Shown: positions 1 to 64,000 of the stretch, in pieces | How positions within the stretch are numbered: position 1 is the stretch's first letter | Layout: every line of letters starts with the position of its first letter | From: Escherichia phage vB_EcoM_VR7 | Reading direction: 5' to 3' (one strand) | DNA length: 64,000 nt | Sequence record: NC_014792.1 | Position numbers and translations under genes: made by a program | The notes under the pieces: model-generated | Told to the model about the DNA's origin: nothing | What the model saw: the letters and a program-made list of their open reading frames with translations, nothing else | Database searches by the model: none

Positions 1-1375
1 ATTTAATTGTTTCGTTGAATTCTTCATCAAGCGTAAAACTATAATCAGCTTCCATAACTTTCAGATAAGCATTAATTTGCTTATTAAAGATAGGAATATA
101 TTTCTTAATAATCGCGCCTTTGATTCCAGAATCTTTCAACATATCCGTTAAGATACCACGTTGATATTTTTCCATAACAAGGTTTGATTTCTGTTTGACT
201 ATTTTATCAAGCTGGTCTTGAAGCGTTTTAATATCATCGGCATGGTCAATGAATTCAGACTTAGCTTGTTCAATTAACGTCTTAACCTTTTTAGCTTTAT
301 CCACAGTCTGGATTAACGTTTGTTTCTTAGTTTGAATCTCTTGAGCTATTGTACGTTGGTTTTGTCTTGCTTCAGCGTACGCATCAAATCGCTCCTGAAT
401 GGAGGCCTGGAGAGCTTTATGGCTATCAGACTCACGATTATACTCTTCAATCTTTGTCTCAATTCTGGGGACTATGGAGTCTCCTGGCGACAATTGACTC
501 AAACACGTTTGGCAACAACCGCCTTTCTCGTACAAACCGATTACTTTACGGAAGCTATCGATTTTCGATTTAATCAGGAAAGATTCTTGCTTGACTTTCG
601 TCAGTTCCTGTTCAGGGTCTTCACCCAAAATAATTTCGGTCAATCTTGTCGTTGCTTCATCAATCGTTGATTTGATATCACGTGCTTCTGAAGCCAAATC
701 ATCATACATCGTTTGCAACCGCAGCAGATTATCACCTGATAATTTTTTCTGCTTTTCAACGTTGTCCTGGTAGATTTTAATCTGTTGCACAACACCATCA
801 TGCTGAACATCAATCACCTGGATTTGGCTATTGACTTCGCGGATAAGAGATTTGTTCAGCTTATCCATATCAGCCAGTACAGAAACCTCTAACAGGTCTT
901 CGACAAGTTTTCTTCTTGCAGGAGTGGATAGGCCCATGAAAGGGGTATATCCAGCTGTGCCGAGTACGACAATCTGTTTGAAACTGGCGTATGACATTCC
1001 GATAAGCTGTTCAAATTCTGCTTGGAAATCTTTACTGCTGGCAGATTCATCAAGACGTTCACCGCCACAAGAGATTTCAAAAACATTGGGTTTTTGCCCG
1101 CGTTTGATATAGTATTCTTTGCCATCATATTCCATCCACAATTCAACGAGCATATCTTTTTTGTTGCTCGAGTTAATCAACTGCCCTTTCTTAACATCAC
1201 GAAAAGGCTTACCAAACAATGCAAATGTAACGGCTTCAAGGAACGTAGATTTCCCTGCACCGTTCTTTCCGGTCACCAGAGTTTTCTGAACCTTATCGAG
1301 TTGAACCGTAATTGCTTGCGCTCCAACTGACATGATATTTTTATAGATAACTTTTTTAAGCTTAAAAGTCTTCAT
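1..1375 (-). CDS. 46: Recombination endonuclease subunit gp46 (Rad50/SbcC-like ATPase), N-terminal ~458 codons; 3' end beyond window start
   Basis: Not in ORF track (no stop in window). Manual minus-strand translation from ATG at 1375: MKTFKLKKVIYKNIMSVG...GKNGAGKST (Walker A)...CCQTC (zinc hook); matches remembered T4 gp46 N-terminus. Confidence 0.85.
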   Translation of the reverse strand, partial: MKTFKLKKVIYKNIMSVGAQAITVQLDKVQKTLVTGKNGAGKSTFLEAVTFALFGKPFRDVKKGQLINSSNKKDMLVELWMEYDGKEYYIKRGQKPNVFEISCGGERLDESASSKDFQAEFEQLIGMSYASFKQIVVLGTAGYTPFMGLSTPARRKLVEDLLEVSVLADMDKLNKSLIREVNSQIQVIDVQHDGVVQQIKIYQDNVEKQKKLSGDNLLRLQTMYDDLASEARDIKSTIDEATTRLTEIILGEDPEQELTKVKQESFLIKSKIDSFRKVIGLYEKGGCCQTCLSQLSPGDSIVPRIETKIEEYNRESDSHKALQASIQERFDAYAEARQNQRTIAQEIQTKKQTLIQTVDKAKKVKTLIEQAKSEFIDHADDIKTLQDQLDKIVKQKSNLVMEKYQRGILTDMLKDSGIKGAIIKKYIPIFNKQINAYLKVMEADYSFTLDEEFNETIK

Positions 1376-1625
1376 CGTAATAAGCATCCTTGATGCAAGA
1401 TTCTGCCATATGAATTAATGTCTCTGGTGTATCATCTTCCATTACATTAAAGCTAAATTCTACAGCCCAATCAGTGACTACATAGACTTTGATAAGTTGA
1501 CCGGTTTCCCGGTCAGTAATAGCTTCAAACCAATACTTAATCGTATTCGGTTGGTTATCATCGTCAACCACATCACATTCGCGGATATGTTCAAGACACG
1601 CTTCATTAAAATCATAAAGTCTCAC
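1362..1625 (-). CDS. Hypothetical small protein (position of T4 46.1/46.2)
   Basis: 87-aa ORF tiling between gp47 and gp46, 14-nt overlap with gp46 start. Confidence 0.5.
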   Translation of the reverse strand: MRLYDFNEACLEHIRECDVVDDDNQPNTIKYWFEAITDRETGQLIKVYVVTDWAVEFSFNVMEDDTPETLIHMAESCIKDAYYDEDF

Positions 1626-2641
1626 GGTTGCACCTCAAGGTATAATTTGTTGGCCAATGCTTTAAGAGCTTTTGATTCTTTTTCATTGGCATCAGGTAAT
1701 GCATCGATATATTCTGCCATCATATCCGTTAAGCGTTTTATGTCTAGCTCTTCATCTGCATCTGTTGTGTCTACACTATTGTCAACCTTATTGACAATAC
1801 GCAAGTCATGCACGCGCTTTTCTAATTCAGATTCAAACTTGGTCAGTTCTTTATCGACTTTTTCTACAATAACACGGACTGATAAGTCTTTGAAGTCGTC
1901 GTAGTTAATAGTTTCGTTTGGATAGAAAATCTTCCGATGCCAGGTGGTTTCATTCGGAATAAATTTCATCTCTTCGGTTTCGGTATTAAATTCCCAGAAC
2001 CCGCGAGGGTCGTTCTCATCGCCTGCTGTTAATGTCCATGGTGTACCGATGTACTTAACGTTTGCAGCTTCTGAAATGGTATGGAAGTGTCCAGACCAAA
2101 CTTGCTTGTACTTCTTAAGGAAATCAGGCTCAAGCCCGTGTGATTTCAATCCTTTGTAGAAATAAAACCCGGTTAATTCCCAGTGACCGATGCAATATTC
2201 AGCGCCAGAGGTTTTGATGTGGTCATGAATAGCTGTCGCGTTCTCATCACACATCCATGGAATCATATCAATCTGACAGCCGTCAAAATCAACAGTCGTT
2301 GGCTTATCGTAGATTTTAACATGGTCATACTTATTCAGAAGTTCGGTGATAGCGTTAGGATGAATCTTATTCTTTAGATTCATGTCATGGTTCCCGATTA
2401 TCGTGTGCAGAGTAATTCCTGCTTCACGAAGGAGTTCCATAATCTCACGGCTGAATTCCATCGTCTTATGCGTCACGGCCTTACGGACATCAAAGATATC
2501 ACCGTATTGAATCCAGACTTTAATTCCATTCGCCTTAGAATATGCAATCGCCTGTAAAATACCATCGCGTTGAATGTTTTGAGCCCATGGGTCGTCAGCT
2601 TTGACACCCAAGTGCCAATCACCTAAATTTAAAATTTTCAT
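1622..2641 (-). CDS. 47: Recombination endonuclease subunit gp47 (Mre11/SbcD-like phosphoesterase)
   Basis: 339 aa; phosphoesterase motifs GDWHLG, GDIFD, GNHD; near-identical to remembered T4 gp47. Confidence 0.95.
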   Translation of the reverse strand: MKILNLGDWHLGVKADDPWAQNIQRDGILQAIAYSKANGIKVWIQYGDIFDVRKAVTHKTMEFSREIMELLREAGITLHTIIGNHDMNLKNKIHPNAITELLNKYDHVKIYDKPTTVDFDGCQIDMIPWMCDENATAIHDHIKTSGAEYCIGHWELTGFYFYKGLKSHGLEPDFLKKYKQVWSGHFHTISEAANVKYIGTPWTLTAGDENDPRGFWEFNTETEEMKFIPNETTWHRKIFYPNETINYDDFKDLSVRVIVEKVDKELTKFESELEKRVHDLRIVNKVDNSVDTTDADEELDIKRLTDMMAEYIDALPDANEKESKALKALANKLYLEVQP

Positions 2642-2690
2642 ATACTCTCCTCAGTTGGTTCATTTTATCATCCCGATTATAAAGCAAAAA

Positions 2691-2709
2691 AGGAAGCACT
2701 AGGCTTCCT
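2691..2709 (-). terminator. Hairpin (AGGAAGC/GCTTCCT) followed by U-run on minus-strand transcript
   Basis: Inverted repeat 2691-2697/2703-2709 with A6 on plus side (U-run for minus transcript). Confidence 0.35.
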
Positions 2710-2715
2710 TTCCAA

Positions 2716-2871
2716 TTAATACACCATACAGAGGTTCATGAGAAGACTTGAACTTGATGGTTTTATAGGTAATAGTACCTTCATTTTCTGCTTTAATACG
2801 AGCGGCTTCAAATTGAAGCATCATCTCATTTTTGTCAGATTTAATCTTATCAAAATCCGTCGAACTCGTCA
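2716..2871 (-). CDS. Hypothetical small protein (51 aa)
   Basis: Manual translation MTSSTDFDKIKSDK...; AGAGGG RBS 8 nt upstream; below ORF-track size cutoff. Confidence 0.3.
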
Positions 2872-2958
2872 TTCATACGCCCTCTTAAACCTTTTCGTAT
2901 TCGTCGTTCAAGCTATTAAAAATCCGGATGTTCGTCATTCATTAACCTTCTCCAAATC

Positions 2959-3162
2959 CTACCAGCGTTTCCACCATTTTTTAAGCTGGTGTGAATCAAC
3001 CCACACCTTCGCTACTGGCTCAATCTGAAAAATACCGTCAGAATACTGGTCAATCATTTTGTATTCGGTTTCAGTCTGCTTAATACAGATATTACCATAT
3101 GAGCGAAGTCTGAAAGCGGCTCCAACAAGAAGCCGTTTAAAAGGTTTATTTACTAATGCCAT
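2959..3162 (-). CDS. Hypothetical protein
   Basis: 67-aa ORF in minus-strand tiling. Confidence 0.4.
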   Translation of the reverse strand: MALVNKPFKRLLVGAAFRLRSYGNICIKQTETEYKMIDQYSDGIFQIEPVAKVWVDSHQLKKWWKRW

Positions 3163-3457
3163 TTACGATTTCCCAAATTTGCTTGCGAGTAGTTTCCCAC
3201 ATCAACTTAATCAGGTCTTCCGTAACTGGTTGGCGGTAAATTCCACGCAGTTTAACTAAAGCATATTTGTATGCTTCAAAATTGTTTTCCAGCACTGCCC
3301 CTTGAGCATGCTTATTCAGTCGTTCAATTTCACGAGCATTCTTTTTCAGAATCTTTGCTGCTTGGATGGTTGCTTCGAGTGCGTTCGCTTCTTCGAGACG
3401 TTCCTGTGCTTCTTCAATCTGCTTATCGGTCAGTTGAGAAATATCTGGAGCTTGCAT
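3146..3457 (-). CDS. Hypothetical protein (helical)
   Basis: 103-aa ORF, minus-strand tiling. Confidence 0.5.
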   Translation of the reverse strand: MQAPDISQLTDKQIEEAQERLEEANALEATIQAAKILKKNAREIERLNKHAQGAVLENNFEAYKYALVKLRGIYRQPVTEDLIKLMWETTRKQIWEIVNGISK

Positions 3458-3458
3458 A

Positions 3459-3710
3459 TTAATCCTTGGGAGTTAACTCAATTGTAAAATATAGATTAGC
3501 ATTATCCACATGATAACGGTAATCAACGTTATTATCCGGTGAAGTAAATTCCAGATTCCGGACGTTTAAAGGGTCGATATCAATTGGAAGACCTTTTATG
3601 TCTCGCAGATAAAGTTTAATGAAATATGGGAGCGCTGTAAAGTCTTCCTCGATTTTATCTAAAAAATCGGTAATATCAAATTGATGTTCCATATAAAAAA
3701 TCCAAATCAC
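3459..3710 (-). CDS. Hypothetical protein
   Basis: 83-aa ORF; overlaps gp55 3' end, true start may be internal Met. Confidence 0.4.
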
Positions 3711-4233
3711 CCTCTTTATCCTTGGCGCTCTTATCAGACCCTGGCGCTTTAACTAAGGAGGATTCGTACTGTGTCATTTTGTCATAGATGTCCTGGATAA
3801 ATGTTTCGTCAGCCAGAGCCACCATATCGTCGTCACGTGAATCATACACGTTATGGACGAAGTAGCTATATTTCTTTGCCATTTCTTTACGTTCTTTTTT
3901 GATACGCTGAACGAAAGCATTGAAGCAAGCCATTGTTATGTAAGCATGTGGATTATCGTATTTTGTTTCGTCGAAGTTATGAAGACCTTTTATTGCGGCC
4001 TCAATTCCGTCCGCTATCATTTCCTGCTTCCAAGATTGGGTATATCCTGAAAAGTTGAAACGTTTAGACAGACCTTCGGCTATAAGCATAATTGCCAGAC
4101 CAATAACATCGTTCTGGCGAATAATTTTATTTGGGTCGGTGTTCGCATTCAGCTTCTGTTTCCACTCCGAAATAGCTTTCAGAAGCTCTTTATTATTTAC
4201 ATAGTTATTCTTGGTTAATTTAATTTCGTTCAT
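3676..4233 (-). CDS. 55: Late-transcription sigma factor gp55
   Basis: 185 aa; ...YVNNKELL...[35 protein letters not shown]... matches remembered T4 gp55. Confidence 0.9.
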
Positions 4234-4256
4234 ATCGCCTCACTTAGTATATGAAT

Positions 4257-4283
4257 ATTATATCATCCTTGATACAAAGCGTT
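4257..4283 (-). promoter_or_regulatory. Middle-type promoter (MotA-box-like CGCTTTG, 12 nt, TATAAT) upstream of gene 55
   Basis: Minus sense CGCTTTGTATCAAGGATGATATAAT; contains AGGA-centred inverted repeat. Confidence 0.45.
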
Positions 4284-4548
4284 AGCGAAGTAAACAGTAA
4301 GCCTGGAAGACCTTCTCCATAATTGCCTTAAATTCGTGGATGTCAATATAAGGGATAACCTCAGCATCACTAATGAATTCCATCAGCCGGTCATGCTCGT
4401 TGTGGTATTGACCTTCATTCAACATGCTGATATGAGATTCCCAGGAGCCATACCCTTCTGCGTGTGGGAAGAATGTTATTTTCATGAATTCATCCACCCA
4501 AAACGTTCCCAGGTCCTGGACGGATATCATTGTATGATTGATGTGCAT
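4282..4548 (-). CDS. Hypothetical protein
   Basis: 88-aa ORF, tiling. Confidence 0.5.
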   Translation of the reverse strand: MHINHTMISVQDLGTFWVDEFMKITFFPHAEGYGSWESHISMLNEGQYHNEHDRLMEFISDAEVIPYIDIHEFKAIMEKVFQAYCLLR

Positions 4549-4814
4549 CAGTGCACCAATTGGGCAGCTTCTAAAACATCATCAAGCTTATCAAACTGGT
4601 CAACATAATCAATCCCACCAACTTCATCTTTGGCATACAACCAATACTGCTTGAATTCATATTCAATAATAAAGTGGTCGCCTTCAATCTGGAGGACACC
4701 AACATCATTAAATTGAACTGCGTAACCCGTAAAGCGGGTATCATTCAGGAGTTCTTCTTTCATAGTAATCATTTCCAGGTTTTTCTCATAATGAGAGAGT
4801 TTAATTTTAATCAT
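4548..4814 (-). CDS. Hypothetical protein
   Basis: 88-aa ORF, tiling. Confidence 0.5.
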   Translation of the reverse strand: MIKIKLSHYEKNLEMITMKEELLNDTRFTGYAVQFNDVGVLQIEGDHFIIEYEFKQYWLYAKDEVGGIDYVDQFDKLDDVLEAAQLVH

Positions 4815-5070
4815 TTAAGTAGTCCAGGAATTCGTCTAATGTCATGCCTTCTCCCCAAGCTTCCCAAGCATCGATTTTAGTGTACTTGGTTTTAGTGCGC
4901 ATAGGATAGATTCTGAATTCATATCCCATTGAAATGAAATAATTTAAAGTCCTTTGTAAATAGTAACCGTGACTAATTTTATGAGCTCGGCGAATTCCAT
5001 TAGCATACTTATGTTTGTAGGATACTATTACCGCAACACCTTCAGGTAATTCAATAGCAGGACACATCAT
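4807..5070 (-). CDS. Hypothetical protein
   Basis: 87-aa ORF, tiling. Confidence 0.5.
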   Translation of the reverse strand: MMCPAIELPEGVAVIVSYKHKYANGIRRAHKISHGYYLQRTLNYFISMGYEFRIYPMRTKTKYTKIDAWEAWGEGMTLDEFLDYLND

Positions 5071-5411
5071 TTTACGCCCTTAACAATTTTCAGGTCAACA
5101 AAACCTTTCTTGCGCTGGGAATTCATACGCTTGATGGCTTTGTCAGAAACTTCTTTGTTTTCACGTGGGAGCGGCAGACCAAACGCTACTACATCGAATT
5201 CGTTCAGGATATACTGAACAAGGCTTTCACGAATACGCGCTTTACCCATTGTCTGACCTTCTGCAATAATCAACTTCTGTACATCGCCTTCCCACTGGTC
5301 CAGAATCTCAGGGGTAACAAAACCAGATTTCATCAGAGTGTTAACTTTAGCAAATGCGAAATTAGCGATGATGTTAGTGATAGATGCAGTCATGATATAT
5401 TCCTCAGTCAA
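5067..5411 (-). CDS. Hypothetical protein
   Basis: 114-aa ORF, tiling. Confidence 0.5.
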   Translation of the reverse strand: MTEEYIMTASITNIIANFAFAKVNTLMKSGFVTPEILDQWEGDVQKLIIAEGQTMGKARIRESLVQYILNEFDVVAFGLPLPRENKEVSDKAIKRMNSQRKKGFVDLKIVKGVK

Positions 5412-5465
5412 TTAAATTAAAATTTTATTATCCTTGGGGTCATTATACCATGACCCCGTTGGTTT

Positions 5466-5663
5466 TTACTGCGCTTTAGCGGCTTTCCATCCTTCATACA
5501 TCATTGCGACGGATATTAATATTGCTCCTGAACAGCTTGAATATTTGTGATTCCAAAACCAGTTCAGAAAAACTTCGTCATCAATACCTTGGGCCATCAT
5601 ATTTTCAAAGAACTGACGACGAGCTTCGGCAATTCGCTGCGATAATTTAGATTCAGGATTCAT
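5466..5663 (-). CDS. Hypothetical protein
   Basis: Track ORF 5466..5711 trimmed to internal Met (MNPESKL) to remove overlap with upstream gene. Confidence 0.35.
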   Translation of the reverse strand: MNPESKLSQRIAEARRQFFENMMAQGIDDEVFLNWFWNHKYSSCSGAILISVAMMYEGWKAAKAQ

Positions 5664-5664
5664 T

Positions 5665-5889
5665 TTAAATTTTCCAATTGCCATTTTCATCAATGAATTT
5701 AATCCAGTCATTTACTGACCACTTAGTTGTATCACCCTTTGGAGTAACATTTAAAGTGTATAACCCCTGCTTAAAAAACATTCGTTTGATATTCATATTT
5801 TCCTCAGCTATAACGGTAACATTCATTTGATTTACGCTTTGCAACACGATGAGAAGTATTATAATCAAAATCATCCTCAACGTACACAT
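5665..5889 (-). CDS. Hypothetical protein (start probably internal, e.g. 5796)
   Basis: 74-aa track ORF; N-terminal part overlaps upstream gene by 86 nt. Confidence 0.3.
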   Translation of the reverse strand: MCTLRMILIIILLIVLQSVNQMNVTVIAEENMNIKRMFFKQGLYTLNVTPKGDTTKWSVNDWIKFIDENGNWKI

Positions 5890-6097
5890 CTTTTTTCAAC
5901 TGACGAACTTCTTTACGCAGTTGACGATTCATCTCATTCTTAACTTCTGAATCAACACCACGCATACGCTTCCATTTGTCTGAACGGAAGATATTTTCTT
6001 CAACTTGTTCCTGACTTACACCATCAGGCGCCTGACGACGCCCTGAATAATAAAAATCTTTTACAGACAATTCTTTGCGACGAATAGTTTTACCCAT
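5804..6097 (-). CDS. Hypothetical basic protein
   Basis: 97-aa ORF, Lys/Arg-rich. Confidence 0.45.
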   Translation of the reverse strand: MGKTIRRKELSVKDFYYSGRRQAPDGVSQEQVEENIFRSDKWKRMRGVDSEVKNEMNRQLRKEVRQLKKDVYVEDDFDYNTSHRVAKRKSNECYRYS

Positions 6098-6099
6098 AG

Positions 6100-6354
6100 T
6101 TACCTCAGCAGTTTGTATCCAATAAGATTTTTGATATACTGAATATCTTTGATACCCAAATCCAACTTAAGGTCTTTCAGACGTTCACTCAGGGTCAAAA
6201 AGGTTACGTGCTTCCAATTCTTCACTGGGCAACAATAAGTCTTAGGACCATTTGCAATTTCAATATTCTTATCAGTGACGGTGAGAAAAATCAGACGCTC
6301 ATCATCCAGATTAAGGGTAATGACATTTTTCATTGCGTGTAATTTCAGTCTCAT
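6100..6354 (-). CDS. Hypothetical protein
   Basis: 84-aa ORF, tiling. Confidence 0.45.
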   Translation of the reverse strand: MRLKLHAMKNVITLNLDDERLIFLTVTDKNIEIANGPKTYCCPVKNWKHVTFLTLSERLKDLKLDLGIKDIQYIKNLIGYKLLR

Positions 6355-6533
6355 AATTTAGGTCCTTTTGCAACTGTATTGAACAAGCTACGGTCACACA
6401 CCATCAACGGAGCATCAGGCCATTTCAAAGGACGATACCATACATCTTGGTCAGTCACTTTGGTTACCTGTACAGGATAGCCATTTACAGAATAATACCG
6501 GTCAACTTTAATTTCTTTATCTTGAATAACCAT
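6351..6533 (-). CDS. Hypothetical protein
   Basis: 60-aa ORF, ATGA-type coupling with downstream gene. Confidence 0.4.
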   Translation of the reverse strand: MVIQDKEIKVDRYYSVNGYPVQVTKVTDQDVWYRPLKWPDAPLMVCDRSLFNTVAKGPKL

Positions 6534-6564
6534 TTTGTTTTCCTCATCAGTAGTTGATGGGATA

Positions 6565-6594
6565 ATGATACATCATTCAAAGGGGCTTGTACAC
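6565..6594 (-). promoter_or_regulatory. Early-type promoter (GTGTACA ... TATCAT) overlapping a GGGG/CCCC hairpin
   Basis: Minus sense AAAGGGGTGTACAAGCCCCTTTGAATGATGTATCATTATCCCATCAACTACTG; cassette repeated elsewhere. Confidence 0.4.
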
Positions 6595-6600
6595 CCCTTT

Positions 6601-6918
6601 TTAATCTTCAATTAAGTCCTGGTCATACCCCAGGGATATCAGTTTTGTTTTAAAGGCAGGAATATTGGTCATTTTTTCATCATTGACAAAAATCACCGGG
6701 TAGCGAATGTTAAGGGTAGGATATCCAGCACGCTTAGCCAGAGACACGATTAAAGGCCTGTCATAAGCGATTTCAGAGCCTTGTTTGTTAAGGACTGAAT
6801 AGAATGTATAAGGAAGGTTTAAGGAGCCCAGAAGGCTCCTGACGTACATACAACCAGGACACCGCCCGACTTCTTCGGGAATGCCATAGATTTCAATTTT
6901 AGTCGAGTTTTGGCCCAC
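6601..6918 (-). CDS. Glutaredoxin/thioredoxin-fold protein with CPGC active site (NrdH-like)
   Basis: 105 aa; IEIYGIPEEVGRCPGCMYVRSLL. Confidence 0.55.
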   Translation of the reverse strand: MGQNSTKIEIYGIPEEVGRCPGCMYVRSLLGSLNLPYTFYSVLNKQGSEIAYDRPLIVSLAKRAGYPTLNIRYPVIFVNDEKMTNIPAFKTKLISLGYDQDLIED

Positions 6919-7198
6919 AGGAAATTACTCCTTGGTAGTTCCAGGTTTTAATAACTTCTTCATCACTGGTAGTTTCATACGGAATGTAAACCTGTATAAG
7001 GAAACCAGTGTCATCGAAAGAGAAATAAACTGTCGGTTTGATTCCATGAATCTCGGATTGAGCATAGATATCTTTAAGGTCTTCTTCCTTATCAGCAAAG
7101 AATTCCGGGTTCAGGTCACAGTCATGGAAGTACCATTCATCACCAAACTTGTCCCATGCGGTCCAATTAGTAGCTACATATTCTTCAAAACGTTTCAT
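6899..7198 (-). CDS. Hypothetical protein
   Basis: 99-aa ORF, tiling. Confidence 0.45.
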   Translation of the reverse strand: MKRFEEYVATNWTAWDKFGDEWYFHDCDLNPEFFADKEEDLKDIYAQSEIHGIKPTVYFSFDDTGFLIQVYIPYETTSDEEVIKTWNYQGVISCGPKLD

Positions 7199-7446
7199 TC
7201 TTTCACCTTCAGCATTTTTGCAATGGTATTATGAATAGCCTGGATTCTTTTGTTGAATTCAGAGCTTTCGAGGCCAGGATTAGTGCTTAACCAACCGATG
7301 ATAACAAACAGCAAACCAAACGGGATGGCCAGAATAAGCAGACAAACGATGAACAACACAAGCGTTATATTTGCCAGGATATCTGCCACCGCATTGCGAA
7401 AATTATTCATTAGAAAGGTCCTGTATTGGTTACGAGGAATAGCCAT
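7195..7446 (-). CDS. Hypothetical membrane protein
   Basis: 83 aa with hydrophobic stretch LVLFIVCLLILAIPFGLLFVIIGWL. Confidence 0.45.
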   Translation of the reverse strand: MAIPRNQYRTFLMNNFRNAVADILANITLVLFIVCLLILAIPFGLLFVIIGWLSTNPGLESSEFNKRIQAIHNTIAKMLKVKE

Positions 7447-7531
7447 TGAGAAGGATACTCGTCACCCATCAATCGTATTAAATTGTTTATAGCTTCGCCA
7501 ATACAATACACAATAATTCCATAAAAATTAA

Positions 7532-8005
7532 TCATTTAAGCGATTTCCTCAGTTGTTTTTTAAATGAAGCTTGTAGTTTAGGCTTCGTATCAGATTCATT
7601 ATAAGTCATGCCGTTCAAAAGCATTTCCTGAATCATTTCTTCTTTCCCCAGGCGACCGAACTCTTTGGCTTTGTCTGCCACAAAATTGGGGTGAATATTG
7701 TTTTCGGTATAATCAGATTTCAGATAGACAAGCAAACTCTCTAACCATTCCAGGTAGTCAACATTGCGACCTTTCAGACCCGAGCGGCTGAACTTATGCT
7801 TCATTTGTCCTTCTGTTCCATTGCACAGATTGCATAGTAACCCACGAACTTTACCGGCTTTTGGCCCGTTCAATTCGTGGTCATGGTCAAGATGGTTGGC
7901 CTGAACATCGGAGTCCAAATCACGGTGGCAAATTGGACACTTACCAGCTTGTGCATCATAAAGTTTTTGTTTTTCTTCTTTGTATAATTTGCCAGTCAAC
8001 AACAT
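7532..8005 (-). CDS. 49: Endonuclease VII (Holliday-junction resolvase) gp49
   Basis: 157 aa; MLLTGKLYKEEKQK...HLDHDHELNGPKAGKVRGLLCNLCN... matches remembered T4 gp49. Confidence 0.9.
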   Translation of the reverse strand: MLLTGKLYKEEKQKLYDAQAGKCPICHRDLDSDVQANHLDHDHELNGPKAGKVRGLLCNLCNGTEGQMKHKFSRSGLKGRNVDYLEWLESLLVYLKSDYTENNIHPNFVADKAKEFGRLGKEEMIQEMLLNGMTYNESDTKPKLQASFKKQLRKSLK

Positions 8006-8040
8006 AATAAACCCTTACCATTATTAGATAAGGGTATTTA

Positions 8041-8217
8041 TTAAATATTATAAAACGAGCGATGCAACCGTTTAAATTGTCGAATCATCTTTTTAGTAGG
8101 ACGAGTATATAATCCTACGCAGGTGACCATAAACCGGTCAGTAGGACTTCCTTTGATAAGAAGTTTCCAGACCTTACCACCATTTAACTTTTCGGTATAG
8201 ACTAATACAGTTTTCAT
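8041..8217 (-). CDS. Hypothetical small protein (58 aa)
   Basis: Manual translation MKTVLVYTEKLNGGKVWKLL...; TAATG overlap with upstream gene. Confidence 0.3.
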   Translation of the reverse strand: MKTVLVYTEKLNGGKVWKLLIKGSPTDRFMVTCVGLYTRPTKKMIRQFKRLHRSFYNI

Positions 8218-8489
8218 TAAACAATCCTAAAACAAGGATAATGACATTCAACGTTACCATTATCAATTATCATATACTCTGTGATACAAGTCCATGACCC
8301 TTCAATTTCTATGGTATCAAAAAGGTATTCATCTGCTTCAACAACGTCCCAAACATTACATTCAACATCAGGATCAAAACGTTGTCTTAACGCTTGGATA
8401 ACATCGCCATTTTTAAATCCTGTGTCTTGAAGCTCTTTCATAAAACCTGATTGAGCAGCAGCATGAATATTAACAATTTCTAAAAACAT
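8217..8489 (-). CDS. Hypothetical protein
   Basis: 90-aa ORF, tiling. Confidence 0.45.
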   Translation of the reverse strand: MFLEIVNIHAAAQSGFMKELQDTGFKNGDVIQALRQRFDPDVECNVWDVVEADEYLFDTIEIEGSWTCITEYMIIDNGNVECHYPCFRIV

Positions 8490-8662
8490 TAAAAGACCTC
8501 ATCAGAAAAGCGAAGTTGAGCTTCAAGCCAATGAATATAATCTGCTGCGGCAAAAATTAAAGCAGATTCTTCATCGGGTAACTTACGAGAATCCGACAGC
8601 TCGTAAAGAGAATGTTCAATTAAACGACCTTTATGTCGACCTACTTCAATTTTGGTACTCAT
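8489..8662 (-). CDS. Hypothetical small protein (57 aa)
   Basis: Manual translation MSTKIEVGRHKGRLIEHSLYELS...; TAATG overlap with downstream gene. Confidence 0.3.
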   Translation of the reverse strand: MSTKIEVGRHKGRLIEHSLYELSDSRKLPDEESALIFAAADYIHWLEAQLRFSDEVF

Positions 8663-8778
8663 ATCCAAACTCCATATCGATTAATTCATTGTTTGAAGGT
8701 TCATTATACTCTGTTTCGGAACCATTGTAAACAGGTTCCTCTGGCTCGACAGTTTCAAATCTACATACAAACCAAGGT

Positions 8779-9459
8779 TTATTCATTATTCTTTTTCCTA
8801 GCATCAGAAGCAGCTTTTCTTCTAGTTCTAGTCCTTTCTAAATCAGCAGCAATCAAATTAGCTATATTAGTAACCGGATTACCAAATTCATCATAAGTAA
8901 TATATTTCCAAGCATATCCAAATGTATGATTTCTCTCATTAAGCAGGCACCTTTTAATAGCGCTGCCTGCTTTATAAATTGAAAGAAATTTAGCTGCATC
9001 TGGTAAATAATCAAAAGTTTCTACCAATTCACCTGAACTTAAATCAAATGCACCAAAAAGCTCAATAGTGTATTTACTCCTATCAAGACTGGCTTTAGCT
9101 TCATGCTTTAAGTGGTTTATTTCTTTTAGAATTTTAAGGTCTAATTGTCCTGGTATTTTATCTATCTGTACACCCATTCTAGATAAAGCATACCCCATTT
9201 TATAGTTTCCTGATTTGGCCAACCAATAGTGAGCCATAATATGGCTTTCTATACTTAGATTTACAAGATTCCATTTAGACGTTTTAAATTCAGGAAATAA
9301 GGATTTAGGTAATATATGGTGAGACTCGGTTTTACCTTTTATTAAAGGCCCGGAAGACTCTATTAAAGAGAAATAGTTTTCAGCAAATTGCCAATAAGGC
9401 AATTTGCTTTTAAGAAGTTCTTTAATTTCGTCTAAGGTTTTAGTAGGCTTAACGGTCAC
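8779..9459 (-). CDS. HNH homing-endonuclease-like protein
   Basis: 226 aa; ESHHILPKS...NLVNLSIESH (HNH-type motif); AT-rich relative to neighbours. Confidence 0.6.
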   Translation of the reverse strand: MTVKPTKTLDEIKELLKSKLPYWQFAENYFSLIESSGPLIKGKTESHHILPKSLFPEFKTSKWNLVNLSIESHIMAHYWLAKSGNYKMGYALSRMGVQIDKIPGQLDLKILKEINHLKHEAKASLDRSKYTIELFGAFDLSSGELVETFDYLPDAAKFLSIYKAGSAIKRCLLNERNHTFGYAWKYITYDEFGNPVTNIANLIAADLERTRTRRKAASDARKKNNE

Positions 9460-9757
9460 ACCACCAACTACTTACTTCAAAATCAGGCTCGCCGTCGTCC
9501 CAATACCAAGGACCAACCGGATGCCAATCGCCATGCTTATCTTCTTCGTATTCTTCAGATTCTAGTCCAACGTATTGCCATTGGACTTCATAAGCAGTGC
9601 CACCAATTACGACAGTGTTTTCACCATACGGGTTAGCCACAGCAAAGTCAATGCCTTCTTCTTTCGCCAGGGCTACCATGTATTCATAGAGTTTATATTC
9701 CAGGTCGTCTTCGTTACCATCGCCCAGATAAATTGTTTGTCCACTTAATTCACTCAT
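9449..9757 (-). CDS. Hypothetical acidic protein
   Basis: 102-aa ORF. Confidence 0.45.
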   Translation of the reverse strand: MSELSGQTIYLGDGNEDDLEYKLYEYMVALAKEEGIDFAVANPYGENTVVIGGTAYEVQWQYVGLESEEYEEDKHGDWHPVGPWYWDDGEPDFEVSSWWCDR

Positions 9758-9779
9758 AATTCCGCCATAAATTTGTCAT

Positions 9780-9947
9780 TCATTTAAAGTTCCAGAATGA
9801 AGCACCAACCAGAAATAAAGGCCAACAAATCATAGACGTCAGCCACCAACAAAAATCACCTGCGCCGAAATCATCCAATTTAGCTAGGGTCTTAGCATAG
9901 CCAATACCAATGATAATATACAAAACACCCAACAATAATTCAATCAT
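9780..9947 (-). CDS. Hypothetical small membrane protein (55 aa)
   Basis: Manual translation MIELLLGVLYIIIGIGYAKT...; ATGA overlap with nrdC stop. Confidence 0.3.
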   Translation of the reverse strand: MIELLLGVLYIIIGIGYAKTLAKLDDFGAGDFCWWLTSMICWPLFLVGASFWNFK

Positions 9948-10207
9948 TTGAAATATTCTCGCAGTTCAGTGAACCCACCAATATGACTTCCGTCAGGAGC
10001 AAACACTTGTGGCATAGTCAAACCAATTTGAGATTCGCGACCAAGTGCAGCCAGGAGTTGAGCAATCTTCTCATCATCAAACACACCTTTTTCTGGCATG
10101 ACGTTGATGAATTCGTAAGGTTGTTTTTTAACATCCAAAAAACGTTTTGCATTATCGCAGAATACACAGCGATGGATAGATGAATCATAACCATATACTT
10201 TAAACAT
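9944..10207 (-). CDS. nrdC: Glutaredoxin NrdC
   Basis: 87 aa; MFKVYGYDSSIHRCVFCDNAKRFL... matches remembered T4 NrdC. Confidence 0.85.
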   Translation of the reverse strand: MFKVYGYDSSIHRCVFCDNAKRFLDVKKQPYEFINVMPEKGVFDDEKIAQLLAALGRESQIGLTMPQVFAPDGSHIGGFTELREYFK

Positions 10208-10208
10208 A

Positions 10209-10466
10209 TTATTCCGTAATTCCTAATACTTGTTTGAAGGTCTCAGTATAATCGGAGTATTGACCGGTTTGTTCTTTATGTTTGTCCATAATATCATAAA
10301 CTTCTGAACGCATATTATTATACGAACGGGTTAAAGCGGATTTCAATACTGAATAACTATCCGGGAATTTACCGTGTTCTTTATAATAGGCCAGAGTTAA
10401 TTCACGGACCGCCTTATCAGCAGTCTCAAGATATTCTTTACGCTTTGCCATTTTCTTCTCGCTCAA
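10209..10466 (-). CDS. Hypothetical protein
   Basis: 85-aa ORF. Confidence 0.45.
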
Positions 10467-10740
10467 ATCGGTGTTTACAATGTCTGCATTTATATTGAAG
10501 CGGAGAGCTACGCCAATAAGTCAATTGGACCTGTTCAGTTCCACATTCAGGGCAGTTCGGAACGTTTTTAGAAGCTTGTTCACGTCGTTCGACAATTTTA
10601 ATAATCGCATTCCAATCAGGAATATCTTGACTATAATCATCACAACCGTGAATCTTACCAATCAATTCGGCTCCTTTAATAAAGTTCAATAAACCTGTAT
10701 TAGATGCTGAAGCAATGTCTTCTCTTAAACGTTGTTTCAT
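10438..10740 (-). CDS. Hypothetical zinc-ribbon protein
   Basis: 100 aa; CPECG...CRHCKH pairs. Confidence 0.45.
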
Positions 10741-11729
10741 TTCAGCAGCTCCAGAGCCTGTTCCAGTTTATCCAGACGATTGGTTGATTCTTCCCAAAGT
10801 CGCTTGGCTTTTGTATAATCTTCAGTTGCCTTTTTATTAACAGCAAGAGCTTCATTATACGCTGTTTCCAGGGCAACAATTTCAGGCGCTTTTTGTTTCA
10901 CTGGCTCATTATTCAGATTATCAATCAGGTCTTCAAGGGTAGTAACTTCTTGCGGTGCATTCATAATTTCCTCACTTTTCTTTTTATAGATTTCTGCATC
11001 AGTTGGCTGCTTTGCGCATTTAACTTCGCGTAATGTCACCACAATTTTCCAACCTTTCCAACCATGAGAACTGGTGATAGGGTCAACTTTAATTTTTTCA
11101 ACAGTGCGCATATAATTAAGTGCACACTGCAGCTGATGAGTGAGCGTGCATGCAACATCAAGATACTTTTTGATATTTTCAGGTGTAGCCTCTGGAGTAT
11201 AGAACTCATGCTTAACTGTAATAATTACCTGATTTTCACCAGAATCTTTAACCTTTACCATGTTCTCAGCCAGATGGTAGATAGTGCGAAAATCACCGCC
11301 CATCAATTTTGTTGCTGATTTTATGATAGACATTTTGTTATTTCTGAATTCACGCGCCCAACTGTTTGCAAATTCAGAAACAGTATAGCCTTGTTTATCA
11401 AGATAGTATTTTTCAACATCACCAAACCAATGATACCCAATTGTACCTTTACCACGTCTGGATTCAACACCAAACTTATTAAGAAGGTCTTTATTAACCA
11501 GGCATGCCAGGACTCGGGAACCTTTAAAAGTTTTCTTGATATCAGCATTACCAGCACGACTCGCAATAGTCGCGATGTCTTTCTTAAAACGACCGGATGC
11601 AACAATCGATGCGTCAATCTGATTTAACCAGAAATTGATAATCGAAAGGATAGCCGATTCACCTATTAATGGTTTTACTTTTGCATCGATAGTGGTGTTA
11701 AAGGCCTGGATATATTCGTTACGTGTCAT
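10737..11729 (-). CDS. Hypothetical protein with C-terminal coiled coil
   Basis: 330 aa; heptad-like C-terminus ...[13 protein letters not shown]. Confidence 0.55.
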   Translation of the reverse strand: MTRNEYIQAFNTTIDAKVKPLIGESAILSIINFWLNQIDASIVASGRFKKDIATIASRAGNADIKKTFKGSRVLACLVNKDLLNKFGVESRRGKGTIGYHWFGDVEKYYLDKQGYTVSEFANSWAREFRNNKMSIIKSATKLMGGDFRTIYHLAENMVKVKDSGENQVIITVKHEFYTPEATPENIKKYLDVACTLTHQLQCALNYMRTVEKIKVDPITSSHGWKGWKIVVTLREVKCAKQPTDAEIYKKKSEEIMNAPQEVTTLEDLIDNLNNEPVKQKAPEIVALETAYNEALAVNKKATEDYTKAKRLWEESTNRLDKLEQALELLK

Positions 11730-11756
11730 AGTGTTCTCCTCATAAAGTAGGAATTC

Positions 11757-11786
11757 ATTATACTCCCTCCATCCTTGGAAGTAAAC
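11757..11786 (-). promoter_or_regulatory. Early-type promoter (GTTTAC, 18 nt, TATAAT)
   Basis: Minus sense GTTTACTTCCAAGGATGGAGGGAGTATAAT then GAGGAG RBS and ATG. Confidence 0.45.
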
Positions 11787-11787
11787 A

Positions 11788-12669
11788 TTATTTTAATGCT
11801 TTGATTGCAGCTTGCAATTTATTGCGTTGCGTTTCCATGTTCTTGATGCGATTCAGGACATCCTGGATACCCTTCTTCTCATCTTCAATCAGACCATTTA
11901 AGCGGTTGACTGATTCCTTGATAGCATCCGCATGATAGCTCTCAATAGGCTTCATTGTTGGGTTAAAGATTTCAAGAGAGCTGGATGGCTGGACATTCCA
12001 TTTGTACATATTTTTAACGTCCAGTGGTGAAATTTTGGTCTGGTCATAAGATTTAAATTGACCTGCAAATGCTGGGCCATATGCCGCAGTAAGGGTACGT
12101 TCCATTTCTGGTTCCTTTTTCTCTTGATAAGGAGCATAAGACAAAAGATATTCTTTAGTTAATTTAATATCAATGGCTATAGTTTTAAGGAATTTTTCCG
12201 TTTGATGGATATAATTTGTATCTTCATCAAACGTGTATGATTCAACAGCATGGCGCATATAAAACAGCGCAATACCCATAACCTCTTTAAAGTTATGACA
12301 AAGAGCAACATCGCCCTTGGTGGTTGGTTTGAACTTAATCTGTACACCATCATTCTTGATATTAATAATCAAGTTATTGGAGTTGAAATTATAGTTCTTG
12401 ATGTTAATCGGAGCTTTGCGAATACGAAATCCGCCGGCCAGAATTTCCTTGATACTCTTACGAACCGTGGCACCAAACAAAAACGCTGGGCGGCGGCAAT
12501 AATCATTCAGAGAGTTAATTCTTACAATACGTTGGCCATACCCCTGGGTAGCAGAACCTGATTTGATTTTACCAAAGTTAACCAAAGAATTCATTGCGAT
12601 AAGACGAGCCACACGACCGTCATGTGGTTCATAACTACTAGCATATTCAGCGCGAGTTTTAATTTTCAT
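11788..12669 (-). CDS. Hypothetical protein with C-terminal coiled coil
   Basis: Track ORF 11788..12705 trimmed to Met at 12669 to avoid overlap; ends ...RNKLQAAIKALK. Confidence 0.5.
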   Translation of the reverse strand: MKIKTRAEYASSYEPHDGRVARLIAMNSLVNFGKIKSGSATQGYGQRIVRINSLNDYCRRPAFLFGATVRKSIKEILAGGFRIRKAPINIKNYNFNSNNLIINIKNDGVQIKFKPTTKGDVALCHNFKEVMGIALFYMRHAVESYTFDEDTNYIHQTEKFLKTIAIDIKLTKEYLLSYAPYQEKKEPEMERTLTAAYGPAFAGQFKSYDQTKISPLDVKNMYKWNVQPSSSLEIFNPTMKPIESYHADAIKESVNRLNGLIEDEKKGIQDVLNRIKNMETQRNKLQAAIKALK

Positions 12670-12670
12670 A

Positions 12671-12886
12671 TCATAGTCCAAATAATTTTTCATAGAGTTT
12701 AGCAAAAGGCCAGGTCACACACATTATAACAGCGATTATCCAAAACACAGGCCATACGAATGTTGTGAACACTGCATCATACTCGTCCCCACTTTCGTAG
12801 GGACTATCAAACTTGTGGAGCAACAGGGTAGTAATAAATCCCGTCAAAAGATAACCAAAAATAATACTGATAATCAAAATGGTCAT
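12671..12886 (-). CDS. Hypothetical small membrane protein
   Basis: Track ORF 12671..12907 trimmed; two hydrophobic helices. Confidence 0.35.
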   Translation of the reverse strand: MTILIISIIFGYLLTGFITTLLLHKFDSPYESGDEYDAVFTTFVWPVFWIIAVIMCVTWPFAKLYEKLFGL

Positions 12887-12887
12887 A

Positions 12888-13736
12888 TTAATCCTTAAGC
12901 AATTCAATAACGTTCATTAGTTTTTGACGTTCAGCTTTTGCTGCACTGTTCAGTCCTGACAGGCGGAAAATTTCATCATCTTGTTGCTGGATGGTGATGT
13001 TAAGTTCTTCAATCTGTTTAGTGAAAAGCTCAATTTGCTCTGAATATTTTTCATTGCTTCGCACTGGAACAGGTTCCATTTTAGGAGCTTGTTCTGAAGG
13101 ACTCTCAACTACAACTCGGTCTTTAATTTGGCATAATTTAATACGCTGGACGCCTCCAGTTTTAACATCATAGAAGGTAAGAACCCCATGATGTTCGAGT
13201 TCAGACAATGCCAAACGGAGGTGGAATTTCCAGTTTTCGTATTGACATCCGCTAAAAGAAGAAATACTGTATTCGCCTTCATTTTGACCTTTAATAACAT
13301 TAAATAGTTTGTAATCTAAAGAATTATTGGTTTTAAAGGTCATTTGTTTATCTTGACCGCTTGCTAAACGAGCACCAAGAGCTAATAAACGTCGTTGGTT
13401 AGTATGAAGGTCTTTGACCACTTCATCAAATGTCATGGTGCTAATCGCACGACCATAAAGGTCATAACCTTTATTATAATTTTTAAGTAAAATTTTGGCA
13501 TTAGCACGAGACAACATACCCGAACGTTGAAGAGATTTCATGACTCGGTCTTCTAATGTAAGCAAGCCCGTTGTTTTATTAAAGATTTTAGTGAATTCAG
13601 CAGAATTAGTACAAACATTGAACTTATTCCACATCATATATAAAACATTTAAAACCACATCTTTAGTGCTCGGAATACTGTTAAATTTAACAACTTTTTT
13701 AACTTCAGAACGAATTTCATTAATTGCTTGTGACAT
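12888..13736 (-). CDS. Hypothetical protein with C-terminal coiled coil
   Basis: 282 aa; ends ...ERQKLMNVIELLKD. Confidence 0.55.
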   Translation of the reverse strand: MSQAINEIRSEVKKVVKFNSIPSTKDVVLNVLYMMWNKFNVCTNSAEFTKIFNKTTGLLTLEDRVMKSLQRSGMLSRANAKILLKNYNKGYDLYGRAISTMTFDEVVKDLHTNQRRLLALGARLASGQDKQMTFKTNNSLDYKLFNVIKGQNEGEYSISSFSGCQYENWKFHLRLALSELEHHGVLTFYDVKTGGVQRIKLCQIKDRVVVESPSEQAPKMEPVPVRSNEKYSEQIELFTKQIEELNITIQQQDDEIFRLSGLNSAAKAERQKLMNVIELLKD

Positions 13737-13774
13737 ATTATTTTCCTCAATAGATTAATCAAAGGTCAGAACCA

Positions 13775-13798
13775 TTATACCATCCTTGGTATAAAGCG
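13775..13798 (-). promoter_or_regulatory. Middle-type promoter (MotA-box-like CGCTTTA, 12 nt, TATAAT)
   Basis: Minus sense CGCTTTATACCAAGGATGGTATAAT; AGGA-centred inverted repeat in spacer. Confidence 0.45.
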
Positions 13799-13799
13799 T

Positions 13800-14324
13800 T
13801 TATGCGAGAACCGTCTTTAAACGCTCTTCAAACTTCTGAAGGAGTACCTGGCGCTCTGCTCTTTGTTTGGTATAGGTTTCAATACGCTCTGAAGTGAGAT
13901 TGTATTGTTCATTAACTGATTCCCGCATGAATTCAGGAATCTCTTTACATGCTTTGATTTCATTGAACTTATCAAGCACTGCTTGATGTTCAGCAATCAG
14001 ACCATCATAATATTGGATATCTGATTTGATGTTCTGTACATCAGATTCAGTTGGCATATTTTTCTTTACTCTTGCCGCTTGATACTCAGCATTAGTCTCT
14101 CTTGACCAGAACAAAGAGCGGTTTTTGTTAGTGTTTTTATACACATCAATAATACCAACTGAATCAACATTCACAATCCAGTTCCAGGCGTTTTTATAAG
14201 TTTGACCACCTGATACTGTAATCTCACCTGCACAAGCAACATCATTAAAGAACTTGCTTTGTGCTTCTGATTTAAAATTACCATTATTGTAATTAATCAG
14301 ATTAAAGATTGATTTGGCTTCCAT
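13800..14324 (-). CDS. Hypothetical protein with C-terminal coiled coil
   Basis: 174 aa; ends ...LLQKFEERLKTVLA. Confidence 0.55.
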   Translation of the reverse strand: MEAKSIFNLINYNNGNFKSEAQSKFFNDVACAGEITVSGGQTYKNAWNWIVNVDSVGIIDVYKNTNKNRSLFWSRETNAEYQAARVKKNMPTESDVQNIKSDIQYYDGLIAEHQAVLDKFNEIKACKEIPEFMRESVNEQYNLTSERIETYTKQRAERQVLLQKFEERLKTVLA

Positions 14325-14358
14325 TTTATTCTCCAGTTTGGTAACTCAGTATGGGAAC

Positions 14359-14388
14359 ATTATACGTCTATCCCATACTGATGTACAC
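14359..14388 (-). promoter_or_regulatory. Early promoter-leader cassette (GTGTACA ... TATAAT ... ACTGAGTTACCAAA ... GGAGAA)
   Basis: Minus sense GTGTACATCAGTATGGGATAGACGTATAATGTTCCCATACTGAGTTACC. Confidence 0.5.
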
Positions 14389-14390
14389 AT

Positions 14391-14693
14391 TTAATTAAAA
14401 GTTCTTTCAGTATTTTCACCACTGAACCAGGCGCTCTTAACGGCTTGCTGTGCGCGATGAATCTGTTCAGCCATATAAACACCAAGGGCCTCTGCTTTTC
14501 TTGTCCTGTGGGCTTCTGCGGCGACCATTTGCAGCTTATCCATCATGATAAGAGCTTTACATTTCTCCTTCAGAGCATAACGTTTCTTCTCTTCTGGAGT
14601 TTTGACCATTCCTCTTAACTTGTGCATTTTCAACTTAAAATGGTCAGCAGATTTCAGACATGCATCAATCATGTCAATTTCATACTTTTTCAT
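14391..14693 (-). CDS. Hypothetical protein
   Basis: 100-aa ORF. Confidence 0.5.
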   Translation of the reverse strand: MKKYEIDMIDACLKSADHFKLKMHKLRGMVKTPEEKKRYALKEKCKALIMMDKLQMVAAEAHRTRKAEALGVYMAEQIHRAQQAVKSAWFSGENTERTFN

Positions 14694-14699
14694 AATTCC

Positions 14700-14906
14700 T
14701 CACTTGCGACGGCGTTTTGGTAATGGTTTAGGGAAGAACATTGCTTTACCTGCAGGGGTCAAAGTCACACGCAAAGCATTACCAATACCAAGGGATGCTT
14801 TAACCAGACCTTTGGCTTTTAACTCACCAAATGCTTGACGTTGTTCAGGGTCACGAGTGTTAACCATCAGACCTTTTTCACCAGCAGCTTTGATTAATTC
14901 TAACAT
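14700..14906 (-). CDS. Hypothetical basic protein
   Basis: Track ORF 14700..14975 trimmed: its N-terminus is translated promoter/leader; ATG at 14906 follows GGAGAA RBS. Confidence 0.5.
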   Translation of the reverse strand: MLELIKAAGEKGLMVNTRDPEQRQAFGELKAKGLVKASLGIGNALRVTLTPAGKAMFFPKPLPKRRRK

Positions 14907-14946
14907 TTTATTCTCCAGTTTTATTTGGTAACTCAGTATGGAATCA

Positions 14947-14975
14947 TTATGCCTCATGACCATCTGGTTGTACAC
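14947..14975 (-). promoter_or_regulatory. Early promoter-leader cassette
   Basis: Minus sense GTGTACAACCAGATGGTCATGAGGCATAATGATTCCATACTGAGTTACC. Confidence 0.5.
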
Positions 14976-14987
14976 TACTTTTTAAAA

Positions 14988-15010
14988 TAAAAAAGGACCC
15001 CGAAGGGTCC
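14988..15010 (-). terminator. Rho-independent terminator (GGACCC-TTCG-GGGTCC + U-run)
   Basis: Perfect hairpin 14995-15010 with A-run on plus side (U-run for minus transcript), directly after 15017..15313. Confidence 0.55.
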
Positions 15011-15016
15011 TTTGTA

Positions 15017-15313
15017 TTATTTCTTACAACCAACATATTTTGGCATATGACAGAAAACAGAATCGGTAACTACTCGACCCTTTGCCCATGCTTCCTGTGC
15101 TTTACCGTGAGTAGTATTCACATAGCTGGATTTAATATTCTCAATACCTTGAGAATGTGATGCGTGTGCAGAACCATTAGAAGGACCTGCTGACTGACTT
15201 GAACTTTGACCGCCGGTGGAACCACCAGGGCCTGATGTGCCTTCAGTAGCCAGTACACCAAAAGACATAACAGCGGCCAACAGGCCTATAGCCACTTTTA
15301 ATTTTAATTTCAT
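15017..15313 (-). CDS. Secreted Gly/Ser-rich small protein
   Basis: 98 aa; signal-peptide-like MKLKLKVAIGLLAAVMSFGVLA then low-complexity G/S/Q region. Confidence 0.5.
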   Translation of the reverse strand: MKLKLKVAIGLLAAVMSFGVLATEGTSGPGGSTGGQSSSQSAGPSNGSAHASHSQGIENIKSSYVNTTHGKAQEAWAKGRVVTDSVFCHMPKYVGCKK

Positions 15314-15376
15314 ATTTTCACCTTTTATTAACTCAACATTGAGTATGTTTACTATACTACAAAATCATTGAAGCAC

Positions 15377-15619
15377 TTAAATTGCACTCCAAAAATTATG
15401 GAATCTGATATCATCGATAGCCCAGTTAGCAAACTCGCGGGTTTGCTTGGGAGTTGGTTTACATATGTACTTATTGTTGATTCGTCTGCCAGTTTCCCGA
15501 CAGACTGCTTCGAGATACCAGCGCCGACCTTTATTGGGTCTTCCATATGATAAGAAGACCTTCATTTCTTCATTAACGATAATAGGAATTGTGGTTGTCA
15601 AGATATACCTCTTCAACAA
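15377..15619 (-). CDS. Hypothetical protein
   Basis: 80-aa ORF; alternative frame 15352..15546 also open. Confidence 0.35.
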   Translation of the reverse strand: MLKRYILTTTIPIIVNEEMKVFLSYGRPNKGRRWYLEAVCRETGRRINNKYICKPTPKQTREFANWAIDDIRFHNFWSAI

Positions 15620-16583
15620 ACTTGTCCCAGAACTTCATGTCTACCTTATCGGGCATACCGTTCTTTGCCGCCCAGATGGCATTGGTTTCGACTTCATCGA
15701 CGATTGCTTCAAGTTCAGCTTGTACATCTTTAAAAGCGTGTAGGCCTTGTTTGATTTCAAGGATAAATGGAGCCGTACGTAAAGGATATTGGAGATCGCC
15801 TTTTTGATAGATTTCCTTTAACTGGTATCCAGCACGATAAGCATGACTCAGCGCTTTCCAGTCAATACCTTCGTTAGCTTCGGCCTTACGAGCGCGTTCA
15901 CCATATTCGGCATCAAGTTTATTCAGAGATTGCTTAAGCTCGATTAATGACAAAGTAGTTTGGTATTTGCGACCGAGAACAGTATAAAACGTTTGAGGTC
16001 CAGTTTTCTCATGGTTATGGAATACCCATTCACAGAATTCATTCTCTGGGAGACGATGCTTAATATCTTCAACTTTAGTGCGACGTTGTTTAGTCGTACC
16101 ATCTTCTTGGTAGTCAACCCACTGTTCAGGAATCTGGTTAACAATTGCCAGTACACCACGTAAAGCCGCCAGTCTAGAACCTTTAACACCATATTTTGAA
16201 GCTTGCTTACGGACGTACCCCAAATATGCTTTCATGTTGGTCGTATAGAACCGTGAACGGTTGTCTTGGATAAATTTCCATACATCTGGTAAATCGGATT
16301 TGACTACCAGGTTAGCCGGAGTGTGAATCATGTCTAGAGCAACAGTTTCACCCTCAGCCGCCAATTTAAAGAAATATTTCAGACTATACAATTCATGGTC
16401 AACATCATCTTTTGTGTTCTTGGATGCAGTGTTGTTAGTATTCAAGTTGGTATGGTTCATAGCCGTACCTAACAGAATGTCACGTGGGTGTGGAACAAAG
16501 ATTTCCTTAAAATCGACATCAGATTCAGGAGTACTTGTTCCATAAAGATGGCTACCGAAGTAGCCTTTCATAACTGTTCTCAT
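15573..16583 (-). CDS. Nucleotidyltransferase-fold protein (Pol-beta-type GS...DxD motif)
   Basis: 336 aa; GYFGSHLYGTSTPESDVDF near N-terminus then helical domain; ATGA coupling with upstream membrane gene. Confidence 0.55.
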   Translation of the reverse strand: MRTVMKGYFGSHLYGTSTPESDVDFKEIFVPHPRDILLGTAMNHTNLNTNNTASKNTKDDVDHELYSLKYFFKLAAEGETVALDMIHTPANLVVKSDLPDVWKFIQDNRSRFYTTNMKAYLGYVRKQASKYGVKGSRLAALRGVLAIVNQIPEQWVDYQEDGTTKQRRTKVEDIKHRLPENEFCEWVFHNHEKTGPQTFYTVLGRKYQTTLSLIELKQSLNKLDAEYGERARKAEANEGIDWKALSHAYRAGYQLKEIYQKGDLQYPLRTAPFILEIKQGLHAFKDVQAELEAIVDEVETNAIWAAKNGMPDKVDMKFWDKFVEEVYLDNHNSYYR

Positions 16584-17032
16584 TTCTTCGCCTCAAAATG
16601 GATTACTGGACACATCTTAGATTTACGAGCTTTGATATATTGAATGAAAATGTTTTCTTTAGTTTCTCGGCCTTCACGCTCAGCTTTAATTCGTTTCCAT
16701 TCTTTTTCTTCTTTATGTAAATCGTACCAGGTCCATAAATTCATTAGACCATACATTAAACCAAATGCTACCGCCAGAATAAGAGCCAGTGTAGATAGCC
16801 CCAAAATAAAACCTAACCCTAAACCAACCGGAATACTTAATACAAAGAACTGCTCCAATACACCAGCACCTGCAACAGTTAAGGCGAAGATTGTACTGCC
16901 AATAAAAACTGCACAAACAAAACAGGCCCATACAATTTTCCAGAAGTAAGCACACAAAGAGTGTGGACGAGAATGACGGTCATAAAAACGGTCGTGTAAT
17001 TTAGCGTGCCAAGAGTTTGTATTGATAATCAT
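16580..17032 (-). CDS. Multi-pass membrane protein
   Basis: 150 aa; three to four hydrophobic helices, basic C-terminus. Confidence 0.5.
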   Translation of the reverse strand: MIINTNSWHAKLHDRFYDRHSRPHSLCAYFWKIVWACFVCAVFIGSTIFALTVAGAGVLEQFFVLSIPVGLGLGFILGLSTLALILAVAFGLMYGLMNLWTWYDLHKEEKEWKRIKAEREGRETKENIFIQYIKARKSKMCPVIHFEAKK

Positions 17033-17041
17033 AATAATTCC

Positions 17042-17599
17042 TTATGCGTTCATAGTTGGGATAACAGTGTTCAGGTATTTTACCAGAACTTTTAATTCGT
17101 CTTTAGTGAATACTACTTCAGCTTCACCATCGTGGGTCTGGATGATAGATAACATATCGCGACCTTGATGTTGATGGACACTGAATTCAGTATTATAATC
17201 ACCTTCTTCATCACCTTCAAAGGTTTCGCTTGAATGCATAATAGCATCACAACCAGGAATTTTCCACTCGAGCTCAGGTACACACTCTTCTTGGAAGAGT
17301 TTAAAAATACAATCAAAGAATTTATCAGAATCGCTGATGCTTAGGCATTCTTCATCTGTTTCGATATTAAACCCGGCGTCGTGCTTATAAATGCGAGCAC
17401 ATACATCATCGTTAATATCAAATACACCGCTAAAACTACCGTCAAGATATCCATCTTTATCCAAAACCATTAAATCATAAAGCGGTTTGATATCATGGAT
17501 AGTTAGTACGATTTTATCGTCTTCTTGACTAAGCTCAATTGCATTATTAACTACTTCAGCAGTCAGTTCGCCAAACAATTCAGTTGTTTCAATAATCAT
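17042..17599 (-). CDS. Hypothetical acidic protein
   Basis: 185-aa ORF, Asp/Glu-rich. Confidence 0.5.
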   Translation of the reverse strand: MIIETTELFGELTAEVVNNAIELSQEDDKIVLTIHDIKPLYDLMVLDKDGYLDGSFSGVFDINDDVCARIYKHDAGFNIETDEECLSISDSDKFFDCIFKLFQEECVPELEWKIPGCDAIMHSSETFEGDEEGDYNTEFSVHQHQGRDMLSIIQTHDGEAEVVFTKDELKVLVKYLNTVIPTMNA

Positions 17600-17609
17600 T
17601 TTCTGTTCC

Positions 17610-17900
17610 TCAACGGTTATGTTTTAAAATACTATAAAGAGCTTCTACTTGACTTGCATCCAGGTAAATAACATCATCATCTTGCTCAATGGAAATCCCA
17701 CCGGTATTTCCTTCAACGAAATTACATTCACACACTTCAACGGTACGGTACACATCACCAGTCGGATGCTCAGGCTCCAGAACAATCACACCATTTTCAG
17801 AATTACCACTTGGGTCATATAACATTACAGTTTCCTCGCTAACCATGAAAAGAATAAACCAATTAAAACAGGCCCTACAGCCATTATTAACCAAGCCCAA
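17610..17900 (-). CDS. Hypothetical protein
   Basis: 96-aa ORF. Confidence 0.4.
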   Translation of the reverse strand: MGLVNNGCRACFNWFILFMVSEETVMLYDPSGNSENGVIVLEPEHPTGDVYRTVEVCECNFVEGNTGGISIEQDDDVIYLDASQVEALYSILKHNR

Positions 17901-17916
17901 GGTTCAAGATAGTAAA

Positions 17917-18174
17917 TCATCTCATGCTCCTATGCCAACAGTTACGTGGCTCACGTTTAAAAACTTTATCATGCATTGATTGACAACCAACACAATATAT
18001 CACACCTTTAATCGCTTGTCTCCGCGCTTCAGGGATTTTTTCATCGCAGTCAAAACAGAATTCAGCAGACTCCCTTTCAACTGCAACCTGTGCTCTCGCA
18101 TGGGTGATAGCGGCTTGTACAACCGCTTCCATCTCTAACTGTTCAGCGCCATCTTTTGCAAATCCAACAGCCAT
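17917..18174 (-). CDS. TraR/DksA-like C4 zinc-finger protein
   Basis: 85 aa; CFDCDEKIPEARRQAIKGVIYCVGCQ (CxxC-17-CxxC). Confidence 0.55.
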   Translation of the reverse strand: MAVGFAKDGAEQLEMEAVVQAAITHARAQVAVERESAEFCFDCDEKIPEARRQAIKGVIYCVGCQSMHDKVFKREPRNCWHRSMR

Positions 18175-18356
18175 TATGCTTTCAACCCATTCAGATATTC
18201 AACCAAATTAGCTTTAGAGTTATTCAAATCACGCTTACACTGTTCTATTCCAGAATATGAATAGCCTTCACATAATTCCACTGCCAGGTCATTAGATGCA
18301 TTTTCAATATGCCAGGCGAGTTTAATAATTTTTTCAATTTGTTCAGTAGTTAACAT
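18174..18356 (-). CDS. Hypothetical protein
   Basis: 60-aa ORF. Confidence 0.4.
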   Translation of the reverse strand: MLTTEQIEKIIKLAWHIENASNDLAVELCEGYSYSGIEQCKRDLNNSKANLVEYLNGLKA

Positions 18357-18550
18357 TATGCAGTCCTGTAATCAATAATTTCGTCAAGGAACATATCCAA
18401 TGCTTCCAGAGCATCAGATACCTTTGCTTCTAATTCTTTACCACCGTCAAGCGATGGGGACCAATGTGTAAAGTCAATTAGTGCTTCATCAGCTTCACGA
18501 ATTGCTGCAACTAATGCAGAGATTCTCTTTGCTTGCTCCAAAGTAATCAT
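18356..18550 (-). CDS. Hypothetical protein
   Basis: 64-aa ORF. Confidence 0.4.
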   Translation of the reverse strand: MITLEQAKRISALVAAIREADEALIDFTHWSPSLDGGKELEAKVSDALEALDMFLDEIIDYRTA

Positions 18551-18553
18551 ATG

Positions 18554-18790
18554 TCACCAGTATTTGTTAATGGTAGAAATTAATTCTTGGACTTGAGTAT
18601 TTTTCAGTTTACACCCGCAACTTTTTAATGTTTCTTTAAAAAGCTCAACATCTTTAAGCTCGTCCTTTTCCAGGCGGATTCTGTATCCCCTGTAATCAGC
18701 AAATATACTTCTGTCATCAAATATCTTAATTTCAAGAATATGATTGTTGGTTTCATATTCTAATGAAACCATTGTATTTGTAAGTTTCAT
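18554..18790 (-). CDS. Hypothetical protein
   Basis: 78-aa ORF. Confidence 0.4.
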   Translation of the reverse strand: MKLTNTMVSLEYETNNHILEIKIFDDRSIFADYRGYRIRLEKDELKDVELFKETLKSCGCKLKNTQVQELISTINKYW

Positions 18791-18993
18791 TATTCCACCA
18801 CATATGATAATGAGAAAATTGCTGATGAAAGATGAGTAGCATCTTCTTCACACAGTTCAAATGGAGCTTTCTGCAAGAGTTCAACCACTTCTTCATCAGT
18901 GGCACTGTCCATAAAGATTGCATAATCATTAAGATAGATAACAACCTCATCACCAGTATTAACTGCATCAATCTTGATGTTCTTAATTCTCAT
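18790..18993 (-). CDS. Hypothetical protein
   Basis: 67-aa ORF downstream of promoter cassette. Confidence 0.45.
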   Translation of the reverse strand: MRIKNIKIDAVNTGDEVVIYLNDYAIFMDSATDEEVVELLQKAPFELCEEDATHLSSAIFSLSYVVE

Positions 18994-19015
18994 TGTATTC
19001 TCCTCAGTAGTTGAT

Positions 19016-19054
19016 GGGATAATAGTACACCCTTTTGATGAGGATGTAAACCCC
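19016..19054 (-). promoter_or_regulatory. Early promoter-leader cassette
   Basis: Minus sense GGGGTTTACATCCTCATCAAAAGGGTGTACTATTATCCCATCAACTACTG. Confidence 0.45.
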
Positions 19055-19060
19055 TAAATG

Positions 19061-19086
19061 AAAAAAGGTCCACCCGAAGGCAGACC
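19061..19086 (-). terminator. Rho-independent terminator (hairpin + U-run)
   Basis: GGTCTGCC-TTCG-GGTGGACC imperfect hairpin with A6 on plus side, directly after 19094..19477. Confidence 0.5.
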
Positions 19087-19093
19087 TTTTGAA

Positions 19094-19477
19094 TTACTCT
19101 AATGTTAACAGGTACTTGGTTTGAAAGAAAACGCCAACGATATCGTCCAGAGTCGATTGAATAGCCTTTGGTACAACTTTATAGACTCTTTCAGAGCTTT
19201 TAATCATTTCATCTAAAAACAAAATTGTATCTTTCGGCAAGTCCGAGGCGGACGGTAATGCAGCTTTGTATTGTTTCCCACTGTAACCTAACCATTGTTC
19301 ACTGAACTGGTCGAGTGGACCTTGGATTTCTGTGAAGTAGAAATCATAAGCTTTATGGCGGGCATAACTTTTGGTTTCAAGATGGGCAGATTTAAAATAA
19401 GCCAAAGAGACTAATAGCCACCCAATATATGAATCCACCTCAGACCCACGACCTGTTACGAAATCATCGAATTTCAT
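19094..19477 (-). CDS. Hypothetical protein
   Basis: 127-aa ORF. Confidence 0.45.
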   Translation of the reverse strand: MKFDDFVTGRGSEVDSYIGWLLVSLAYFKSAHLETKSYARHKAYDFYFTEIQGPLDQFSEQWLGYSGKQYKAALPSASDLPKDTILFLDEMIKSSERVYKVVPKAIQSTLDDIVGVFFQTKYLLTLE

Positions 19478-19808
19478 CTTCCAATTTTACCTTCATTAAT
19501 TTAGCGTATTCGACTGCAGCAGCCCGGCCATCAATTTGACATGTGATTTCATTTACACATTGACTCTTATTGTTCCATTCAGTTTTAATAAAAGCCCAAA
19601 ATTGTTCGGACTGCTCGACGCTGGGTTCTTTGAATTGCGAATAGATTTGCATCGCACTATCTGCGTACTGGGTAAATTTACCATCTGTAGCAGAGGACAG
19701 ATTTGGGCCTAAACAGCCCATTAGTAATAGACTTAGAGAAAGTCCTCGAATAAGGTCCATAAAGGACTCCTTATTGTTGGTCATGATTACGCTTTGCAGC
19801 CTTAACAT
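19464..19808 (-). CDS. Putative lipoprotein
   Basis: 114 aa; LSLSLLLMGCLG resembles signal peptide with lipobox. Confidence 0.4.
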   Translation of the reverse strand: MLRLQSVIMTNNKESFMDLIRGLSLSLLLMGCLGPNLSSATDGKFTQYADSAMQIYSQFKEPSVEQSEQFWAFIKTEWNNKSQCVNEITCQIDGRAAAVEYAKLMKVKLEDEIR

Positions 19809-19837
19809 AGCGGAATACTAGTTAGTAACTGTATTTA

Positions 19838-20110
19838 TTATCTTTTAAACTTGAAACAATATATTGCAAATAAATCAGAAAAATGTCTATCAACCCATAT
19901 TCTTTGCACTGGACTAGTAACAGTCAGCATATAATGTGCTTTTTGTAAATTTATTCCATTTTTATTCGGGCATTCTTTATTAACAGAATGGTACGTGCTT
20001 GCTACTATTTCAATTTCCCTTTCATATCTCTCGCTATCTGTTTGCGTGGGAATAAATGCAATTCCAGCAATAACAAAAATAGAGATATAAGTCCAAATCT
20101 TATATATCAT
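19838..20110 (-). CDS. Hypothetical membrane-anchored protein
   Basis: 90 aa; N-terminal hydrophobic helix. Confidence 0.4.
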   Translation of the reverse strand: MIYKIWTYISIFVIAGIAFIPTQTDSERYEREIEIVASTYHSVNKECPNKNGINLQKAHYMLTVTSPVQRIWVDRHFSDLFAIYCFKFKR

Positions 20111-20117
20111 AAGGACC

Positions 20118-20690
20118 TCAGCTTGTCAATTCGAGCCAATGTTTCCTGCATAAAGATACGTACGATTCATTCCCACCGACTAACACTTGCTCGCCGTCCT
20201 TTACAGCAGCACCGTCGATTACTCGAGCGGTCATGGTTGCTTTCCGGCCGCAATGGCAGACGCCCTTTAATTCAACCAGTTTATCCGAAATAGCCAGAAG
20301 TCTGGCTGAACCGGGAAATAACTGACCCCGAAAATCTGTTCTTAACCCGTAACACATAACGGGGATATTGTAATTATCAACCACTCGTGCTAACTGGTCA
20401 ATTTGCTCTGGTAACAAAAATTGAGCTTCATCAACCAGGACACAATGGATATCCTTTTGAGACTCGGCCCATTTATAGAATTCAAACAGGTTCATGTCGG
20501 CCGTTACCAGGTTTGCTTCCTGGCTAATACCAATACGTGATTTAATTTCAGATTCCGAGTCCCGATTATCAATAACAGGTTTTAGCAAAAGCACACTCAT
20601 TCCACGCTCTTTATAGGAATAAGCTGCAGTCAGCAATGAAGCTGTTTTGCCTGCATTCATTGCTGCGTAATGATAAATTAAACTCGCCAT
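20118..20690 (-). CDS. tk: Thymidine kinase
   Basis: 190 aa; P-loop MNAGKTASLL, CHCGRKAT zinc motif; matches remembered T4 Tk. Confidence 0.85.
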   Translation of the reverse strand: MASLIYHYAAMNAGKTASLLTAAYSYKERGMSVLLLKPVIDNRDSESEIKSRIGISQEANLVTADMNLFEFYKWAESQKDIHCVLVDEAQFLLPEQIDQLARVVDNYNIPVMCYGLRTDFRGQLFPGSARLLAISDKLVELKGVCHCGRKATMTARVIDGAAVKDGEQVLVGGNESYVSLCRKHWLELTS

Positions 20691-20699
20691 ATCACCTTC

Positions 20700-20903
20700 T
20701 TAAAGAGTATTCACATAAGCAATTAATTCGTTTTCTTTCTCATCAAACTGTTCAGCGATTTTTTCGTAATCTTCGGCGCTCACAGGACCCCATTCATCGT
20801 ATGATTGCATTCCAGAATTCTCTTCTAGAAGCTCATGGATAAGCTCAAACAATTTATCTTTTTGTTCTTTACTTAGGCTCATAACCATTGCACCTTTAAA
20901 CAA
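20700..20903 (-). CDS. Hypothetical protein
   Basis: 67-aa ORF. Confidence 0.4.
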   Translation of the reverse strand: MFKGAMVMSLSKEQKDKLFELIHELLEENSGMQSYDEWGPVSAEDYEKIAEQFDEKENELIAYVNTL

Positions 20904-21097
20904 TATTCATCTACGTGTTGGACACGTTTGTTTTTGTCAATAAAAGTATATTCAACATACTCGCCGATATACCACTTATCTACATTGTGCGGACTTTTTA
21001 TAGGACACTTGGTTGCCCGTGTTTCGGACCAGTGTCGAATAATTGTAGCTTTGTTTTTAGGGTCAAATGGGTGTGGATAATGTGCTTTCATAATCAA
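20879..21097 (-). CDS. Hypothetical protein
   Basis: 72-aa ORF. Confidence 0.4.
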   Translation of the reverse strand: MIMKAHYPHPFDPKNKATIIRHWSETRATKCPIKSPHNVDKWYIGEYVEYTFIDKNKRVQHVDEYCLKVQWL

Positions 21098-21542
21098 CTA
21101 CCATCAAATCAATGTCAGGAGTAAACATATCAATTAACCGGGAAACCTTATCCCAATCACCACCTGCAATACCACATCCAATCCTGGGAATATAAATCAC
21201 AGGCTTGAACAAAAGGGATTCTGCTTGTCGATTTAATTCTATCATACAATTTACTAAAGCGCCATAATCCAGATTTGGACCCGGTTCATACTGGGTATAA
21301 AGGTTATAGCACATACCAAATCCAGTTGGCTTATGTTTAAAAACGATAGACATATCACCGAGTTTTTCTCGGGAACCGTATTCAGTTGATGTTTTATCCA
21401 TTTCTAAAATTTTTGGGTAAGCCTTTGCCAGTTGGCCAGCAACGCCTGACCCCATTGTATGGAAACAATTACAGCCATGAGCTATGATGTTTCCTTCGAG
21501 AAAAAGGGCGACAATATCGCCCTTAATATAGTTAACAATCAT
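21063..21542 (-). CDS. Macro-domain protein (ADP-ribose binding/processing fold)
   Basis: 159 aa; IAHGCNCFHTMGSGVAGQLAKAYP and IPRIGCGIAGGDW resemble the two macro-domain signature segments. Confidence 0.65.
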   Translation of the reverse strand: MIVNYIKGDIVALFLEGNIIAHGCNCFHTMGSGVAGQLAKAYPKILEMDKTSTEYGSREKLGDMSIVFKHKPTGFGMCYNLYTQYEPGPNLDYGALVNCMIELNRQAESLLFKPVIYIPRIGCGIAGGDWDKVSRLIDMFTPDIDLMVVDYESTLSTPI

Positions 21543-21898
21543 TTAGAGTTCAATCCTCTGTTATAGGAATCGACTAACCTGTCAACCATACTGGTGCAGG
21601 CCGCTTTATATTTGGCACTCGACAGAATACAATCCATTTCAAATAGTTTCTTTTCATATTTGTTGGATAAAATACTCTTTTTCATAAGAGTGTGTTCAAC
21701 ATCATTTTGACCGTCTTTATATGCAGCAGTGAGTTTGGCACTGAACTGGATTACACAATCCACATTGCTTGATGCGCAATAATCTTTGGCCGTCCTCGTT
21801 GCATATTCTATGATGCTATTATTATCATCGCTCTGTACTGAAGCTATTCCTCCCGTGCTGAATACTAACCCTATGGCTAAAGTTATGACTCTTACCAT
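21539..21898 (-). CDS. Secreted hypothetical protein
   Basis: 119 aa; N-terminal signal-peptide-like MVRVITLAIGLVFSTGGIASV. Confidence 0.45.
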   Translation of the reverse strand: MVRVITLAIGLVFSTGGIASVQSDDNNSIIEYATRTAKDYCASSNVDCVIQFSAKLTAAYKDGQNDVEHTLMKKSILSNKYEKKLFEMDCILSSAKYKAACTSMVDRLVDSYNRGLNSK

Positions 21899-22441
21899 TT
21901 AATCCACCGTTTTTAATAGGCCTCGTGATTTTAAGTAGTTAGCTTTTTCTAGGACTTGCGAAGCATACGTATTTCCAGCTTTCACATTCCACCCTGCGTT
22001 ATATGATGATAGTGTTTTTCTTATGTCCCCCTTGTGGATGTTTAACCAGTATGAAAGCTCAATATAAGCCCAGCGTGCACTGTTCTCTCTCTTGCTTATC
22101 ATCTTGATTATTTCTTTATCTGTCATTGTCCACCCAACCTGTTTTACGCGCTCGCGCACGGTTGGAAGATAATTTTGGAATATACCATATGCATGATGCT
22201 TATCTTTATTTAATCCTGTATTAACACCAGCAGATGATTCCTGCCAGGTTAAACCAGCCATGATATATCCCAAACCATTATGTTGGTGCGGATTTTCTTT
22301 GTACTTACCATTTTTCTGGAACTGTTCTCCAAACGCATAAGCATATTGGAGGTTCTCCATTTGTTCATTACTGAAAGTAGGCTCTACGCTATGGGCAGAC
22401 ATACTAACTGTCAATAGTAAAGTGGCTATTACTTTTTTCAT
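21899..22441 (-). CDS. Secreted protein, possibly lytic-transglycosylase-like
   Basis: 180 aa; signal peptide MKKVIATLLLTVSMSAHS; TWQESSAG and AYGIFQ resemble SLT-domain motifs (weak). Confidence 0.45.
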   Translation of the reverse strand: MKKVIATLLLTVSMSAHSVEPTFSNEQMENLQYAYAFGEQFQKNGKYKENPHQHNGLGYIMAGLTWQESSAGVNTGLNKDKHHAYGIFQNYLPTVRERVKQVGWTMTDKEIIKMISKRENSARWAYIELSYWLNIHKGDIRKTLSSYNAGWNVKAGNTYASQVLEKANYLKSRGLLKTVD

Positions 22442-22451
22442 GAATTCCCCA

Positions 22452-22910
22452 TTAGATATAAATCACTTTTGTGCTAATTTTTCCTTCCAGACGATTAGAG
22501 TTAACAAACGCCATACGACAACACATGGTTGGAGACTTCCCAGGAAGAGCTGGGTTAACTGTCATTCCTAACCATAAGTTCTTGTCTGTGATTTCCAGAC
22601 GAAGTGGACGGTAGTTCACATTCGGGTCAATTTGTGCTTCAACTTCCGGGAGTGGTTTCATCTCCAGGAATTCAACAATTTCTTTTACATGTGGTGTGAT
22701 TTTTCCAAACAAGTCAAAAACATATTGTTCGTCAATTTCACGTTGGATTGCACGGTCCAACAGGTGTGGACTGTACTTAATGAAGAATGCTTCAAGGCCT
22801 GCTTCTTTACAAGCCTTGTTGATAGCATTATTAATTTTGAGGAACTCCGTTTCAAAAATACGACGAAGTTTATTGCGGCGAATGTAAACACTTGAATCGA
22901 TAGTAGTCAT
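22452..22910 (-). CDS. regB: Endoribonuclease RegB
   Basis: Track ORF trimmed to Met at 22910 (upstream part is translated promoter); MTTIDSSVYIRRNKLRRIFETEF...LLDRAIQREIDEQYVF matches remembered T4 RegB. Confidence 0.8.
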   Translation of the reverse strand: MTTIDSSVYIRRNKLRRIFETEFLKINNAINKACKEAGLEAFFIKYSPHLLDRAIQREIDEQYVFDLFGKITPHVKEIVEFLEMKPLPEVEAQIDPNVNYRPLRLEITDKNLWLGMTVNPALPGKSPTMCCRMAFVNSNRLEGKISTKVIYI

Positions 22911-22933
22911 GATTATCTCCTTTTGTTTGATGG

Positions 22934-22967
22934 GATAATCATAACTCATTTCAACCTGCTTGTACAC
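22934..22967 (-). promoter_or_regulatory. Early promoter-leader cassette upstream of regB
   Basis: Minus sense GTGTACAAGCAGGTTGAAATGAGTTATGATTATCCCATCAAACAAAAGGAG. Confidence 0.5.
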
Positions 22968-23314
22968 TATTCTTTAAAACGAATTAGCTTATTTAATGAC
23001 TGTGAGACTTCAGCACGAACAGCGTGTAAATTCTTAAGCTGTTCAAGGCGTTGCTCGTAGTAAGCAATTTCATCTTCTTCAAGACAGTCGTTTGAATCTT
23101 CTTTAAGATAGTTCCCGTAGTCCTGAAAGGCCTTACGAATAACTTCCTGGAAATCATCTAGACTTTGAATTTTTGGCTGTTTCGATGTGAATCCAAACGG
23201 ATTGGAATCATTTATGCGGCGATGAGAAGCGGTTGATAACTCATAACCAAAACCAGAATTAATCTGCGCCATTAGTATTTTTCCTCGGGTCGAAATACTG
23301 CACGACATGCCCAC
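22967..23314 (-). CDS. Hypothetical protein
   Basis: 115-aa ORF. Confidence 0.4.
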
Positions 23315-23535
23315 ATGCTGGCTTCTTTTAGATGTTGCTTAGCATACTTAAGAGCCTGCACTGCATCCATATCTTCTTTGGTTTGTTGCTCTGTTTCATT
23401 TTCTTTCAAGATATATGCTTCTTCAATCAGAGCATCAAACATCAATCCAAGACGAACTTCTGCATCTTTAATAGCGTTCACTTTACCGATTTTATCGTCG
23501 GTATGTGGCTTGTAACCTTTGATATCTTCAATCAT
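23272..23535 (-). CDS. Hypothetical protein
   Basis: 87-aa ORF. Confidence 0.4.
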
Positions 23536-23765
23536 TTCACTTCCTCGCCAGTTGCGATATCATATTCCACCAAACGAAGGCCGTCGGTCCAACCCTGAAC
23601 GGAGATATAGGTAGTTGGGTAAACCAGTTCTTTACCGTTCCATTGACCGCCGTCCCAGACTTCCAGAAAGTCTTGTTCACCTGGACCATTAAACCATTCA
23701 ACGAATCTTTTCAAGGCTGCATCAGAGCCTTCAATCGTCAGTTTAGACATATTTTTTCCAGTCAC
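23532..23765 (-). CDS. Hypothetical protein
   Basis: 77-aa ORF. Confidence 0.4.
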   Translation of the reverse strand: MTGKNMSKLTIEGSDAALKRFVEWFNGPGEQDFLEVWDGGQWNGKELVYPTTYISVQGWTDGLRLVEYDIATGEEVK

Positions 23766-24039
23766 TAATTAATCGCACATCCTGGTCATACGTCAGGAGG
23801 CTACGAGTTATAATACCCTTACATGGTCCAGAAATAAATTCCAGAGTAAAGTAAGGAACCAACTTCATCAAGCGAATACTCGGAGCAGTGCAACGAAATC
23901 TGGACCCAATAAAAGGTCCAGACAAAAACACATACTCAAAGAAATTTGCTTTATTAAAGATTTCAAAATTCTTTACGAAATCTTCAGACCTAACCTTTGG
24001 AATAAAATAGATTTGGTCAAAAAGCTCTTCATGAGTCAT
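23743..24039 (-). CDS. Hypothetical protein
   Basis: 98-aa ORF. Confidence 0.4.
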   Translation of the reverse strand: MTHEELFDQIYFIPKVRSEDFVKNFEIFNKANFFEYVFLSGPFIGSRFRCTAPSIRLMKLVPYFTLEFISGPCKGIITRSLLTYDQDVRLISDWKKYV

Positions 24040-24566
24040 TATTGCATTCCTATCACAAAGAATAACGGCAAAGGCTTATCACCTTGACACATAAATTTAT
24101 TCATCATTACCTGATAAGCTTCATAGAACTTATCCATTGCAGGGAGGCGAATAGGTTCTTCAATAATGATTAAAAGACGCGTAAAACGCAATCCACGGTA
24201 CTTATGGAAATTATCTTCATCAAGGAAACTGCGTACAGTATCATAGACAACGAATCCAGGTCGTTCAACTTGAAGATGTGGTTGTGCCTTAGAAACCCGT
24301 TTTATTACATCACAGATTTCTCGTGAGCGATGTGAAGAACTTGACATAACAATCACATCATTACCCTTGGAAACCCAATCAGCAGCGAATTGAGCAAGGG
24401 CACTTGTTTTACCCGTTTGACGACCACCATCAAGTCGAAGAGTACCAAACTCTTGCATTCTTGAAGCGGGTTCATACCAGGTGTATTGGTCTGAATCTAA
24501 GCGTTCAATGGCGCGTTCAGCGAAGGCGTGCATTAAGGTTAGATAAATTGGAGTTAAAAATTTCAT
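24039..24566 (-). CDS. Small P-loop (Walker A) protein
   Basis: 175 aa; GGRQTGKTSALAQF. Confidence 0.45.
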   Translation of the reverse strand: MKFLTPIYLTLMHAFAERAIERLDSDQYTWYEPASRMQEFGTLRLDGGRQTGKTSALAQFAADWVSKGNDVIVMSSSSHRSREICDVIKRVSKAQPHLQVERPGFVVYDTVRSFLDEDNFHKYRGLRFTRLLIIIEEPIRLPAMDKFYEAYQVMMNKFMCQGDKPLPLFFVIGMQ

Positions 24567-24727
24567 AGTTGTCTCTTAGTTGTAGGGCCATTCCTTGGCA
24601 CATTAATTCGTCCATGTATCCGAATGTAAACCCCTTACCGCACTCGGGCTCGACCTTATTACAGGTAGGGAAAGGTCCATCACTCAGAGGACACGACGTT
24701 CATGAGGAGAGGGTCGGTTTGCCTTTA

Positions 24728-25027
24728 TTAAAAAGAACCAGAGCCTTTAATTGTGTTCTGGCGACCTTTATTTTCGAATTCAGAATGGTCGATTTCGTAT
24801 GCTTGTGCTACGCCAAAGGCCTTTTTAACTTTAGCTAAAGAACCTTTAGATGTAACAATATTAAAAGTATTGCCTTTGGTAAAATCAACCAAATCCACTT
24901 GCACACCCTGTTTACCGAGGCTTGCTACAATAGCATCAACATATTGTTGGTCTAAATTGCCTTGAACCCCAATTTGAAATGCTTTAGGAACTTTGGCTTC
25001 TGTGATAAATTCTTGATAAGTTAACAT
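24728..25027 (-). CDS. Internal-protein-like (capsid-targeting-sequence-bearing) protein
   Basis: 99 aa; N-terminus MLTYQEFITE matches T4 IP capsid-targeting sequence. Confidence 0.55.
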   Translation of the reverse strand: MLTYQEFITEAKVPKAFQIGVQGNLDQQYVDAIVASLGKQGVQVDLVDFTKGNTFNIVTSKGSLAKVKKAFGVAQAYEIDHSEFENKGRQNTIKGSGSF

Positions 25028-25056
25028 TATACACTATCCCATCATAAAGTAAACAG

Positions 25057-25320
25057 TTAAGCTTTACCGCCAGAAACAATACCAAAGGTCTCAAAGTCCC
25101 ATTCAATATCGTCAACATCAACTTTCTTACCAGCAACCACAAATGCGATTTCGCGGCGTTTTGCATAGGTAACAATTTCTTTGCCATCGCCGCCAAAGAA
25201 AGAATAACCATTGCGCTTCATGGTGCCAAAGTCTTCAGCATCACCAGCGAAGGCACGGACTTTAAAGGAGCCAGCAGGAGCTTTAGCAGATTCAGTAATA
25301 AATTCTTGATAAGTTTTCAT
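25057..25320 (-). CDS. Internal-protein-like (CTS-bearing) protein
   Basis: 87 aa; N-terminus MKTYQEFITES. Confidence 0.6.
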   Translation of the reverse strand: MKTYQEFITESAKAPAGSFKVRAFAGDAEDFGTMKRNGYSFFGGDGKEIVTYAKRREIAFVVAGKKVDVDDIEWDFETFGIVSGGKA

Positions 25321-25333
25321 AATGTCTCTTTAG

Positions 25334-25648
25334 TTAAGCTTTAGGGAAATCGCGCAAAAACGCATCATAAAGTTTATTACCAATGCGACGGAATGCTTTT
25401 GCCGCATGAACGTTATCTGGGTTTGCAATTTTAATCTGCATTACATGACTACCAGCCCATGATTTAGCTTCGTCATAATAACCTTTAATTTCTTTAATAG
25501 TCTTGCGTTTTCCACCAGGACCATCGACAGTAATTTTCCACGAACCAGTGCTTGTTTCACTTGGTGGGGTTAACTGTTCAATCCAGACATAACCACCTTC
25601 AACACGTTGTTGAGTAGATTCAGTAATAAATTCTTGATAAGTTTTCAT
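25334..25648 (-). CDS. Internal-protein-like (CTS-bearing) protein
   Basis: Track ORF trimmed to MKTYQEFITEST start at 25648; upstream codons are translated promoter. Confidence 0.55.
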   Translation of the reverse strand: MKTYQEFITESTQQRVEGGYVWIEQLTPPSETSTGSWKITVDGPGGKRKTIKEIKGYYDEAKSWAGSHVMQIKIANPDNVHAAKAFRRIGNKLYDAFLRDFPKA

Positions 25649-25678
25649 TTTATATTCCATTGTTTGGTTGATAAAATC

Positions 25679-25705
25679 ATTATACAACCTTTTTAGTTAA
25701 GCGTA
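25679..25705 (-). promoter_or_regulatory. Middle-type promoter (CGCTTAA, 12 nt, TATAAT)
   Basis: Minus sense TACGCTTAACTAAAAAGGTTGTATAAT. Confidence 0.45.
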
Positions 25706-26113
25706 CACAGCTTTCCCATAGTATTTGTACCAGGTAGGCTTTTGAGAAATTTTCTCATTCAGTCTGGATTGACTGATTTCAATTGACCAGATTGATGGTT
25801 GATAATCATTCTTCCATTCATCAGGAATATCATTTAAATCTTGGGTAGAAATATCTTTTATATTAAACCCTCGCTTTAAACATTCAGCAATAAGTTCTTG
25901 ATGACGGTTTTTAAGGAACAAAAGCTTATCATAAAAGAAGGTGACATGACCAGTCCCTAAAAGAAAAGATGATGGGATTTTAAAGTCAGACACCTTTTTA
26001 CCATTTTGCACATGCTTACGAACAGCACCAAACACGCGAGGAAGCTCACGGTATTCAGCCATAAGGTGTTGGTCAGCAAGTTCAGATACCAGGGTTAAAT
26101 TAATGCGAGTCAT
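25697..26113 (-). CDS. denV: Endonuclease V (pyrimidine-dimer DNA glycosylase) DenV
   Basis: 138 aa; [34 protein letters not shown]...[13 protein letters not shown] matches remembered T4 DenV. Confidence 0.95.
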
Positions 26114-26139
26114 GTTTGTTCTCCGTAGTTGATAGGGTC

Positions 26140-26169
26140 ATTATAACCCTATCGTTTGGAGATGTAAAC
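26140..26169 (-). promoter_or_regulatory. Early promoter (GTTTACA, 17 nt, TATAAT) upstream of denV
   Basis: Minus sense GTTTACATCTCCAAACGATAGGGTTATAATGACCC. Confidence 0.5.
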
Positions 26170-26657
26170 TAATAAGCGTCAAAAGTTCCAGTACGGAAAG
26201 TTTCAATAACTCGTTTGGCCCGGTTTGGAGTCTGGACTTTATACCATCTTGAGTCCGCCAGTTCCTTAGCAGCAGCTTCCCACGATTTGGCCTTGAGCAA
26301 TCGCAGCCCCTTAGGAAAACCAGCAACACCAGCAACACCCATTTGGAATACCATATTAATGAGTGCGCAACGACGAACTTCATCCAGTACATCATAAACA
26401 GGTTTTAAGACAGGATGTTTCAAGATTCCGGCTTTAGCTTTTTCGACCGAACGATTAAACAATGTTTCGGCTTCGTGCTGGGTTATACGGCCATTACAGA
26501 CGCGACCCATGAGCTTGTCGAGCTCGGCACGAGCAACATCTTTCGATGGGTTCTTAGTTATCAGTTGCCCGATACCGATGGTCCAATAACCTTCGGTATC
26601 TTTATACAAATCCAACTTACAACCTTCATCTATGCGTAACATTTCGAATATATTCAT
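26169..26657 (-). CDS. e: Lysozyme (endolysin) e
   Basis: 162 aa; [12 protein letters not shown]...[14 protein letters not shown]...[25 protein letters not shown] matches T4 lysozyme. Confidence 0.95.
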
Positions 26658-26683
26658 AATACCCCCTTATATAGGGGTATTTA

Positions 26684-27145
26684 TTATCCGAAAATTTGAG
26701 TCAAAACCTTGTACATCGATTTACCCATTACGTATTGCCATTGACTCGGTTTAATCAGAGCAAATGCATCAAACTCTGGGACCGAACTACCATCCGGGAA
26801 GGTATGATATGCGGAGCATTTACTATGTCTGAATTGCTCATGCTCGACCGGGACCGTGTACAAAAACAGGTGAAGGTTTTTGTTATCTGAATAACGGAAC
26901 TCGCCTAGGTCTTTTAAGAATGCCGGGTCATACTGGGTAAAGCCTGTTTCTTCTTCGCATTCACGTATAGCCGCTTCAATCGGGGATTCACCGGCTTCAA
27001 CATGACCCTTAGGGATATCCCATTTATGTGCAGGCATACCCGGTTTGCGAGAACCAGTCACACGACCCATGAATAACTCTTTATCTTCAGTCATGAAAAT
27101 AATGCCGGCAGATAATTCTTTCACCACGTTTTTCTTACTCATCAT
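26684..27145 (-). CDS. nudE: Nudix hydrolase NudE (e.1)
   Basis: Track ORF 26684..27364 trimmed to Met at 27145; Nudix box GHVEAGESPIEAAIRECEEETG. Confidence 0.75.
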   Translation of the reverse strand: MMSKKNVVKELSAGIIFMTEDKELFMGRVTGSRKPGMPAHKWDIPKGHVEAGESPIEAAIRECEEETGFTQYDPAFLKDLGEFRYSDNKNLHLFLYTVPVEHEQFRHSKCSAYHTFPDGSSVPEFDAFALIKPSQWQYVMGKSMYKVLTQIFG

Positions 27146-27371
27146 CACGTTCCCAAGATTTTTTAAAGATTTCAGCCATAATAATTTCAATGCGTGTTTC
27201 TGTTGAAGGCGATTCACTACTAGAAGTTTGAACTCTGTATTCAGAAATTGGGCGGAACAAGTCCAGGTCAATTTCCAAATCATCTTTGATTTCAACTTCG
27301 GGTGTACCTTTATCATAGGAATACAGGTAAGAATCACATGACTCTGATTTAATATAAATTGCAATACTCAT
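27135..27371 (-). CDS. Hypothetical protein
   Basis: 78-aa ORF, other frame than the nudE run-on. Confidence 0.35.
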   Translation of the reverse strand: MSIAIYIKSESCDSYLYSYDKGTPEVEIKDDLEIDLDLFRPISEYRVQTSSSESPSTETRIEIIMAEIFKKSWERDDE

Positions 27372-34733: not shown

Positions 34734-35153
34734 TTAACTTGACCATCCCCAACCTTCGGAAGGACCATCGTAGTGTACACAAATATCAGGTGAAATATTA
34801 AAATTGGCTTCGTCCGAAGAAAAAACACCCAACTTTTTACCAAACTCACTGAAGCAGAATTGTTCGCCGCCCGGAGCCCAAACATCTTCAAATAAAACAG
34901 TGAATAGCCAGCCAGCAATTAAATCTGCATCAAATTCTGTTACACCTGAACACATTTCATATAACTCGTCATCACAGACTGTAGCCACGATATGGGCCAA
35001 ATGACTTTCAGATTTTAACCAGATGCGAATTAAATTACCATCAAAACAATTGTAGTTAATTTCGGATGGCTGGCAGTTATAAAATACTTCTGTAGCGATT
35101 TCTGGATTTTCCCAAGTTTCGTCGTTAAAATTGATAAGAATAGGAGTAATCAT
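34734..35153 (-). CDS. Hypothetical acidic protein
   Basis: 139-aa ORF immediately upstream of tRNAs. Confidence 0.45.
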   Translation of the reverse strand: MITPILINFNDETWENPEIATEVFYNCQPSEINYNCFDGNLIRIWLKSESHLAHIVATVCDDELYEMCSGVTEFDADLIAGWLFTVLFEDVWAPGGEQFCFSEFGKKLGVFSSDEANFNISPDICVHYDGPSEGWGWSS

Positions 35154-35265
35154 ATTTTCCTCATTAGTTGATTATTCTATTATGAAAGGCTCTTTGAGGG
35201 AAGAACCTTTGGTAATAGAGGGTACTTATTAATAATAACACACAACTCTTAAAGCATATTACTTG

Positions 35266-35649
35266 TTAACCTTCATCAACAATAGTGTGGGTGTTGGCAT
35301 TAACAATCTGCCACCAGTCAAAACGGGTTAGAACCATAACATGGTTGTTTTCATTTTCTTTAATAATATCACGCAGTTCATCTTCAGTCGCAGCTTTTGC
35401 AATTAAATCTGCATAACCGCCCCGGGGATAATAGCTATCGCCAGCAAAGAGTAAAAAGTTTGTTTTGATATTCTTGAATTCTTCAAGAGTAATAACCGTT
35501 CCAGATGGTTGTTGAACAATATCTACGTAACTATATCCTAATTTCTGGGCATTATCTACCGCTTCAAGCAGGGTGTCATGTGCCCACCCAATTTGACATT
35601 CTGGTTTGTCAGATGGGTTTGCCTGATAATCCGCATACACTTTATACAT
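35266..35649 (-). CDS. Hypothetical protein
   Basis: Track ORF 35266..35697 trimmed to Met at 35649. Confidence 0.45.
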   Translation of the reverse strand: MYKVYADYQANPSDKPECQIGWAHDTLLEAVDNAQKLGYSYVDIVQQPSGTVITLEEFKNIKTNFLLFAGDSYYPRGGYADLIAKAATEDELRDIIKENENNHVMVLTRFDWWQIVNANTHTIVDEG

Positions 35650-35650
35650 T

Positions 35651-35836
35651 TTACTCACCTTTAGACATTTTATCCATAACGAAAGAGATTGAACCAATTA
35701 AGAATGCAACTACTAAAGAGATTATATTCTCAGAAGTTGAAAGCATATTCAACATAAAGCCAGCAAACATGCTAAAACCAAAAGCGGTAACAGCAACAAG
35801 GGCAGTAACATTTCTAATTAATTCGCAACGTTTCAT
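35651..35836 (-). CDS. Small membrane protein
   Basis: 61 aa, two hydrophobic helices; follows promoter cassette. Confidence 0.4.
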   Translation of the reverse strand: MKRCELIRNVTALVAVTAFGFSMFAGFMLNMLSTSENIISLVVAFLIGSISFVMDKMSKGE

Positions 35837-35864
35837 TTTATTCTCCTCATTAGTTGATGGGATA

Positions 35865-35895
35865 ATTATACACTATCCCATATCTAAAAGTACAC
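35865..35895 (-). promoter_or_regulatory. Early promoter-leader cassette
   Basis: Minus sense GTGTACTTTTAGATATGGGATAGTGTATAATTATCCCATCAACTAATGAGGAG. Confidence 0.5.
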
Positions 35896-36129
35896 TTATT
35901 TTTTACGGAAAATTGATTTATACTGTTTAGCCCATTTCTCGATAACTTCTGCTGGACCCTGGATAACAAAATAGTCCCCAAACTCTTCACCGCCGAGCTG
36001 ACCGTAATTATCTAAGGCGTCGCGGAGAGTTCCATAAGGCATTTCGCCCATTTTATCTTTCTTGCCGGTGTAAATGAATTGCACTTTAACATCAGCAGTT
36101 TCATTAATAAATTCTTGATAAGTTTTCAT
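35896..36129 (-). CDS. Internal-protein-like (CTS-bearing) protein
   Basis: 77 aa; N-terminus MKTYQEFINET. Confidence 0.6.
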   Translation of the reverse strand: MKTYQEFINETADVKVQFIYTGKKDKMGEMPYGTLRDALDNYGQLGGEEFGDYFVIQGPAEVIEKWAKQYKSIFRKK

Positions 36130-36154
36130 GTTGTCTCCAGTAGTTGATGGGATA

Positions 36155-36184
36155 ATTATACTGCAGTTATCCCATCACGTACAC
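36155..36184 (-). promoter_or_regulatory. Early promoter-leader cassette
   Basis: Plus strand gttgatgggataattatactgcagttatcccatcacgtacac. Confidence 0.5.
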
Positions 36185-36462
36185 TAAATTTTTGTATATT
36201 GTCCAGCTTTAACTTTTTTCAGTTCACGAGGGCTTACCGCGTAAGTGAATGGAGCATTCCAGGAAGAACTGACTTTGTAACCTTTAGTCAACATCATTGC
36301 TGAAACTTTCTTGTTATCAGGACCGTTTTCGCCTTTAACAAGAAACAACTCAAATGCGCCACCATCAACCGGTTTGGCCTTAACCATCAGATGTCCTTTC
36401 AGGTCTTCCAGCATATCCGGGTGACTAATTGATTCGTTAATAAATTCTTGATAAGTTTTCAT
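36184..36462 (-). CDS. Internal-protein-like (CTS-bearing) protein
   Basis: 92 aa; N-terminus MKTYQEFINES. Confidence 0.6.
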   Translation of the reverse strand: MKTYQEFINESISHPDMLEDLKGHLMVKAKPVDGGAFELFLVKGENGPDNKKVSAMMLTKGYKVSSSWNAPFTYAVSPRELKKVKAGQYTKI

Positions 36463-36487
36463 GTTGTCTCCAGTAGTTGATGGGATA

Positions 36488-36517
36488 ATTATACTGCAGT
36501 TATCCCATCGTGTACAT
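36488..36517 (-). promoter_or_regulatory. Early promoter-leader cassette
   Basis: Plus strand gttgatgggataattatactgcagttatcccatcgtgtacat. Confidence 0.5.
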
Positions 36518-36816
36518 TACATTTTTGAACCGCGAATCACGCCATAAGCTGCGAAGTCGTCAGTGATGTTCTTAGGGGTGTTTTTACCAGTTTCAATATA
36601 TGCGATGCTGGATTTCTGACCAAATGAGGTAATTTTATTATAGTTAGAGTCAAGGAAAGTATAACCATTTTTACGCAGCTGGTCAAAGTCTTCAGCGTCG
36701 CCTTTACCTTTGAAGTCAACCCATTTGTATGTGTTTTTCTTCTGAAGGCCCAGAGGCCAGGTTTTTGCTTCTGCCAGGTAATTATTTTCTACCAAAAATT
36801 CGTGGAGCGTTTGCAT
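36517..36816 (-). CDS. Internal-protein-like (divergent CTS) protein
   Basis: 99 aa; N-terminus MQTLHEFLVEN. Confidence 0.5.
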   Translation of the reverse strand: MQTLHEFLVENNYLAEAKTWPLGLQKKNTYKWVDFKGKGDAEDFDQLRKNGYTFLDSNYNKITSFGQKSSIAYIETGKNTPKNITDDFAAYGVIRGSKM

Positions 36817-36824
36817 TTGAAATC

Positions 36825-37097
36825 CTATTTTAGATAAATTGCATATTTTTTATAACCAGCTGTCTCATGGCGGAGACCCTTGTCATTGGCAAAACGCTCA
36901 ATGTTATTAATTTGGTTCTGGTCAAGTTCAGAGATGTCAAACGCGAAAAAGTTGCGTTTGTTACCAATTGTTATATGGTCAGTCAAGTCAATGCTATACA
37001 AGTGATTGATATTGTCAATCATAGCTTTGACTGCTTTACTAATTTTTACTTCTTCATTCAGTTGGGACTCGTTGAAAAGTTCATTAAAAGTTTTCAT
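36825..37097 (-). CDS. Internal-protein-like (divergent CTS) protein
   Basis: 90 aa; N-terminus MKTFNELFNES. Confidence 0.5.
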   Translation of the reverse strand: MKTFNELFNESQLNEEVKISKAVKAMIDNINHLYSIDLTDHITIGNKRNFFAFDISELDQNQINNIERFANDKGLRHETAGYKKYAIYLK

Positions 37098-37105
37098 AAG
37101 AAACC

Positions 37106-37438
37106 TTATTTATACAGTTTAGCCAGTTCTTTACGTCCGCGAGCAGACATAATGAATTGTTCATCACCAATTTTGAAATAAGCCATACCACCGTCAACAG
37201 CGATGCCAATTTCTTTAGTACCTTCTTTGCCTTTCCACTTGCCACCAGATTTTAGGACAGCTTCAACCGCAGCTTTGGAATATTTGGACGTTTGAAAACG
37301 TTCATTACCAATCTGAAAGAAAACACCATCTGCATTTTTGGATAAACCAAATTTCAGAGAGCCTTCACTATCATCAATTGATTTGGTCTCATTGATGGCG
37401 GATTCGGCTAAAAACTCGTTATAAGTCTTGATGTTCAT
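37106..37438 (-). CDS. Internal-protein-like (divergent CTS) protein
   Basis: Track ORF trimmed to MNIKTYNEFLAES start at 37438 after GGAG RBS. Confidence 0.5.
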   Translation of the reverse strand: MNIKTYNEFLAESAINETKSIDDSEGSLKFGLSKNADGVFFQIGNERFQTSKYSKAAVEAVLKSGGKWKGKEGTKEIGIAVDGGMAYFKIGDEQFIMSARGRKELAKLYK

Positions 37439-37468
37439 TTTAACTCCGTTTGTTCGTTGGTGTAGGAA

Positions 37469-37498
37469 CATAATACTGCACCTACACTCATTTGTACA

Positions 37499-37499
<1 letters not shown>
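37469..37499 (-). promoter_or_regulatory. Early promoter (GTGTACAAA ... TATTAT)
   Basis: Minus sense GTGTACAAATGAGTGTAGGTGCAGTATTATG. Confidence 0.5.
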
Positions 37500-38189
<690 letters not shown>

Positions 38190-38190
<1 letters not shown>

Positions 38191-38867
38191 TATATTACCT
38201 TATTAATTTTATCAAAAAGTTCTTCGAGTGTGCCATCGTTTTTAATAACAATGTCACTAGCTAGTGGTGGAAGTCCAGCTTCCGTAATGTGTGTATCAGT
38301 AGAATGATTTGCTTCATCGCGTTCTACAAAGATTATTGTAGCACCCATCGCCCGAAGCGAATCAAGTTCGTTCTTTTGGCGAACATCTGGGACAACGTAA
38401 TATTTATATCCAGAATAGAGGTTGTCAAGATAATCGCATGCAAAAGTTTTAATCCAAAACATGCTGTCGAACTCTGTACAAACGATATCAGTTCCAAGGG
38501 TCTGCATGAAACGTCTAACTGTCCAGGGCTCAACATTATTTAGTGTGTGAAATTCAATGATTTTACGAACCATATCTGGATTCGGAAGGTCAAGATTATA
38601 TTGTTGTTTCAACCATTCAAGAGCGTCAACCAGAAGAATATGAGCTTCAGTGTTGTTCATTATCAAGGTTTTTTCACGGTCATAACCTTGTCCATCAAAA
38701 TTTTCCAGGGTCAAATTGTGTGGCAGGTCTTGACGAACCCACGCTTTATAAAGCGCTTCTTTAATTGGACCAGCAAGTTGCCACTTTGTTCCGTTTTGAC
38801 TAATAACATAATCAGCGGTCGTATCTTTACCACTGCGTTTTTTACCCACAATCGCAATTAATTTCAT
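38190..38867 (-). CDS. 1: dNMP kinase gp1
   Basis: 225 aa; P-loop GKKRSGKDT at N-terminus; synteny 57A-1-3. Confidence 0.85.
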
Positions 38868-39463
38868 ACGTTTCTCATAGATGGATGCATTGACTTAGAC
38901 CTGATTTCCTGTTGCATTGCTGCATTACTATCAATCTGTGGTCTACCTTCTATTATTATACCATCAATTTCTACAGCAAAAGACTTAAAGTTAAAAGTTG
39001 CTGTTGCATTGATAGCAGGGTCAGAATCTTCTTTATATGAATACTGAATCTCTGACAGGTCGGACGGCCATGCTCCATAGTAATGGATTGACATGACAAT
39101 TTTGTCCTTGTTGTTATCTAAGATATGAAGCGTGACCGCTTCGGGACGACCCTTTGGATGCCATGCTTTTGATTCGTGTGTGATGTAGTTATTAAGCGAG
39201 AGCATCCATTTATAGATATCAAGCCATGCCCTTAGGTCTTTGTCACACAGAAAGTTAACAATCAGCGGGTCGAATTCTATTGTACTACCAGGAAGACTGG
39301 AGCGATTTATACCTTGCGTTCCGCCGGGGACATCCGTCACAGGAATGTGAACCCCTGGGAGGGTAACGTCTTGAACGTTGAGTTTAAAAGTCTGTGTGAG
39401 GTTTGAATCGCTTACCTCTAATATAAAGTTAGTCGTGTTAGTTTGATTATATAAACCTGACAT
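38864..39463 (-). CDS. 3: gp3 tail completion/sheath stabiliser (by synteny)
   Basis: 199 aa between genes 1 and 2; assignment by position only. Confidence 0.55.
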   Translation of the reverse strand: MSGLYNQTNTTNFILEVSDSNLTQTFKLNVQDVTLPGVHIPVTDVPGGTQGINRSSLPGSTIEFDPLIVNFLCDKDLRAWLDIYKWMLSLNNYITHESKAWHPKGRPEAVTLHILDNNKDKIVMSIHYYGAWPSDLSEIQYSYKEDSDPAINATATFNFKSFAVEIDGIIIEGRPQIDSNAAMQQEIRSKSMHPSMRNV

Positions 39464-39547
39464 AGTGCACCTTGTTTGCTTAAACCAATCAGTGTTATAA
39501 TGGTTCTAGACCTTTTGTCCTTACCAATAACACTGACCGATAATAGA

Positions 39548-40219
39548 TTATTTTATTAATGTGTTAAGTCTTAGCTTAGTCATAAACGGATAACGTTCCA
39601 ACATTGGCTTTACCCAGTATCGAGGATGCAATTCCTTTTTATATGCTAGGACCAACTCTCGAGCTTGCTCGACGGTATCAACTCCGAAGTTTTTACACAT
39701 TTCTTGCCTATCTTTTTCCCACCGGCGCTTTGATAATTCTGCGTTGACTTTCGTAAATGTATCATTCTTTCGGTTGTGTTTTTTGCCCGTTGTTGGGCTG
39801 TAATGTCTTCCTTTAACGAATCCTTCTGGAACGTCTTCCCACGGAAATAATTTTATCGATTTGACACCATTATTAAAATAAACTTTTCCCGTTTGACTTT
39901 TCGAAATGTTGTTGGCATGTTTACGTCTTAACCAACCAAATAATTTATTGTTATGCCGTTTATGATTTTTTGAATTTTGTGCCATTGTTGTTGCGGCAAA
40001 ACTTAACCCAGGATGTGTGGGATATATTTTAACCAGTAATTGATGCGCGACATAATGTTCTTCGGGTGTTAAATTAACCAGATTATCTGGGTCATTGGAA
40101 CCGCCCATACATTTTGGAATGATGTGATGAGATTCTTTATATGAAATCAGGACCCTGTTACGGGCCCTTTCAATTAACGATGAATATATAAACTGATAAT
40201 TCAAAGTGAATTTCTCCAA
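39548..40219 (-). CDS. HNH homing-endonuclease-like protein inserted between genes 3 and 2
   Basis: 223 aa; [27 protein letters not shown] (HNH motif). Confidence 0.6.
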
Positions 40220-41037
40220 ACTTTTTGTGCAGAGAATTTTTTGCCTTTGCTGTAAAAAGCTTGCAATGGAAGCATAACAACGTTTGCCCAGTCGCTGGGC
40301 TTGATTTCAGTGATAGTACCTTTTATATTACCAGGTATATATGCTTTAATCATCTGGTCAGCCCCTTTAAATCCCTTCACCTTTGACCAATCAATCTTCA
40401 GATGAGTCTTGTTCGTAATCGTAGGAGTATTAGCATATTGCTTAAGCAGTTCCTCAAGGAACTCTTGACGTGCCTTCGGTGGAATATAGTGCAAGTTCAA
40501 ACCATACATCAAATTGTGCTTACCTAACCCAAGATAAATGATTAACGGATATTTGTCCCAGTACGGAAGAGTATCCTTATGCTTTGCATCATAGATATAA
40601 GCATAAATCTTACCTGGTTGAGGTTTAGCCGTTACGTGTCCTCTGACAGCTTTCTTAATTGTCTCTGCGAACCATCTGGCAGATTTGGTGTTGCTTGCAG
40701 CGCCTTCGTTAGCAATCTTATCTCTTATGCTCTTTCTAAAGCTATTCACCATTATTAGCTGGCGTTCAGCCTTCGTAAGTTTACCAGCAGGTTTCTTTTT
40801 GAGTTTGGATACTTTATAAGCAGTCTGAATTCTCGAATGATATCTTGACATGCTTTTGGTAAAGGTTGAATAGTTGATTCCTTTCTCTTCAGCAAACTTT
40901 TTCGAGGTCATTCCCTTTTCTTTTGCTGTATAAAATTCAACCCCTATCTCAACCCATTGTTGTTCGGATTTACTGGGTTTCGGACCCGGTTTATCTGCAG
41001 ATTCATTGATAAATGTAAAAATACTCATCCTTTCCAT
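40201..41037 (-). CDS. 2: gp2 DNA-end protector protein
   Basis: 278 aa, basic; synteny 3-2-4. Confidence 0.7.
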
Positions 41038-41474
41038 CCTAATTTTTTCAGTGAGTTTTCAGTGATTATCCTGAACGTTATACCCATTTTATCTGCCGTA
41101 GATTGTGCAGCTTTCCATTTGTCCGAGTTAACAGCCCAGGTATACATCTCGTTAATAAATCTCTTTTTGCTCGCAGCGGTATTATTAACAGGTTTGGTTG
41201 GTGGTCTTGTTTCTTTTAATGGCTTAACTTCGAAAAAGAACTGTTGTCCTGTATCAAACTTAACCCAGAAATCCATATAATACCTGCGCTTTTTACCATC
41301 GGCATTGCTAAAGTAAGGGATGATAACAGTCTCAGAACCCCATTGAACAACGTTCGGATGGTTGTCGAGCCATCTCATCAACCAAGCCTCCCAGCTCGAC
41401 CTGTATTGTATTTTCTTCCAGTCACCCTTATATTTTTCTATATTAGTGGGCTTAAATTTCCCGGAGTATGCCAT
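41025..41474 (-). CDS. 4: gp4 head completion protein
   Basis: 149 aa; [37 protein letters not shown]...; divergent from gene 53. Confidence 0.8.
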
Positions 41475-41522
41475 ATAGCCTCCTAATAAATATTGATATA
41501 CTTATTTATAAATGGAGGCTTT
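41475..41522. promoter_or_regulatory. Divergent late-promoter region (TATAAATA-like on both strands)
   Basis: acttatttataaatgg: TATAAAT on plus (41507-41513) and TATAAATA on minus (41503-41510); GGAGG RBS on each side. Confidence 0.4.
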
Positions 41523-42125
41523 ATGCTTTTTTCATTTTTTAACCCAATTGATTATGATGCTAAAACAATCAGAAAAAACCCTGCATCATTGACGAAAGAA
41601 GATGTCTTAAGCATTCCAATGACAGACATCTTCAGAAATTATCGTGCTTACTTTGATAAGGTCGCGGTCAATTATACACCAAAAACCTATTACATCGCCG
41701 GAGCTCCGCGTCCGGAAGAATTATCATATCAGCTTTACGGTAACACGCAGCTATATTGGGTTCTCCTTATGCTCAATGATATCTATGACCCTTATTATGG
41801 TTGGCTTTGTACCCAAGAAGCATCGTATCAAGCATCAATTCAGAAATATTCGAATGTCGGGGGTAATCAGGTCCTTTATCATGTGAATGAAGATGGTGAA
41901 AAGTTCTGGAACCTTGTTTCTTATCCTGATAATCCATACACATGGTACGATAAAGGTGACAAGAACAAATTATATCCACAATACGAAGGTCCATTAGCTG
42001 CAGTGGATATCTATGAAGATGCTATCCGTAAAAATGAATACAAACGCGAAATAAAAATAATCGACCCGGAAGATATTGAGTCATTTATTTCCGCACTTAT
42101 CCGTGAAATGGAGAAGGCGCTATGA
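41523..42125 (+). CDS. 53: gp53 baseplate wedge protein
   Basis: Track ORF trimmed to ATG at 41523 after GGAGG; MLFSFFNPIDYDAKTIRKN...; synteny before gp5. Confidence 0.75.
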   Translation: MLFSFFNPIDYDAKTIRKNPASLTKEDVLSIPMTDIFRNYRAYFDKVAVNYTPKTYYIAGAPRPEELSYQLYGNTQLYWVLLMLNDIYDPYYGWLCTQEASYQASIQKYSNVGGNQVLYHVNEDGEKFWNLVSYPDNPYTWYDKGDKNKLYPQYEGPLAAVDIYEDAIRKNEYKREIKIIDPEDIESFISALIREMEKAL

Positions 42126-43852
42126 TTAATATGTCAGATAGTGTAAGTTGGTTCGTCGGTGTAGTTGAAGACCGAATGGACCCGCTTCAGCAAGGCCGTG
42201 TGCGCGTTCGCGTGTGGGGTATGCATCCATATGAGAAAGCACAAGGTCCTGTGAAAGGTATCAGAACCGAAGACCTCCCTTGGATGTCTGTATTGATGCC
42301 AACATCATCTGCGTCGGTTTCTGGAATTCAAACCGCAATGACTGGTATGGTACCAGGGACTCAGGTATATGGTCACTTTTTGGACAAGTGGAAGCTCAAC
42401 GGTCTTGTCATTGGTACATATGGTTCAGCCTCAAGACAAAAAGCAAATCCTAACGAAGGCTTCTCTGACCCCACGGGACAATATCCACTTTATGTCGGTA
42501 ATGATGCTGCAGCGCTTAACCGTGGGGGTGAAGTTGGTTATGATGCTACTTCGAACGTAATCCAGGATGCAAACCTTGACCTTGGTATTAACCCTGATGG
42601 CCTTGATTTAAGCCAGGTTAAGCCAGATGATAATCCCAATTTCACAATTGAAAATATGCTTCACCGCGATGAAGGTCTTCGTTTGAAAGTATATTGGGAC
42701 TCCGAAGGATATCCGACTGTCGGGATTGGTCACCTTATTACCCCGCAAAAAATTCGTAATATGGAACAAATCAACTTGATATTATCAAAGCAAGTTGACC
42801 GTGAAGTTAAAGGAAACCCAGGCACAATATCCATGGATGAAGCTTCGAAGTTATTCCAGGAAGACCTTAAGAAAGTACAAAAAGATATTGGCAGTACAAA
42901 TGCGCTTTTATCCCAGGTTTATAACCAAGAAAACAGGTCAAGACAAATGGCCCTGGAAAACATGGCATTCCAAATGGGTGTAGGTGGACTGGCTAAGTTT
43001 CGTAGCATGCTAGGCAATATGCTTGTTAAAGATTATAAAGCCGCTTTCGATAACGCAAGGGATTCGGTTTGGTTCCAACAGACAAAAGGCCGGGCATCAA
43101 GGGTATCGATGATTATCTTGACTGGCAACATGGAGTCATATGGCATCATGGCTCCAAAAGAAGGTGGACGTGCTCGCATGGCTACTTTTGCCGAACCAAG
43201 AGAAGCCGTCCCGGCTGACCCGTGGACTCCAGAAGATACAAGGATTCTGTTTAAAGAACCAGAATCAAGTTACAAAGGCGAATATCCTTACATACAGACA
43301 ATGCAAACCGAAGGCGGTCACATTCAGGAATTCGATAACACTCCTGGACAAGAACGTTATCGACTGATTCACCCGACTGGCTCCTATGAGGAAGTTGCTC
43401 CGGATGGTCGTAAGACTTCAAAGACAGTAGCCGATGGTTATTATATGACCCAGGGCGATTCGAGCACTTATGTCGGCGGTAATAATAAAGTCAACGTCGG
43501 CGGCGATGAAACCTATTACAATATGGCTAACGTTCGCAGACAAACCGATGGAAACGAAAGCATTCATATCAGAGGGAATGAAACCAAAACTATCGAAGGT
43601 GACGGTACAATTATTGTCAAAGGTAATGTAAGTATTCTGGTCGAAGGTAATGCTGAAATAACTGTTAAAGGTGATGCAAAAACTCTTGTCGAAGGTAACC
43701 ATGATTATACAGTAAATGGTAATGTCAAATGGTCCGTTAATGGAAACGTTGATATGACTGTAGCTGGCAACTGGTCCGAGACTATGGCTTCAATGAGTTC
43801 TATTGCATCTGGACAATATACTATTGATGGTTCGAGGATTGACATTGGCTAA
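42122..43852 (+). CDS. 5: gp5 baseplate hub/cell-puncturing protein with lysozyme domain
   Basis: 576 aa; lysozyme segment NMLHRDEGLRLKVYWDSEGYPTVGIGHLI; C-terminal VEGN/TVKG beta-helix repeats. Confidence 0.95.
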   Translation: MINMSDSVSWFVGVVEDRMDPLQQGRVRVRVWGMHPYEKAQGPVKGIRTEDLPWMSVLMPTSSASVSGIQTAMTGMVPGTQVYGHFLDKWKLNGLVIGTYGSASRQKANPNEGFSDPTGQYPLYVGNDAAALNRGGEVGYDATSNVIQDANLDLGINPDGLDLSQVKPDDNPNFTIENMLHRDEGLRLKVYWDSEGYPTVGIGHLITPQKIRNMEQINLILSKQVDREVKGNPGTISMDEASKLFQEDLKKVQKDIGSTNALLSQVYNQENRSRQMALENMAFQMGVGGLAKFRSMLGNMLVKDYKAAFDNARDSVWFQQTKGRASRVSMIILTGNMESYGIMAPKEGGRARMATFAEPREAVPADPWTPEDTRILFKEPESSYKGEYPYIQTMQTEGGHIQEFDNTPGQERYRLIHPTGSYEEVAPDGRKTSKTVADGYYMTQGDSSTYVGGNNKVNVGGDETYYNMANVRRQTDGNESIHIRGNETKTIEGDGTIIVKGNVSILVEGNAEITVKGDAKTLVEGNHDYTVNGNVKWSVNGNVDMTVAGNWSETMASMSSIASGQYTIDGSRIDIG

Positions 43853-43886
43853 TATCCTACCAATGAGCGCTGATTTAGGAGACTCC

Positions 43887-44384
43887 ATGGAAGGAGCCTC
43901 AATCGATGTTACGTTTACAGCTCAATTAGAAACAAACGAAACATTAGTCGAAATAAATATAACTGAATATGAGGCCACCCCTGGCGTTAATGTTGAGGGC
44001 AATCATCTTTATGGTGTTTATGAATCCGTGTTCGGATTTGCAGATGATGCGCTTAAATATCGGCTTAACGATGAATTTAAAACTGCTGGTTCATGGGAAG
44101 ACCTTCCTGCGGATAAGAGTACTCAATTGTATCTCTGGAGGGCCCCAGCGAGCCTCCAGAAGGTCTTTTCATACACAGTAACCCTAACCTATGACTTTCA
44201 AGAAGAGAGCTCTGGTGGAGACACAGGGAACTCTGGTGGCAGTAATAGTCGTGCAGGTAATGAGACTGACCCACCACCAGCTCCAGTAAGGAAGACAATG
44301 ACAAAAGTTTACACAAAAACTATCGTCGGTAACTGGTCAAGATGGGCAGATAAATTGCGTTCATACGTATACGCGAGGGATTAA
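43887..44384 (+). CDS. gp5.1-position hypothetical protein
   Basis: Track ORF 43803..44384; start chosen at ATG 43887 after AGGAG; 43863 is an alternative. Confidence 0.5.
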
Positions 44385-44677
44385 TGGCTGGATTAAGTTT
44401 TAATCAATGTGTTACAGCAGGTCACGAAGCATGGCCGCCGACTGTAATCAATGCAACTCAAGGTAAAGTATTCACCGGGGGAATTCCTGTGTTAGTTGCC
44501 GGGGACCCTATTACCGAGCATACCGAAATTAAAAAACCATATGAAACCCACGGTGGAGTAACACAACCAAGAACTCCGAAGGTATTTGTTACCGGTAAGA
44601 AAGCTGTTCAAATGGCGGACCCGATTTCATGTGGTGATACTGTGGCTCAAGCCTCATCAAAAGTCTTTATAAAATAG
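44384..44677 (+). CDS. 5.4: gp5.4 PAAR-repeat spike-tip protein
   Basis: 97 aa; small Gly/Val-rich protein directly before gp6; position as in T4. Confidence 0.7.
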
Positions 44678-44685
44678 GAAATAAA

Positions 44686-46644
44686 ATGGCTACTCCTACG
44701 AATTACCAATTAACAAGAACCGTTAACGCTATCCCAAAAGTATTTGTGGGAGCTACGTTTGAAGAAATTAAAAAGAACATCATCGACTGGTTATCAAGCC
44801 AGGATGAATTTAAGGATTATGATTTCGTAGGTTCGCGAATGAACATCCTGATTGATATGCTTGCATATAATACATTGTATATGCAGCAATTTGCTAATAC
44901 AGCGGTTTATGAAACATTCATCGGAACTGCAAACTTAAGGTCTTCTGTTGTTCAGGCCGCACAGGATAATGGTTATCTTCCATCTTCACGTTCGGCTGCA
45001 AAGACTTCGGTTATGTTGACATGTTCTCACGCTCTGCAACCATCGAATATTGAAATCCCGCGCGGGACTAAGTTCCTGGCTTATGCTCGTGATACATCAG
45101 CTGACCCTTATATGTTTGTCACAACGGATAATGTAATCGCGGTAAAAGACATTAACAACCAATATCTGCCGATTGTGTCCCTTGCACAAGGTCGTATTAT
45201 TCGTACTGAACTTTTGTATGACCCGAAACAACCGATTCTTATTCGTGACCCAGATATTGACCGAAAAGAAGTTAAGCTTTTCGTGAACGGTATCGAGTGG
45301 ACCGACTGGACAAACAAATCAATGGTTCATGCTGGCTCAACGTCCACTATTTTCTATATGCGCGAAACTGTTGATGGTAATACCGAATTCTTCTTTGGTG
45401 AAGGTGAAGCATCGAAATCGGTTGCCGGGGGTGTCATGGAAGCCAACTATATTGGTGGTCTGAAACCTGTACAGGACTCGACCATTGTTATCGAATATCT
45501 TCGCACTTCAGGGGCCGATGCAAATGGCGCAGTTGATTTCAGCTATGCAGACTCCTTGACTTATATCACAGTTGACAAGATTACCGAAAACTACAATAAT
45601 GACCCAGATTATGTAGGCGCTGATGGCGGCGGTGACCCGGAAGATATTGAACGAATCCGTGAACTGGCTGTAGTTAAACGTGAAGCACAAATGCGTGCAG
45701 TCACCGGGACCGATTATGATACCTTCGTATCAGAAAGATTTGGCTCAATCGTGCAAGCCGTGCAGACGTTTACGGACGCGAATAAACCTGGATATGCGTT
45801 TATATCAGTTAAACCTAAATCGGGCTTGTATCTCACCGCAGTGCAGCGTGAGGACATCAAAAACTACCTTAGTGAGTTCAACGTATCGACAATTACACCA
45901 TCGGTAATTTCTCCCGATTATTTGTTCCTTAAACACAATATCAAAGTGTCTTATGCGCTGAATAAATTACAGGAATCTGAACAGTGGTTACAAGCACAAA
46001 TCATTAACCAGATTGACCGTTATTATATTGATGAAGTTGAATTGTTTAACCACAGCTTTGCCAAATCGAAAATGCTCACTTATGTGGATAATACTGACCA
46101 TAGTATTTTGGGTTCGTCTGCAACAGTGACAATGGTTCGTGAAGTCTTGAATTTCTTTAAGACTCCAGAATCCGGCATTAAATATTATAATCAATATACT
46201 AATAGGTCTGTGGAATCAAGCGAATTCGAATTTGTTCCAACTAACCAAAGTGATACCGTTACCTCCTATAATGTTCGTATTGTAGCGACTGACCGTAACT
46301 CATCTGGTGATGGTAAAATGGTCATTGGCCCATTCCGTGTGGGTGATGTGCAGCTTAATGCGAATATTCAACCTTATACAGGTACTGACTTTAATAAGAT
46401 GGCTGCTCCGGCTGACCAGACTCAATACTTTGTAATCGGTGAAATCGATTATTGGTCTGATTATATTTTCTGGGACATTGCTGCAATTGGTTTATCTTCT
46501 GAACGTTTTGAAGTGCAATCAATCGAATTGTATGCAGGCCCCGACCAGGACAACATCTATACAAAAGACGGTTCGCTTATCGTATTCGAAAATGACCTTC
46601 GTCCACAGTATACGACTATTAATTTAGAACCAATTACATTATAA
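44686..46644 (+). CDS. 6: gp6 baseplate wedge protein
   Basis: 652 aa; synteny and size. Confidence 0.85.
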   Translation: MATPTNYQLTRTVNAIPKVFVGATFEEIKKNIIDWLSSQDEFKDYDFVGSRMNILIDMLAYNTLYMQQFANTAVYETFIGTANLRSSVVQAAQDNGYLPSSRSAAKTSVMLTCSHALQPSNIEIPRGTKFLAYARDTSADPYMFVTTDNVIAVKDINNQYLPIVSLAQGRIIRTELLYDPKQPILIRDPDIDRKEVKLFVNGIEWTDWTNKSMVHAGSTSTIFYMRETVDGNTEFFFGEGEASKSVAGGVMEANYIGGLKPVQDSTIVIEYLRTSGADANGAVDFSYADSLTYITVDKITENYNNDPDYVGADGGGDPEDIERIRELAVVKREAQMRAVTGTDYDTFVSERFGSIVQAVQTFTDANKPGYAFISVKPKSGLYLTAVQREDIKNYLSEFNVSTITPSVISPDYLFLKHNIKVSYALNKLQESEQWLQAQIINQIDRYYIDEVELFNHSFAKSKMLTYVDNTDHSILGSSATVTMVREVLNFFKTPESGIKYYNQYTNRSVESSEFEFVPTNQSDTVTSYNVRIVATDRNSSGDGKMVIGPFRVGDVQLNANIQPYTGTDFNKMAAPADQTQYFVIGEIDYWSDYIFWDIAAIGLSSERFEVQSIELYAGPDQDNIYTKDGSLIVFENDLRPQYTTINLEPITL

Positions 46645-46672
46645 GCCTCTCCGGAGGCTTTAAGGAATCTTA

Positions 46673-49600
46673 ATGACCGTTAAAGCCCCTTCTGTTACTA
46701 GCTTGCGGATTGATAAACTATCTGCCAACCAGGTTAGTATTAAATGGGATGATGTAGGCTCCAACTTTTACTATTTTGTGGAGATTGCGCAAATCACAGA
46801 AAATGGAGTACACATCCCAACTAGAGATTTAATTTGGCGTGACCTTGGTTATACCGCAGACAATGAATGGTTCGAGCAGGAATATATTCGTCCGTTAACA
46901 AGTTATCAGATGCGTGTGTCTGTTGCGGCAATGGGCTTCGAACAGTCTGATTGGGAATACACCGAAGAATTTGAAACCTTTGCAACAAACGCATATACTT
47001 TTGAACATATGCGCGAATTTAGTTTGGCCAATAAATTCATTGAAGAAAAATTCACCAATAACAATCAGAGATATATCAACTTTAACAATGATGCTATTAT
47101 GGCCTCATTGATGTCCGAAGACTTTACATGGACCTCTGCATATTCTCATTTGTCTTCAATCTCGAACTATGTTTTACAAGAAGACCAATATCACGAAATC
47201 CAGGGACCGATTCAAGCAGTTTGTGTTGACCAAAACCGCACGATGCTTGCTGAACTCGGTGGAGTTCTTTATTTGTTCGAACGCTTCCAGCCGATGGTTA
47301 AAGTCTCCAATGACAAAGGTCAGAACTGGTATTACATAAGACTCTTTAACGAGCGTATCGGTAACCCTGTATCAAGAACTGTGTATTACCAGACTGATAC
47401 CACAACTTACGTTTTGGGGTATGACCGTATATTCTATGGTCGCCAATCAAGTGACATAAGATGGTCTGCAGATGATGTTCGATTCAGTTCCGAAGATATT
47501 ACATTTGCTAAAGTCGGTTCGGATATTAACCTTGGATTTGATATTGAAATCTTCGGTAACTATGCAAGACTTCCGGCCTATATTTCGCAAATAGCAGAAG
47601 CTATTACGGTTTCGGATGAGTTCATTTATGTCGCGGCTCGTGGTCGTGTATATAAAGCAAAAACCTCTGATGCGCCGATTGATACAACCCCAGGGTCTCC
47701 GACCTTTGGTGAAAAACTATTTGAAACTGGTTACAGTACAATTACGGCGAACCCTAAAGCAGTTTGCTATAAAATGGATTCAGTTCAAGGTCATACGTTT
47801 GCATTAATTACGGGTGAAGTTAAAGAAGAAAGACAAGACCCAACTAAACCTGAAAACGTTGTTGACTCTCTGGATAAAGGTGTTTATAAATTAGACCCGG
47901 ATACTGATACATGGACGAGAGTTTTCGGTAATACAGAAGAAGAACGACGCCGAATCGAACATGGTTATGCGAGCATGTCAACTGATGGCATCGAAGTGTT
48001 CTTTAGCTCCAGCAACTTCAAATATTCGGTTGAGCCTGATACTGAACTCCCTCTTAAATATCCTGATGAAGTTAACGAAGCAGTCAAATACGTTTACGAT
48101 GAACAATGGATACATGATAAGCATTACCTGATGATGAGCTTCAGAGCTGGTGAAGATTCTGGCTTCGAAGAGTTCAAACCTGGGCGTATGACTTACTATG
48201 CAGAGCCGTTCTTTAACTGGTCAAGACGTGACGATACTCGTTGTTGGATTACAACTTCTGACCGAGCAATGGTCGTATATAACGATGTCCTTTATCAGTA
48301 CATCATCGATACATTTGGTGGAACTTCCCCAGAACGTATTGTACATGAATACTGGAACAAAGGTCAAGTAACGATTACTGCACCTAACATCGAATTCAAT
48401 AGCTTTAAAAAATATGCCTCCGGGATTATGCTTCATAAAAATACCGGGGAATTAATTGGCTATTTTGAGTTTGACTATCGCGTGCGTGATGAAGTGCGTA
48501 TCATCTGGAAGCCAAAAGAAATTATGCTTATGGCTGAACTGCAAAACCAGGAACACGATATTCCATGGACTCCGGAAAATGAGAACAAGGAAAAAGACCC
48601 TGACTTGCAGCCACTGTTAACGAAGATGGTCCCGGATAGTTATCTTTTACAGGATAGCAAATTTGAAAAATTCTGTGAATACTATTTGCAGTTCATCAGT
48701 GATGGCTCCGGTACATACTATAACAACCTGTTGAATCTTATTCGCAACCAATATCCGCGAGAGGAAGATGCATGGGAATATCTCTGGAGCGAAATGTACA
48801 AACGCAACATTTATCTCTCCAAGGAAAAACGTGACGAAGCTGTTCGATTCTTCCAAGCCAGACAGTCTGATTTTTGGGCAACAAAAGGTACAGAAGCGTC
48901 TTATAAGTTCCTGTTCAAATTGTTATATAATGAAGATGTTGAAATTGACATCGAATCCAAAAACGGAACCGAGTATGATATTGTAGTTGAATCTGATAAT
49001 ATCAGTGAAGACATTGTAGGCCAAACCATTTATACCGCTACCGGGCGCAGTAATGTGACTTATATGGAGCGCGATTATAAAGATGGTAAATTAAGATGGC
49101 GCATCACGATTCATAATCTCCTGGGCCGTTTTATTGCTGGACAAGAAATTAAATCAGAAAGAACCTCATTCGAGGGGATGATTGTACAAGGTGTTCGTGG
49201 TAAAGAGTTGTTGAGTAACAACATCGATTATATTAACCGTAATCGCTCTTATTACGTAATGACAATTAAGTCAAACCTTCCGACCTCCCGTTATCGTAAT
49301 GACGTTTTAAGATTCGTTCACCCGGTTGGATTTGGATTCATCGGTATTACGTTGCTGACAATGTTTGTTAACGTTGGTTTGACTCTTAAACACACCGAGA
49401 CAATCATTAATAAATTAAGTAACTATAGATGGTCTTCTGGTATTCCGTCCGAATGGAATGACCGAGTTGCGGTGATTGGTGTTGATGGTACTATTGAGAA
49501 AAACCCTACCACAGGCGAAGCAATATATAACATCGCTCCTAATGCTGGTCAACCTTTCCCGTTACCTGCGGATTATGATGCCGAGAATGATTTCTCAATG

Positions 49601-49768
49601 TTCTATGGGTTGTTACCGTCACAACGTCGTGGAAAATATAGTCCACTGTTTGACCAGTCTGCTGTTACATTCTCGAATTGGAGAGCATTAGTTGACCAAC
49701 GTCTTAAAGATGATATTGGTAATCCAAGAGACCCGGTTAATCCTACACAGGTAAATGTAAATGAATAA
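46673..49768 (+). CDS. 7: gp7 baseplate wedge protein
   Basis: 1031 aa (T4 gp7 ~1032 aa); synteny. Confidence 0.85.
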   Translation: MTVKAPSVTSLRIDKLSANQVSIKWDDVGSNFYYFVEIAQITENGVHIPTRDLIWRDLGYTADNEWFEQEYIRPLTSYQMRVSVAAMGFEQSDWEYTEEFETFATNAYTFEHMREFSLANKFIEEKFTNNNQRYINFNNDAIMASLMSEDFTWTSAYSHLSSISNYVLQEDQYHEIQGPIQAVCVDQNRTMLAELGGVLYLFERFQPMVKVSNDKGQNWYYIRLFNERIGNPVSRTVYYQTDTTTYVLGYDRIFYGRQSSDIRWSADDVRFSSEDITFAKVGSDINLGFDIEIFGNYARLPAYISQIAEAITVSDEFIYVAARGRVYKAKTSDAPIDTTPGSPTFGEKLFETGYSTITANPKAVCYKMDSVQGHTFALITGEVKEERQDPTKPENVVDSLDKGVYKLDPDTDTWTRVFGNTEEERRRIEHGYASMSTDGIEVFFSSSNFKYSVEPDTELPLKYPDEVNEAVKYVYDEQWIHDKHYLMMSFRAGEDSGFEEFKPGRMTYYAEPFFNWSRRDDTRCWITTSDRAMVVYNDVLYQYIIDTFGGTSPERIVHEYWNKGQVTITAPNIEFNSFKKYASGIMLHKNTGELIGYFEFDYRVRDEVRIIWKPKEIMLMAELQNQEHDIPWTPENENKEKDPDLQPLLTKMVPDSYLLQDSKFEKFCEYYLQFISDGSGTYYNNLLNLIRNQYPREEDAWEYLWSEMYKRNIYLSKEKRDEAVRFFQARQSDFWATKGTEASYKFLFKLLYNEDVEIDIESKNGTEYDIVVESDNISEDIVGQTIYTATGRSNVTYMERDYKDGKLRWRITIHNLLGRFIAGQEIKSERTSFEGMIVQGVRGKELLSNNIDYINRNRSYYVMTIKSNLPTSRYRNDVLRFVHPVGFGFIGITLLTMFVNVGLTLKHTETIINKLSNYRWSSGIPSEWNDRVAVIGVDGTIEKNPTTGEAIYNIAPNAGQPFPLPADYDAENDFSMFYGLLPSQRRGKYSPLFDQSAVTFSNWRALVDQRLKDDIGNPRDPVNPTQVNVNE

Positions 49769-50765
49769 CTCTACCGTAGTTTACCGTTCGATTGTTACAT
49801 CAAAATTCAGAACGGAAAAAATGTATAACTTTTATGGCGCTATCGGGGATAGCGCCACTGAAAATACAATGTATGTCACGTTCGGTCGTGCAGAACCATG
49901 GGCTGCAAACGAGAACGACCCGGGGTTTGCTCCACCTTATCCGGTTGATGATGCTCAAGGCGTTGAAGATGTTTGGACTAATATGATGGGGGCAGTCAAG
50001 GTGTATAAATCTATGCTTGACTGTGTAGTTCCTCGTAAAGATTGGGGCGATGTTCGTTATCCTAACCCGTTGAACTTCCAGATTGGTGAAATTGTTGTAA
50101 GTAATACCGCGCCATATAACCGAACTGATGTTGGTAAAGGTTGGATGGTTTATCGTTGTGTGGATGTTCCTGAATCTGGTACATGTTCGATTTATTCCAT
50201 CACCAATAAGCAAGAATGTCTTAAGCTTGGTGGCAAATGGACATCAGACTATGCTTCCAGCCGTGCTCCATCTGGGACCGGTGACACCGAAGGTCGTGTT
50301 GATATGGGTGATGGCTATCTCTGGGAATATCTCTATGAGATTCCGCCTGACGTATCCATTAACCGCTGTACAAACGAATATATCGTTGTTCCATGGCCAG
50401 AAGAAATTGCAGAAGACCCAGAACGTTGGGGGTACAAAGATAACCTGACATGGCAGCAAGATGATTATGGTTTAATCTATCGTATCAAGGGTAATACAAT
50501 TCGATTCAAGGCTTTCATGGATTCGATTTATTTCCCTCAGTTCAGTCTTCCAGGTAACAAAGGATTTAGACAGATTTCAATTGTCGCCAACCCTCTGGAA
50601 ATTAAAGCTGCGCCTAATGACCCGAACATCAAAGCAACAAAAGAATATTACGATGCTATTGATTTGAGTCGACATTCTGGTGAAATGATTTACATGGAAA
50701 ACAGGCCACCTGTTTATCGTGCAATGGACCAAACCGAAGAAGTAAATATTATTTTTGAATTCTAA
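49761..50765 (+). CDS. 8: gp8 baseplate wedge protein
   Basis: 334 aa; synteny and size. Confidence 0.85.
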   Translation: MNNSTVVYRSIVTSKFRTEKMYNFYGAIGDSATENTMYVTFGRAEPWAANENDPGFAPPYPVDDAQGVEDVWTNMMGAVKVYKSMLDCVVPRKDWGDVRYPNPLNFQIGEIVVSNTAPYNRTDVGKGWMVYRCVDVPESGTCSIYSITNKQECLKLGGKWTSDYASSRAPSGTGDTEGRVDMGDGYLWEYLYEIPPDVSINRCTNEYIVVPWPEEIAEDPERWGYKDNLTWQQDDYGLIYRIKGNTIRFKAFMDSIYFPQFSLPGNKGFRQISIVANPLEIKAAPNDPNIKATKEYYDAIDLSRHSGEMIYMENRPPVYRAMDQTEEVNIIFEF

Positions 50766-50768
50766 CTA

Positions 50769-50790
50769 GGGACCTTCGGGTCCCTTTTTT
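50769..50790 (+). terminator. Rho-independent terminator (GGGACC-TTCG-GGTCCC + T-run)
   Basis: Perfect hairpin 50769-50784 followed by TTTTTT. Confidence 0.6.
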
Positions 50791-50794
50791 ATTT

Positions 50795-50802
50795 TATAAA
50801 TA
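50795..50802 (+). promoter_or_regulatory. Late promoter TATAAATA upstream of gene 9
   Basis: Exact TATAAATA 28 nt before gp9 ATG. Confidence 0.55.
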
Positions 50803-50829
50803 TAGCTATATCAATAATGAGGCTTACCT

Positions 50830-51699
50830 ATGATTAATCAAACCCCAAAACTTTTAATAGATGTCGGCGAAATTGGTAACGCCAGCACCGGCGATATCTT
50901 ATATGATGGTGGTCGTAAAATTAACGAAGATTTTGATAACGTCTACAATACCTTCGGTGACCAACGTCTTTATTCAATCGATAACGGTCAGAACTCCCAA
51001 GTCTTGCATGCTACCGGTTATTATCAAAAAGCAACAAACATAATTGAATGGAACACTCCTGTTGCGCTTGGTTCTCTCCGTGACGTTGATACCTCCAAGG
51101 GTGTTGTTACTGCCAGGATTGCCCGCGGTAAAATGGGTGAAGGTATTATCTTCATTAACTCTAACGGGACTTTATCGCCGACTCAATCTCTGGAAATCGA
51201 ACTACAAGGCACAGATACTTTCGTTCGGCTCCGACCAAACAAAATTCGCTTCACTAGCCCTTATACAAAGATTACTCTTTGGTGTATCGATGATGCAAAC
51301 GGCGTCGGTACCTGGGATTATTCAATCGAAAATATGTTTGGTGTAAAACACATTCCGTTGGACCGAACTTATAATATTGGCCTGAACGCAAGAGATATTC
51401 CGATTGCATTGCGCGGTGATTTCAAAACAATGAAACTTTTGTTAACCGCTATATCTACTGATGAAACTAAATACAAAGCATCAGAGGTCATGCTCTTTGT
51501 AGACACTCAAGCTAACCAAGTGTATAGCACAGAATACGGTGTATTGCGTCGTGGTCACGTGAATGACGATGATGAGTTATATACCATTAACTTTAAAATA
51601 GGCGCTGACAACTTCGTTACGGCGACCGTAAGCGCACCAGTCTCCATGAAGCTCGCCTTTAAGGTAGCCGAGACACAAACCATTGGGGTAGCAATCTAA
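50830..51699 (+). CDS. 9: gp9 baseplate protein (long-tail-fibre socket)
   Basis: 289 aa; synteny and size. Confidence 0.8.
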   Translation: MINQTPKLLIDVGEIGNASTGDILYDGGRKINEDFDNVYNTFGDQRLYSIDNGQNSQVLHATGYYQKATNIIEWNTPVALGSLRDVDTSKGVVTARIARGKMGEGIIFINSNGTLSPTQSLEIELQGTDTFVRLRPNKIRFTSPYTKITLWCIDDANGVGTWDYSIENMFGVKHIPLDRTYNIGLNARDIPIALRGDFKTMKLLLTAISTDETKYKASEVMLFVDTQANQVYSTEYGVLRRGHVNDDDELYTINFKIGADNFVTATVSAPVSMKLAFKVAETQTIGVAI

Positions 51700-53510
51700 T
51701 GAAACAAAATTTAAAAATAGGCGTGATGGTCGATGATGGCACCGGCGATTATCTTCGTCTCGGCGGCCAAAAAATTAATAATAACTTTGATGACCTTTAC
51801 TACCAGCTCGGTGATGGGGAAAATCCTCATGCTGCTGGCGCATGGAAAACATGGTCAGTAGCTGATGGTACAACCCTGGAAGCTGTTATGGGTCGTAGCT
51901 ATGCAGTGAATACCTCAAATGGTATGATTACTGTTAAACTCCCTAAAGGAACTCCAGCCGAATATAATTACGTTATTCGTTTGCGTGATGTATTTGCAAC
52001 ATGGCAAGTCTCCCCGGTGACGATTGTTCCGGCTGTCGGTGACACAATGAAAGGTTCTCCTGACCCTGTTGTTATCCGTCGCAACCTGGCAGATATCGAA
52101 CTGGTTTACTGCTCTCCGGGTCGTTGGGAATATATTGACAACAAACAAATTGACAAGATTTCGAATAACGATGTAGCAACCGTTGAGACCCAGCAATTCA
52201 TTGCAACAGAAGGCCAAACGGACTTCCTGGATGTGTTTAATGGTCGCCCTTATAACATTGCTAGCCTCGAAGTTAAACATCGTGGTAACGACCTGTTTTA
52301 TGGTAAAGATGATATTTTCGACCCGGTTAATGCTGAATTCGGTTCCCCCGGGGCAGCACCTGGTGAAATTGTAACCCTTGATGGCCGCAATATTCGTCTG
52401 CGCATGCCTTGTGCTGCTGGTGATACAGTCATTGTTAGAACATTCAACGATGGTATTGCCCAGTATCGTAGTTCTTATAACCGTCGAGATGTTCAAATTC
52501 GTGATTCGAAATTTACTCTTGAAACCCCGGTTGAAGGTTCTTTGGTTGTAGCTGATTTATCTACTAAACATCTTTTTATGGTTACTGAACTGGCGGTATC
52601 TCCGAGCAGTCCGATTAACCCGAATGCATGCGAAGTTTATATCAACAGCATATTGCAACACGAAGCCGGGACTGCAAACTATCCAGCTTATACATGCGAA
52701 GGTGCTGATGGTGAAACTGCAGAAGAGTGTACAGATAATGGTGGTCAATGGTCTAAATCAAAAGAAGACTATATAACAGCCTTTGATGAAGACAACCGTA
52801 TTGAATCTTTTGAGTTTGCTCGCACATTTGAAGATGGTGATATTCTGTCTATCGTTTGGTATAATAACGATATCGGCACCACAATGACTCTTGATGAAAT
52901 TACAGATGAAACAAATAACATCTATGTTTCCCAGGGTCCAGAAGTTTCAATCACCGGCGATATAAGAATTACGGATTACGATAATCCATTTGCTCCTAAC
53001 CTGGAACCGGTTGACCCGAGCGAAATTAAACCATCTGCTGTTTCGATTCTCTTTAATATGTTCCATCCAATTGGCACAATTTACGAGAACACGACTAACC
53101 CAAATAACCCTGCAACATATATGGGTATGGGAACATGGAAGCGCCTTGAAGAGCGTGTTTTGATTGGTTGGTCTGCTGACCCTGCCTCGAACTTCCATAC
53201 GAACAATAACGACCTAGATTCTTCTGGTGTTCCACAGGCAACTGCAGGCGGAACTGGTGGTGATGTACAGATTCATATTAAACCGGTCAATATTCCTAAA
53301 ATTCAGACCGATGAAAAAGTATTGGTAGCTGATGCAACTGGCCCAATTATTGTTGGTGGTTGTCAGATTGACCCGGATGCGCAAGGTCCTGCGTATACAA
53401 ACTATCGTGAAGACAAAGCAACCATTAACGAAGCTCTTGACCCACTGGCCCAGCCAATAGCTACGCTTCCTCCATATTTGATTGTTTACCGTTGGGTAAG
53501 GATTGCATAA
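51699..53510 (+). CDS. 10: gp10 baseplate wedge/short-fibre attachment protein
   Basis: 603 aa; synteny and size. Confidence 0.85.
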   Translation: MKQNLKIGVMVDDGTGDYLRLGGQKINNNFDDLYYQLGDGENPHAAGAWKTWSVADGTTLEAVMGRSYAVNTSNGMITVKLPKGTPAEYNYVIRLRDVFATWQVSPVTIVPAVGDTMKGSPDPVVIRRNLADIELVYCSPGRWEYIDNKQIDKISNNDVATVETQQFIATEGQTDFLDVFNGRPYNIASLEVKHRGNDLFYGKDDIFDPVNAEFGSPGAAPGEIVTLDGRNIRLRMPCAAGDTVIVRTFNDGIAQYRSSYNRRDVQIRDSKFTLETPVEGSLVVADLSTKHLFMVTELAVSPSSPINPNACEVYINSILQHEAGTANYPAYTCEGADGETAEECTDNGGQWSKSKEDYITAFDEDNRIESFEFARTFEDGDILSIVWYNNDIGTTMTLDEITDETNNIYVSQGPEVSITGDIRITDYDNPFAPNLEPVDPSEIKPSAVSILFNMFHPIGTIYENTTNPNNPATYMGMGTWKRLEERVLIGWSADPASNFHTNNNDLDSSGVPQATAGGTGGDVQIHIKPVNIPKIQTDEKVLVADATGPIIVGGCQIDPDAQGPAYTNYREDKATINEALDPLAQPIATLPPYLIVYRWVRIA

Positions 53511-54175
53511 TGACTACGTTGACAAATAAAAAGGCGAGTGTAATATCTCGCCATGCTGGTTACCTCCAGTTTGATTATACAACTACTGATTCCACTGCTG
53601 TAGCGGGTAACCGCTATATCGGTGGCCCGTCTGCTAACCAGACAAATGATGGTGTATTCTATCCAACAGTCCAAAGTGCAATTGATGATATTGCATTTCG
53701 TGCAGAACTTCCTGTTGGTTCGATAATTACTCGTCATGAGAATACCGCCCCTGGATTTATTAGTCAGTCTGATAAAATTAAGTTCACTGGGTCTATTTCC
53801 GGTGAAACTCTTGGCGCAACTGTGCTTATTAAAGTATTCGGTTTCCCAGTAGAAGTTATTGTTGGTGACTCAAGCGTGCTTGTTGCATCTAAGGTCAATG
53901 ATGTTCTTTTGACTGCAATTTCACAAGGTCTTATTCTTGCGGAAACAGCAATTGATGCACTGGACCAGTCTATATTAAATATTACATATAACGACTATCA
54001 GAATCATATCTTTGAATCCAAATCCCAATATGGCTGCGTTATGGAACAAACTATTGTTCAACAACCACGTGCCGGGTATGGACAATGGGAATATCTTGGT
54101 GCACAAGATGTAACCTTGCAAGGTGGTTCGGTTAATGGTCCAACATCTCTTTACTACTATAAGCGAGTCTACTAA
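53510..54175 (+). CDS. 11: gp11 baseplate wedge protein
   Basis: Start ATG overlaps gp10 stop (TAATG); 221 aa. Confidence 0.8.
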   Translation: MTTLTNKKASVISRHAGYLQFDYTTTDSTAVAGNRYIGGPSANQTNDGVFYPTVQSAIDDIAFRAELPVGSIITRHENTAPGFISQSDKIKFTGSISGETLGATVLIKVFGFPVEVIVGDSSVLVASKVNDVLLTAISQGLILAETAIDALDQSILNITYNDYQNHIFESKSQYGCVMEQTIVQQPRAGYGQWEYLGAQDVTLQGGSVNGPTSLYYYKRVY

Positions 54176-55710
54176 TGACAACGACTAACACGCTAAAACA
54201 TATTAGCGATAAATCCGAATATAAAACATTTGACCCGACGGGAACTTCATTTCCTCCGTCAGTAACAAATGTTCAGGAAGCATTGGGGGCTTTGGCTCCT
54301 ATTGCTATTGATGGATTTATCCCAGAATCTACGGTTGCGGTACCAGGTATTATTCGCCTGGCGACTGAACAAGAAGTTATTGATGGCATAGGCAATAACA
54401 CAGCAGTAACCCCCGAAACTCTTAAAGCTCGTTTGAATATTCCAACCCAGGCCACAGAGACTGTTGTCGGAATTACCCGTTACGCAACCAATGCAGAAGC
54501 TATTGATGGCACAGTAGCCGATGCAGCTATTGTCCCATCAAGCCTTAAAGCTTCTATTGATAATACATTTAATACCCGCACTTCTACAGAAGACCGTAAT
54601 GGTGTAATTAAGATTTCGACCCAAGCCGCTGCTCTGGCAGGAACGGATGATACAACGGCCATGACTCCTTTGAAGGTTTCATTGGCCATCGGTGCAGCAA
54701 CTGCAGCTCTTCCAACTTATAGCACAGCAACAACCACTGTACAAGGGATTGTTAAAATTGCAACTCCAGCCGAGGTTCAAGCTGGTGCAATGAATAACGG
54801 TGTGGCAGTTTCTCCACTTGGGCTTATTTCATTGACTGCAAATGCCTCCCGCAGAGGGTTGGTCCAATTGGCTTCCAGTGCTGAAGCAATTACAGGTACG
54901 GATGCAACAAAAGCAATTACTCCACAAGCTCTACATGCAAAAACTGGTAATACCGGGCGACTCGGCATTGTCAAACTGACAACTACCGTTGGTTCAGGGG
55001 ATGGTAACACTGCTCTTGCATATAATGCAAACGTAATTTCAACCACTGGCGGTACAATTAATGGAACTCTTAACGTTAATGGAACTTTACGCAGAAATGG
55101 TCAGGATGTTGTAACCCGTAACGAACTAAAAGATAGTGTGCCAATCGGAACTATTATTATGTGGGGTGGTCAAACTGGTAATATTCCTTCTGGTTGGGAA
55201 ATTTGTGACGGCGGTAATGTCGGTGATGCTGGTTTCCGAAATGTCGTTGGTAGTAAATGGGGCGCAACTGGTAATAAGCCAGATTTTCGTGGATTGTTTC
55301 CTCGTGGTTCCAACAGCTCTAACGATGGTGCTATGAAGGAATGGGAAACAAACATTAATATAAGAAACGCCAAGGGAAATGATTCCAAACAAAAACCTAA
55401 ATTGGGTCAAGGTGTTGGTTCATATGGTCACGGTACAGTACAGGCACAACAACTCCGTTTCCACAAGCACGCCGGTGGTTTTGGTGAACATGATAATTCG
55501 GGTGCATTTGGTAACACAGTTCGTTCAAACTATGCAGGCACCCGTAAAGGTTTGGACTGGGATAACCGTTCTTATTTTACGAACGAAGGTTATGAAATCG
55601 ATGGCGCTGGTAGCCGTGATTCTCGAACTACATTAAACAGCGAAGGTCTGATAGGTAATGAAAGCCGCCCATGGTCCATGTCCATTCTTTTTATTATTAA
55701 GGTCAGATAA
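54175..55710 (+). CDS. 12: gp12 short tail fibre
   Basis: 511 aa; repetitive Ala/Thr-rich central region; synteny. Confidence 0.85.
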   Translation: MTTTNTLKHISDKSEYKTFDPTGTSFPPSVTNVQEALGALAPIAIDGFIPESTVAVPGIIRLATEQEVIDGIGNNTAVTPETLKARLNIPTQATETVVGITRYATNAEAIDGTVADAAIVPSSLKASIDNTFNTRTSTEDRNGVIKISTQAAALAGTDDTTAMTPLKVSLAIGAATAALPTYSTATTTVQGIVKIATPAEVQAGAMNNGVAVSPLGLISLTANASRRGLVQLASSAEAITGTDATKAITPQALHAKTGNTGRLGIVKLTTTVGSGDGNTALAYNANVISTTGGTINGTLNVNGTLRRNGQDVVTRNELKDSVPIGTIIMWGGQTGNIPSGWEICDGGNVGDAGFRNVVGSKWGATGNKPDFRGLFPRGSNSSNDGAMKEWETNINIRNAKGNDSKQKPKLGQGVGSYGHGTVQAQQLRFHKHAGGFGEHDNSGAFGNTVRSNYAGTRKGLDWDNRSYFTNEGYEIDGAGSRDSRTTLNSEGLIGNESRPWSMSILFIIKVR

Positions 55711-55719
55711 GGAATAAAA

Positions 55720-57306
55720 ATGATTAACAAATTAGAATTAGCGAATCTTCCGTTTGTCGATGGTGTACCAGAACCTGACCAGAAACGAATTGAATGGATT
55801 CGCAACGGTGATTGCTTAACTGCAGCCACTACCAAATACGGGCACGATGGTGCCCTTAATGCTGCAGCTTTGGGTGTGCAGACCAACGTTGAAACTCTGG
55901 AAAAGAATGACGCGACCACTAAAGACAAAGTAAACGAAATTGTCGATAGCGTTAACCAGATTAAAGAAGCTCTGGATATTTCTACAGATGCAAGCGTTAT
56001 TCAACAGATTGAAACCAACCGTATTAATATTGTAAGCCTCCAGACAGGATTAGCTGAAACTGATATTGCTTTACTTGATACCAGTACAAATCTCGGTGAA
56101 TTACAGGAAGATGTTGGTTATTATAACCCACTGGAAGATGGACCATATTTGACCGTACGCGCCAATATTAATCGCATTAAGCGCGAAATGGGCCATTATG
56201 CGAACCAAGATATCAACGGTGACCCATTGCCTGAAGGTGAAACTAATGATGCCACCGGGATGAAACGTATTATCATCGATAACAGTACAGCAATTGCAAC
56301 CACGCAACATCGTCTTACTGTTCTCGAAGATAATTATAATGATTCGGATGTTGGTGGCCTCACGATTAAATTAAATGAGATGCGCGAAGAACTTGGTCCT
56401 CGCACTGAAGGTATTGGTAAATCTCCTGTTTATACTCGTTTAACTGCAGTCGAAGCTAAAGCGGAAACTAATGAAACTGATGTAAGCAATATCAAAGCCG
56501 CAATTGGTTTTGACCAAGGACAAAGTATTGCAAACCGTGTTGGGACTCTGGAAACCAAGGCAACAAATTTAGAAAATACCACATCTGCTATGAATACAAG
56601 ATTGTCAACGGTTGAAACTGATATTGGCACTGATGCCGAACCTACTTCAATTAATGGTCGTCTAAAAACGTTGCGTGACGATATGACAGGTGTTCGTGTT
56701 GTTATCGGGGAAAATACAAGCAGTGGTTTGCAAGGACAAGTTGTTGCCCTTAACGTTGCAGTAGGTATTAGCGATAGCCCGGCGCCAACTTCCTTGATTC
56801 CGCGTATGCGTGAAGTCGAAACTTCTAGTCGCGCAAATGCCGCGGCTATTCAGGATATTCAGGCCGAAATTGGTAACAATCAGTCAGGCATCAAAGGTTC
56901 TATCCTGACGATTAAATCACAAATCGACGGGACCAACCCGAACGGTTCTACGGTTGTTGAAAAAGGTATTCTTCCGACTGTTGAAACTCTTAACAACGAA
57001 ATGCCTACCAAAATTAGTGATGCTCCATCTGATACGAAGATATATGGTCGCCGTGATGCAGCATGGGTAGAAATCGCTACAGGCGGTGATGTATCTGCTC
57101 TGACATTGCGTGTGGATGGTATCGAAACGCGCACCGGTGAAGCCGAGACGAAGATAACTGAACTAGAAGGTAAAGTATCAGCCCTAGAAACAGAGCTCTC
57201 CAAAAGGCCTCCTGTCGCTCCTGCGGCTGATGGTCTTCCTTATGTACTTGTTGATAATGCATGGGTTCTTTTGTCTACATTTGTGACATTAAATCCAGTG
57301 CCATAA
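55720..57306 (+). CDS. wac: Fibritin (whisker antigen control)
   Basis: 528 aa; N-terminal LPFVDG...; coiled-coil repeats; C-terminal ...AWVLLSTF foldon-like end. Confidence 0.85.
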   Translation: MINKLELANLPFVDGVPEPDQKRIEWIRNGDCLTAATTKYGHDGALNAAALGVQTNVETLEKNDATTKDKVNEIVDSVNQIKEALDISTDASVIQQIETNRINIVSLQTGLAETDIALLDTSTNLGELQEDVGYYNPLEDGPYLTVRANINRIKREMGHYANQDINGDPLPEGETNDATGMKRIIIDNSTAIATTQHRLTVLEDNYNDSDVGGLTIKLNEMREELGPRTEGIGKSPVYTRLTAVEAKAETNETDVSNIKAAIGFDQGQSIANRVGTLETKATNLENTTSAMNTRLSTVETDIGTDAEPTSINGRLKTLRDDMTGVRVVIGENTSSGLQGQVVALNVAVGISDSPAPTSLIPRMREVETSSRANAAAIQDIQAEIGNNQSGIKGSILTIKSQIDGTNPNGSTVVEKGILPTVETLNNEMPTKISDAPSDTKIYGRRDAAWVEIATGGDVSALTLRVDGIETRTGEAETKITELEGKVSALETELSKRPPVAPAADGLPYVLVDNAWVLLSTFVTLNPVP

Positions 57307-57308
57307 CA

Positions 57309-57330
57309 AAAAGGGCTTCGGCCCTTTTTT
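57309..57330 (+). terminator. Rho-independent terminator (AGGGC-TTCG-GCCCT + T-run)
   Basis: Hairpin 57312-57325 followed by TTTTTT. Confidence 0.6.
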
Positions 57331-57332
57331 CG

Positions 57333-57340
57333 TATAAATA
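57333..57340 (+). promoter_or_regulatory. Late promoter TATAAATA upstream of gene 13
   Basis: Exact TATAAATA 19 nt before gp13 ATG, then AGAGGAAAA RBS. Confidence 0.55.
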
Positions 57341-57358
57341 CAGTAAAGAGGAAAACAT

Positions 57359-58297
57359 ATGGCAACTGAATCATACAACCCGAAACAATTAAAAGATGCA
57401 ATCCTTCGTCGTCTTGGTGCACCAATCACGAATATCGAAGTTACGACCGAACAGGTTTATGATTGTATCCAGCGTGCATTAGAATTATATGGCGAATATC
57501 ATTATAATGGTTACAACAAAGGCTATCAGGCTTTTTATATTGGTCATGATGAAGTTTCACAACAGAAATTCCGTGATGGTGTTTTCGATTTAAAAGGTCG
57601 TAATATTTTTGCAGTAACACAAATTATTCGTACTAACGTCGGTTCATTAACTTCAATGGATGGCCAGGCAACATATCCATGGTTTACAGATTTCGTTCTG
57701 GGACTTGCCGGGATTAACGGTGGAATGGGAAGTTCTTGTAATAGCTTTGGTCCAAATGCCTTTGGCGCAGACCTTGGTTATTTTACACAGCTTATGCAAT
57801 ATCGTTCGATGATGCAAGACCTGATGGTTCCGCTTCCGGATTACTGGTATAATGACGATACTGAACAACTTAAAATTATGGGCAACTTCCGCCAGGGAGA
57901 TGTGATTGTAATTGAAGTTTACACCAAATCCTTTAATGGTGTTGATGCAATGGCCAGCAATACGGCAGGTAATGGTTATGCTTCTGGTGATTGTGATAAT
58001 CCGTGGAATGCCGGTGCACAGTGGGATAACCCGGCACGCAGAATAGGCGGCATGAGAGCTGGTGAGGACCTTGGACTTCAAGATGGTGCATACAACAACC
58101 GTTGGGTGAAAGACTATGCCACGGCGCTTGTTAAGGAAGTTAACGGCAACGTATTGGCAAAGCACCAGGGAATGATGATGCCGGGTGGTGTCACAGTTGA
58201 TGGTGTTCGTTTAATCGAAGAAGCTCGCATGGAAAAAGAACGTCTCCGCGAAGAACTTGACCTGCTGGATGCACCGACTCCTATATTGGTGGGCTAA
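57359..58297 (+). CDS. 13: gp13 neck protein
   Basis: 312 aa; synteny and size. Confidence 0.85.
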
Positions 58298-59082
58298 TGG
58301 CTACATATGACGCGAACTTATTCGCCCGGCTCGAAGACGGGACCGGGTATGACAATACCAATGCTACAGAGATATTGAACCCTTATGTAAACTTTATGCA
58401 TCATGAAAATACCCAGACTTTAGCCGATGCTATTGTTGCTGAAAGTATTCAGATGCGCGGAATGTCTCTCTATTACATCCCAAGACAATTCGTTAAACCA
58501 GATTTGTTATTCGGTGAAGACCTCCAGAGTAAATTTGATAAAGCATGGAAATTTGCTGGTTATCTGGATACGTTCGATGCATATCAGGGTGATGGTTCTA
58601 TCTTCAGTAAATTTGGCATGACTGTGAACGATGAAATCACAGTGTCGATTAACCCTAATCTGTTTAAACATCAATGCAACGGCACCGAACCTATTGCAGG
58701 GGATTTGATTTATTTCCCTCTCGATAACAGTCTGTTCGAAATAACCTGGGTACAGCCTTATGACCCGTTCTATCAGGTAGGTCAAAACGCCATCCGTAAA
58801 ATCACCGCGAGCAAATACATTTACTCCGGAGAAGAGCTTAAACCTGAATTGCAACGAAATGAAGGTATTAATATTCCAGAATTCAGTGAGCTCGATTTGC
58901 AACCAATCCACAATATCGATGGCCTTACAGATATCAGTGATATCCCTTATGCTGAATCCGATGAGATTAACGCAGAAGCAGCTGAATATGTTAAACCATA
59001 TTTTGTGCAGAATGGCCGTGGACTTGAGTCACCGCCTAAGGCAAAACAGGATAGCTTTGACGATAGTTTCTTTGATGAATAA
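58297..59082 (+). CDS. 14: gp14 neck protein
   Basis: 261 aa; synteny and size. Confidence 0.85.
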
Positions 59083-59125
59083 ATACATTTATTAATGCGC
59101 CCGAACTGGGCGCCTGGAGGTTACT

Positions 59126-59997
59126 TTGTTTGGGCATTTTTATAATTCGTCTCTGCGTCGCTATATCGTTTTAATGGGCGATTTATTTTCCCATGTACAA
59201 GTGGCCAGAACCAGAGAAGACACTGGACTTAAATATATTAAGGTCCCTATTTCTTATGCATCAAAAGAAAAATTCATGATGCAGCTTGGAAAATGGACAG
59301 CAATTCAGAATACACCGACTCCTGACATGTCACCACAAGAACGTGCTGCTCAGAAGGCTAAAATCGAGACCGTACTGCCCCGTATGAACTTACATCTTGT
59401 TGACTTGATGTATAACGGGCAATATAAAACGGCTCTCCAGAATCACACACAGGCGCGATTTGCTAATAACGACCCTCGCAAGCAGATATCTCAATATTCT
59501 CCGGTGCCGGTCAAAATGATTTTTGAGCTTGGAATATATACAAGGCATCAAGATGATATGTTCCAGATTATCGAACAAATCATGCCTTACTTCCAGCCAC
59601 ATTTTAATACAACTATCACCGAACTTTACACGAATGAAATTACATTCGAACGTGATATACGAATCGTGCTTCAGTCCATTGCTATGGATGAGCAAATTGA
59701 AGGTGATGCAATGACTCGTCGTAGACTTGAATGGTCCATTATGTTCGAAGTCAACGGTTGGTTATATCCACCGGTTAAAGAAGTGGCCGGAGAAATCCGT
59801 ACTATCTATCTTGACTTCTTTGCAAATTCCAGAGAGCTTGCGCCGGAAGGTAATTTCGAATCTGTTGACTCGGAAGCCGTTCCGCGAGATGTCGACCAAG
59901 AAGACTGGCAAGGTGAATCCATTCAAACATACTCGCAGGATATTCCTGTACCGGTCGACCCAGCACCTCCAGCACCAAGAAAAAATAGGGTACCATT

Positions 59998-60001
<4 letters not shown>
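59126..60001 (+). CDS. 15: gp15 tail sheath stabiliser/tail completion protein
   Basis: 291 aa; [13 protein letters not shown]...; appears to use a TTG start 5 nt after GGAGG. Confidence 0.85.
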
Positions 60002-62308
<2,307 letters not shown>

Positions 62309-62337
62309 AAGTAAAGCAAACTATTAGAGGACTCAAA

Positions 62338-64000
62338 ATGGCTTTATTATCCCCGGGCATTGAGCTCAAAGAAACAACGGTCCAAAGCACTGTTGTTCGT
62401 AACGCGACGGGTCGTGCGGCGCTGGTTGGTAAATTCCAGTGGGGCCCAGCTTTCCAGGTAACTCAGATTACAAACGAAGTGGAACTTGTTGATTTGTTTG
62501 GTGGTCCGAACAATATCACAGCTGACTACTTTATGAGTGGAATGAACTTCCTTCAATATGGTAATGACCTGCGCACAGTTCGTGTAGTTAACCGCGACCA
62601 CGCTAAAAACGCATCCCCGGTAGCAGGGAACATCGAAAGTACAATCGCTACTGCAGGTTCTAACTATGCAGTCGGTGACGTTATCCAGGTTAAACACAAC
62701 CAGACTGTTGTTGAAACTTCTGGCCGTATTACCAAGGTTGACGTTGACGGGAAAATCCTCGCGGTCTTCATTCCGTCTGACAAAATTATTGCCTTTGCAA
62801 AATCTGTAAACCAGTATCCGGACCTTGGTCCAGCGTGGACTGCTGAAATCCTGACCACTTCTTCAGGTGTGTCTGGTACGATTACCCTTGGGAAAATTGT
62901 CACCGATTCTGGTATCCTGTTGACCGAAGCAGAAAATAGCGAAGAAGCTATTACCTCTTTGGAATTCCAGGCTTCCCTGCAGAAATATGCAATGCCGGGT
63001 GTTGTTGCTCTTTATCCTGGTGAAATCGGCTCGACTCTCGAAGTTGAAATCGTTTCCAAAGCTGCATATGATGTTGGCGCTTCGAAGATGCTTGACATTT
63101 ATCCGAATGGTGGTTCCCGTGCTTCTGTTGCTCGTGCGGTGTTTAACTATGGTCCGCAGACTGACGACCAGTATGCAATCATCGTTCGTCGTGATGGTGC
63201 TATCGTTGAAAACGTTGTTCTGTCAACCAAAGAAGGCGATAAAGACGTTTACGGCAACAACATTTATCTGGACGACTACTTTGCAAAAGGTACTTCCAAT
63301 TACATCTATGCAACTTCTCTGAACTGGCCAAAAGGCTTTGCAGGCATCATCAATCTGATGGGCGGTATTTCTGCAAACGACCAGGTTACTGCTGGTGATT
63401 TGATGCAAGGTTGGGACCTGTTTGCTGACCGTGAAGCACTGCATATTAACCTGCTTATCGCTGGTGCAGTAGCTGGTGAAGGTGATGCAACCGCTTCAAC
63501 TGTTCAGAAGCACGTGGTTTCTATCGCTGACGAACGTCAGGATTGCCTGGCATTTATCTCTCCACCAAAAGGCCTTCTGGTTAACGTTCCTCTGACCCGT
63601 GCAGTGGATAACCTGATTGACTGGCGTACAGGTGGCGGCTCATTCGATACTGATAACATGAATATCAGCACGACTTATGCAGCGATTGATGGCAACTATA
63701 AATATCAGTATGATAAATATAACGACGTTAACCGTTGGGTTCCTCTGGCAGCTGATATGGCTGGTCTGTGTGCTCGTACTGATGATGTTTCTCAGCCTTG
63801 GATGTCTCCGCCCGGTTATAACCGTGGTCAGATTCTGAACGTACTGAAATTGGCTATCGAACCTCGTCAGACCCAACGTGACCGCATGTATCAAGAAGCT
63901 ATCAACCCGGTTGTTGGTTTCGCAGGTGGTGATGGTTTTGTTCTTTACGGTGATAAGACTGCAACTAAAGTTCCATCTCCGATGGACCATATCAACGTTC
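62338..64000 (+). CDS. 18: gp18 tail sheath protein, N-terminal ~554 codons; 3' end beyond window
   Basis: Not in ORF track (no stop in window). ATG at 62338 after AGAGGA; MALLSPGIELKETTVQSTVV... matches remembered T4 gp18. Confidence 0.9.
   Translation, partial: MALLSPGIELKETTVQSTVVRNATGRAALVGKFQWGPAFQVTQITNEVELVDLFGGPNNITADYFMSGMNFLQYGNDLRTVRVVNRDHAKNASPVAGNIESTIATAGSNYAVGDVIQVKHNQTVVETSGRITKVDVDGKILAVFIPSDKIIAFAKSVNQYPDLGPAWTAEILTTSSGVSGTITLGKIVTDSGILLTEAENSEEAITSLEFQASLQKYAMPGVVALYPGEIGSTLEVEIVSKAAYDVGASKMLDIYPNGGSRASVARAVFNYGPQTDDQYAIIVRRDGAIVENVVLSTKEGDKDVYGNNIYLDDYFAKGTSNYIYATSLNWPKGFAGIINLMGGISANDQVTAGDLMQGWDLFADREALHINLLIAGAVAGEGDATASTVQKHVVSIADERQDCLAFISPPKGLLVNVPLTRAVDNLIDWRTGGGSFDTDNMNISTTYAAIDGNYKYQYDKYNDVNRWVPLAADMAGLCARTDDVSQPWMSPPGYNRGQILNVLKLAIEPRQTQRDRMYQEAINPVVGFAGGDGFVLYGDKTATKVPSPMDHINV

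Follow-up and report, generated by a model that had tools for sequence, protein, structure and literature searches.

The two adjoining minus-strand genes at 21539-22441 of the window analysed here (the whole 64,000-nucleotide stretch of Escherichia phage vB_EcoM_VR7, NC_014792.1) are, judged by their sequences, the paired genes vs.1 and vs of a T4-like phage, and we regard it as moderately probable that they encode an exported pair of proteins acting on the cell wall. Under this explanation, both Vs.1 and Vs would reach the periplasm of infected cells by means of cleavable Sec signal peptides, and there Vs.1, a lysozyme-like GH23/SLT domain using Glu68 as its single conserved acid, would cut the MurNAc-GlcNAc bond of murein. 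The reaction would most likely be a non-hydrolytic lytic transglycosylation that leaves a 1,6-anhydroMurNAc end. Mature Vs would be a four-helix protein of roughly 11 kDa with two disulfides, working in the same compartment as Vs.1, either as its accessory or alongside it, and the effect of the two proteins would be to condition the wall of the infected cell, not to lyse it. That Vs.1 and Vs act together is a tentative element of this picture, to which we give somewhat less than even credence.

The vs.1-vs locus

The VR7 pair is the Gaprivervirus copy of T4 vs.1 and vs, and the window shares 99.7% identity with Escherichia phage vB_EcoM_VR26, where tk, vs and regB are annotated. Both open reading frames lie where the preliminary description of this DNA had placed them, on the minus strand (Table 1), although that description did not recognise them as the T4 genes. 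It had also put the pair downstream of the macro gene and called the 180-aa frame the second of the two, which reverses the true arrangement. Transcription on the minus strand runs from regB through vs.1 and vs to tk.4 (the macro gene), the same order as in T4, so that the pair lies upstream of tk.4 and the 180-aa frame comes first. The run from regB to tk.4 is tightly packed on one strand, which is consistent with co-transcription, and translation of vs.1 and vs appears to be coupled. A promoter and terminator scan of 19400-25000 returned 17 candidates where 15.5 were expected, which is chance level, and so operon boundaries could not be drawn from it.

Table 1. Positions of the vs.1-vs genes and of their sequence features in the VR7 window.
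Feature	Position	Strand	Basis or conservation
vs.1 orthologue, 180-aa precursor, predicted exported SLT/GH23-type muramidase	21899..22441	-	ORF, phrog_600, SLT, AlphaFold2, Foldseek
Vs.1 predicted Sec signal peptide MKKVIATLLLTVSMSAHS, cleavage predicted after AHS18 (AHS/VE)	22388..22441	-	heuristic
Vs.1 motif I, TWQESSAG, residues 65-72	22226..22249	-	W66, E68, S70 invariant in 72 sequences
Vs.1 motif II, AYGIFQ, residues 84-89, counterpart of family-1 G-L-M-Q	22175..22192	-	G86, Q89, N90 invariant
Vs.1 motif III, SYNAG, S146-G150, counterpart of A-Y-N-A-G	21992..22006	-	Y147, N148, G150 invariant
vs.1/vs junction TAAATG, vs.1 TAA stop followed directly by vs ATG	21896..21901	-	sequence read
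vs orthologue, 119-aa precursor, predicted small exported four-cysteine helical protein	21539..21898	-	phrog_1256, PF26829, AlphaFold2
Vs predicted Sec signal peptide MVRVITLAIGLVFSTGGIAS, cleavage predicted after residue 19 or 20	21839..21898	-	heuristic
Vs conserved cysteines, span of all four	21596..21778	-	invariant in 28 sequences
Vs C41	21776-21778	-	
Vs C48	21755-21757	-	
Vs C90	21629-21631	-	
Vs C101	21596-21598	-	
vs/tk.4 junction, ATGA overlap of vs stop and macro-domain gene start	21539..21542	-	sequence read

Vs.1 as a candidate exported transglycosylase

VR7 Vs.1 matched phrog_600 with an E-value of 1.9e-67 and is 66% identical to T4 Vs.1. TWQESSAG and AYGIFQ, which the preliminary description had picked out of the 180-aa frame as weakly reminiscent of an SLT domain, are indeed there when the sequence is read directly, and the likeness is real; "weak" undersells it, since the protein has a third, likewise invariant motif, SYNAG. 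A likeness of vs.1 to SLT had in fact been published in 2006 (PMC1524935), which the preliminary description missed, and most of the vs.1-vs picture is in this sense already known. Across 72 Vs.1 sequences, E68, S70, G86, Q89, N90, Y147, N148, G150 and Y159 are invariant. The codon of the predicted catalytic Glu68 occupies 22238-22240, with a serine next (E68-S69-S70). In hhalign, E68 is matched to E505 of the Slt70 precursor, which corresponds to catalytic Glu478 in mature Slt70, while AYGIFQ aligns to the GLMQ and SYNAG to the AAYNAG of Slt70.

The strength of the match varies with the method used. The Pfam SLT model (PF01464) scored VR7 Vs.1 at 14.7 bits, under its gathering threshold of 21.3 bits, but matched 70 of the 72 relatives at E<=0.1 (best 1.3e-7), and precomputed PF01464 matches are carried by 17 of 89 database homologues. 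When Vs.1 was compared with Slt70 as a single sequence, hhalign gave a low probability with the motifs correctly aligned; a profile of five E. coli lytic transglycosylases (Slt70, EmtA, MltC, MltD and MltF) was used in its place and gave an E-value of 0.0015, the alignment spanning 84 columns and keeping the three motifs in register. PDB sequence searches with Vs.1, the family profile and two relatives did not find a lytic transglycosylase, and an NCBIfam search returned nothing meaningful. The AlphaFold2 model of Vs.1 (pLDDT 88.3) was compared with the PDB by Foldseek, and the top 21 matches were all GH23 proteins, among them g-type lysozymes, Slt, MltD, a GH23 chitinase and Slt70, at probabilities of 0.87-1.0 and TM-scores of 0.39-0.53; their E-values were 0.02-0.4, and none reached E<=0.001. 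The structure prediction that the preliminary description had named as a test thus favours a muralytic fold.

By its motifs and its modelled fold, Vs.1 would be a divergent but complete SLT/GH23 enzyme, and its sequence suggests that it is probably a lytic transglycosylase. Among 27 diverse sequences, no conserved Asp or Glu was found between E68 and G86, which as a reading of alignment positions is weak evidence; equally weakly, the apparent absence of a second carboxylate may separate Vs.1 from the goose-type lysozyme hydrolases. After predicted cleavage, the protein would have about 162 residues, a computed mass of 18.7 kDa and a pI of 9.4, in keeping with the median pI of 9.5 in its family.

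Signal-peptide calls for both proteins rest on conservation and on a rule-based heuristic, which looks for a basic n-region, a hydrophobic core of 7-15 residues, small residues at -3 and -1 and a polar mature N-terminus. Five of the 107 gene-like ORFs in the window passed, including both vs.1 and vs, as did 69 of 72 Vs.1 homologues, 26 of 28 close Vs homologues and all 20 divergent ones. The signal-peptide-like starts that had been described for the two adjoining frames are therefore present, each with a basic n-region, an uncharged hydrophobic core (13-17 residues) and small -3/-1 residues, for which Vs offers IAS/VQ or GIA/SV as alternatives; export and cleavage themselves are predicted from these features. 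The N-terminal segments are less conserved than the remainder of each protein, with pairwise identities of 35% vs 60% for Vs.1 and 47% vs 65% for Vs, and they are modelled with low confidence (pLDDT of about 50-57 for Vs.1 residues 1-20, and below 50 for Vs residues 1-4, 10-12 and 16-23). On all of this together, we consider it very likely that Vs.1 has an SLT fold and is exported.

Vs and its place in the cell

The 119-aa frame is labelled valyl-tRNA synthetase modifier everywhere. VR7 Vs matched phrog_1256 with an E-value of 1.3e-32 and is 45% identical to T4 Vs, and PF26829 is precomputed on all Vs homologues. The mature protein is computed to be about 99 residues and 11.1 kDa. Its four cysteines are accompanied in the divergent Vs set by invariant equivalents of C41, C48 and C101, and by the third of the four, which is present in every sequence but shifted by the aligner. 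The AlphaFold2 model (pLDDT 78.4) is a four-helix bundle in which the turns between helices 1 and 2 and between helices 3 and 4 carry the cysteines, and these may pair into two disulfides. No informative structural relative of this model was found, and the sole match of Vs among PDB sequences was a chance one. A profile search of 1.84 billion representatives returned 8 proteins, and a broader profile 74, all from the PF26829 phage family and with no bacterial relatives among them. One match, a 3,694-aa protein (P0118), was set aside as a low-complexity artefact that also matches unrelated Pfam families.

We consider it likely that the Vs domain is extracytoplasmic. The signal peptide is retained universally, and in Vs of Enterobacter phage CC31-like phages it is replaced by a lipobox, LSGC, which makes sense only on an exported protein and so argues that Vs is exported. 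In addition, an acidic flank past the hydrophobic core of Vs predicts an N-in/C-out topology. With this charge distribution, the kept signal peptide, the CC31-like lipobox and the four cysteines, prediction points against the cytoplasmic location that binding to valyl-tRNA synthetase needs.

Such binding is, however, documented for T4 Vs (Muller & Marchin 1975/1977, cited in PMC8076793), and the T4 annotation also gives vs as the valyl-tRNA synthetase modifier. The conflict between predicted export and a cytoplasmic modifier role appears to have gone unremarked in the literature searched, and neither is a signal peptide on Vs discussed there. One reading of Vs, which is possible but doubtful, is that the T4 "modifier" is not, or not only, cytoplasmic and would be a periplasmic protein with disulfide bonds, exported by Sec (in CC31-like phages, a lipoprotein), and a wall partner of Vs.1. 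The ORF might in that case have been mis-assigned, or the link to the synthetase might come from binding once cells were broken open or from a second role of the precursor. In favour of export, recombinant T4 Vs carrying an N-terminal His tag has been found in inclusion bodies (PMC8076793).

Data from T4 bear on both proteins. Vs.1 and Vs are each expressed there, with early RNA and a middle protein class (PMC9697503 supplement), so that the early expression presumed in the preliminary description holds for the T4 orthologues. In LB, vs and vs.1 each carry roughly a tenth of the transposon insertions found in neighbouring genes, and in M9 glucose both fall again, vs with a log2FC of -2.19 (adjusted p 0) and vs.1 with a log2FC of -0.87 (p 0.0055, adjusted p 0.155; HIDEN-SEQ preprint supplement). 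The depletion of insertions in vs.1 could reflect polarity on vs. A recent result makes vs the T4 gene that matters most for fitness in minimal medium, and such a defect would be explained by a role in translation no less well than by one in the envelope.

An unlikely alternative, but one with classical biochemistry behind it, is that vs is correctly annotated and its pairing with vs.1 incidental. Vs.1 would then be an exported muramidase on its own and Vs a cytoplasmic valyl-tRNA synthetase modifier, acting ahead of export or in place of it, as it could if its signal peptide were inefficient or its precursor active, and adjacency of the two genes would merely reflect strong T4-like synteny. 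In its favour, an M9-specific fitness effect suits a role in aminoacylation, and vs mutants are said in the 1970s literature to have been selected on a temperature-sensitive valS host, which argues for intracellular action. The adjacency of regB and vs.1 is conserved almost as well as that of vs.1 and vs, and mirror-tree analysis found no special co-evolution of Vs.1 with Vs (r 0.73, vs 0.85 for Vs.1-RegB). Six of 70 loci, as well as Ackermannviridae and Ounavirinae, have Vs.1 but no Vs, and so the enzyme does not need Vs. Against it stand the four invariant cysteines, the universal signal peptide with its lipobox variant and the predicted topology. The synthetase factor was reportedly roughly 10 kDa, moreover, and mature T4 Vs, at a computed 11.2 kDa, is nearer to this than the 13.1-kDa precursor. 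The pair also stays linked where its flanks are rearranged: a Vs-family gene follows vs.1 in 64 of 70 loci (directly in 55, where its start lies -7 to +8 nt from the vs.1 stop, and no more than 1.2 kb away in another 8), and Acinetobacter-phage loci keep the pair with regB, tk.4 and tk absent from the flanks (also PMC4177764).

It is distinctly unlikely that Vs serves as a dedicated periplasmic inhibitor or immunity protein of Vs.1, which by analogy with T4 Spackle against the gp5 tail lysozyme, and with the bacterial proteins Ivy, PliC and PliG, might hold the transglycosylase in check until lysis. Tight and apparently translational coupling of the genes, the predicted periplasmic location of both products and the finding that none of 27 loci has Vs without vs.1 would all suit such a role, as would the neutral to acidic pI of Vs in most phages (median 6.5) beside a basic Vs.1. 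Spackle (sp, gene 61.3), which acts on a muramidase in the periplasm, is like Vs an early, small, helical-bundle protein with disulfides and a cleaved periplasmic signal (PMC7677548). However, a pure inhibitor model expects loss of vs.1 to be neutral, even with polarity, and insertions in vs.1 are depleted; several lineages carry Vs.1 without any Vs, T4 Vs is itself basic (pI 8.9), and no kinship in fold or sequence was found between Vs and the muramidase inhibitors Spackle, Ivy, PliC/MliC, PliG and LprI.

A place for Vs.1 in the lysis machinery as a second signal-anchor-release (SAR) endolysin, or in the virion as an enzyme for entry, is very improbable despite its muramidase fold and a homologue 1.2 kb from the spanin genes in Ounavirinae phage Maleficent: a core of about 13 residues (VIATLLLTVSMSA) followed by AHS/VE indicates a cleavable signal peptide and not a SAR anchor, which stays uncleaved, is weakly hydrophobic and has roughly 20 residues rich in Gly/Ala/Ser, T4 vs.1 is transcribed early and is non-essential, unlike the endolysin gene e, which is almost without insertions, and, to our knowledge, a Sec-exported protein cannot enter virions assembled in the cytoplasm. 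Peptidoglycan remodelling at injection, which had also been suggested for the pair, is unlikely since the protein would be made only after infection and then exported.

Vs.1-type proteins were detected by tblastn in 2,082 of 50,697 phage records, from Straboviridae, Ackermannviridae and Ounavirinae, and muramidases of this type, predicted to be exported and sent to the periplasm early, would thus be very widespread in large virulent phages. For about fifty years vs has been a curiosity, and its sequence now gives a sharp and cheap question, namely whether or not the protein leaves the cytoplasm. If it does, the minimal-medium fitness finding would point to the cell envelope and not to translation, and an annotation that has been copied into thousands of phage genomes would need revisiting. 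If Vs is cytoplasmic, the vs.1-vs pair is an ordinary one.

Comparison with known systems

The direct orthologues of the VR7 pair are T4 vs.1 (T4p112, UniProt P13311) and vs (T4p111, P13310), whose products have the same signal peptides, motifs and four cysteines; the T4 genes overlap by 8 nt where those of VR7 abut, and there is no other difference. Further away, Vi01_097c of Ackermannviridae and gp161 of the Ounavirinae phage Maleficent share 31-35% identity with Vs.1, keep the signal peptide and retain the three motifs as WRESRAG/LQESQLG, GAFQN/GVFQN and SYNAG. These enzymes have 3-4 cysteines and no Vs-like neighbour, and their genes have another genomic context than VR7 vs.1, lying beside rIIB/pseT or gp46/nrdA.1.

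In its build, Vs.1 is similar to VirB1, P19 of plasmid R1, IpgF, IagB and EtgA, which combine a signal peptide with a single SLT domain in about 150-200 residues and open murein locally without lysing the cell. We know of no envelope-spanning apparatus in T4-infected cells that would need such an enzyme. A tblastn search of 72,556 plasmids with Vs.1 gave no match, which argues against a close relationship to these VirB1-type enzymes.

The family-1 lytic transglycosylases (Slt70, EmtA/MltE, MltC, MltD and MltF) have a lysozyme-like helical fold in common with Vs.1. The E. coli enzymes and Vs.1 also share Glu-Ser, G-x-x-Q and A/S-Y-N-x-G in the same order and register, and all of them are periplasmic, Vs.1 by prediction. 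Unlike these enzymes, Vs.1 is very divergent, scoring below the Pfam threshold and lacking a PDB sequence match, and it consists of a bare 160-residue domain with a conserved N-terminal helix of its own (FSxxQxDNLxYAYxFGEQ). It also differs in being predicted to be soluble and not lipid-anchored, in coming from a virulent phage and in its early production.

Identity and surroundings of the gene pair

The two ORFs picked out in the preliminary description occupy 21539-22441 exactly, on the minus strand. Their placement downstream of the macro gene holds in plus-strand coordinates only, as the order of transcription (regB, vs.1, vs, macro gene, two small ORFs, tk) puts the pair before it. The genes are tightly packed, with 10 nt between the end of the regB homologue and the vs.1 start, the TAA stop of vs.1 abutting the vs ATG (TAAATG), and the macro-domain gene starting within an ATGA overlap with the vs stop. 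Over the surrounding 3.5 kb, identity to Escherichia phage vB_EcoM_VR26 (Gaprivervirus, Tevenvirinae) is 99.7%; more than 600 T4-like phages match this stretch, with tk, vs and regB annotated in it. In PHROGs, the 119-aa ORF falls into phrog_1256, "valyl tRNA synthetase modifier" (E 1.3e-32), and the 180-aa ORF into phrog_600, a function-unknown family (E 1.9e-67). The T4 record gives the same order, tk.4-vs-vs.1-regB, and this order, together with identities to the T4 proteins of 45% (Vs) and 66% (Vs.1), identifies the pair by sequence as the vs.1-vs of a T4-like phage. Both genes, their names and the SLT likeness were already known, and the window represents one more orthologous copy. The T4 orthologue of the adjoining macro gene, tk.4, has been named AdfM, an anti-DarTG2 factor, in a 2025 preprint (10.1101/2025.11.20.689424).

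With the rI homologue and, beside it, the 90-aa ORF with its hydrophobic N-terminal segment, several early genes directed to the envelope lie together no more than 3 kb from the pair. Elsewhere in the window, a 98-aa ORF has a clear signal peptide (MKLKLKVAIGLLAAVMSFGVLA, with predicted cleavage before TEG) and a Gly/Ser-rich mature start.

Coordinates of the vs.1-vs pair, its surroundings and related genes (L-numbers denote individual viral loci with vs.1 or a relative)
Feature	Sequence	Position	Strand	Remarks
98-aa ORF	window	15017-15313	minus	phrog_2243, function-unknown family
rI lysis-inhibition homologue	window	19464-19808	minus	phrog_1246
90-aa ORF adjoining rI homologue	window	19838-20110	minus	N-terminal hydrophobic segment; phrog_6298, function-unknown
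Macro-domain gene (T4 tk.4 orthologue)	window	21063-21542	minus	Pfam Macro, E 1.5e-8
vs orthologue, 119 aa	window	21539-21898	minus	ORF
vs.1 orthologue, 180 aa	window	21899-22441	minus	ORF
CC31-like Vs homologue	L032-L034, L051	about 4549-4875		LSGC lipobox, Lys at +2, four conserved cysteines
vs with in-frame internal deletion	L006	4541-4798		85 aa, first cysteine pair gone; vs.1 intact
vs split by frameshift	L036	4549-4746, and second ORF from 142 nt past vs.1 stop		vs.1 intact
Vs.1 homologue, Salmonella phage Vi01	L106	1956-2573
Vs.1 homologue, Citrobacter phage Maleficent	L107	1267-1815		between rIIB and pseT, 1.2 kb from spanin genes

Predicted export and fold of Vs.1

Signal peptides were assessed by rule: net positive charge ahead of the core, small residues at positions -3 and -1, and a hydrophobic 9-mer scoring 1.8-2.0 or more (Kyte-Doolittle). 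Only five of the 107 gene-like ORFs of the window pass, vs.1, vs and the 98-aa ORF among them, which bears out the signal-peptide-like starts that had been noticed in both products. The predicted signal peptides are MKKVIATLLLTVSMSAHS in Vs.1 (cleavage before VEPT) and MVRVITLAIGLVFSTGGIAS in Vs (before VQSDD); the corresponding T4 sequences are MRKALLAGLLAISMMAHS (before SE) and MTKILVLCIGLISFSASA (before SADTS). The character is kept in 69/72 Vs.1 homologues and 26/28 Vs homologues, the failing ones including truncated gene calls. These N-terminal segments are less conserved than the remainder of each protein (pairwise identity 35% vs 60% in Vs.1, 47% vs 65% in Vs) and are of low confidence in both AlphaFold models. 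Cleaved signal peptides, as predicted here, usually drift fast in this way while keeping their character.

The weak SLT likeness suggested for the 180-aa product is strengthened at family level. The window's Vs.1 scores 14.7 bits against Pfam SLT, below the cut-off of 21.3, and 70 of the 72 family members match at E<=0.1 (best E 1.3e-7). Family-1 lytic transglycosylases carry the motifs E-S, G-L-M-Q and A-Y-N-x-G in Blackburn and Clarke's classification. Positions invariant in all 72 sequences include W66, E68, S70, G86, Q89, N90, E128, W132, Y147, N148, G150 and Y159, and comprise these three motifs and a fourth tyrosine. When aligned by hhalign with an SLT-domain profile of five E. coli enzymes (Slt70, EmtA, MltC, MltD and MltF; 84 columns, E 0.0015), all three motifs are in register and E68 is paired with E505 of the Slt70 precursor, the residue numbered Glu478 in the mature enzyme, where it is catalytic. 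AlphaFold2 models Vs.1 with confidence (pLDDT 88.3), and in a Foldseek search of the PDB the 21 top-ranking matches all belong to GH23 (goose-type lysozymes, Pseudomonas aeruginosa Slt, MltD, a GH23 chitinase and Slt70), at probabilities of 0.87-1.0 and TM-scores of 0.39-0.53, with no E-value below 0.02; structure prediction points to a muralytic fold.

In the family alignment no second conserved acidic residue was found between E68 and G86, a pattern more in keeping with a transglycosylase than with a goose-type lysozyme acting as a hydrolase. Mature Vs.1 is strongly basic family-wide (median pI 9.5). Taken as a divergent SLT/GH23 enzyme on these predictions, Vs.1 is very probably exported with an SLT fold. 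The gene was reported in 2006 as "marginally" SLT-like in six T4-like phages (PMC1524935), and some GenBank records label it "SLT domain-containing protein". Predicted exported muramidases of this type are very widespread, with matches in 2,082 phage records.

Vs and the valyl-tRNA synthetase annotation

In work cited by PMC8076793 (Muller & Marchin 1975/1977), T4 Vs is described as binding the host's valyl-tRNA synthetase and altering the properties of that enzyme. The T4 record likewise describes Vs as a valyl-tRNA synthetase factor. The factor of the 1970s work was reportedly about 10 kDa, and vs mutants are said to have been selected on a temperature-sensitive valS host, a selection that speaks for an intracellular site of action. 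T4 Vs is calculated at 13.1 kDa as the precursor and at 11.2 kDa as the predicted mature protein. No mention of a signal peptide on Vs was found in the literature searched.

The "valyl-tRNA synthetase modifier" family nevertheless bears every sequence hallmark of an exported protein. A Vs profile retrieved eight proteins from 1.84 billion representatives and a broader profile 74, all with PF26829; in these searches the relatives are confined to T4-like phages. Four cysteines (C41, C48, C90 and C101) are conserved, and their placement at two helix-turn-helix junctions of the model suggests two stapling disulfides. Without exception, a signal peptide and the cysteines are retained in divergent copies (identity of about 20-30%) from Acinetobacter, Proteus, Klebsiella, Vibrio/KVP40-like and other phages. 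In Enterobacter phage CC31 and relatives, a lipoprotein signal, MKKLFVLLVVFALSGC, replaces the plain signal peptide, and a lipobox is meaningless on a cytoplasmic protein. Since a basic residue precedes the hydrophobic core and an acidic stretch follows it, the folded domain is likely to lie outside the cytoplasm. Vs would then be a small, exported, four-cysteine helical protein, and we regard the contradiction between its topology, as read from sequence, and the historical function as real. The insolubility of full-length recombinant T4 Vs with an N-terminal tag (PMC8076793) would be expected from a blocked signal peptide and unformed disulfides, although as evidence it is weak. Export of Vs, if true, would revise a fifty-year-old assignment and is cheap to test. 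Two loci (L006 and L036) carry disrupted vs copies; a database protein identical to the shortened one is assigned to phage vB_EcoM_005.

Fitness, linkage and competing explanations

Both T4 genes give early transcripts and "middle" protein accumulation, with both proteins detected (PMC9697503 supplement), and both are non-essential in a HIDEN-SEQ transposon preprint, in which, of the genes needed conditionally in M9 glucose, vs ranks strongest, as a clean deletion confirms. In LB, vs and vs.1 have insertion counts of 26.6 and 22.6, against 290, 179 and 652 for the neighbours tk.4, regB and vs.3 (Data S8). In M9, vs drops to 5.0 (log2FC -2.19, adjusted p 0) and vs.1 to 11.9 (log2FC -0.87, p 0.0055, adjusted p 0.155; Data S8). 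Both genes therefore have a common fitness signature that is absent from their neighbours, although vs.1 insertions may be polar on vs. Even in LB, insertions in the two lie about 10-fold below all neighbouring non-essential genes (Extended Data Table 6, Data S8); the text of the preprint passes over both this and the partial depletion of vs.1 in M9. The pattern is compatible with an envelope role or a translation role alike.

Overall, a periplasmic vs.1-vs pair is the best-supported reading, and we hold it with moderate confidence. Vs.1 would be a soluble lytic-transglycosylase-type enzyme nicking or remodelling murein during infection, and Vs an exported, disulfide-stabilised accessory in the same compartment; that the two cooperate is a more tentative suggestion. 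Candidate purposes for Vs.1 are a general loosening of the wall, as an aid to growth or lysis where cells grow slowly and are more cross-linked, or protection against wall events.

Of the 70 viral loci that carry vs.1, 55 have a Vs-family ORF starting -7 to +8 nt from the vs.1 stop, one has a frameshifted copy, and eight KVP40-like loci have Vs 0.5-1.2 kb downstream on the same strand; in six none was found. At the Aeromonas-phage-like loci L055, L057, L059 and L070, and at L071 and L072, vs.1 is present and no Vs-family ORF was detected within 4 kb; in L071 and L072, jumbo contigs of about 310 kb, the Vs.1 relative is 25% identical and has a tk.4-like macro gene nearby. Conversely, all 27 loci found by Vs search have vs.1. 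Acinetobacter-phage loci keep the pair with regB, tk.4 and tk not within 4 kb, an arrangement with which the ZZ1 genome paper agrees.

It is unlikely, though the most serious alternative, that the synthetase annotation is right and the adjacency incidental. Synteny is general among T4-like genomes, the adjacency of regB and vs.1 is conserved nearly as well, and mirror-tree analysis gave no special Vs.1-Vs co-variation (r 0.73 vs 0.85 for Vs.1-RegB), yet the kept signal peptide, the CC31 lipobox and the conserved cysteines of Vs would be difficult to reconcile with it. A Spackle-like inhibitor of Vs.1 seems improbable for Vs, because loss of the enzyme should be costless if Vs were merely its antidote, and vs.1 insertions are depleted too. 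That Vs.1 is a lysis or virion enzyme we consider highly improbable.

Homologues of Vs.1 are also present beyond the T4 family, with Vi01_097c representing the Ackermannviridae and Maleficent gp161 the Ounavirinae. Vs.1 homologues that lack Vs, like the general synteny and the mirror-tree result, count against an obligate partnership. Whilst these two differ from the window's Vs.1 in having three to four cysteines of their own and no Vs-like neighbour, they share with it the signal peptide and all three motifs.

Follow-up and report, generated by a model that had tools for sequence, protein, structure and literature searches.

Three candidate internal-protein genes with a shared leader and unrelated mature domains between denV and vs.8 of Escherichia phage vB_EcoM_VR7

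What kind of proteins are encoded by the three small genes that lie between denV and vs.8 of Escherichia phage vB_EcoM_VR7, and how could a set that shares its first residues and little else come to occupy this position? The stretch of DNA analyzed here (64,000 nucleotides of sequence record NC_014792.1; the window) comes from a Gaprivervirus and in this region shares 98.8% identity with Escherichia phage VR25 and about 94% with Shigella phage SP18, both members of that genus. Its minus strand reads, in order, e (26657-26169), denV (26113-25697), c2_A (25648-25334), c2_B (25320-25057), c2_C (25027-24728), a 160-nt gap, and vs.8 (24566-24039). The original prediction, made from the letters of the stretch, had placed three open reading frames (ORFs) with a capsid-targeting sequence (CTS) directly downstream of denV, and ORFs and sequence confirm them: c2_A encodes a protein of 104 amino acids that starts MKTYQEFITESTQQ, c2_B one of 87 (MKTYQEFITESAKA), and c2_C one of 99 (MLTYQEFITEAKV). 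We consider it likely that all three are T4-type internal proteins (IPs) at a second hypervariable IP locus, which would be packaged, cleaved, and injected, and which probably act against host defenses.

The argument begins at the N-termini, MKTYQEFITE/STQ in c2_A, MKTYQEFITE/SAK in c2_B, and MLTYQEFITE/AKV in c2_C, the slash marking the predicted cut; each leader ends in a gp21-type cleavage motif (ITE/S, ITE/S, and ITE/A, respectively). The T4 IPII/IPIII leader, MKTYQEFIAE, closely resembles the MKTYQEFITE found here, and the T4 proteins share with ours the I-x-E site and the small size. A six-frame scan of the 64 kb found TYQEFI five times, always at the N-terminus of an ORF: in c2_A, c2_B, and c2_C and in the ORFs at 36462 and 36129. 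The last two are among the five CTS-like ORFs (37438, 37097, 36816, 36462, and 36129) that make up a first cluster between 57B and the tRNAs, the ipI locus, and the predicted count of eight CTS-type candidates, five there and three near denV, against three in T4, holds. The CTS-coding segments, which in c2_A occupy 25648-25619, form a single 39-nt direct-repeat family in which A and B are 95% identical and C is 69% identical. Confinement of TYQEFI to ORF N-termini, together with the shared DNA repeat, argues that the resemblance is not due to chance. In T4, the first 10 residues of IPIII are enough for incorporation into the prohead core, and gp21 cuts after L/I-x-E; mutagenesis of IPIII singled out residues 4 and 7 as the most important ones in targeting and residues 8 and 10 as those that govern processing, whereas position 2, tried with suppressors including Leu, was not picked out as critical (PMC9026906). 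Y4, F7, I8, and E10 are retained in all three genes. The machinery that would read the leader is present in the closest relative, VR25, where gp21 and gp22 are 88% and 73% identical to their T4 counterparts, gp67 and gp68 are found, and gp23 keeps its LTE/A maturation cleavage site; the window itself covers a part of the genome that excludes these genes. One further I-x-E, IKE at residues 51-53, occurs in c2_A, and c2_B and c2_C have none beyond the leader.

Past the leader the three proteins part ways. The predicted cut, after E10 in c2_A, would leave mature domains of 77 to 94 amino acids: 94 residues, about 10.5 kDa, and pI 9.6 for c2_A; 77 residues, about 8.3 kDa, and pI 6.2 for c2_B; and 89 residues, about 9.5 kDa, and pI 9.3 for c2_C, so that A and C are basic and B is near neutral. 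In BLASTP comparisons with leaders removed, none of the three shows significant similarity to T4 IPI, IPII, or IPIII (best E 0.92 or worse against IPII and IPIII), and the sole significant pair joins c2_B to the ORF at 36816-36517, a paralog at the ipI locus (34% identity, E 1e-12). The mature regions are thus not mere orthologs of T4 IPII/IPIII, a question that had been set beforehand for this pairwise comparison. When the profiles of the three families are compared with one another, the 14 columns of the leader are all that align; a conserved leader on unrelated cargo is the classical IP signature. Both c2_B and c2_C match phrog_2667, "internal head protein", over most of their lengths (E 1.8e-41 for c2_C), and the idea that their mature domains descend from one ancestor was considered on this ground and rejected, since the profiles align in the leader alone. 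c2_A touches phrog_2667 with its leader only (residues 1-16, E 0.005), its full-length match being phrog_3966 (E 1.8e-32), where function is not assigned. Searches of Pfam, NCBIfam, and PDB sequences returned no significant match to c2_A, c2_B, or c2_C. For c2_C, a ferredoxin-like beta-alpha-beta-beta-alpha-beta fold is predicted (AlphaFold, pLDDT 70), and the best viral structure match found by Foldseek is "Ip7 protein, MX01" (E 7e-11).

What the families lack in domain matches they have in named relatives, among which the Ip7, Ip10, and "internal head proteins" of VR25, VR7, SP18, RB69 (ORF125c), CC31, MX01, and T2 are direct homologs; the Ip names come from earlier T-even IP surveys, via annotations. 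The A, B, and C families comprise 188, 207, and 282 phage records, respectively, all of them T4-like, with identities of 97-100% within Gaprivervirus and 45-80% in Mosigvirus, Karamvirus, Gelderlandvirus, Dhakavirus, and Tequatrovirus. VR25 annotates the three genes as ip10, internal head protein, and ip7, and SP18 annotates them as Ip10 and two internal head proteins. The c2_A protein is 100% identical in VR26, UPEC01, and VR25; c2_B, named "internal head protein" in RefSeq, is 97.7-100% identical in VR25, SP18, and UPEC01 and 72% identical to RB69ORF125c; and c2_C, ip7 in both VR25 and VR26, has a relative with 48% identity in the internal head protein at the ipI locus of T2, an instance of movement between loci. 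Word-index searches gave 2 homolog clusters for c2_A, 5 for c2_B, and 20 for c2_C. With c2_A as the query, exhaustive searching of 1.84 billion representatives returned three matches, one real relative and two long repetitive proteins, P0029 and P0030 (E 9e-6), which were dropped as a seemingly spurious repetitive ORF and an actinobacterial-type repeat protein, respectively. In the searchable literature we found no proteomic or genetic data on these three proteins and nothing usable on the IPs of VR7 or JS98 from virion proteomics. The same genes are, then, already annotated as internal-protein type in near-identical genomes, and the class of element is known. Two variable IP loci, e-denV-vs.8 and 57B-tRNA, have been described (PMC2839356; PMC12373910), with more than 30 IP variants (PMC2839356; PMC12373910) and with IP-associated promoter/stem-loop elements reported by Repoila et al. 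in 1994 and discussed by Arbiol et al. in 2010 (PMC2839356); variability of the locus has been on record since 1994 (PMC2839356), and expansion past three IPs is likewise previously described. Our additions are corrections of the slot and of the promoter class, a map of the cassette junctions, a damaged c2_C start region, and a conserved element downstream.

The slot is where the original prediction went astray, having equated the position of the genes with that of T4 ipII/ipIII. T4 has the order e-ipIII-ipII-denV-vs.8, with only 26 bp and no gene between denV and vs.8, whereas here the order is e-denV-A-B-C-vs.8 and the e/denV slot is empty. The hypervariable locus is the same as that of T4, and the slot lies on the opposite side of denV. 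Both slots are in use among ten relatives surveyed across Tevenvirinae. Between denV and vs.8, the Gaprivervirus genomes carry A-B-C (the window, VR25, and SP18), A followed by a B/C fusion (VR26), A-B (UPEC01), or C (RZ), and elsewhere the same interval holds C only in MX01, A only in CC31, B only in STML-198, and nothing in T4. MX01 has true ipIII and ipII orthologs (95% and 87% identity) and one more gene in the e/denV slot alongside its Ip7 homolog in the denV/vs.8 slot; CC31 has one gene in each slot, the c2_A homolog being the one next to vs.8; and RB69 has ORF125c (the c2_B homolog), a c2_A homolog, and a third gene between denV and vs.8, with none found between e and denV in a scan that left out the annotated ORF127c. 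The window mixes alleles that are each 100% identical to those of different phages (A to VR26 and UPEC01, B to UPEC01 and phage 212, C to TH15) and does not have ip5, which VR25 carries in its e/denV slot. The candidate proteins resemble the T4 IPs in leader, size, the hyperplastic e-denV-vs.8 locus, and an early-promoter/stem-loop context and differ from them in the lack of detectable similarity between mature regions, in the side of denV that they occupy, and in that c2_B is not basic.

Three junctions indicate how such subsets could arise. In RZ, the region upstream of A runs into a C-type leader, which puts the junction in the shared ATGAAAACTTATCAAGAATTTAT; the VR26 fusion keeps the B leader up to and including GAATCTGCT and continues with AAAGTTCCT of C; and in UPEC01, the break follows the c2_B stop, with C absent and the downstream element of T4 type. 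Taken together, and with the RZ and VR26 junctions inside the CTS-coding repeats or at their edge, these data fit recombination at the repeats, a reading of the sequence that would extend the published idea of promoter/stem-loop plasticity (PMC2839356). PeSL cassettes and the Repoila elements offer a parallel, in that short, conserved promoter-hairpin modules border small accessory genes and match indel boundaries; in contrast to PeSL, two of the three junctions here (VR26 and RZ) fall in the CTS-coding repeat and not in a promoter module.

The right-hand border of the slot is a conserved noncoding element (24585..24712, minus strand) between c2_C and vs.8 that is conserved in 963 phage records. 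In T4, its counterpart falls within the first 40 codons annotated for vs.8. The window has a broken reading frame here, and other phages have 1-nt indels in the element, which argues that it is noncoding; the T4 vs.8 ORF is probably over-extended. Comparison of 14 distinct versions supports an apparently structured element: an outer helix, CCCU/GGGG here, appears with compensatory changes as CUGG/CCAG in CC31 and STML-198 and as UCCA/UGGG in RB69, and it encloses an inner hairpin, ACCU-GUAAUA-AGGU, whose stem reads GCCU...AGGC in two lineages. A small CCG...CGG hairpin is also present, and a nearly invariant 33-nt segment precedes all of the helices. The 160-nt gap has no Rfam or tRNA match, and its minimum free energy (MFE) is not in excess over that of shuffled sequences; its structure is visible by comparative analysis alone and not by single-sequence folding against shuffles.

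How the three genes would be transcribed bears both on their class and on an ORF boundary. The automated ORF list starts c2_A at TTG 25687 and thereby reads TATAAT (25684-25679) as Tyr-Asn; the suspicion that a -10 region had been mistranslated as an N-terminus proved right, and moving the start to ATG 25648 agrees with the VR25 annotation, while the SP18 annotators preferred a longer ORF for their c2_A counterpart. The promoter-like module to which this hexamer belongs (25666..25708, minus strand) is recognized by sequence pattern and contains a -35-like GTGTAC (25708-25703), a MotA-box-like cGCTTaA (25703-25697) that overlaps the denV stop, and a GGTTG/CAACC stem (25689-25666) flanking the -10. 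MotA-dependent middle promoters carry (a/t)(a/t)(a/t)TGCTTtA centered near -30 and separated by 11-13 bp from a -10 of the form TAnnnT, and they have no -35 element. The middle-type promoter proposed before c2_A is present as a pattern, cGCTTaA-12 nt-TATAAT, but an early-promoter/stem-loop module, GTGTAC-17 nt-TATAAT with the GGTTG/CAACC stem-loop, fits equally well. GCTTAA doubles as the Ala and stop codons that end denV, and each of the three gene junctions has a copy of GCTTAACT; the module is identical in five gapriverviruses, so its conservation is uninformative either way. Upstream of denV lies an early-promoter/stem-loop module (26131..26169, minus strand) with GTTTACA-17 nt-TATAAT, its -10 placed within a GATAGGGT/ACCCTATC hairpin, an architecture also found upstream of T4 denV, ipI, ipII, and ipIII; this module is likely the start of a denV-A-B-C transcription unit. 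c2_B has no promoter of its own, starting 13 nt past c2_A behind an AAGAG-type ribosome-binding site. No canonical late promoter, TATAAATA, is present in or near the three-gene cluster; near an IP gene this sequence occurs only at 37114, where it precedes gene two of the five-ORF cluster. We rejected its absence as an argument against IP status, since late promoters are absent directly upstream of the T4 ip genes too.

We posit that each precursor, by virtue of its 10-residue leader, M-K/L-T-Y-Q-E-F-I-T-E, would dock onto the gp22 scaffolding core of the prohead, where the gp21 prohead protease would cut past I-T-E and leave the proteins of about 10.5, 8.3, and 9.5 kDa with the head DNA until they are ejected with the genome into the next host. 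There, each would most probably counter one particular host defense, as T4 Ip1, Ip2, and Ip3 each block one distinct variant of the GmrSD type IV restriction enzyme, and the authors of that study proposed that genes at both Ip loci target variants of the GmrSD system (PMC12373910). We found no homology of A, B, or C to these inhibitors; an anti-GmrSD-like role is the best analogy. At the DNA level, recombination would take place at the near-identical 5' ends that encode the CTS, and possibly also at the promoter/stem-loop modules and at the conserved element before vs.8, and cassettes that recombine at shared ends would leave different subsets in relatives. The defense in question could nevertheless be another one. 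Known enzymes of hydroxymethylcytosine (hmC) synthesis are reported missing from gapriverviruses, which keep DenB, Alc, and dCTPase homologs (PMC8056088), and known glucosylation enzymes are reported missing as well; a GmrSD specific for glucosyl-hmC is therefore not an obvious target. It is a tentative and less likely extension that the eight proteins are aimed at other immediate-early defenses or at type IV enzymes for another base modification, with the CTS repeat acting as an integron-like attachment point.

Other readings accept less of this scheme. The genes could all be IP-like while c2_C, at least, is decaying or poorly expressed in this lineage, leaving A and B as the only functional cargo. 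Alignment with SP18 reveals a 27-bp deletion, common to VR25, that removes the GGAGA Shine-Dalgarno sequence and the 3' arm, TATCCCATC, of the promoter/stem-loop module before c2_C, together with a change of ATGAAA to ATGTTA (K2L); what is left of the truncated module (25025..25054, minus strand) is GTTTACT-16 nt-TATAAT, with the predicted -10 overlapping the ATG, and the 5' arm, GATGGGATA, of the stem, and homologs elsewhere all start MKTY where the window allele has MLTY. With its Shine-Dalgarno sequence gone and its own -10 across the start codon, c2_C may be expressed at a low level, and its expression could hinge on read-through plus a weak initiation region. Yet c2_C remains an intact ORF whose 99 amino acids are 97-100% identical to those of its relatives, the allele persists in VR25, TH15, and one metagenomic cluster, read-through from the c2_A promoter would cover c2_C, and Leu at CTS position 2 was not marked as important for targeting (PMC9026906); on balance, loss of c2_C function appears rather unlikely. 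Alternatively, the proteins might be packaged but serve as core assembly helpers or DNA counter-ions and not as specific defense inhibitors, as could be argued from T4 IPIII mutants, which assemble heads half as fast and give a 40% burst, from the roughly 300 copies of each basic IP per head (PMC9026906), and from the basic character of c2_A and c2_C. Such a structural or physicochemical part is hard to reconcile with a near-neutral c2_B, with the free variation of A, B, and C between near-identical phages, and with the defined GmrSD targets of all three T4 IPs (PMC12373910), and we regard it as distinctly improbable. Least plausible by far is the notion that the shared N-terminus is a recombination linker or translation-initiation module and that the proteins work unpackaged in the infected cell. 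The coincidence of cassette junctions with the CTS-coding repeat and the placement of the genes behind early-type and not late promoters would suit such a linker, but T4 IP genes share this promoter context, the targeting and cleavage residues are kept even though C is only 69% identical to A and B in DNA, and in T4 the 10-residue leader is enough to get foreign proteins packaged (PMC3012670; PMC9026906).

Candidate internal proteins with a common leader and separate cargo are thus the reading that we favor for the denV/vs.8 interval. They represent no new kind of element, and the window offers a clean, delimited trio of mutually unrelated cargo domains (ip10-like, RB69ORF125c-like, and Ip7-like), while near-isogenic phages with one, two, or three cassettes (VR26, UPEC01, RZ, VR25, and SP18) would be informative to compare for host range. 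Host immunity meets injected internal proteins before any other phage molecule, and since all three T4 IPs block different GmrSD enzymes, each uncharacterized IP family is a candidate for inhibiting one defense variant or another.

Between c2_C, the last of three minus-strand internal-protein-like genes that begin with a 10-residue capsid-targeting leader, and vs.8 lies a conserved non-coding element (24585-24712, minus strand) that 963 T4-like phage records share. It has a 33-nt segment that hardly varies (24712-24680) and, after this, a helix around two hairpins, ACCU-GUAAUA-AGGU (24666-24653) and CCG-AGUG-CGG (24647-24638), and compensatory base changes are seen across genera; the element has no match in Rfam, and it is present as two tandem copies in some Karamvirus-like contigs (L027, L030). 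Comparison of the vs.8 start in T4 (NC_000866, 64798-64912) with the window (24567-24727) shows that the T4 annotation is longer by ~44 codons, and that the extra 5′ part overlaps this element. Because the window has a broken frame across the element, and 1-nt indels interrupt that frame in UPEC01 and RB69, the T4 vs.8 start codon is probably over-extended; the T4 start matching MKFLTP of the window would be the Met of ...EEMRTFLTG.

On the other side of c2_C, its start region has been altered in comparison with SP18. The window and VR25 share a 27-bp deletion ahead of the gene (25025-25054), by which the Shine-Dalgarno sequence was lost and the promoter stem-loop was deprived of its 3′ arm; codon 2 is changed from AAA to TTA (K2L). 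The K2L form of the protein also occurs in TH15 and one metagenomic cluster, and every other homologue begins MKTY.

In the first cluster of five such genes, at the ipI-type locus, nearly identical copies of a 60-nt module (36463-36522 and 36130-36189) precede each of two MKTYQEFINE genes. The module reads GATGGGATA-actgcagTATAAT-TATCCCATC, whose loop contains the -10, and then caactactGGAGAcaacATG; it looks like a duplicated unit of promoter, stem-loop, RBS and leader. Of the eight internal-protein-like genes, just one has a canonical late promoter nearby: TATAAATA (37107-37114) is located 10 nt upstream of the ATG (37097) of the second gene of this cluster. Adjoining the ipI-type locus are the only two tRNA genes found in the window, Arg-TCT and Met-CAT (34571-34726); in T4 the equivalent region encodes eight tRNAs as well as RNA C and RNA D.

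An exhaustive protein search with c2_A, the denV-proximal gene, returned a 596-aa metagenomic protein (P0030) in which a segment, ..WVIVQPVEDPPSTTMGQGSWQVGIDIAPG.. (residues 425-486 and the repeats), occurs three times and aligns to c2_A residues 19-80 at E 9e-6. The match may reflect remote kinship between the c2_A cargo domain and a cellular protein, or it may be compositional.

Relatives carry natural variants of the cassettes. VR26 has a gene that fuses the B leader to the C body (L005, 2381-2683), RZ joins the A upstream region to C inside the leader (L007, 2053-2352), and UPEC01 is without C and has the T4-type version of the downstream element (L006, 3648-3791). In VR25, an additional gene with a capsid-targeting leader, ip5 (MKTYNEFLTVTTLNE/A, the slash marking the predicted gp21 cleavage point), sits between e and denV (L001, 2686-2967); it is not in the window, where the e-denV spacing is 55 nt (26114-26168). 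The octamer GCTTAACT, comprising an Ala codon, a stop codon and CT, forms the end of denV (25695-25702), c2_A (25332-25339) and c2_B (25055-25062), so that a common motif marks the 3′ border of all three cassettes. The reading of a MotA box upstream of c2_A concerns this same sequence.

Follow-up and report, generated by a model that had tools for sequence, protein, structure and literature searches.

Escherichia phage vB_EcoM_VR7 carries five small adjacent genes at the place where phage T4 has a single one, and each begins with a peptide resembling the capsid-targeting sequence (CTS) of the T4 internal proteins. The locus raises the question of whether the five products are loaded into the head and delivered with the DNA, and what they would do in the next host. 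In the 64,000-nucleotide stretch that was analysed (record NC_014792.1; hereafter the window), the evidence pointed to a hyperplastic array of cassettes for internal proteins (IPs) that fills the ipI locus of a Gaprivervirus phage of the T4 type, with products that would be packaged, injected and likely directed against host defence. We assign this reading a probability of about 0.82. The genes and their flanks were as follows.

35651-35836, minus strand: trna.4, conserved flank downstream of the array (PHROG 1692; annotation of VR20 and T4)
35896-36129, minus strand: g1, ORF of 77 aa starting MKTYQEFINET
36184-36462, minus strand: g2, ORF of 92 aa starting MKTYQEFINES
36517-36816, minus strand: g3, ORF of 99 aa starting MQTLHEFLVEN
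36825-37097, minus strand: g4, ORF of 90 aa starting MKTFNELFNES
37106-37438, minus strand: g5, ORF of 110 aa starting MNIKTYNEFLAES
37499-37954, minus strand: 57B, identical with Acb1 (anti-CBASS phosphodiesterase family), conserved flank upstream of the array (Pfam PF23474, E 1.2e-59)

The coordinates and N-termini reported in the initial annotation for these five minus-strand CTS genes (35896-37438) were confirmed, and the neighboring gene was indeed 57B. Gene order matched that of T4 (trna.4-ipI-57B-57A-1-3-2-4), and with trna.4 and 57B as flanks the array occupied the ipI slot, as had been proposed. An Rfam search returned only two tRNAs, at 34574-34726. Identity between the window and Escherichia phage vB_EcoM_VR20 (Gaprivervirus) was 98.9%; in that phage g1 is annotated as ip6, g4 as ip9 and g3 as "internal head protein", and g2 and g5 as "hypothetical". 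PHROG and GenBank entries named g1, g3 and g4 as internal head or virion proteins; g2 and g5 were of 'unknown function' in PHROGs despite the tag. The observation of the array is real, correctly interpreted in every part open to computation, and already known, the genes being in GenBank, and the idea of a hypervariable internal-protein locus whose members share a leader dates to Repoila et al. 1994, as that work is cited in PMC12373910, PMC3012670 and PMC4122927.

The mature parts of the five proteins, described earlier as unrelated to each other by eye, were also unrelated by BLASTP, with E > 1 for every pair; their predicted masses were 7.7-10.7 kDa. The predicted mature part of g1 (ip6 family; CTS MKTYQEFINE) was 67 aa, 7.7 kDa and pI 7.8. 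The product of g2 (VR7 ORF153-like), with the same CTS and a predicted mature part of 82 aa and pI 9.6, matched PHROG 15565 (function unknown) and found only its own cluster in a search of 5.8 billion proteins; by these searches it is a near-ORFan, sporadically present cassette. Three additional g2 matches from an exhaustive search, to proteins of 1216-2925 aa, were rejected as homology, since each score adds up one stretch of 24 residues over as many as 10 repeats. The VR7 gp154-like g3 (CTS MQTLHEFLVE; predicted mature part up to 89 aa, pI 9.3) matched PHROG 2667 'internal head protein' with E 2.5e-20, and g4 (ip9 family; CTS MKTFNELFNE; about 80 aa, pI 6.8, both predicted) matched PHROG 7673, also 'internal head protein', with E 3e-56. 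The VR7 gp156-like g5 had a predicted mature part of about 98 aa with pI 9.3 and was internally duplicated; its predicted fold was of the type I PC4-like kind (Whirly/PUR/MRP) in a model of moderate confidence (pLDDT 76, against 53-64 for the four other models).

Pfam, NCBIfam and PDB sequence searches with all five proteins gave nothing above noise, and so neither the ordinary structural proteins that would have spoken against the initial annotation nor enzymatic families were found there. When IPI, IPII and IPIII were compared with the five proteins, no resemblance was seen beyond the tag. Cross-matches between IP families in PHROG (E 1e-3 to 1e-4) covered only residues 1 to about 25, and PHROG 3966, which joins g5-like and B3-like proteins (B3 being a CTS gene of a second locus, below), gave an alignment of the 12-residue tag only in hhalign. 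Both were rejected as homology because the tag glues unrelated families together.

The content of the locus varied strongly among relatives. Across 28 related phage contigs (IMG/VR), the number of CTS genes at the ipI locus ranged from 1 to 5; at least 13 families were represented, in differing orders, and g4 was found in 10 of the 28. Among GenBank relatives, TH44 carried six CTS genes at this locus and EAWsc9 a different five. The g2 gene was present in VR20 and TH44 and absent from VR25 and VR26, and VR26 had an ip5-type gene in place of g3.

Most likely, the mature proteins, once injected, would neutralise host factors that attack the incoming DNA. In T4, Ip1, Ip2 and Ip3 each inhibit a distinct GmrSD type IV restriction enzyme (PMC12373910). 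A possible but distinctly less probable explanation is that the proteins are packaged and processed and serve mainly in the virion or on phage DNA, for instance by neutralising charge, organising DNA, helping heads to assemble (as is reported for T4 IPIII) or shielding DNA on its way in, rather than inhibiting specific host defence enzymes. Mature g2, g3 and g5 are basic (pI 9.3-9.6), as such a role would suggest, but g1 and g4 are near neutral (pI 7.8 and 6.8). The fold predicted for g5 points the same way, since characterised members of its class mostly bind single-stranded DNA or RNA (PMC7549692), although some members with this fold work via protein-protein contacts (SsgB, ErpC). The g5 family, 51-72% identical across Escherichia, Edwardsiella and Salmonella phages, is conserved more broadly than would be expected of a strain-specific inhibitor. 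Heads assemble more slowly in T4 IPIII mutants (PMC9026906); however, a defence target has now been assigned to all three T4 IPs (PMC12373910). Genes that come and go to such an extreme degree at a single locus, and whose folds are unrelated, carry the signature of an arms race, not of a structural need, and this favors the anti-defence function.

The targets need not be those of T4. Ten other ip genes showed no new inhibition when assayed against GmrSD variants (PMC12373910), and no sequence or fold relation of the five VR7 proteins to IPI*, Ip2 or Ip3 was found. In the annotation of VR20, gp56 is kept but gene 42, alpha-gt and beta-gt are all missing from the places they take in T4, and Gaprivervirus phages lack annotated dCMP hydroxymethylase and glucosyltransferases, an unknown modification being suspected (PMC8056088). 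Because annotated hmC and glucosylation genes are absent, the GmrSD precedent may not transfer, and the IP targets need not be GmrSD enzymes. A more specific proposal, which we consider rather unlikely, is that the IPs are aimed at non-GmrSD defences and that g5 in particular would be an injected single-stranded-nucleic-acid binder lying beside acb1 in one counter-defence island. On the strength of its modelled fold, g5 might then shield entering DNA or sequester a nucleic acid that serves a host defence as signal or guide.

Among 631 candidate Met positions of the window, 8 ORF starts fitted the CTS pattern. They lay in two clusters, and 30 shuffles produced no match, showing that the tags are not due to chance. 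Three of the eight, absent from the initial annotation, formed a second locus.

24728-25648, minus strand: second IP locus, three CTS genes beside denV (CTS pattern)
24728-25027, minus strand: CTS gene starting MLTYQEFITEA
25057-25320, minus strand: CTS gene starting MKTYQEFITES, paralogue of g3 (BLASTP E 1e-12)
25334-25648, minus strand: CTS gene starting MKTYQEFITES

Of the five array genes, g3 alone had a paralogue here. In T4, residues 4 and 7 of the CTS govern targeting, and residues 8 and 10 govern processing, position 10 being Glu (PMC9026906). The N-termini, earlier described as being of CTS form, agreed with these published requirements. Positions 4 and 7 were Tyr and Phe in g1 and g2, Leu and Phe in g3, and Phe and Leu in g4; in g5, which starts with two extra N-terminal residues (MN followed by IKTYNEFLAE), Tyr and Phe occurred after a 2-residue offset. 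The tag ended in an L/I-x-E motif in g1 and g2 (I-N-E), g3 (L-V-E) and g5 (L-A-E). Residues 8-10 of g4 were F-N-E, which is non-canonical (Phe rather than Leu or Ile at P3), and L-N-E followed at 13-15. Second L/I-x-E sites were also present in g3 (L-A-E|A at 14-16) and g5 (I-N-E at 15-17). The T4 model on which the initial annotation drew, a tag of approximately 10 residues cleaved after Glu, was right about the Glu but not about the length: the IPI* structure (2JUB) begins at IPI residue 20, placing cleavage after I-T-E and giving a 19-residue propeptide. The gp21 protease and gp22 scaffold genes lie outside the window, which ends at gene 17, and are present in VR20, where gp21 matched T4 gp21 (5JBL) with E 1.1e-121.

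Each gene thus joins a CTS of about 10 residues to an unrelated small domain. By analogy with T4, the CTS would bind the gp22 scaffolding core, so that the proteins are built into proheads, and gp21 would remove the tag after Glu10; in g3, g4 and g5 cleavage could additionally or alternatively take place at the second L/I-x-E site, which follows after another 5-6 residues. The processed products would then stay with the DNA in the head and be ejected into the next host before phage gene expression.

The DNA coding for the tag was less uniform than first described. Near identity held for g1 and g2, with 30 of 33 nt identical, but not for the other starts: compared with the remaining genes, g4 and g5 agreed at 21-25 of 33 nt and g3 at just 18-21. 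At the second locus, B2 and B3 had CTS codons identical to those of g1/g2 at 30-31 of 33 nt. Despite this divergence, g3, g4 and g5 kept T3, E6, an aromatic residue or Leu at 4, Phe or Leu at 7, and Glu10. Retention of the peptide while the DNA is alike at only 18-25 of 33 nt indicates selection on the tag itself and not just DNA hitch-hiking.

The array was furnished with promoter cassettes, listed below.

35837-35895, minus strand: trna.4 promoter cassette, closing the array; same -10/UTR, inverted repeat ATGGGATA/TATCCCAT, fold z -3.2
36130-36183, minus strand: g1 promoter cassette; -35 (G)TGTAC, TATAAT, GGAG before ATG
36463-36516, minus strand: g2 promoter cassette, near-copy of the g1 cassette; TGTACA-17-TATAAT, 10/12 in the scan
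37439-37498, minus strand: g5-g4-g3 operon promoter cassette; -35 (G)TGTAC, TATTAT, 9/12 in the scan, GGAG before ATG

As had been noted, three of the genes (g5, g2 and g1) have their own early promoter cassette. These sigma-70-type units comprise P-g5, driving g5-g4-g3, together with P-g2 and P-g1; g4 and g3 trail g5 via 8-nt spacers. The -35 to -10 spacer was 17-18 nt in the cassettes of g5, g2, g1 and trna.4, and the -10/UTR core occurred in 6 copies in the window against 0 expected. A generic promoter scan gave 16 sites in the region overall against 10.2 +/- 3.3 expected, which is not significant, so the assignment relies on the repeated cassette and its T4 counterpart and not on the scan. 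That counterpart precedes T4 ipI and is the same sort of sigma-70-type cassette with a hairpin around the -10. Inverted repeats of 7-11 bp bracketed the -10 in the VR7 cassettes: 10-11 bp (GATGGGATAA/TTATCCCATC) in that of g1, with an RNA fold of -18.1 kcal/mol (z -3.5), and a different pair, GTGTAGG/CCTACAC, in that of the operon. In T4 and other phages the corresponding position has a stem of different sequence, a compensatory pattern. Judged from their sequence, the stem-loops do not look like intrinsic terminators; the stems are A/T-rich and lack a U-tract, and the terminator scan gave no terminator-like site at the cassette hairpins.

The recognisable promoters of the array were all of the early sigma-70 type. 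A MotA-box promoter search found none in the array. The sole late-promoter match, TATAAATA at 37114-37107, was rejected. Its letters are codons of g5, those for Tyr, Lys and stop, and with only 9 nt between it and the g4 ATG downstream, this core looks too close to be useful. Early promoters are what would be expected if some of the five were not virion proteins at all but were made early and acted only in the producing cell, the shared 5' end being a by-product of recombination. The atypical tags of g4 and g5, the merely hypothetical annotation of g2 and g5, and the occurrence of the same promoter/UTR cassette before non-IP genes such as trna.4 are consistent with this explanation. We nevertheless consider it very unlikely: T4 ipI has the same type of cassette, yet IPI is packaged; the tag was present in all 11 g5 homologue clusters; and the tag peptide was conserved in g3, g4 and g5 despite the DNA divergence.

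Two copies of a direct repeat surround g2.

36100-36194, no strand assigned: downstream copy of the 95-nt direct repeat; last codons of g2, promoter, hairpin, Shine-Dalgarno sequence and first 10 codons of g1
36433-36527, no strand assigned: upstream copy; last codons of g3, promoter, hairpin, Shine-Dalgarno sequence and first 10 codons of g2

The copies were 95% identical, spaced 333 nt apart, and included the similar tag codons of g1 and g2. In VR25, which lacks g2, exactly one 333-nt unit was missing, and the alignment blocks met on the 95-nt repeat. In VR26, where ip5 has taken the place of g3, one breakpoint of the exchange fell inside the g3 CTS, at a depth of 8 nt, and the other at the promoter cassette. 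Both cases bear out the earlier suggestion of cassette turnover at the repeats. What distinguishes related phages is the presence of entire cassettes, and the breaks fall in the repeated boundary (promoter, hairpin, Shine-Dalgarno, CTS codons). Such exchange agrees with the polymorphism of the IP locus in Repoila 1994 and with the shuffling, in Arbiol 2010, of the mobile regulatory cassettes called PeSL (promoter-early stem-loop). The array would grow, shrink and swap members by PeSL-like homologous recombination between boundary repeats, the outcome being a phage-specific repertoire. Recent local amplification, with the genes as diverged tandem duplicates instead of independently acquired cassettes, is highly improbable and was rejected. 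In its favor are the 95-nt repeat on either side of g2, the duplication within g5 and the g3 paralogue among the genes beside denV. Against it, the mature parts share no pairwise similarity by BLASTP, the profile comparison of the g5 family with B3 aligned the tag alone, and the same families stand singly or reordered in distant phages, so that the units are older than the array.

The array confirms a textbook case and leaves current understanding unchanged. Internal proteins are the sole phage counter-defence factors in the cell at the moment of DNA entry, and by the precedent of T4 Ip1-3 each can disarm one restriction-enzyme subtype. A phage with eight such genes supplies a panel in which new defence/anti-defence pairs can be sought directly, and a module of promoter, tag and payload accounts for the reshuffling of such panels. 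With 8 CTS genes across the window, and relatives having as many as 6 at ipI, the putative injected arsenal of Gaprivervirus is among the largest seen here. Three leads are added: the g2 ORFan cassette, the putative nucleic-acid binder g5, and a lineage in which the DNA modification, and hence the IP targets, may differ from those of T4. If true, an injected single-stranded-nucleic-acid binder would be a new functional class of phage internal proteins.

The array resembles the T4 internal proteins IPI, IPII and IPIII (Ip1-3) in its tag, MKT(Y/F)xEF(I/L)xE, in the small size and non-conserved mature parts of its products, in the ipI slot between trna.4 and 57B, in a second locus near denV/e as for ipII and ipIII, and in the highly similar gp21 protease of the sibling VR20. 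It differs from T4 in the number of genes in that slot, five against a single one, in mature sequences unrelated to the three T4 proteins, and in belonging to the Gaprivervirus lineage without annotated hmC and glucosylation genes. The phenomenon is the same as the IP-locus polymorphism of T-even phages (Repoila 1994), already reflected in the ip5/ip6/ip9 naming of VR7-group genomes; beyond that naming, g2 and g5 are tagged yet stand as 'hypothetical protein' in GenBank. Compared with type I PC4-like domains (Whirly, PUR-alpha repeats I-II, trypanosome MRP1/MRP2), which have 120-160 residues, g5 is shorter at about 98, and Pfam and PDB profile searches were negative, with no sequence similarity. 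The Dar proteins of phage P1 are packaged anti-restriction proteins. The ejection proteins of phiKZ and SPN3US are also head-loaded; the prohead protease often cuts them after Glu, and they reach the new host together with the DNA (PMC9026906). Unlike the array products, those of P1, phiKZ and SPN3US are larger and use other targeting signals, and they have no sequence relationship to them. PeSL cassette shuffling is known from T4-type phages (PMC2839356; PMC4122927), and as in PeSL (Arbiol 2010; Comeau 2014) an intergenic sigma-70-type promoter and stem-loop is repeated around small non-essential ORFs and bounds indels, the 333-nt g2 unit paralleling RB49 ORFan192. Against the T4/PST consensus TTTACW-N17-TAYWAT (PMC4122927), the array promoters fit at -10 and have G at the second position of -35 (TGTAC). 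In contrast to PeSL, the array stem brackets the -10 hexamer, is A/T-rich and has no U-tract, and the repeat also covers the beginning of the gene, namely the 10 codons of the CTS, so that the module exchanged consists of promoter, address tag and payload.

Five adjacent genes (g1-g5, numbered in plus-strand order) began with the N-terminal capsid-targeting sequence (CTS, or tag) of T4 internal proteins (IPs), and the N-termini listed in the initial annotation were all reproduced exactly in their open reading frames. Of 631 candidate Met positions in the window, eight were ORF starts that matched the CTS pattern, and 30 shuffles gave no match; the five-gene array is real and goes well past what chance would produce. 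57A, gene 1 and gene 3 precede 57B in the direction of transcription. Because the T4 order is trna.4-ipI-57B-57A-1-3-2-4, the array fills the ipI slot, and the proposed ipI-equivalent position was borne out by the flanking trna.4 and 57B, as in T4. A second IP locus (genes B1-B3), adjoining denV (25697-26113) and e (26169-26657), held three extra CTS-pattern matches.

CTS genes and array flanks
24728-25648, minus strand: second IP locus; B1 (24728-25027), B2 (25057-25320), B3 (25334-25648); tags MLTYQEFITEA, MKTYQEFITES, MKTYQEFITES
35651-35836: trna.4, downstream of the array
35896-36129, minus strand: g1, 77-aa ORF, N-terminus MKTYQEFINET
36184-36462, minus strand: g2, 92-aa ORF, N-terminus MKTYQEFINES
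36517-36816, minus strand: g3, 99-aa ORF, N-terminus MQTLHEFLVEN
36825-37097, minus strand: g4, 90-aa ORF, N-terminus MKTFNELFNES
37106-37438, minus strand: g5, 110-aa ORF, N-terminus MNIKTYNEFLAES
37499-37954: 57B, Acb1 (anti-CBASS; Pfam E 1.2e-59), upstream of the array in the transcription sense

Two other nearby regions carried nuclease-type genes. A 223-aa ORF between genes 3 and 2 (39548-40219, minus strand) had an HNH motif (Pfam HNH, its 21.4 bits just reaching the cutoff); the relative VR20 has just an 85-nt gap there despite 98.9% identity elsewhere, and a homing endonuclease has probably inserted at this point. A protein with a MUG113/T5orf172 (GIY-YIG-like) domain (33997-34551, minus strand) adjoined two tRNA genes found with Rfam (34574-34726); in T4 the homing endonuclease segB sits in this region.

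Ten N-terminal residues of IPIII are enough for encapsidation; CTS targeting rests mainly on residues 4 and 7 and processing on residues 8 and 10, and gp21 cleaves after Glu in L/I-x-E, with Asp at position 10 stopping the cut (PMC9026906, a review of Black's work). The g1 and g2 tags fitted these determinants perfectly (Y4, F7, I8, E10), g3 had L4, F7, L8 and E10, g5 fitted with a two-residue offset (MN-IKTYNEFLAE), and g4 had F4 and L7 with F, not L/I, at position 8. A second L/I-x-E motif lay 5-6 residues on in g3 (L-A-E, 14-16, followed by A), g4 (L-N-E, 13-15) and g5 (I-N-E, 15-17), recalling the 19-residue propeptide of T4 IPI; the solved IPI* chain (2JUB) begins at IPI residue 20. The window stops at gene 17 and does not include the gp21 gene; VR20 gp21 matched T4 gp21 (5JBL) with E 1.1e-121 and almost all aligned positions identical. 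At the DNA level, g1, g2, B2 and B3 shared 30-33 of 33 CTS-coding nucleotides, and the similarity to other tags was just 21-25 of 33 for g4 and g5 and 18-21 of 33 for g3. Because of these counts, the near-identical 25-nt DNA repeat first described at each gene start holds for g1 and g2 only, and not for g3, g4 or g5. The comparison indicates that the CTS is kept as a peptide even with diverged DNA. Gene 2 (DNA end protector; 40201-41037, minus strand) also encodes a CTS-like motif, hydrophobic-x-x-I-N-E followed by S, including a gp21-type I-x-E site; it is present in gp2 of both the window and T4 (T4 N-terminus MAIFQIINESTPQ) and may be a route of targeting or processing for this low-copy head-internal protein.

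Cleavage at the first site would leave mature parts (payloads) of 67, 82, 89, 80 and 98 residues for g1-g5 (7.7-10.7 kDa). BLASTP found no similarity among g1-g5 or to T4 IPI, IPII and IPIII, confirming that the mature parts are mutually unrelated. The sole real payload relationship was that of g3 with its paralogue B2 (25057-25320; E 1e-12). g2 was a near-ORFan, with one cluster among 5.8 billion proteins; when 1.84 billion representatives were searched exhaustively with HMMER, the only further matches spanned 24 residues and were inflated by repeats. g5 had 11 homologue clusters in T4-like phages of Escherichia, Edwardsiella and Salmonella, all 11 with the tag. Its halves were homologous to each other (hhalign probability 95%, E 4e-8), and its model (pLDDT 76, pTM 0.63) showed the tag as a separate helix, then two copies of four strands and a helix, a predicted PC4-like fold.

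Along its whole length the window shared 98.9% identity with Escherichia phage vB_EcoM_VR20 (Straboviridae, Tevenvirinae, Gaprivervirus), whose record labels g1 'ip6, internal virion protein', g4 'ip9, internal head protein', g3 'internal head protein', and g2 and g5 'hypothetical protein'. PHROG families agreed, with 8111, 2667 and 7673 being internal head or virion proteins and 15565 and 3966 having no function assigned (g2, g5). Pfam, NCBIfam and PDB sequence searches of g1-g5 gave nothing beyond these identities, so no payload matched an ordinary structural protein there. PHROG 3966 and 2667 mix proteins detectably alike only in the 10-12-residue CTS; 3966, for example, includes g5 as well as B3, and hhalign aligned only their tags. 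A common address tag can thus mislead family clustering of IPs. In the relative EAWsc9 (PQ341120.1), homologues of g3 (1594-1893) and g5 (2183-2515) are labelled 'homing endonuclease' and 'profilin'; no search supported either label, and both look like spurious automated annotations.

Three of the five genes had been credited with their own early promoter cassette, and cassettes were found upstream of g5, g2 and g1, consisting of (G)TGTAC, a 17-18-nt spacer, TATAAT or TATTAT, GGAG and ATG; a fourth of the same kind preceded trna.4. As g4 and g3 follow g5 with 8-nt spacers, the array comprises one three-gene operon and two single-gene units. An inverted repeat of 7-11 bp bracketed the -10 hexamer in every cassette (fold z-scores -2.0 to -3.5). 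T4 has the same layout with other stems on both sides of ipI, the stems at this position differ again in further T4-like phages, and such repeats also occurred at other early-type promoters of the window, e.g., 26169 and 14388.

Inverted repeats bracketing the -10 hexamer
g1 and g2 cassettes: GATGGGATAA/TTATCCCATC
g5 cassette: GTGTAGG/CCTACAC
trna.4 cassette: ATGGGATA/TATCCCAT
T4 ipI and trna.4 promoters (T4 locus 11540-11950): TGATGAGGTA/TACCTCATCA and ATAGGGT/ACCCTAT
Minus-strand promoters of the window with the repeat: 26169, 14388, 35895, 36183, 36516, 37498

This conserved position with varying stem sequence suggests that the bracketing structure itself is under selection; candidate roles are protection of RNA ends, processing, recombination and control of the promoter. 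The array hairpins had no U-tract, and a terminator scan did not pick them up. A 21-nt element, GTATAATTATCCCATCAACTA (-10 plus first transcribed bases), had six minus-strand copies with at most 3 mismatches (6551-6571, 19008-19028, 30491-30511, 35851-35871, 36141-36161 and 36474-36494) versus 0 expected; it is a common early-promoter/5'-UTR module not confined to IP genes. The only T4 late-promoter core in the array, TATAAATA (37107-37114, minus strand, 9 nt before the g4 start), was made up of the Tyr-Lys-stop codons that end g5, and a near-copy, TATAAATC, lay within the terminal codons of g1 (repeat D5). At the second locus, the B1 ATG overlapped the TATAAT of a cassette (GTTTAC-17-TATAATG), and transcription driven by this promoter would therefore begin past the B1 start codon.

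When 28 IMG/VR loci were collected with 57B as anchor, the 57B-trna.4 interval contained 1-5 CTS genes (one gene in 13 loci, two in eight, three in two, four in two and five in one), whose order varied and which represented at least 13 unrelated families; one locus (L021) had a single ORF without a recognisable tag. IP families also moved between the two loci: four other phages carried the B1 family at the ipI locus, and the g3 family was present at both loci of the window.

Arrays at the ipI locus in Gaprivervirus relatives
VR26: g5-g4-ip5-g1
VR25: g5-g4-g3-g1
VR20 and window: g5-g4-g3-g2-g1
EAWsc9: g5-g4-g3-ip5-g1'
TH44: g5-g4-g3-ip5-g2-g1'

TH44, with six genes, shows that an array can exceed five. 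On either side of g2 lay a copy of a 95-nt direct repeat (36100-36194 and 36433-36527, 95% identical, spacing 333 nt), which covered the end of the upstream coding sequence, promoter, hairpin, SD and first ten codons. VR25 differed from the window by exactly the 333-nt unit, its two alignment blocks meeting on the repeat; in VR26, homology stopped 8 nt inside the g3 tag and returned at the next promoter cassette. The exchanged module is therefore promoter, address tag and payload, and these breakpoints directly support the suggested cassette exchange at CTS repeats. Repoila reportedly proposed such exchange at IP loci in 1994. It was likewise proposed for promoter-early stem-loop (PeSL) cassettes (PMC2839356; PMC4122927).

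By analogy with T4, the tag would dock the IPs to the prohead's gp22 core, gp21 would then remove it, and the mature IPs would stay with the packaged DNA and be ejected into the next cell. Each of T4 Ip1, Ip2 and Ip3 blocks one subtype of the GmrSD type IV restriction enzyme, and ten further ip genes had no activity against other GmrSD variants (PMC12373910). Given the T4 precedent, g1-g5 most likely neutralise host factors acting on incoming DNA. For the basic members, and especially g5, binding or protecting DNA is an alternative to be taken seriously (mature-part pI 7.8, 9.6, 9.3, 6.8 and 9.3 for g1-g5). Any host targets may be other than glucosyl-hmC-dependent nucleases, since the VR20 record (8000-46000) had no annotated gene 42 (dCMP hydroxymethylase), alpha-gt or beta-gt at the T4 positions; VR20 keeps dCTPase gp56 and has a 167-aa hypothetical protein between uvsX and imm. 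The same absences were noted in Gaprivervirus, where an unknown DNA modification is suspected (PMC8056088).

As far as computation allows, these comparisons support the interpretation of the array in the initial annotation. The analysis adds that g2 and g5 carry the tag and belong with the IPs, that the boundaries of recombination can be placed precisely, that g2 is an ORFan, that g5 is predicted to have a PC4-like fold, and that one lineage couples a large IP arsenal with a suspected unknown DNA modification. The system itself is not new: the phenomenon has been described since 1994, the genes are deposited and in part annotated, and the intergenic elements of the array have their counterparts in the PeSL promoter/stem-loop cassettes of T4-type phages (PMC2839356; PMC4122927).

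Follow-up and report, generated by a model that had tools for sequence, protein, structure and literature searches.

An HNH homing endonuclease gene of the Mob family, free-standing and with a nuclease function predicted from its sequence, lies between genes 2 and 3 of Escherichia phage vB_EcoM_VR7 (NC_014792.1). The whole stretch of 64,000 nt that was analysed is called the window below. A first-pass annotation had proposed that a free-standing homing endonuclease is inserted here into a conserved block of genes, and this proposal is supported by precise empty sites, a sporadic distribution, an intact HNH motif and purifying selection. We consider it highly probable that the locus is explained by a Mob-type HNH homing gene inserted where the gene 2 stop codon meets the gene 2-gene 3 spacer and targeting the 3' end of gp2. 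The window gene is an uncharacterised mosaic allele of a well-known kind of element, and it will not surprise a specialist. For annotation, the product is best described as a free-standing, Mob-like homing endonuclease of the HNH type, 218 aa long and starting at TTG, and not as a structural or head/tail protein.

Insertion site, gene boundaries and distribution

The window belongs to a T-even-type myovirus of the genus Gaprivervirus (SP18/VR group). A 24-kb stretch of it is 96% identical to phage VR25, and the flanks in a 2.2-kb region are 98.7% identical to VR26. The order of genes on the minus strand is that of T4 (57B, 57A, 1, 3, the endonuclease ORF, 2, 4), followed by the diverging genes 53 and 5 on the plus strand. 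The features of the locus are collected in Table 1.

Table 1. Features at the gene 2-gene 3 junction of the window
Feature	Position	Strand	Comment
HNH homing endonuclease gene	39548..40204	-	218 codons + stop; TTG start at 40204-40202
HNH catalytic core	40043..40135	-	residues 24-54: E24, H26, H27, N41, H50, H54
Insertion relative to gene-less relatives	39551..40206	-	656 nt, exact; junction ambiguous by 1 nt
TAA codon	39548..39550	-	gp2 stop in empty-site phages, HNH ORF stop here, from the filled/empty alignment
New gp2 end	40201..40206	-	extra Leu (CTT) + new TGA; TGA overlaps the TTG start; filled sites end W R N S L *
GGAG, Shine-Dalgarno-like motif	40213..40216	-	9 nt upstream of the TTG start, inside gp2 codons W-R
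Small hairpin in the 5' coding region of the endonuclease gene	40149..40168	-	codons 13-19, 5-6 bp, GC-rich
Hyper-polymorphic patch at the gp2 3' end	40218..40285	-	15-82 nt upstream of the insertion; candidate recognition/cleavage site
Patch core	40249-40263	-	QAFYS in the window; QQF[M/V]S in most gene-less phages
Gene 2, DNA end protector	40201..41028	-	275 codons, intact; PHROG 429, E 3e-78
Gene 3, tail completion/sheath stabiliser	38864..39463	-	intact, downstream neighbour; Pfam Phage_T4_gp19/PHROG tail tube
T4-type late promoter motif TATAAATA	41503..41510	-	before gene 4; no other one precedes the 4-2-HNH-3 block

The insertion is defined to the nucleotide by close relatives that lack the gene. 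The anchors AAAGTTTGGAGAAATTCA and TAATCTATTATCGGTCAG, which are 656 nt apart in the window, are adjacent in phage CJ20, a near-perfect empty twin with 4 and 2 differences (substitutions and indels) in the 300 nt on either side. The alignments with the gene-less phages VR26 and SP18 give the same insert edges. At the empty site, gp2 ends with TGG AGA AAT TCA TAA (W R N S *), followed by TCTATTATC; in the window, the endonuclease ORF opens inside the gp2 end (cTTGa). The two ends of the insert share a 6-nt repeat, ATTATC. A target duplication was considered, but the repeat was judged a chance match between the MNY codons and the beginning of the spacer, both of which are conserved. Gene 2 is the upstream neighbour and the presumed target, and its length of 275 codons is taken from relatives. 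The mechanical ORF of gp2 begins at ATG 41037 (278 aa), and relatives point to ATG 41028 (275 aa), which overlaps the gp4 stop codon.

Both flanking genes, gp2 and gp3, are intact, and with no intron or intein the position of the endonuclease gene is free-standing and intergenic. Neither a group I intron nor any other Rfam family was found in 38800-41600. An endonuclease of the intron-encoded type (I-HmuI or I-TevIII) was rejected: no intron model matches, neither gp2 nor gp3 is interrupted, and the stop codon of gp2 is where the ORF begins. A terminase-associated HNH protein of the HK97 gp74 type was also rejected, the neighbours being gp2 and gp3 and the gene being missing from most close relatives.

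As the first-pass annotation stated, an ORF of 223 aa with an HNH motif lies between gp3 on one side and gp2 on the other; in the ORF list it is at 39548..40219 on the minus strand and opens with TTG. Its length of 223 aa is probably too long, and 218 aa is likelier; the overlap with gene 2, given as 19 nt, is likely 4 nt (TTGA) from the second TTG. The most likely start is this second in-frame TTG (40204), because the N-terminal M-N-Y is nearly invariant across an alignment of 40 homologues, an ATG stands at exactly the MNY codon in the homologues from Tequatrovirus, Winklervirus, Dhakavirus, Karamvirus and metagenomic phages, GGAG lies upstream, and the second TTG is used in three curated records (VR25, fPSFA and P479). 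The overlap with the gp2 stop takes the form TTGA, ATGA or TAATG in all alleles, ATGA and TAATG being the forms in other genera. That translation begins at TTG 40219, giving 223 aa and the 19-nt overlap, is unlikely: this codon opens the longest ORF, and it is used in the annotation of UPEC07 and in a metagenomic gene call (P0003, 225 aa), but no homologue from another genus has anything that corresponds to the five extra residues, the codon lies within the GGAG-containing gp2 codons with no Shine-Dalgarno motif of its own, and the curated records take the downstream start.

We compared the junction of genes 3 and 2 among related phages, as the first-pass annotation had suggested. It turned out that 7 of the 32 records with at least 90% identity carry the gene (6 phages), and about 25 have a precise empty site. 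Presence of the gene in all relatives, which had been named as evidence against mobility, is not what is seen; it is missing from most close relatives. Beside the window, only 6 of the approximately 30 Gaprivervirus phages in the phage collection have it, and the flanks are 95-99% identical between the window and the close empty-site phages. A homing gene is recognised by being present in some close relatives and absent from others at a single site, which is precisely empty in its absence, and this is what the junction shows.

The same junction is occupied sporadically in Gaprivervirus, Tequatrovirus, Dhakavirus, Winklervirus, Karamvirus and metagenomic T-even-like phages. About 690 records of the phage collection have a recognisable gp2 3' end, and a full-length homologue is present in about 98 of the collection's records from at least five genera, all the listed ones adjoining gp2 ('DNA end protector'). 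In RB32, X20, QL01, KaAlpha and seven metagenomic or genomic contigs, the endonuclease gene is immediately upstream of gp3, and gp2 is directly upstream of it wherever the contig reaches gp2 (one contig stops before gp2). The RB32 site is filled and the T4 site is empty; the statement in the first-pass annotation that T4 has no gene at this position proved correct, as there is no CDS between T4 genes 3 and 2. One locus, P0006, was considered as a paralogue elsewhere in a Gaprivervirus genome and proved to be the same gp2/gp3 site in another phage. In a scan of IMG/VR with the window protein, VR25 was the only close relative, and the remaining loci share the N-terminal domain alone.

The element is already known at the annotation level, since GenBank labels exist: 'putative mobile endonuclease (VR7ORF161c)' and 'VR7 gp161', both used in the annotations of relatives, and, in the RB32 record, 'RB32ORF146c similar to mobB; not conserved from T4 position'. 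A literature search on VR25, VR7 or Gaprivervirus together with homing endonucleases found no paper characterising the gene.

Protein family, expression and selection

The protein matches the PHROG 655 family 'homing endonuclease' with an E value of 1.9e-56. Its Pfam HNH match (PF01844), at 21.4-21.5 bits, just reaches the cut-off of 21.4, and the model also matches 25 of 40 homologues. The motif of the HNH nuclease superfamily (catalytic His, structural Asn, metal-binding His) is present. The core residues listed in Table 1 are invariant in alignments of 40 and of 55 sequences, so that the loss of HNH catalytic residues, which the first-pass annotation had named as a possible objection, is not seen. 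In the AF2 model (pLDDT 94.5), strands at 24-27 and 42-45 and a helix at 47-60 suggest a beta-beta-alpha topology. With E values of 0.002-0.05, a profile of the family picks up McrA, a group II intron maturase and Cas8-HNH at their HNH motifs, and phmmer and hmmsearch against PDB sequences returned short HNH-motif matches only.

Comparison with the T4 Mob proteins by BLASTP covered MobB, MobC, MobD and MobE. Identity is 54% over 85 aa with MobE (E 2e-28), 49% with MobB (E 3e-30), 49% with MobD (E 7e-22) and 48% with MobC (E 1e-18). The likeness is confined to the N-terminal 100 residues or so and ends after about residue 105. Mob proteins consist of a common HNH domain fused to distinct C-terminal regions (PMC2988022).

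The closest experimentally studied system is T4 MobE, a free-standing HNH homing endonuclease at nrdA/nrdB (Wilson and Edgell 2009, PMC2790892). MobE shares MNYQ.IY...HHIIP.CMGGSDD..NLV.LT..EH..AH with the N-terminal HNH domain of the window protein. Both genes lie directly behind the stop codon of an essential gene, both are sporadic among relatives, neither has an apparent promoter of its own, and both have a hairpin inside the coding region. However, MobE has 141 aa and the window protein 218 aa with a helical C-terminal module, and the C-terminal halves are completely different. The insertion sites also differ, and the target is nrdB for MobE, whereas it is presumed to be gp2 for the window gene. 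Nicking and trans-homing by MobE were shown by experiment (PMC2790892); for the window gene such activities are predicted.

MobB, MobC and MobD have 48-49% identity over the first 75-108 residues of the window protein, and as the similarity stops after about residue 105, their DNA-binding halves are unrelated to that of the window protein. The T4 mob genes occupy a-gt/a-gt.2, nrdG/nrdD and nrdC.11/mobD.1, in contrast to gene 2/gene 3 in the window. Annotated orthologues are RB32ORF146c, VR7ORF161c and VR25 gp282, which share the insertion point and the full-length domain organisation; the RB32 and VR25 orthologues are annotated as 'similar to mobB'. Amino acid identity to the window protein ranges from 59% (RB32) to 87% (VR25). 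The ends of the VR25 allele are 100% nucleotide-identical to those of the window allele, but the gp2 patch differs (QAFYS in the window, QQFFS in the VR25 group). I-HmuI, the HNH nickase of an intron in Bacillus phage SPO1 (PDB 1U3E), has the same plan of an N-terminal HNH domain followed by an extended DNA-binding region, and some paralogues in the family of the window protein have a NUMOD3 or an I-HmuI NUMOD-like Pfam domain (PF07460, PF22083). I-HmuI is intron-encoded, whereas the window gene is intergenic and has no Rfam match. Fold and sequence searches did not recover I-HmuI, and Pfam gave no NUMOD match in the window protein.

The search for a promoter of the endonuclease gene found no TATAAATA between gp2 and gp3, within the gene or just upstream of it; downstream of the motif given in Table 1, the next minus-strand match is at 38401-38408, inside gene 1. 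Sigma-70-like and terminator-like matches in the region are at chance level. The lone late promoter, the TTGA overlap and the weak TTG start suggest late, low-level and translationally coupled expression. T4 mobE is likewise promoterless and relies on upstream transcription (PMC2790892).

Two RNA structures were seen at the locus. The hairpin at 40149-40168 is a terminator-like site and is the RNAalifold consensus in 12 alleles from several genera, with 95.8% of the cells paired and two-sided (compensatory synonymous) changes in 7 cells, a result that none of 500 shuffles equalled. T4 mobE has an internal terminator (PMC2790892), of which this hairpin is reminiscent. The gene 2-gene 3 spacer at 39484-39541 on the minus strand, from the endonuclease stop to the gp3 start, folds into a long imperfect hairpin (dG -26 kcal/mol, z -3.4). 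This hairpin is 100% conserved in Gaprivervirus phages with and without the gene, has no Rfam match, and encloses the motif CCATTATA, which recurs in this spacer in each of the five genera examined. A hairpin sequestering GGAG by pairing with UCUC upstream was rejected as weak, and the gp2 codons concerned are also found in gene-less phages.

Judged from codon substitution, the endonuclease gene is under purifying selection and is maintained, not decaying. The dN/dS ratio between the window and VR25 alleles is 0.13 overall. Codons 1-29 and 165-218 are nucleotide-identical to the VR25 allele save for one synonymous change, while in codons 30-164 dS is 0.8-1.9 and dN/dS is 0.04-0.05 outside the linker. 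With identical ends and a far-diverged centre, the window allele is therefore a recombinant (mosaic). The 13-residue linker of the window protein matches alleles of other lineages or genera. A 98%-identical partial copy on a Logan contig is the sole such copy found elsewhere, and metagenomes hold a third Gaprivervirus-like allele (83%). None of the seven Gaprivervirus carriers has a truncated ORF.

A polymorphic patch in gene 2 and the putative homing mechanism

A sliding window over 13 Gaprivervirus loci showed flanks that are 95-100% identical save for one patch, in the last gp2 codons. The 68-nt patch holds 14-25 of the 21-72 differences across 1518 nt, with hypergeometric p values of 1e-8 to 1e-21 that depend on the choice of patch boundaries, which were picked after viewing the data. 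Haplotype A (QAFYS...KKFSA) is that of the window and of the gene-less phages SP18 and CJ20. Haplotype B (QQFMS...KRFSS) is found only in gene-less phages, about 15 of them. Haplotype C (recoded VVLLPLQQFFS) is carried by the six other carriers of the gene and by gene-less RZ, as well as, judged by identity, by gene-less TH40 and TH44. TH15 is a C/B recombinant.

The same region varies independently in Tequatrovirus. Between RB32, which has the gene, and T4, which lacks it, 21 of the 44 differences in gp4 and gp2 lie within 90 nt of the gp2 end. They form clusters at -49..-73 and -1..-19 from that end, and the stretch from -259 to -73 is free of differences. Among about 549 Tequatrovirus-type records, about 40 carry the gene, and those listed all have the RB32-type flank; of the records without it, about 450 have the T4-type flank and about 13 the RB32-type flank. 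Across lineages, QQF[M/V]S is altered in 10 of 13 lineages with the gene, as QAFY, QAFM, QAFH, QSFY, QSFQ or QQFF, versus 3 of 26 sequences without it (Fisher p 9e-5, with phylogeny ignored). The motif is kept in 23 of the 26 gene-less sequences, which come from many genera, and it is unaltered in three lineages with the gene, QL01, L141 and L142.

This distribution of substitutions points to the patch as probably the recognition or cleavage site together with substitutions that confer immunity. Gene-less phages with variant patches would arise from short or one-sided co-conversion, and some of the pattern could come from donor flank that was carried along and contributes nothing to immunity. 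Mosaic flanks, and patches of the carrier type in gene-less phages (SP18, CJ20 and RZ, with TH15 a recombinant), are compatible with biased inheritance and co-conversion.

A homing cycle may be outlined for the locus as follows. The gene, having no promoter of its own, would be transcribed late with genes 4 and 2 from the promoter before gene 4, and would be translated at a low level from its TTG, coupled to the termination of gp2 via TTGA. Upon co-infection with a gene-less relative, the enzyme would nick or cut the 3' end of the relative's gene 2, most likely near the LPLQQF(M/V)S codons, 45-75 nt upstream of the insertion point. Nicking is suggested on the model of T4 MobE and MobA, which nick their targets. 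The break would then be repaired by recombination from the carrier genome, and the gene would be copied along with flanking gp2 sequence. Carriers would escape self-cleavage by the cluster of gp2 substitutions (QAFYS in the window), and the gp2 end remodelled by the insertion would possibly add to self-protection. We infer this mechanism, an HNH nick followed by recombinational repair with co-conversion, from MobE and MobA; cleavage, nicking and preferential inheritance are thus ascribed to the window gene by analogy.

It is possible, but clearly less probable than a site within the patch, that the same endonuclease recognises a site spanning the insertion point, AAATTCA|TAATCTATTATC. The insertion alone would then give immunity, and the patch would be a co-converted flank or a mosaic left by mismatch repair. 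Many intron-encoded enzymes do recognise a site that spans their insertion, and the junction sequence with the start of the spacer (TCTATTATC) is conserved across genera. The patch haplotype of the window is identical to that of gene-less SP18 and CJ20, the VR25-type patch occurs in gene-less RZ, and three lineages with the gene keep QQF[M/V]S unaltered; the second cluster of changes between RB32 and T4, in the last 19 nt of gp2, also fits a site at the junction. However, a stretch identical in all haplotypes separates the patch from the insertion (about 17 nt in Gaprivervirus, about 30 nt between RB32 and T4), and the pattern is therefore unlike one contiguous tract from a diverged donor. The same few codons are changed differently by genus (to A or S, and to Y, H, Q or F), and gene-less phages with variant patches are also expected if cleavage within the patch is followed by one-sided or short co-conversion.

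A further reading, which we regard as rather doubtful, extends homing at the patch into an arms race at the gp2/gp3 junction. Diverged and recombining Mob alleles, each with its own recoded stretch of about 15 gp2 codons, would coexist with circulating gene-less 'immune' haplotypes, and the window mosaic would have changed or broadened its specificity. The alleles involved may include the window type, the VR25 type, the L137 type, the RB32 type and others. With a foreign centre and local ends, the window allele may invade other patch haplotypes, possibly those of holders of rival alleles. If this is true, the recognition code of a Mob enzyme that is still uncharacterised would follow from natural variation alone.

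It is improbable that the nuclease is kept mainly for the benefit of the phage, through exclusion of rival markers or through recombination and amplification of neighbouring genes, instead of being purely selfish. T4 Seg and Mob enzymes cause marker exclusion (PMC2988022), a 2026 paper reports SegB to promote the amplification of anti-defence loci (PMC13096335), and the gp4-gp2-gp3 block is a hot spot with further homing genes in relatives. Against this, about 80% of close relatives and most T-even phages do without the gene, which is therefore dispensable; the locus shows nothing that points to a cargo or defence function. In any case, benefit to the phage is compatible with homing and is not an alternative to it.

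Least likely of all, and very improbable, is an inactive or decaying relic that is immobile and persists by linkage to essential late genes like T4 I-TevIII: defunct phage homing genes are common (PMC2790892), the TTG start is weak and the Pfam HNH match only reaches its threshold, but all seven Gaprivervirus carriers have a complete ORF with invariant HNH residues, dN/dS is 0.13 for the whole gene and falls to 0.04-0.05 in the catalytic and linker parts even though synonymous divergence is saturated, and several alleles and patch haplotypes are recombining at present.

Among Mob enzymes, MobE is the only one characterised, plus MobA by personal communication. Coliphages that are easy to grow supply many natural alleles of the gp2/gp3 junction, whether filled, empty or 'immune-empty', and the clustered gp2 substitutions predict the place where the homing enzyme would bind or cut, a result of some added value.

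Other homing genes and mosaicism near the locus

Judged by gene content across relatives, the gene 3-2-4-53-5 block is a hot spot of homing endonuclease genes. In three loci, a PHROG 314-type endonuclease gene lies between gp2 and gp4 (L004, 5166-5894; L005, 5166-5813; L099, 4507-5235). A Mob-like PHROG 655 gene lies between gp4 and gp53 in L008 (5593-6300), and an extra ORF lies between gp53 and gp5 in L005 (6916-7551). All three of these junctions are empty in the window.

Elsewhere in the window, a second Mob-like HNH ORF (226 aa as listed, with ESHHILPK...NLVNLSIESH) is found at 8779-9459 on the minus strand, two ORFs downstream of a thioredoxin-like gene (9944-10207). It matches PHROG 655 with an E value of 1.2e-28, and a tblastn search with the gp2/gp3 enzyme finds it with an E value of 1e-4.

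The head completion gene gp4 (41025-41474, minus strand) has a match to a Pfam TnsA-like endonuclease N-terminal domain (E 1.4e-21), which accounts for the labels 'endonuclease' and 'head completion nuclease' given to gp4 in some records.

The presence of the endonuclease gene explains the local mosaicism around genes 4, 2 and 3. At 37941-38131 (gene 57A) and 35864-36850 (internal head protein genes), sharp islands of 38-66% identity to relatives lie next to DNA of more than 95% identity, a sign that 57A and the internal-protein genes have been exchanged like cassettes within the genus.

Follow-up and report, generated by a model that had tools for sequence, protein, structure and literature searches.

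A TTG codon as the probable translation start of the tail terminator gene 15 in a Gaprivervirus genome

gp15 of T4-like phages and UUG as a bacterial start codon

The gene 15 product, gp15, is essential for the completion of the T4 tail. It is the hexameric tail terminator of this phage, where it rests on gp3 and gp18 and serves as the docking partner of gp14 (PMC12929629). T4 gene 15 (NP_049774; PDB 4HUD, 3J2M, 9MKB) is embedded in the gene order 13-14-15-16-17, is annotated from an ATG at position 95367, and encodes a protein of 272 amino acids; the crystal and cryo-EM entries contain its full-length sequence, MFGYFYNSS.... Initiation codons other than AUG are part of the bacterial repertoire, and UUG is one of the three canonical start codons, decoded by the initiator fMet-tRNA. 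In Escherichia coli, about 3% of the genes start with UUG; codons of the AUG/GUG/UUG group support initiation at 10-100% of what AUG achieves, and AUU and CUG reach 1-2% (bioRxiv 10.1101/063800).

The locus studied here is situated in a stretch of 64,000 nucleotides from Escherichia phage vB_EcoM_VR7 (NC_014792.1; referred to in the following as the window), a member of the genus Gaprivervirus (Straboviridae, Tevenvirinae). From the gp15 of Escherichia phage vB_EcoM_VR25, or VR25 (YP_009209921.1; NC_028925 93327..94202) it shows essentially no difference: the DNA is 99.7% identical over the 601 bases from 58900 to 59500, the protein is 99.3% identical, and both genomes share the same TTG codon, the same Shine-Dalgarno (SD) sequence and the same hairpin in front of it. 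The CDS is annotated from the TTG in VR25, and likewise in VR20, VR26, CJ20 and P479, whose GenBank/RefSeq records were checked directly. The TTG start of gene 15 is already annotated and hence not new. In the annotation of the first 100 kb of the VR25 genome, TTG starts five of 184 CDS and GTG three of 184; TTG starts are a minority there, and they are not unique to gene 15.

The gene 15 start region

Gene 15 of the window runs on the plus strand from 59126 to 60001, and the ORF listing presents it as a reading frame of 291 amino acids with TTG as its first codon. Its product matches the Pfam family PF16724 (T4-gp15_tss; E 1.9e-100, score 335.6 bits, cut-off 25), with residues 4-271 covering positions 1-244 of the 245 profile positions. 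A phmmer search against the PDB retrieved T4 gp15 (3j2m, 4hud, 9mkb and others; E 4.9e-103); residues 1-285 of the query align to residues 1-271 of the T4 chain, residue 1 falling on residue 1 of a chain that begins with MFGYFYNSSFRRY. The two neighbouring genes match PF11649 (T4 neck protein, gp14) and PF11053 (terminase small subunit, gp16), and the placement of gene 15 between gp14 and gp16 homologues is the same in T4 and VR25. Gene 14, delineated by Pfam, the ORF list and the VR25 annotation, occupies positions 58297..59082 of the plus strand and ends with a TAA (59080-59082) 43 nt before the TTG. The initial annotation had taken the frame that opens with TTG to be gene 15, an assignment with which the Pfam and PDB matches, the neighbouring genes, and the gene order of VR25 and T4 all agree. 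We consequently treat the protein as the tail sheath stabiliser or tail terminator gp15; judged from its homology to the T4 protein alone, it would cap the tail as a hexameric ring and bind gp14, gp3 and gp18.

The putative initiation codon, a TTG at 59126..59128 on the plus strand that would be read as fMet, is preceded on the same strand by the SD sequence GGAGGT (59116..59121), all six bases of which are complementary to the 3' end of the 16S rRNA. The GGAGG core (59116-59120) is separated from the TTG by the 5-nt spacer TTACT (59121-59125), and the codons downstream (TTT GGG CAT TTT TAT AAT TCG TCT) specify (M)FGHFYNSS; motif, spacing and peptide match exactly what had been described when the site was first noticed. 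Eleven codons 5' of the TTG lies an in-frame TAA (59093-95), and our reading of the ten codons between the two (TGC GCC CGA ACT GGG CGC CTG GAG GTT ACT) revealed no in-frame ATG, GTG or TTG. The first in-frame ATG after the TTG is codon 17 at 59174, and both the sequence and the ORF list confirm the earlier contention that no in-frame ATG would retain the conserved residues F2 and G3. The predicted pairing with the 16S 3' end amounts to -10.5 kcal/mol for the TTG at 59126, to -1.5 kcal/mol for the ATG at 59174, and to -2.4 kcal/mol for an in-frame CTG at 59114. We rejected this CTG as a start since it lacks an SD sequence and is replaced by CCG in phage CJ20.

The region displays the features expected from a UUG initiation site: an in-frame stop codon followed by the TTG, an SD sequence at a spacing of ~4-9 nt, and a coding type of conservation that reaches to the next ATG. 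The GGAGG motif occurs 39 times on the two strands of the 64-kb window, and six of these copies stand 3-10 nt before the start of an ORF of at least 50 amino acids. Because so few of the motifs precede such starts, the motif alone constitutes weak evidence, and we regard homology, rather than GGAGG, as what decides in favor of the TTG.

When codons 2-16 were compared between the window and 25 distinct T4-like nucleotide sequences, 178 synonymous and 37 non-synonymous codon differences were found. Third codon positions vary in all 15 codons, first positions in nine and second positions in seven; the residues G3, Y6, N7, S8, S9, R11 and Y13 are invariant throughout this set. Such a pattern argues for purifying selection on a protein-coding segment, and because the codon differences are mostly synonymous and these residues do not change, the N-terminal residues of gp15 are in all likelihood translated.

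These data bear directly on the proposal that gene 15 starts at the in-frame ATG of codon 17 (Met17; 59174..59176, plus strand), which would yield a gp15 of 275 amino acids and turn the 48 bases in front of it into an untranslated leader. ATG is the preferred start codon, and Met17 has been chosen in 11 related records; these records, however, reflect the output of gene callers and not experiments. The ATG lacks an SD sequence, the 16 codons in front of it are conserved at the protein level across genera with mostly synonymous change, and in the alignments they correspond to the first 16 residues of T4 gp15 and to the beginning of the Pfam domain. Moreover, Met17 is not universal, as two of the 25 distinct relatives carry CTG in its place. 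We therefore judge Met17 not to be the start and consider initiation there very unlikely. The anatomy of the site, the homology of the N-terminus, the conservation of the codons and the genus-wide fixation of the TTG support the alternative, and translation of gene 15 very probably begins at the TTG at 59126.

Fixation of the TTG within the genus became apparent when a 35-base query (59116-59150), comprising the SD sequence, the TTG and codons 2-8, was run against a phage collection. It returned 31 Gaprivervirus records, each of them 100% identical, which represent 26 distinct genomes after removal of GenBank/RefSeq duplicates and stem from plaque-forming phages from several countries, sequenced by different groups; the surrounding 601 bases (58900-59500) vary by up to 3.7% among these records. 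Because these 35 bases are identical in all 31 records, a base-calling error at the TTG, which the initial annotation had named as the finding that would overturn its proposal, can be excluded on the basis of these sequences. The same data leave next to no room for the view that the TTG is a sequencing error or a mutation that inactivated an original ATG and made gene 15 a pseudogene in this record. While one record, that of Escherichia phage 212, lists gene 15 only as a misc_feature, the same TTG and context recur in all 26 distinct genomes, the gene is intact over 291 codons and under purifying selection, and its product is essential in T4. We deem the pseudogene interpretation extremely improbable.

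Existing annotations of the 31 records are split: in 11 the CDS covers the TTG, in 11 it starts beyond it, one carries a misc_feature and eight are unannotated. Met17 was verified as the annotated start in SP18, MN01, P896, DK-13 and P8, and was deduced for the other records of this type from the lack of a feature under 59116-59150. Hence, 11 of the 23 annotated Gaprivervirus records begin gp15 at Met17 and thereby cut off 16 residues that rank among the best conserved in the protein. In the record of phage 212 (PQ765507), the misc_feature reads 'similar to tail sheath stabilizer' and begins at codon 2, presumably because the TTG was not accepted as a start; an essential structural gene is thus listed as a start-less fragment. 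The main value of our analysis consequently lies in annotation quality, namely in a correction for those records that truncate or drop gp15. Comparable annotations are found outside the genus: gene 15 of phiP4-3, which has an ATT at the start position, is annotated from Met17, and in the ZZ1 record, where an additional A in a run of A residues shifts the frame relative to Henu6, the annotated start is an ATG that is out of frame. N-terminal, proteomic or ribosome-profiling evidence on Gaprivervirus gp15 was not found in the literature that we searched.

Start codons and spacer structures across T4-like phages

The initial annotation had pointed to the start codon of relatives as an informative comparison. 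For this comparison we used T4 and 35 gene 15 sequences taken from IMG/VR. Opposite residue 1 of the window protein, 27 of the 35 have ATG, six have TTG and two have ATT; this codon is always followed by FG(H/Y)(W/F)YNSS, with MHGNFYNSS as the one exception. The annotated ATG of T4 gene 15 is the codon homologous to the TTG of the window. In all sampled relatives of the enterobacterial T4-like type, the conserved N-terminus MFGH(F/W)YNSS begins at the codon homologous to the TTG, and the comparison as a whole supports the TTG start.

In a neighbor-joining tree of gp15, TTG is present in two separate clades, and so is ATT. The first TTG clade is Gaprivervirus, the sister clade of which includes the Dhakavirus phage VR5 with an ATG; the second is the CIP9 group of Kanagawavirus (Enterobacter phages CIP9, IME523 and Q7622, and Kosakonia phage 305), whose relative PEi20 has an ATG. 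The TTG of the CIP9 group is preceded by the 8-base SD sequence GGAGGTGA, is annotated as the start in the CIP9 record, and has apparently arisen independently of that in Gaprivervirus. ATT is found in Bragavirus (Proteus phage phiP4-3 and Shigella phage vB_SdyM_006, or SdyM_006) and in Zedzedvirus (Acinetobacter phages ZZ1 and Henu6). Gene 15 of the ATT lineages reads IFGHWYNSS... from the ATT, with GGGGGTGGG or TAAGGAG upstream, and in phiP4-3 and SdyM_006 the short out-of-frame ORF ATGATGGGGGTGGGTTATTTTTGG overlaps the ATT site. In the sampled T4-like phages, the ATG of gene 15 has thus been lost at least four times independently (twice to TTG and twice to ATT), while in genes 14, 16 and 17 of the same loci an ATG is invariably present at the aligned N-terminus or directly beside it.

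In the four lineages that lack the ATG, the predicted SD energies are -10.5, -15.2, -13.2 and -9.3 kcal/mol (mean -12.05 kcal/mol) versus a mean of -7.4 kcal/mol for sixteen ATG contexts (Mann-Whitney p 0.004). That a stronger SD sequence compensates for the loss of the ATG is suggestive only, since the lineages are few and related, and since the ATG-using Dhakavirus VR5 clade possesses an equally strong SD sequence (-11.4 kcal/mol). With this proviso, the recurrent loss of the ATG at one gene, together with stronger SD sequences, may provide a small example of compensatory evolution of translation signals.

One can go a step further and ask whether the TTG start is also part of a selected device for dosage control, in which a weak start codon, a strong SD sequence and a conserved mRNA structure would together keep the synthesis of gp15 low or couple it to the translation of gene 14. 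The repeated loss of the ATG at gene 15, its retention at genes 14, 16 and 17, and the stronger SD sequences of the lineages without ATG are in line with such a device; the equally strong SD sequence that the Dhakavirus sister clade combines with an ATG, and the small number of related lineages, are not. A further argument in its favor derives from conservation at the nucleotide level. The 14 Gaprivervirus sequences compared differ at 98 of 1001 sites, almost all of them third codon positions, and not one of these sites lies in the 105 nt that cover the SD sequence, the TTG and codons 1-32 (59116..59220, plus strand), the longest invariant run within the 1001 nt. In a comparison of 5.7 kb from eight genomes, however, this run ranks third, behind runs of 131 nt (62096-62226) and 120 nt (60370-60489), and we rejected the idea that the invariant 5' region is a unique signal given these two longer runs. 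The 120-nt island comprises the end of gene 16 and the start of gene 17, and the 131-nt island is located near the end of gene 17.

The spacer between genes 14 and 15 contains a GC-rich hairpin (GCGCCC-GAACT-GGGCGC; 59097..59113, plus strand) with a predicted energy of -12.4 kcal/mol that ends 2 nt before the SD sequence. A hairpin is present at the same place in most of the sampled Tevenvirinae lineages, with stems that are entirely different between genera and loops that are often UUCG, GCAA or GAAA in the other genera; within the genus, the sites that vary lie in the loop or turn a G-C pair into G.U. No such hairpin occurs in T4 or in the Acinetobacter and Proteus lineages. Stable tetraloop hairpins have long been known from intercistronic regions of T4. 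We rejected an intrinsic terminator as an explanation for the hairpin at 59097-59113, as it lacks a T-run and as a scan of positions 58700-59400 for terminators and sigma-70 promoters yielded nothing. An Rfam search of positions 58800-59400 with E values up to 1 returned no family, apart from one chance snoRNA match far below the threshold.

In the device envisaged above, this hairpin would alternate with a second structure that covers the SD sequence and the start codon. The minimum-free-energy fold of positions 59083-59160 indeed contains a helix between 59099-59106 and 59128-59135 (strands GCCCGAAC/GUUUGGGC) that covers half of the SD sequence and the G of the TTG; its predicted energy is -18.2 kcal/mol versus -12.4 kcal/mol for the hairpin alone. 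If real, this alternative fold would hinder initiation at the TTG. The helix depends on the GGG codon of Gly3, which is unique to the lineage of the window among the 25 distinct sequences, and three variable sites within it retain pairing by wobble. Against its significance stands that the fold of positions 59075-59165, whose core is this same helix, does not exceed shuffled sequence in stability (z -0.22), that the helix was not seen in other lineages, including the CIP9-group TTG lineage, and that three wobble-compatible transitions would occur by chance in about one of eight cases. Taken together with the longer invariant runs elsewhere, these observations lead us to consider a selected dosage device unlikely.

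A broader and more speculative proposal views the start codon of gene 15 as an evolutionary dial for gp15 dosage, in which weak starts are paired with strengthened SD sequences and a 105-nt switch in Gaprivervirus couples gp15 to the translation of gene 14. The open form of this switch could correspond to the hairpin at 59097-59113 and the closed form to the helix 59099-59106/59128-59135. In a variant of this proposal, the changes of the start codon might be by-products of gene conversion driven by endonucleases, or of escape from their target sites, an idea that is grounded in the gene 14-15 junction being a recurrent insertion site of homing endonucleases. We regard the dial, its endonuclease-linked variant included, as distinctly improbable.

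Different T4-like lineages have repeatedly acquired homing-endonuclease genes in the vicinity of the gene 13-14-15 junctions. Such a gene occupies the gene 14-15 junction in one sampled locus (L010) as well as in ZZ1 and Enterobacter phage MY742, and segC is present between genes 13 and 14 in two further sampled loci (L002:267-902 and L098:3321-3902). In ZZ1 and Henu6, the stop codon of the endonuclease gene is found 1 nt before the ATT of gene 15.

Proposed initiation and comparison with known systems

The preferred reading, a translation start at the TTG, lends itself to a simple model for the synthesis of gp15. Ribosomes would read gene 15 on a late polycistronic mRNA that extends from gene 13 to gene 17. 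The octamer TATAAATA, which we take to be the T4 late-promoter consensus, was detected by a motif search as an exact match at 57333..57340 (plus strand), 19 nt before gene 13; no further exact copy is present between this position and gene 15, including the interval between genes 14 and 15, and the next exact motifs on the plus strand are at 61802 and 62301. The motif at 57333 is the probable promoter of a late mRNA that covers genes 13, 14, 15 and beyond, and because the only exact motif upstream precedes gene 13, gene 15 is probably part of a 13-14-15-16-17 late transcript. At 59078-59085, overlapping the stop codon of gene 14, is the sequence AATAAATA, which matches TATAAATA in seven of eight positions; the same octamer AATAAATA is found at the end of gene 14 in T4.

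On this mRNA, base-pairing between GGAGGU (59116-59121) and the 16S rRNA 3' end would position the 30S subunit, and the initiator fMet-tRNA would read the UUG with a mismatch at the first position, so that the chain begins with fMet-Phe-Gly-His-Phe-Tyr-Asn-Ser-Ser. The UUG should initiate at a lower rate, and the comparatively strong SD sequence may offset this weakness. A reduced initiation of gp15 would be tolerable because six copies per virion suffice.

Compared with T4, the window has the same gene order and the same N-terminus, MFG(Y/H)FYNSS, from residue 1 onward. T4 gene 15 differs in its ATG, in its weaker SD sequence AGGAG (-7.3 kcal/mol), and in the lack of a GC hairpin in the gene 14-15 spacer; its product is also shorter than the 291 amino acids encoded in the window. 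With the E. coli genes that start with UUG, gene 15 would share the mechanism, as the initiator tRNA decodes the UUG after a normally spaced SD sequence. In contrast to them, it belongs to a lytic phage, and AUG is the start codon in most orthologues. The biology is ordinary in this respect, UUG being a normal bacterial start codon. The E. coli infC gene, which encodes IF3, starts with AUU and is autoregulated. It resembles gene 15 in that a weak start codon goes along with a low demand for the protein, and its AUU has a counterpart in the ATT that two other T4-like lineages have at the start codon of gene 15. Unlike infC, however, gene 15 gives no sign of a feedback loop, and its UUG is far less discriminated against than the AUU of infC.
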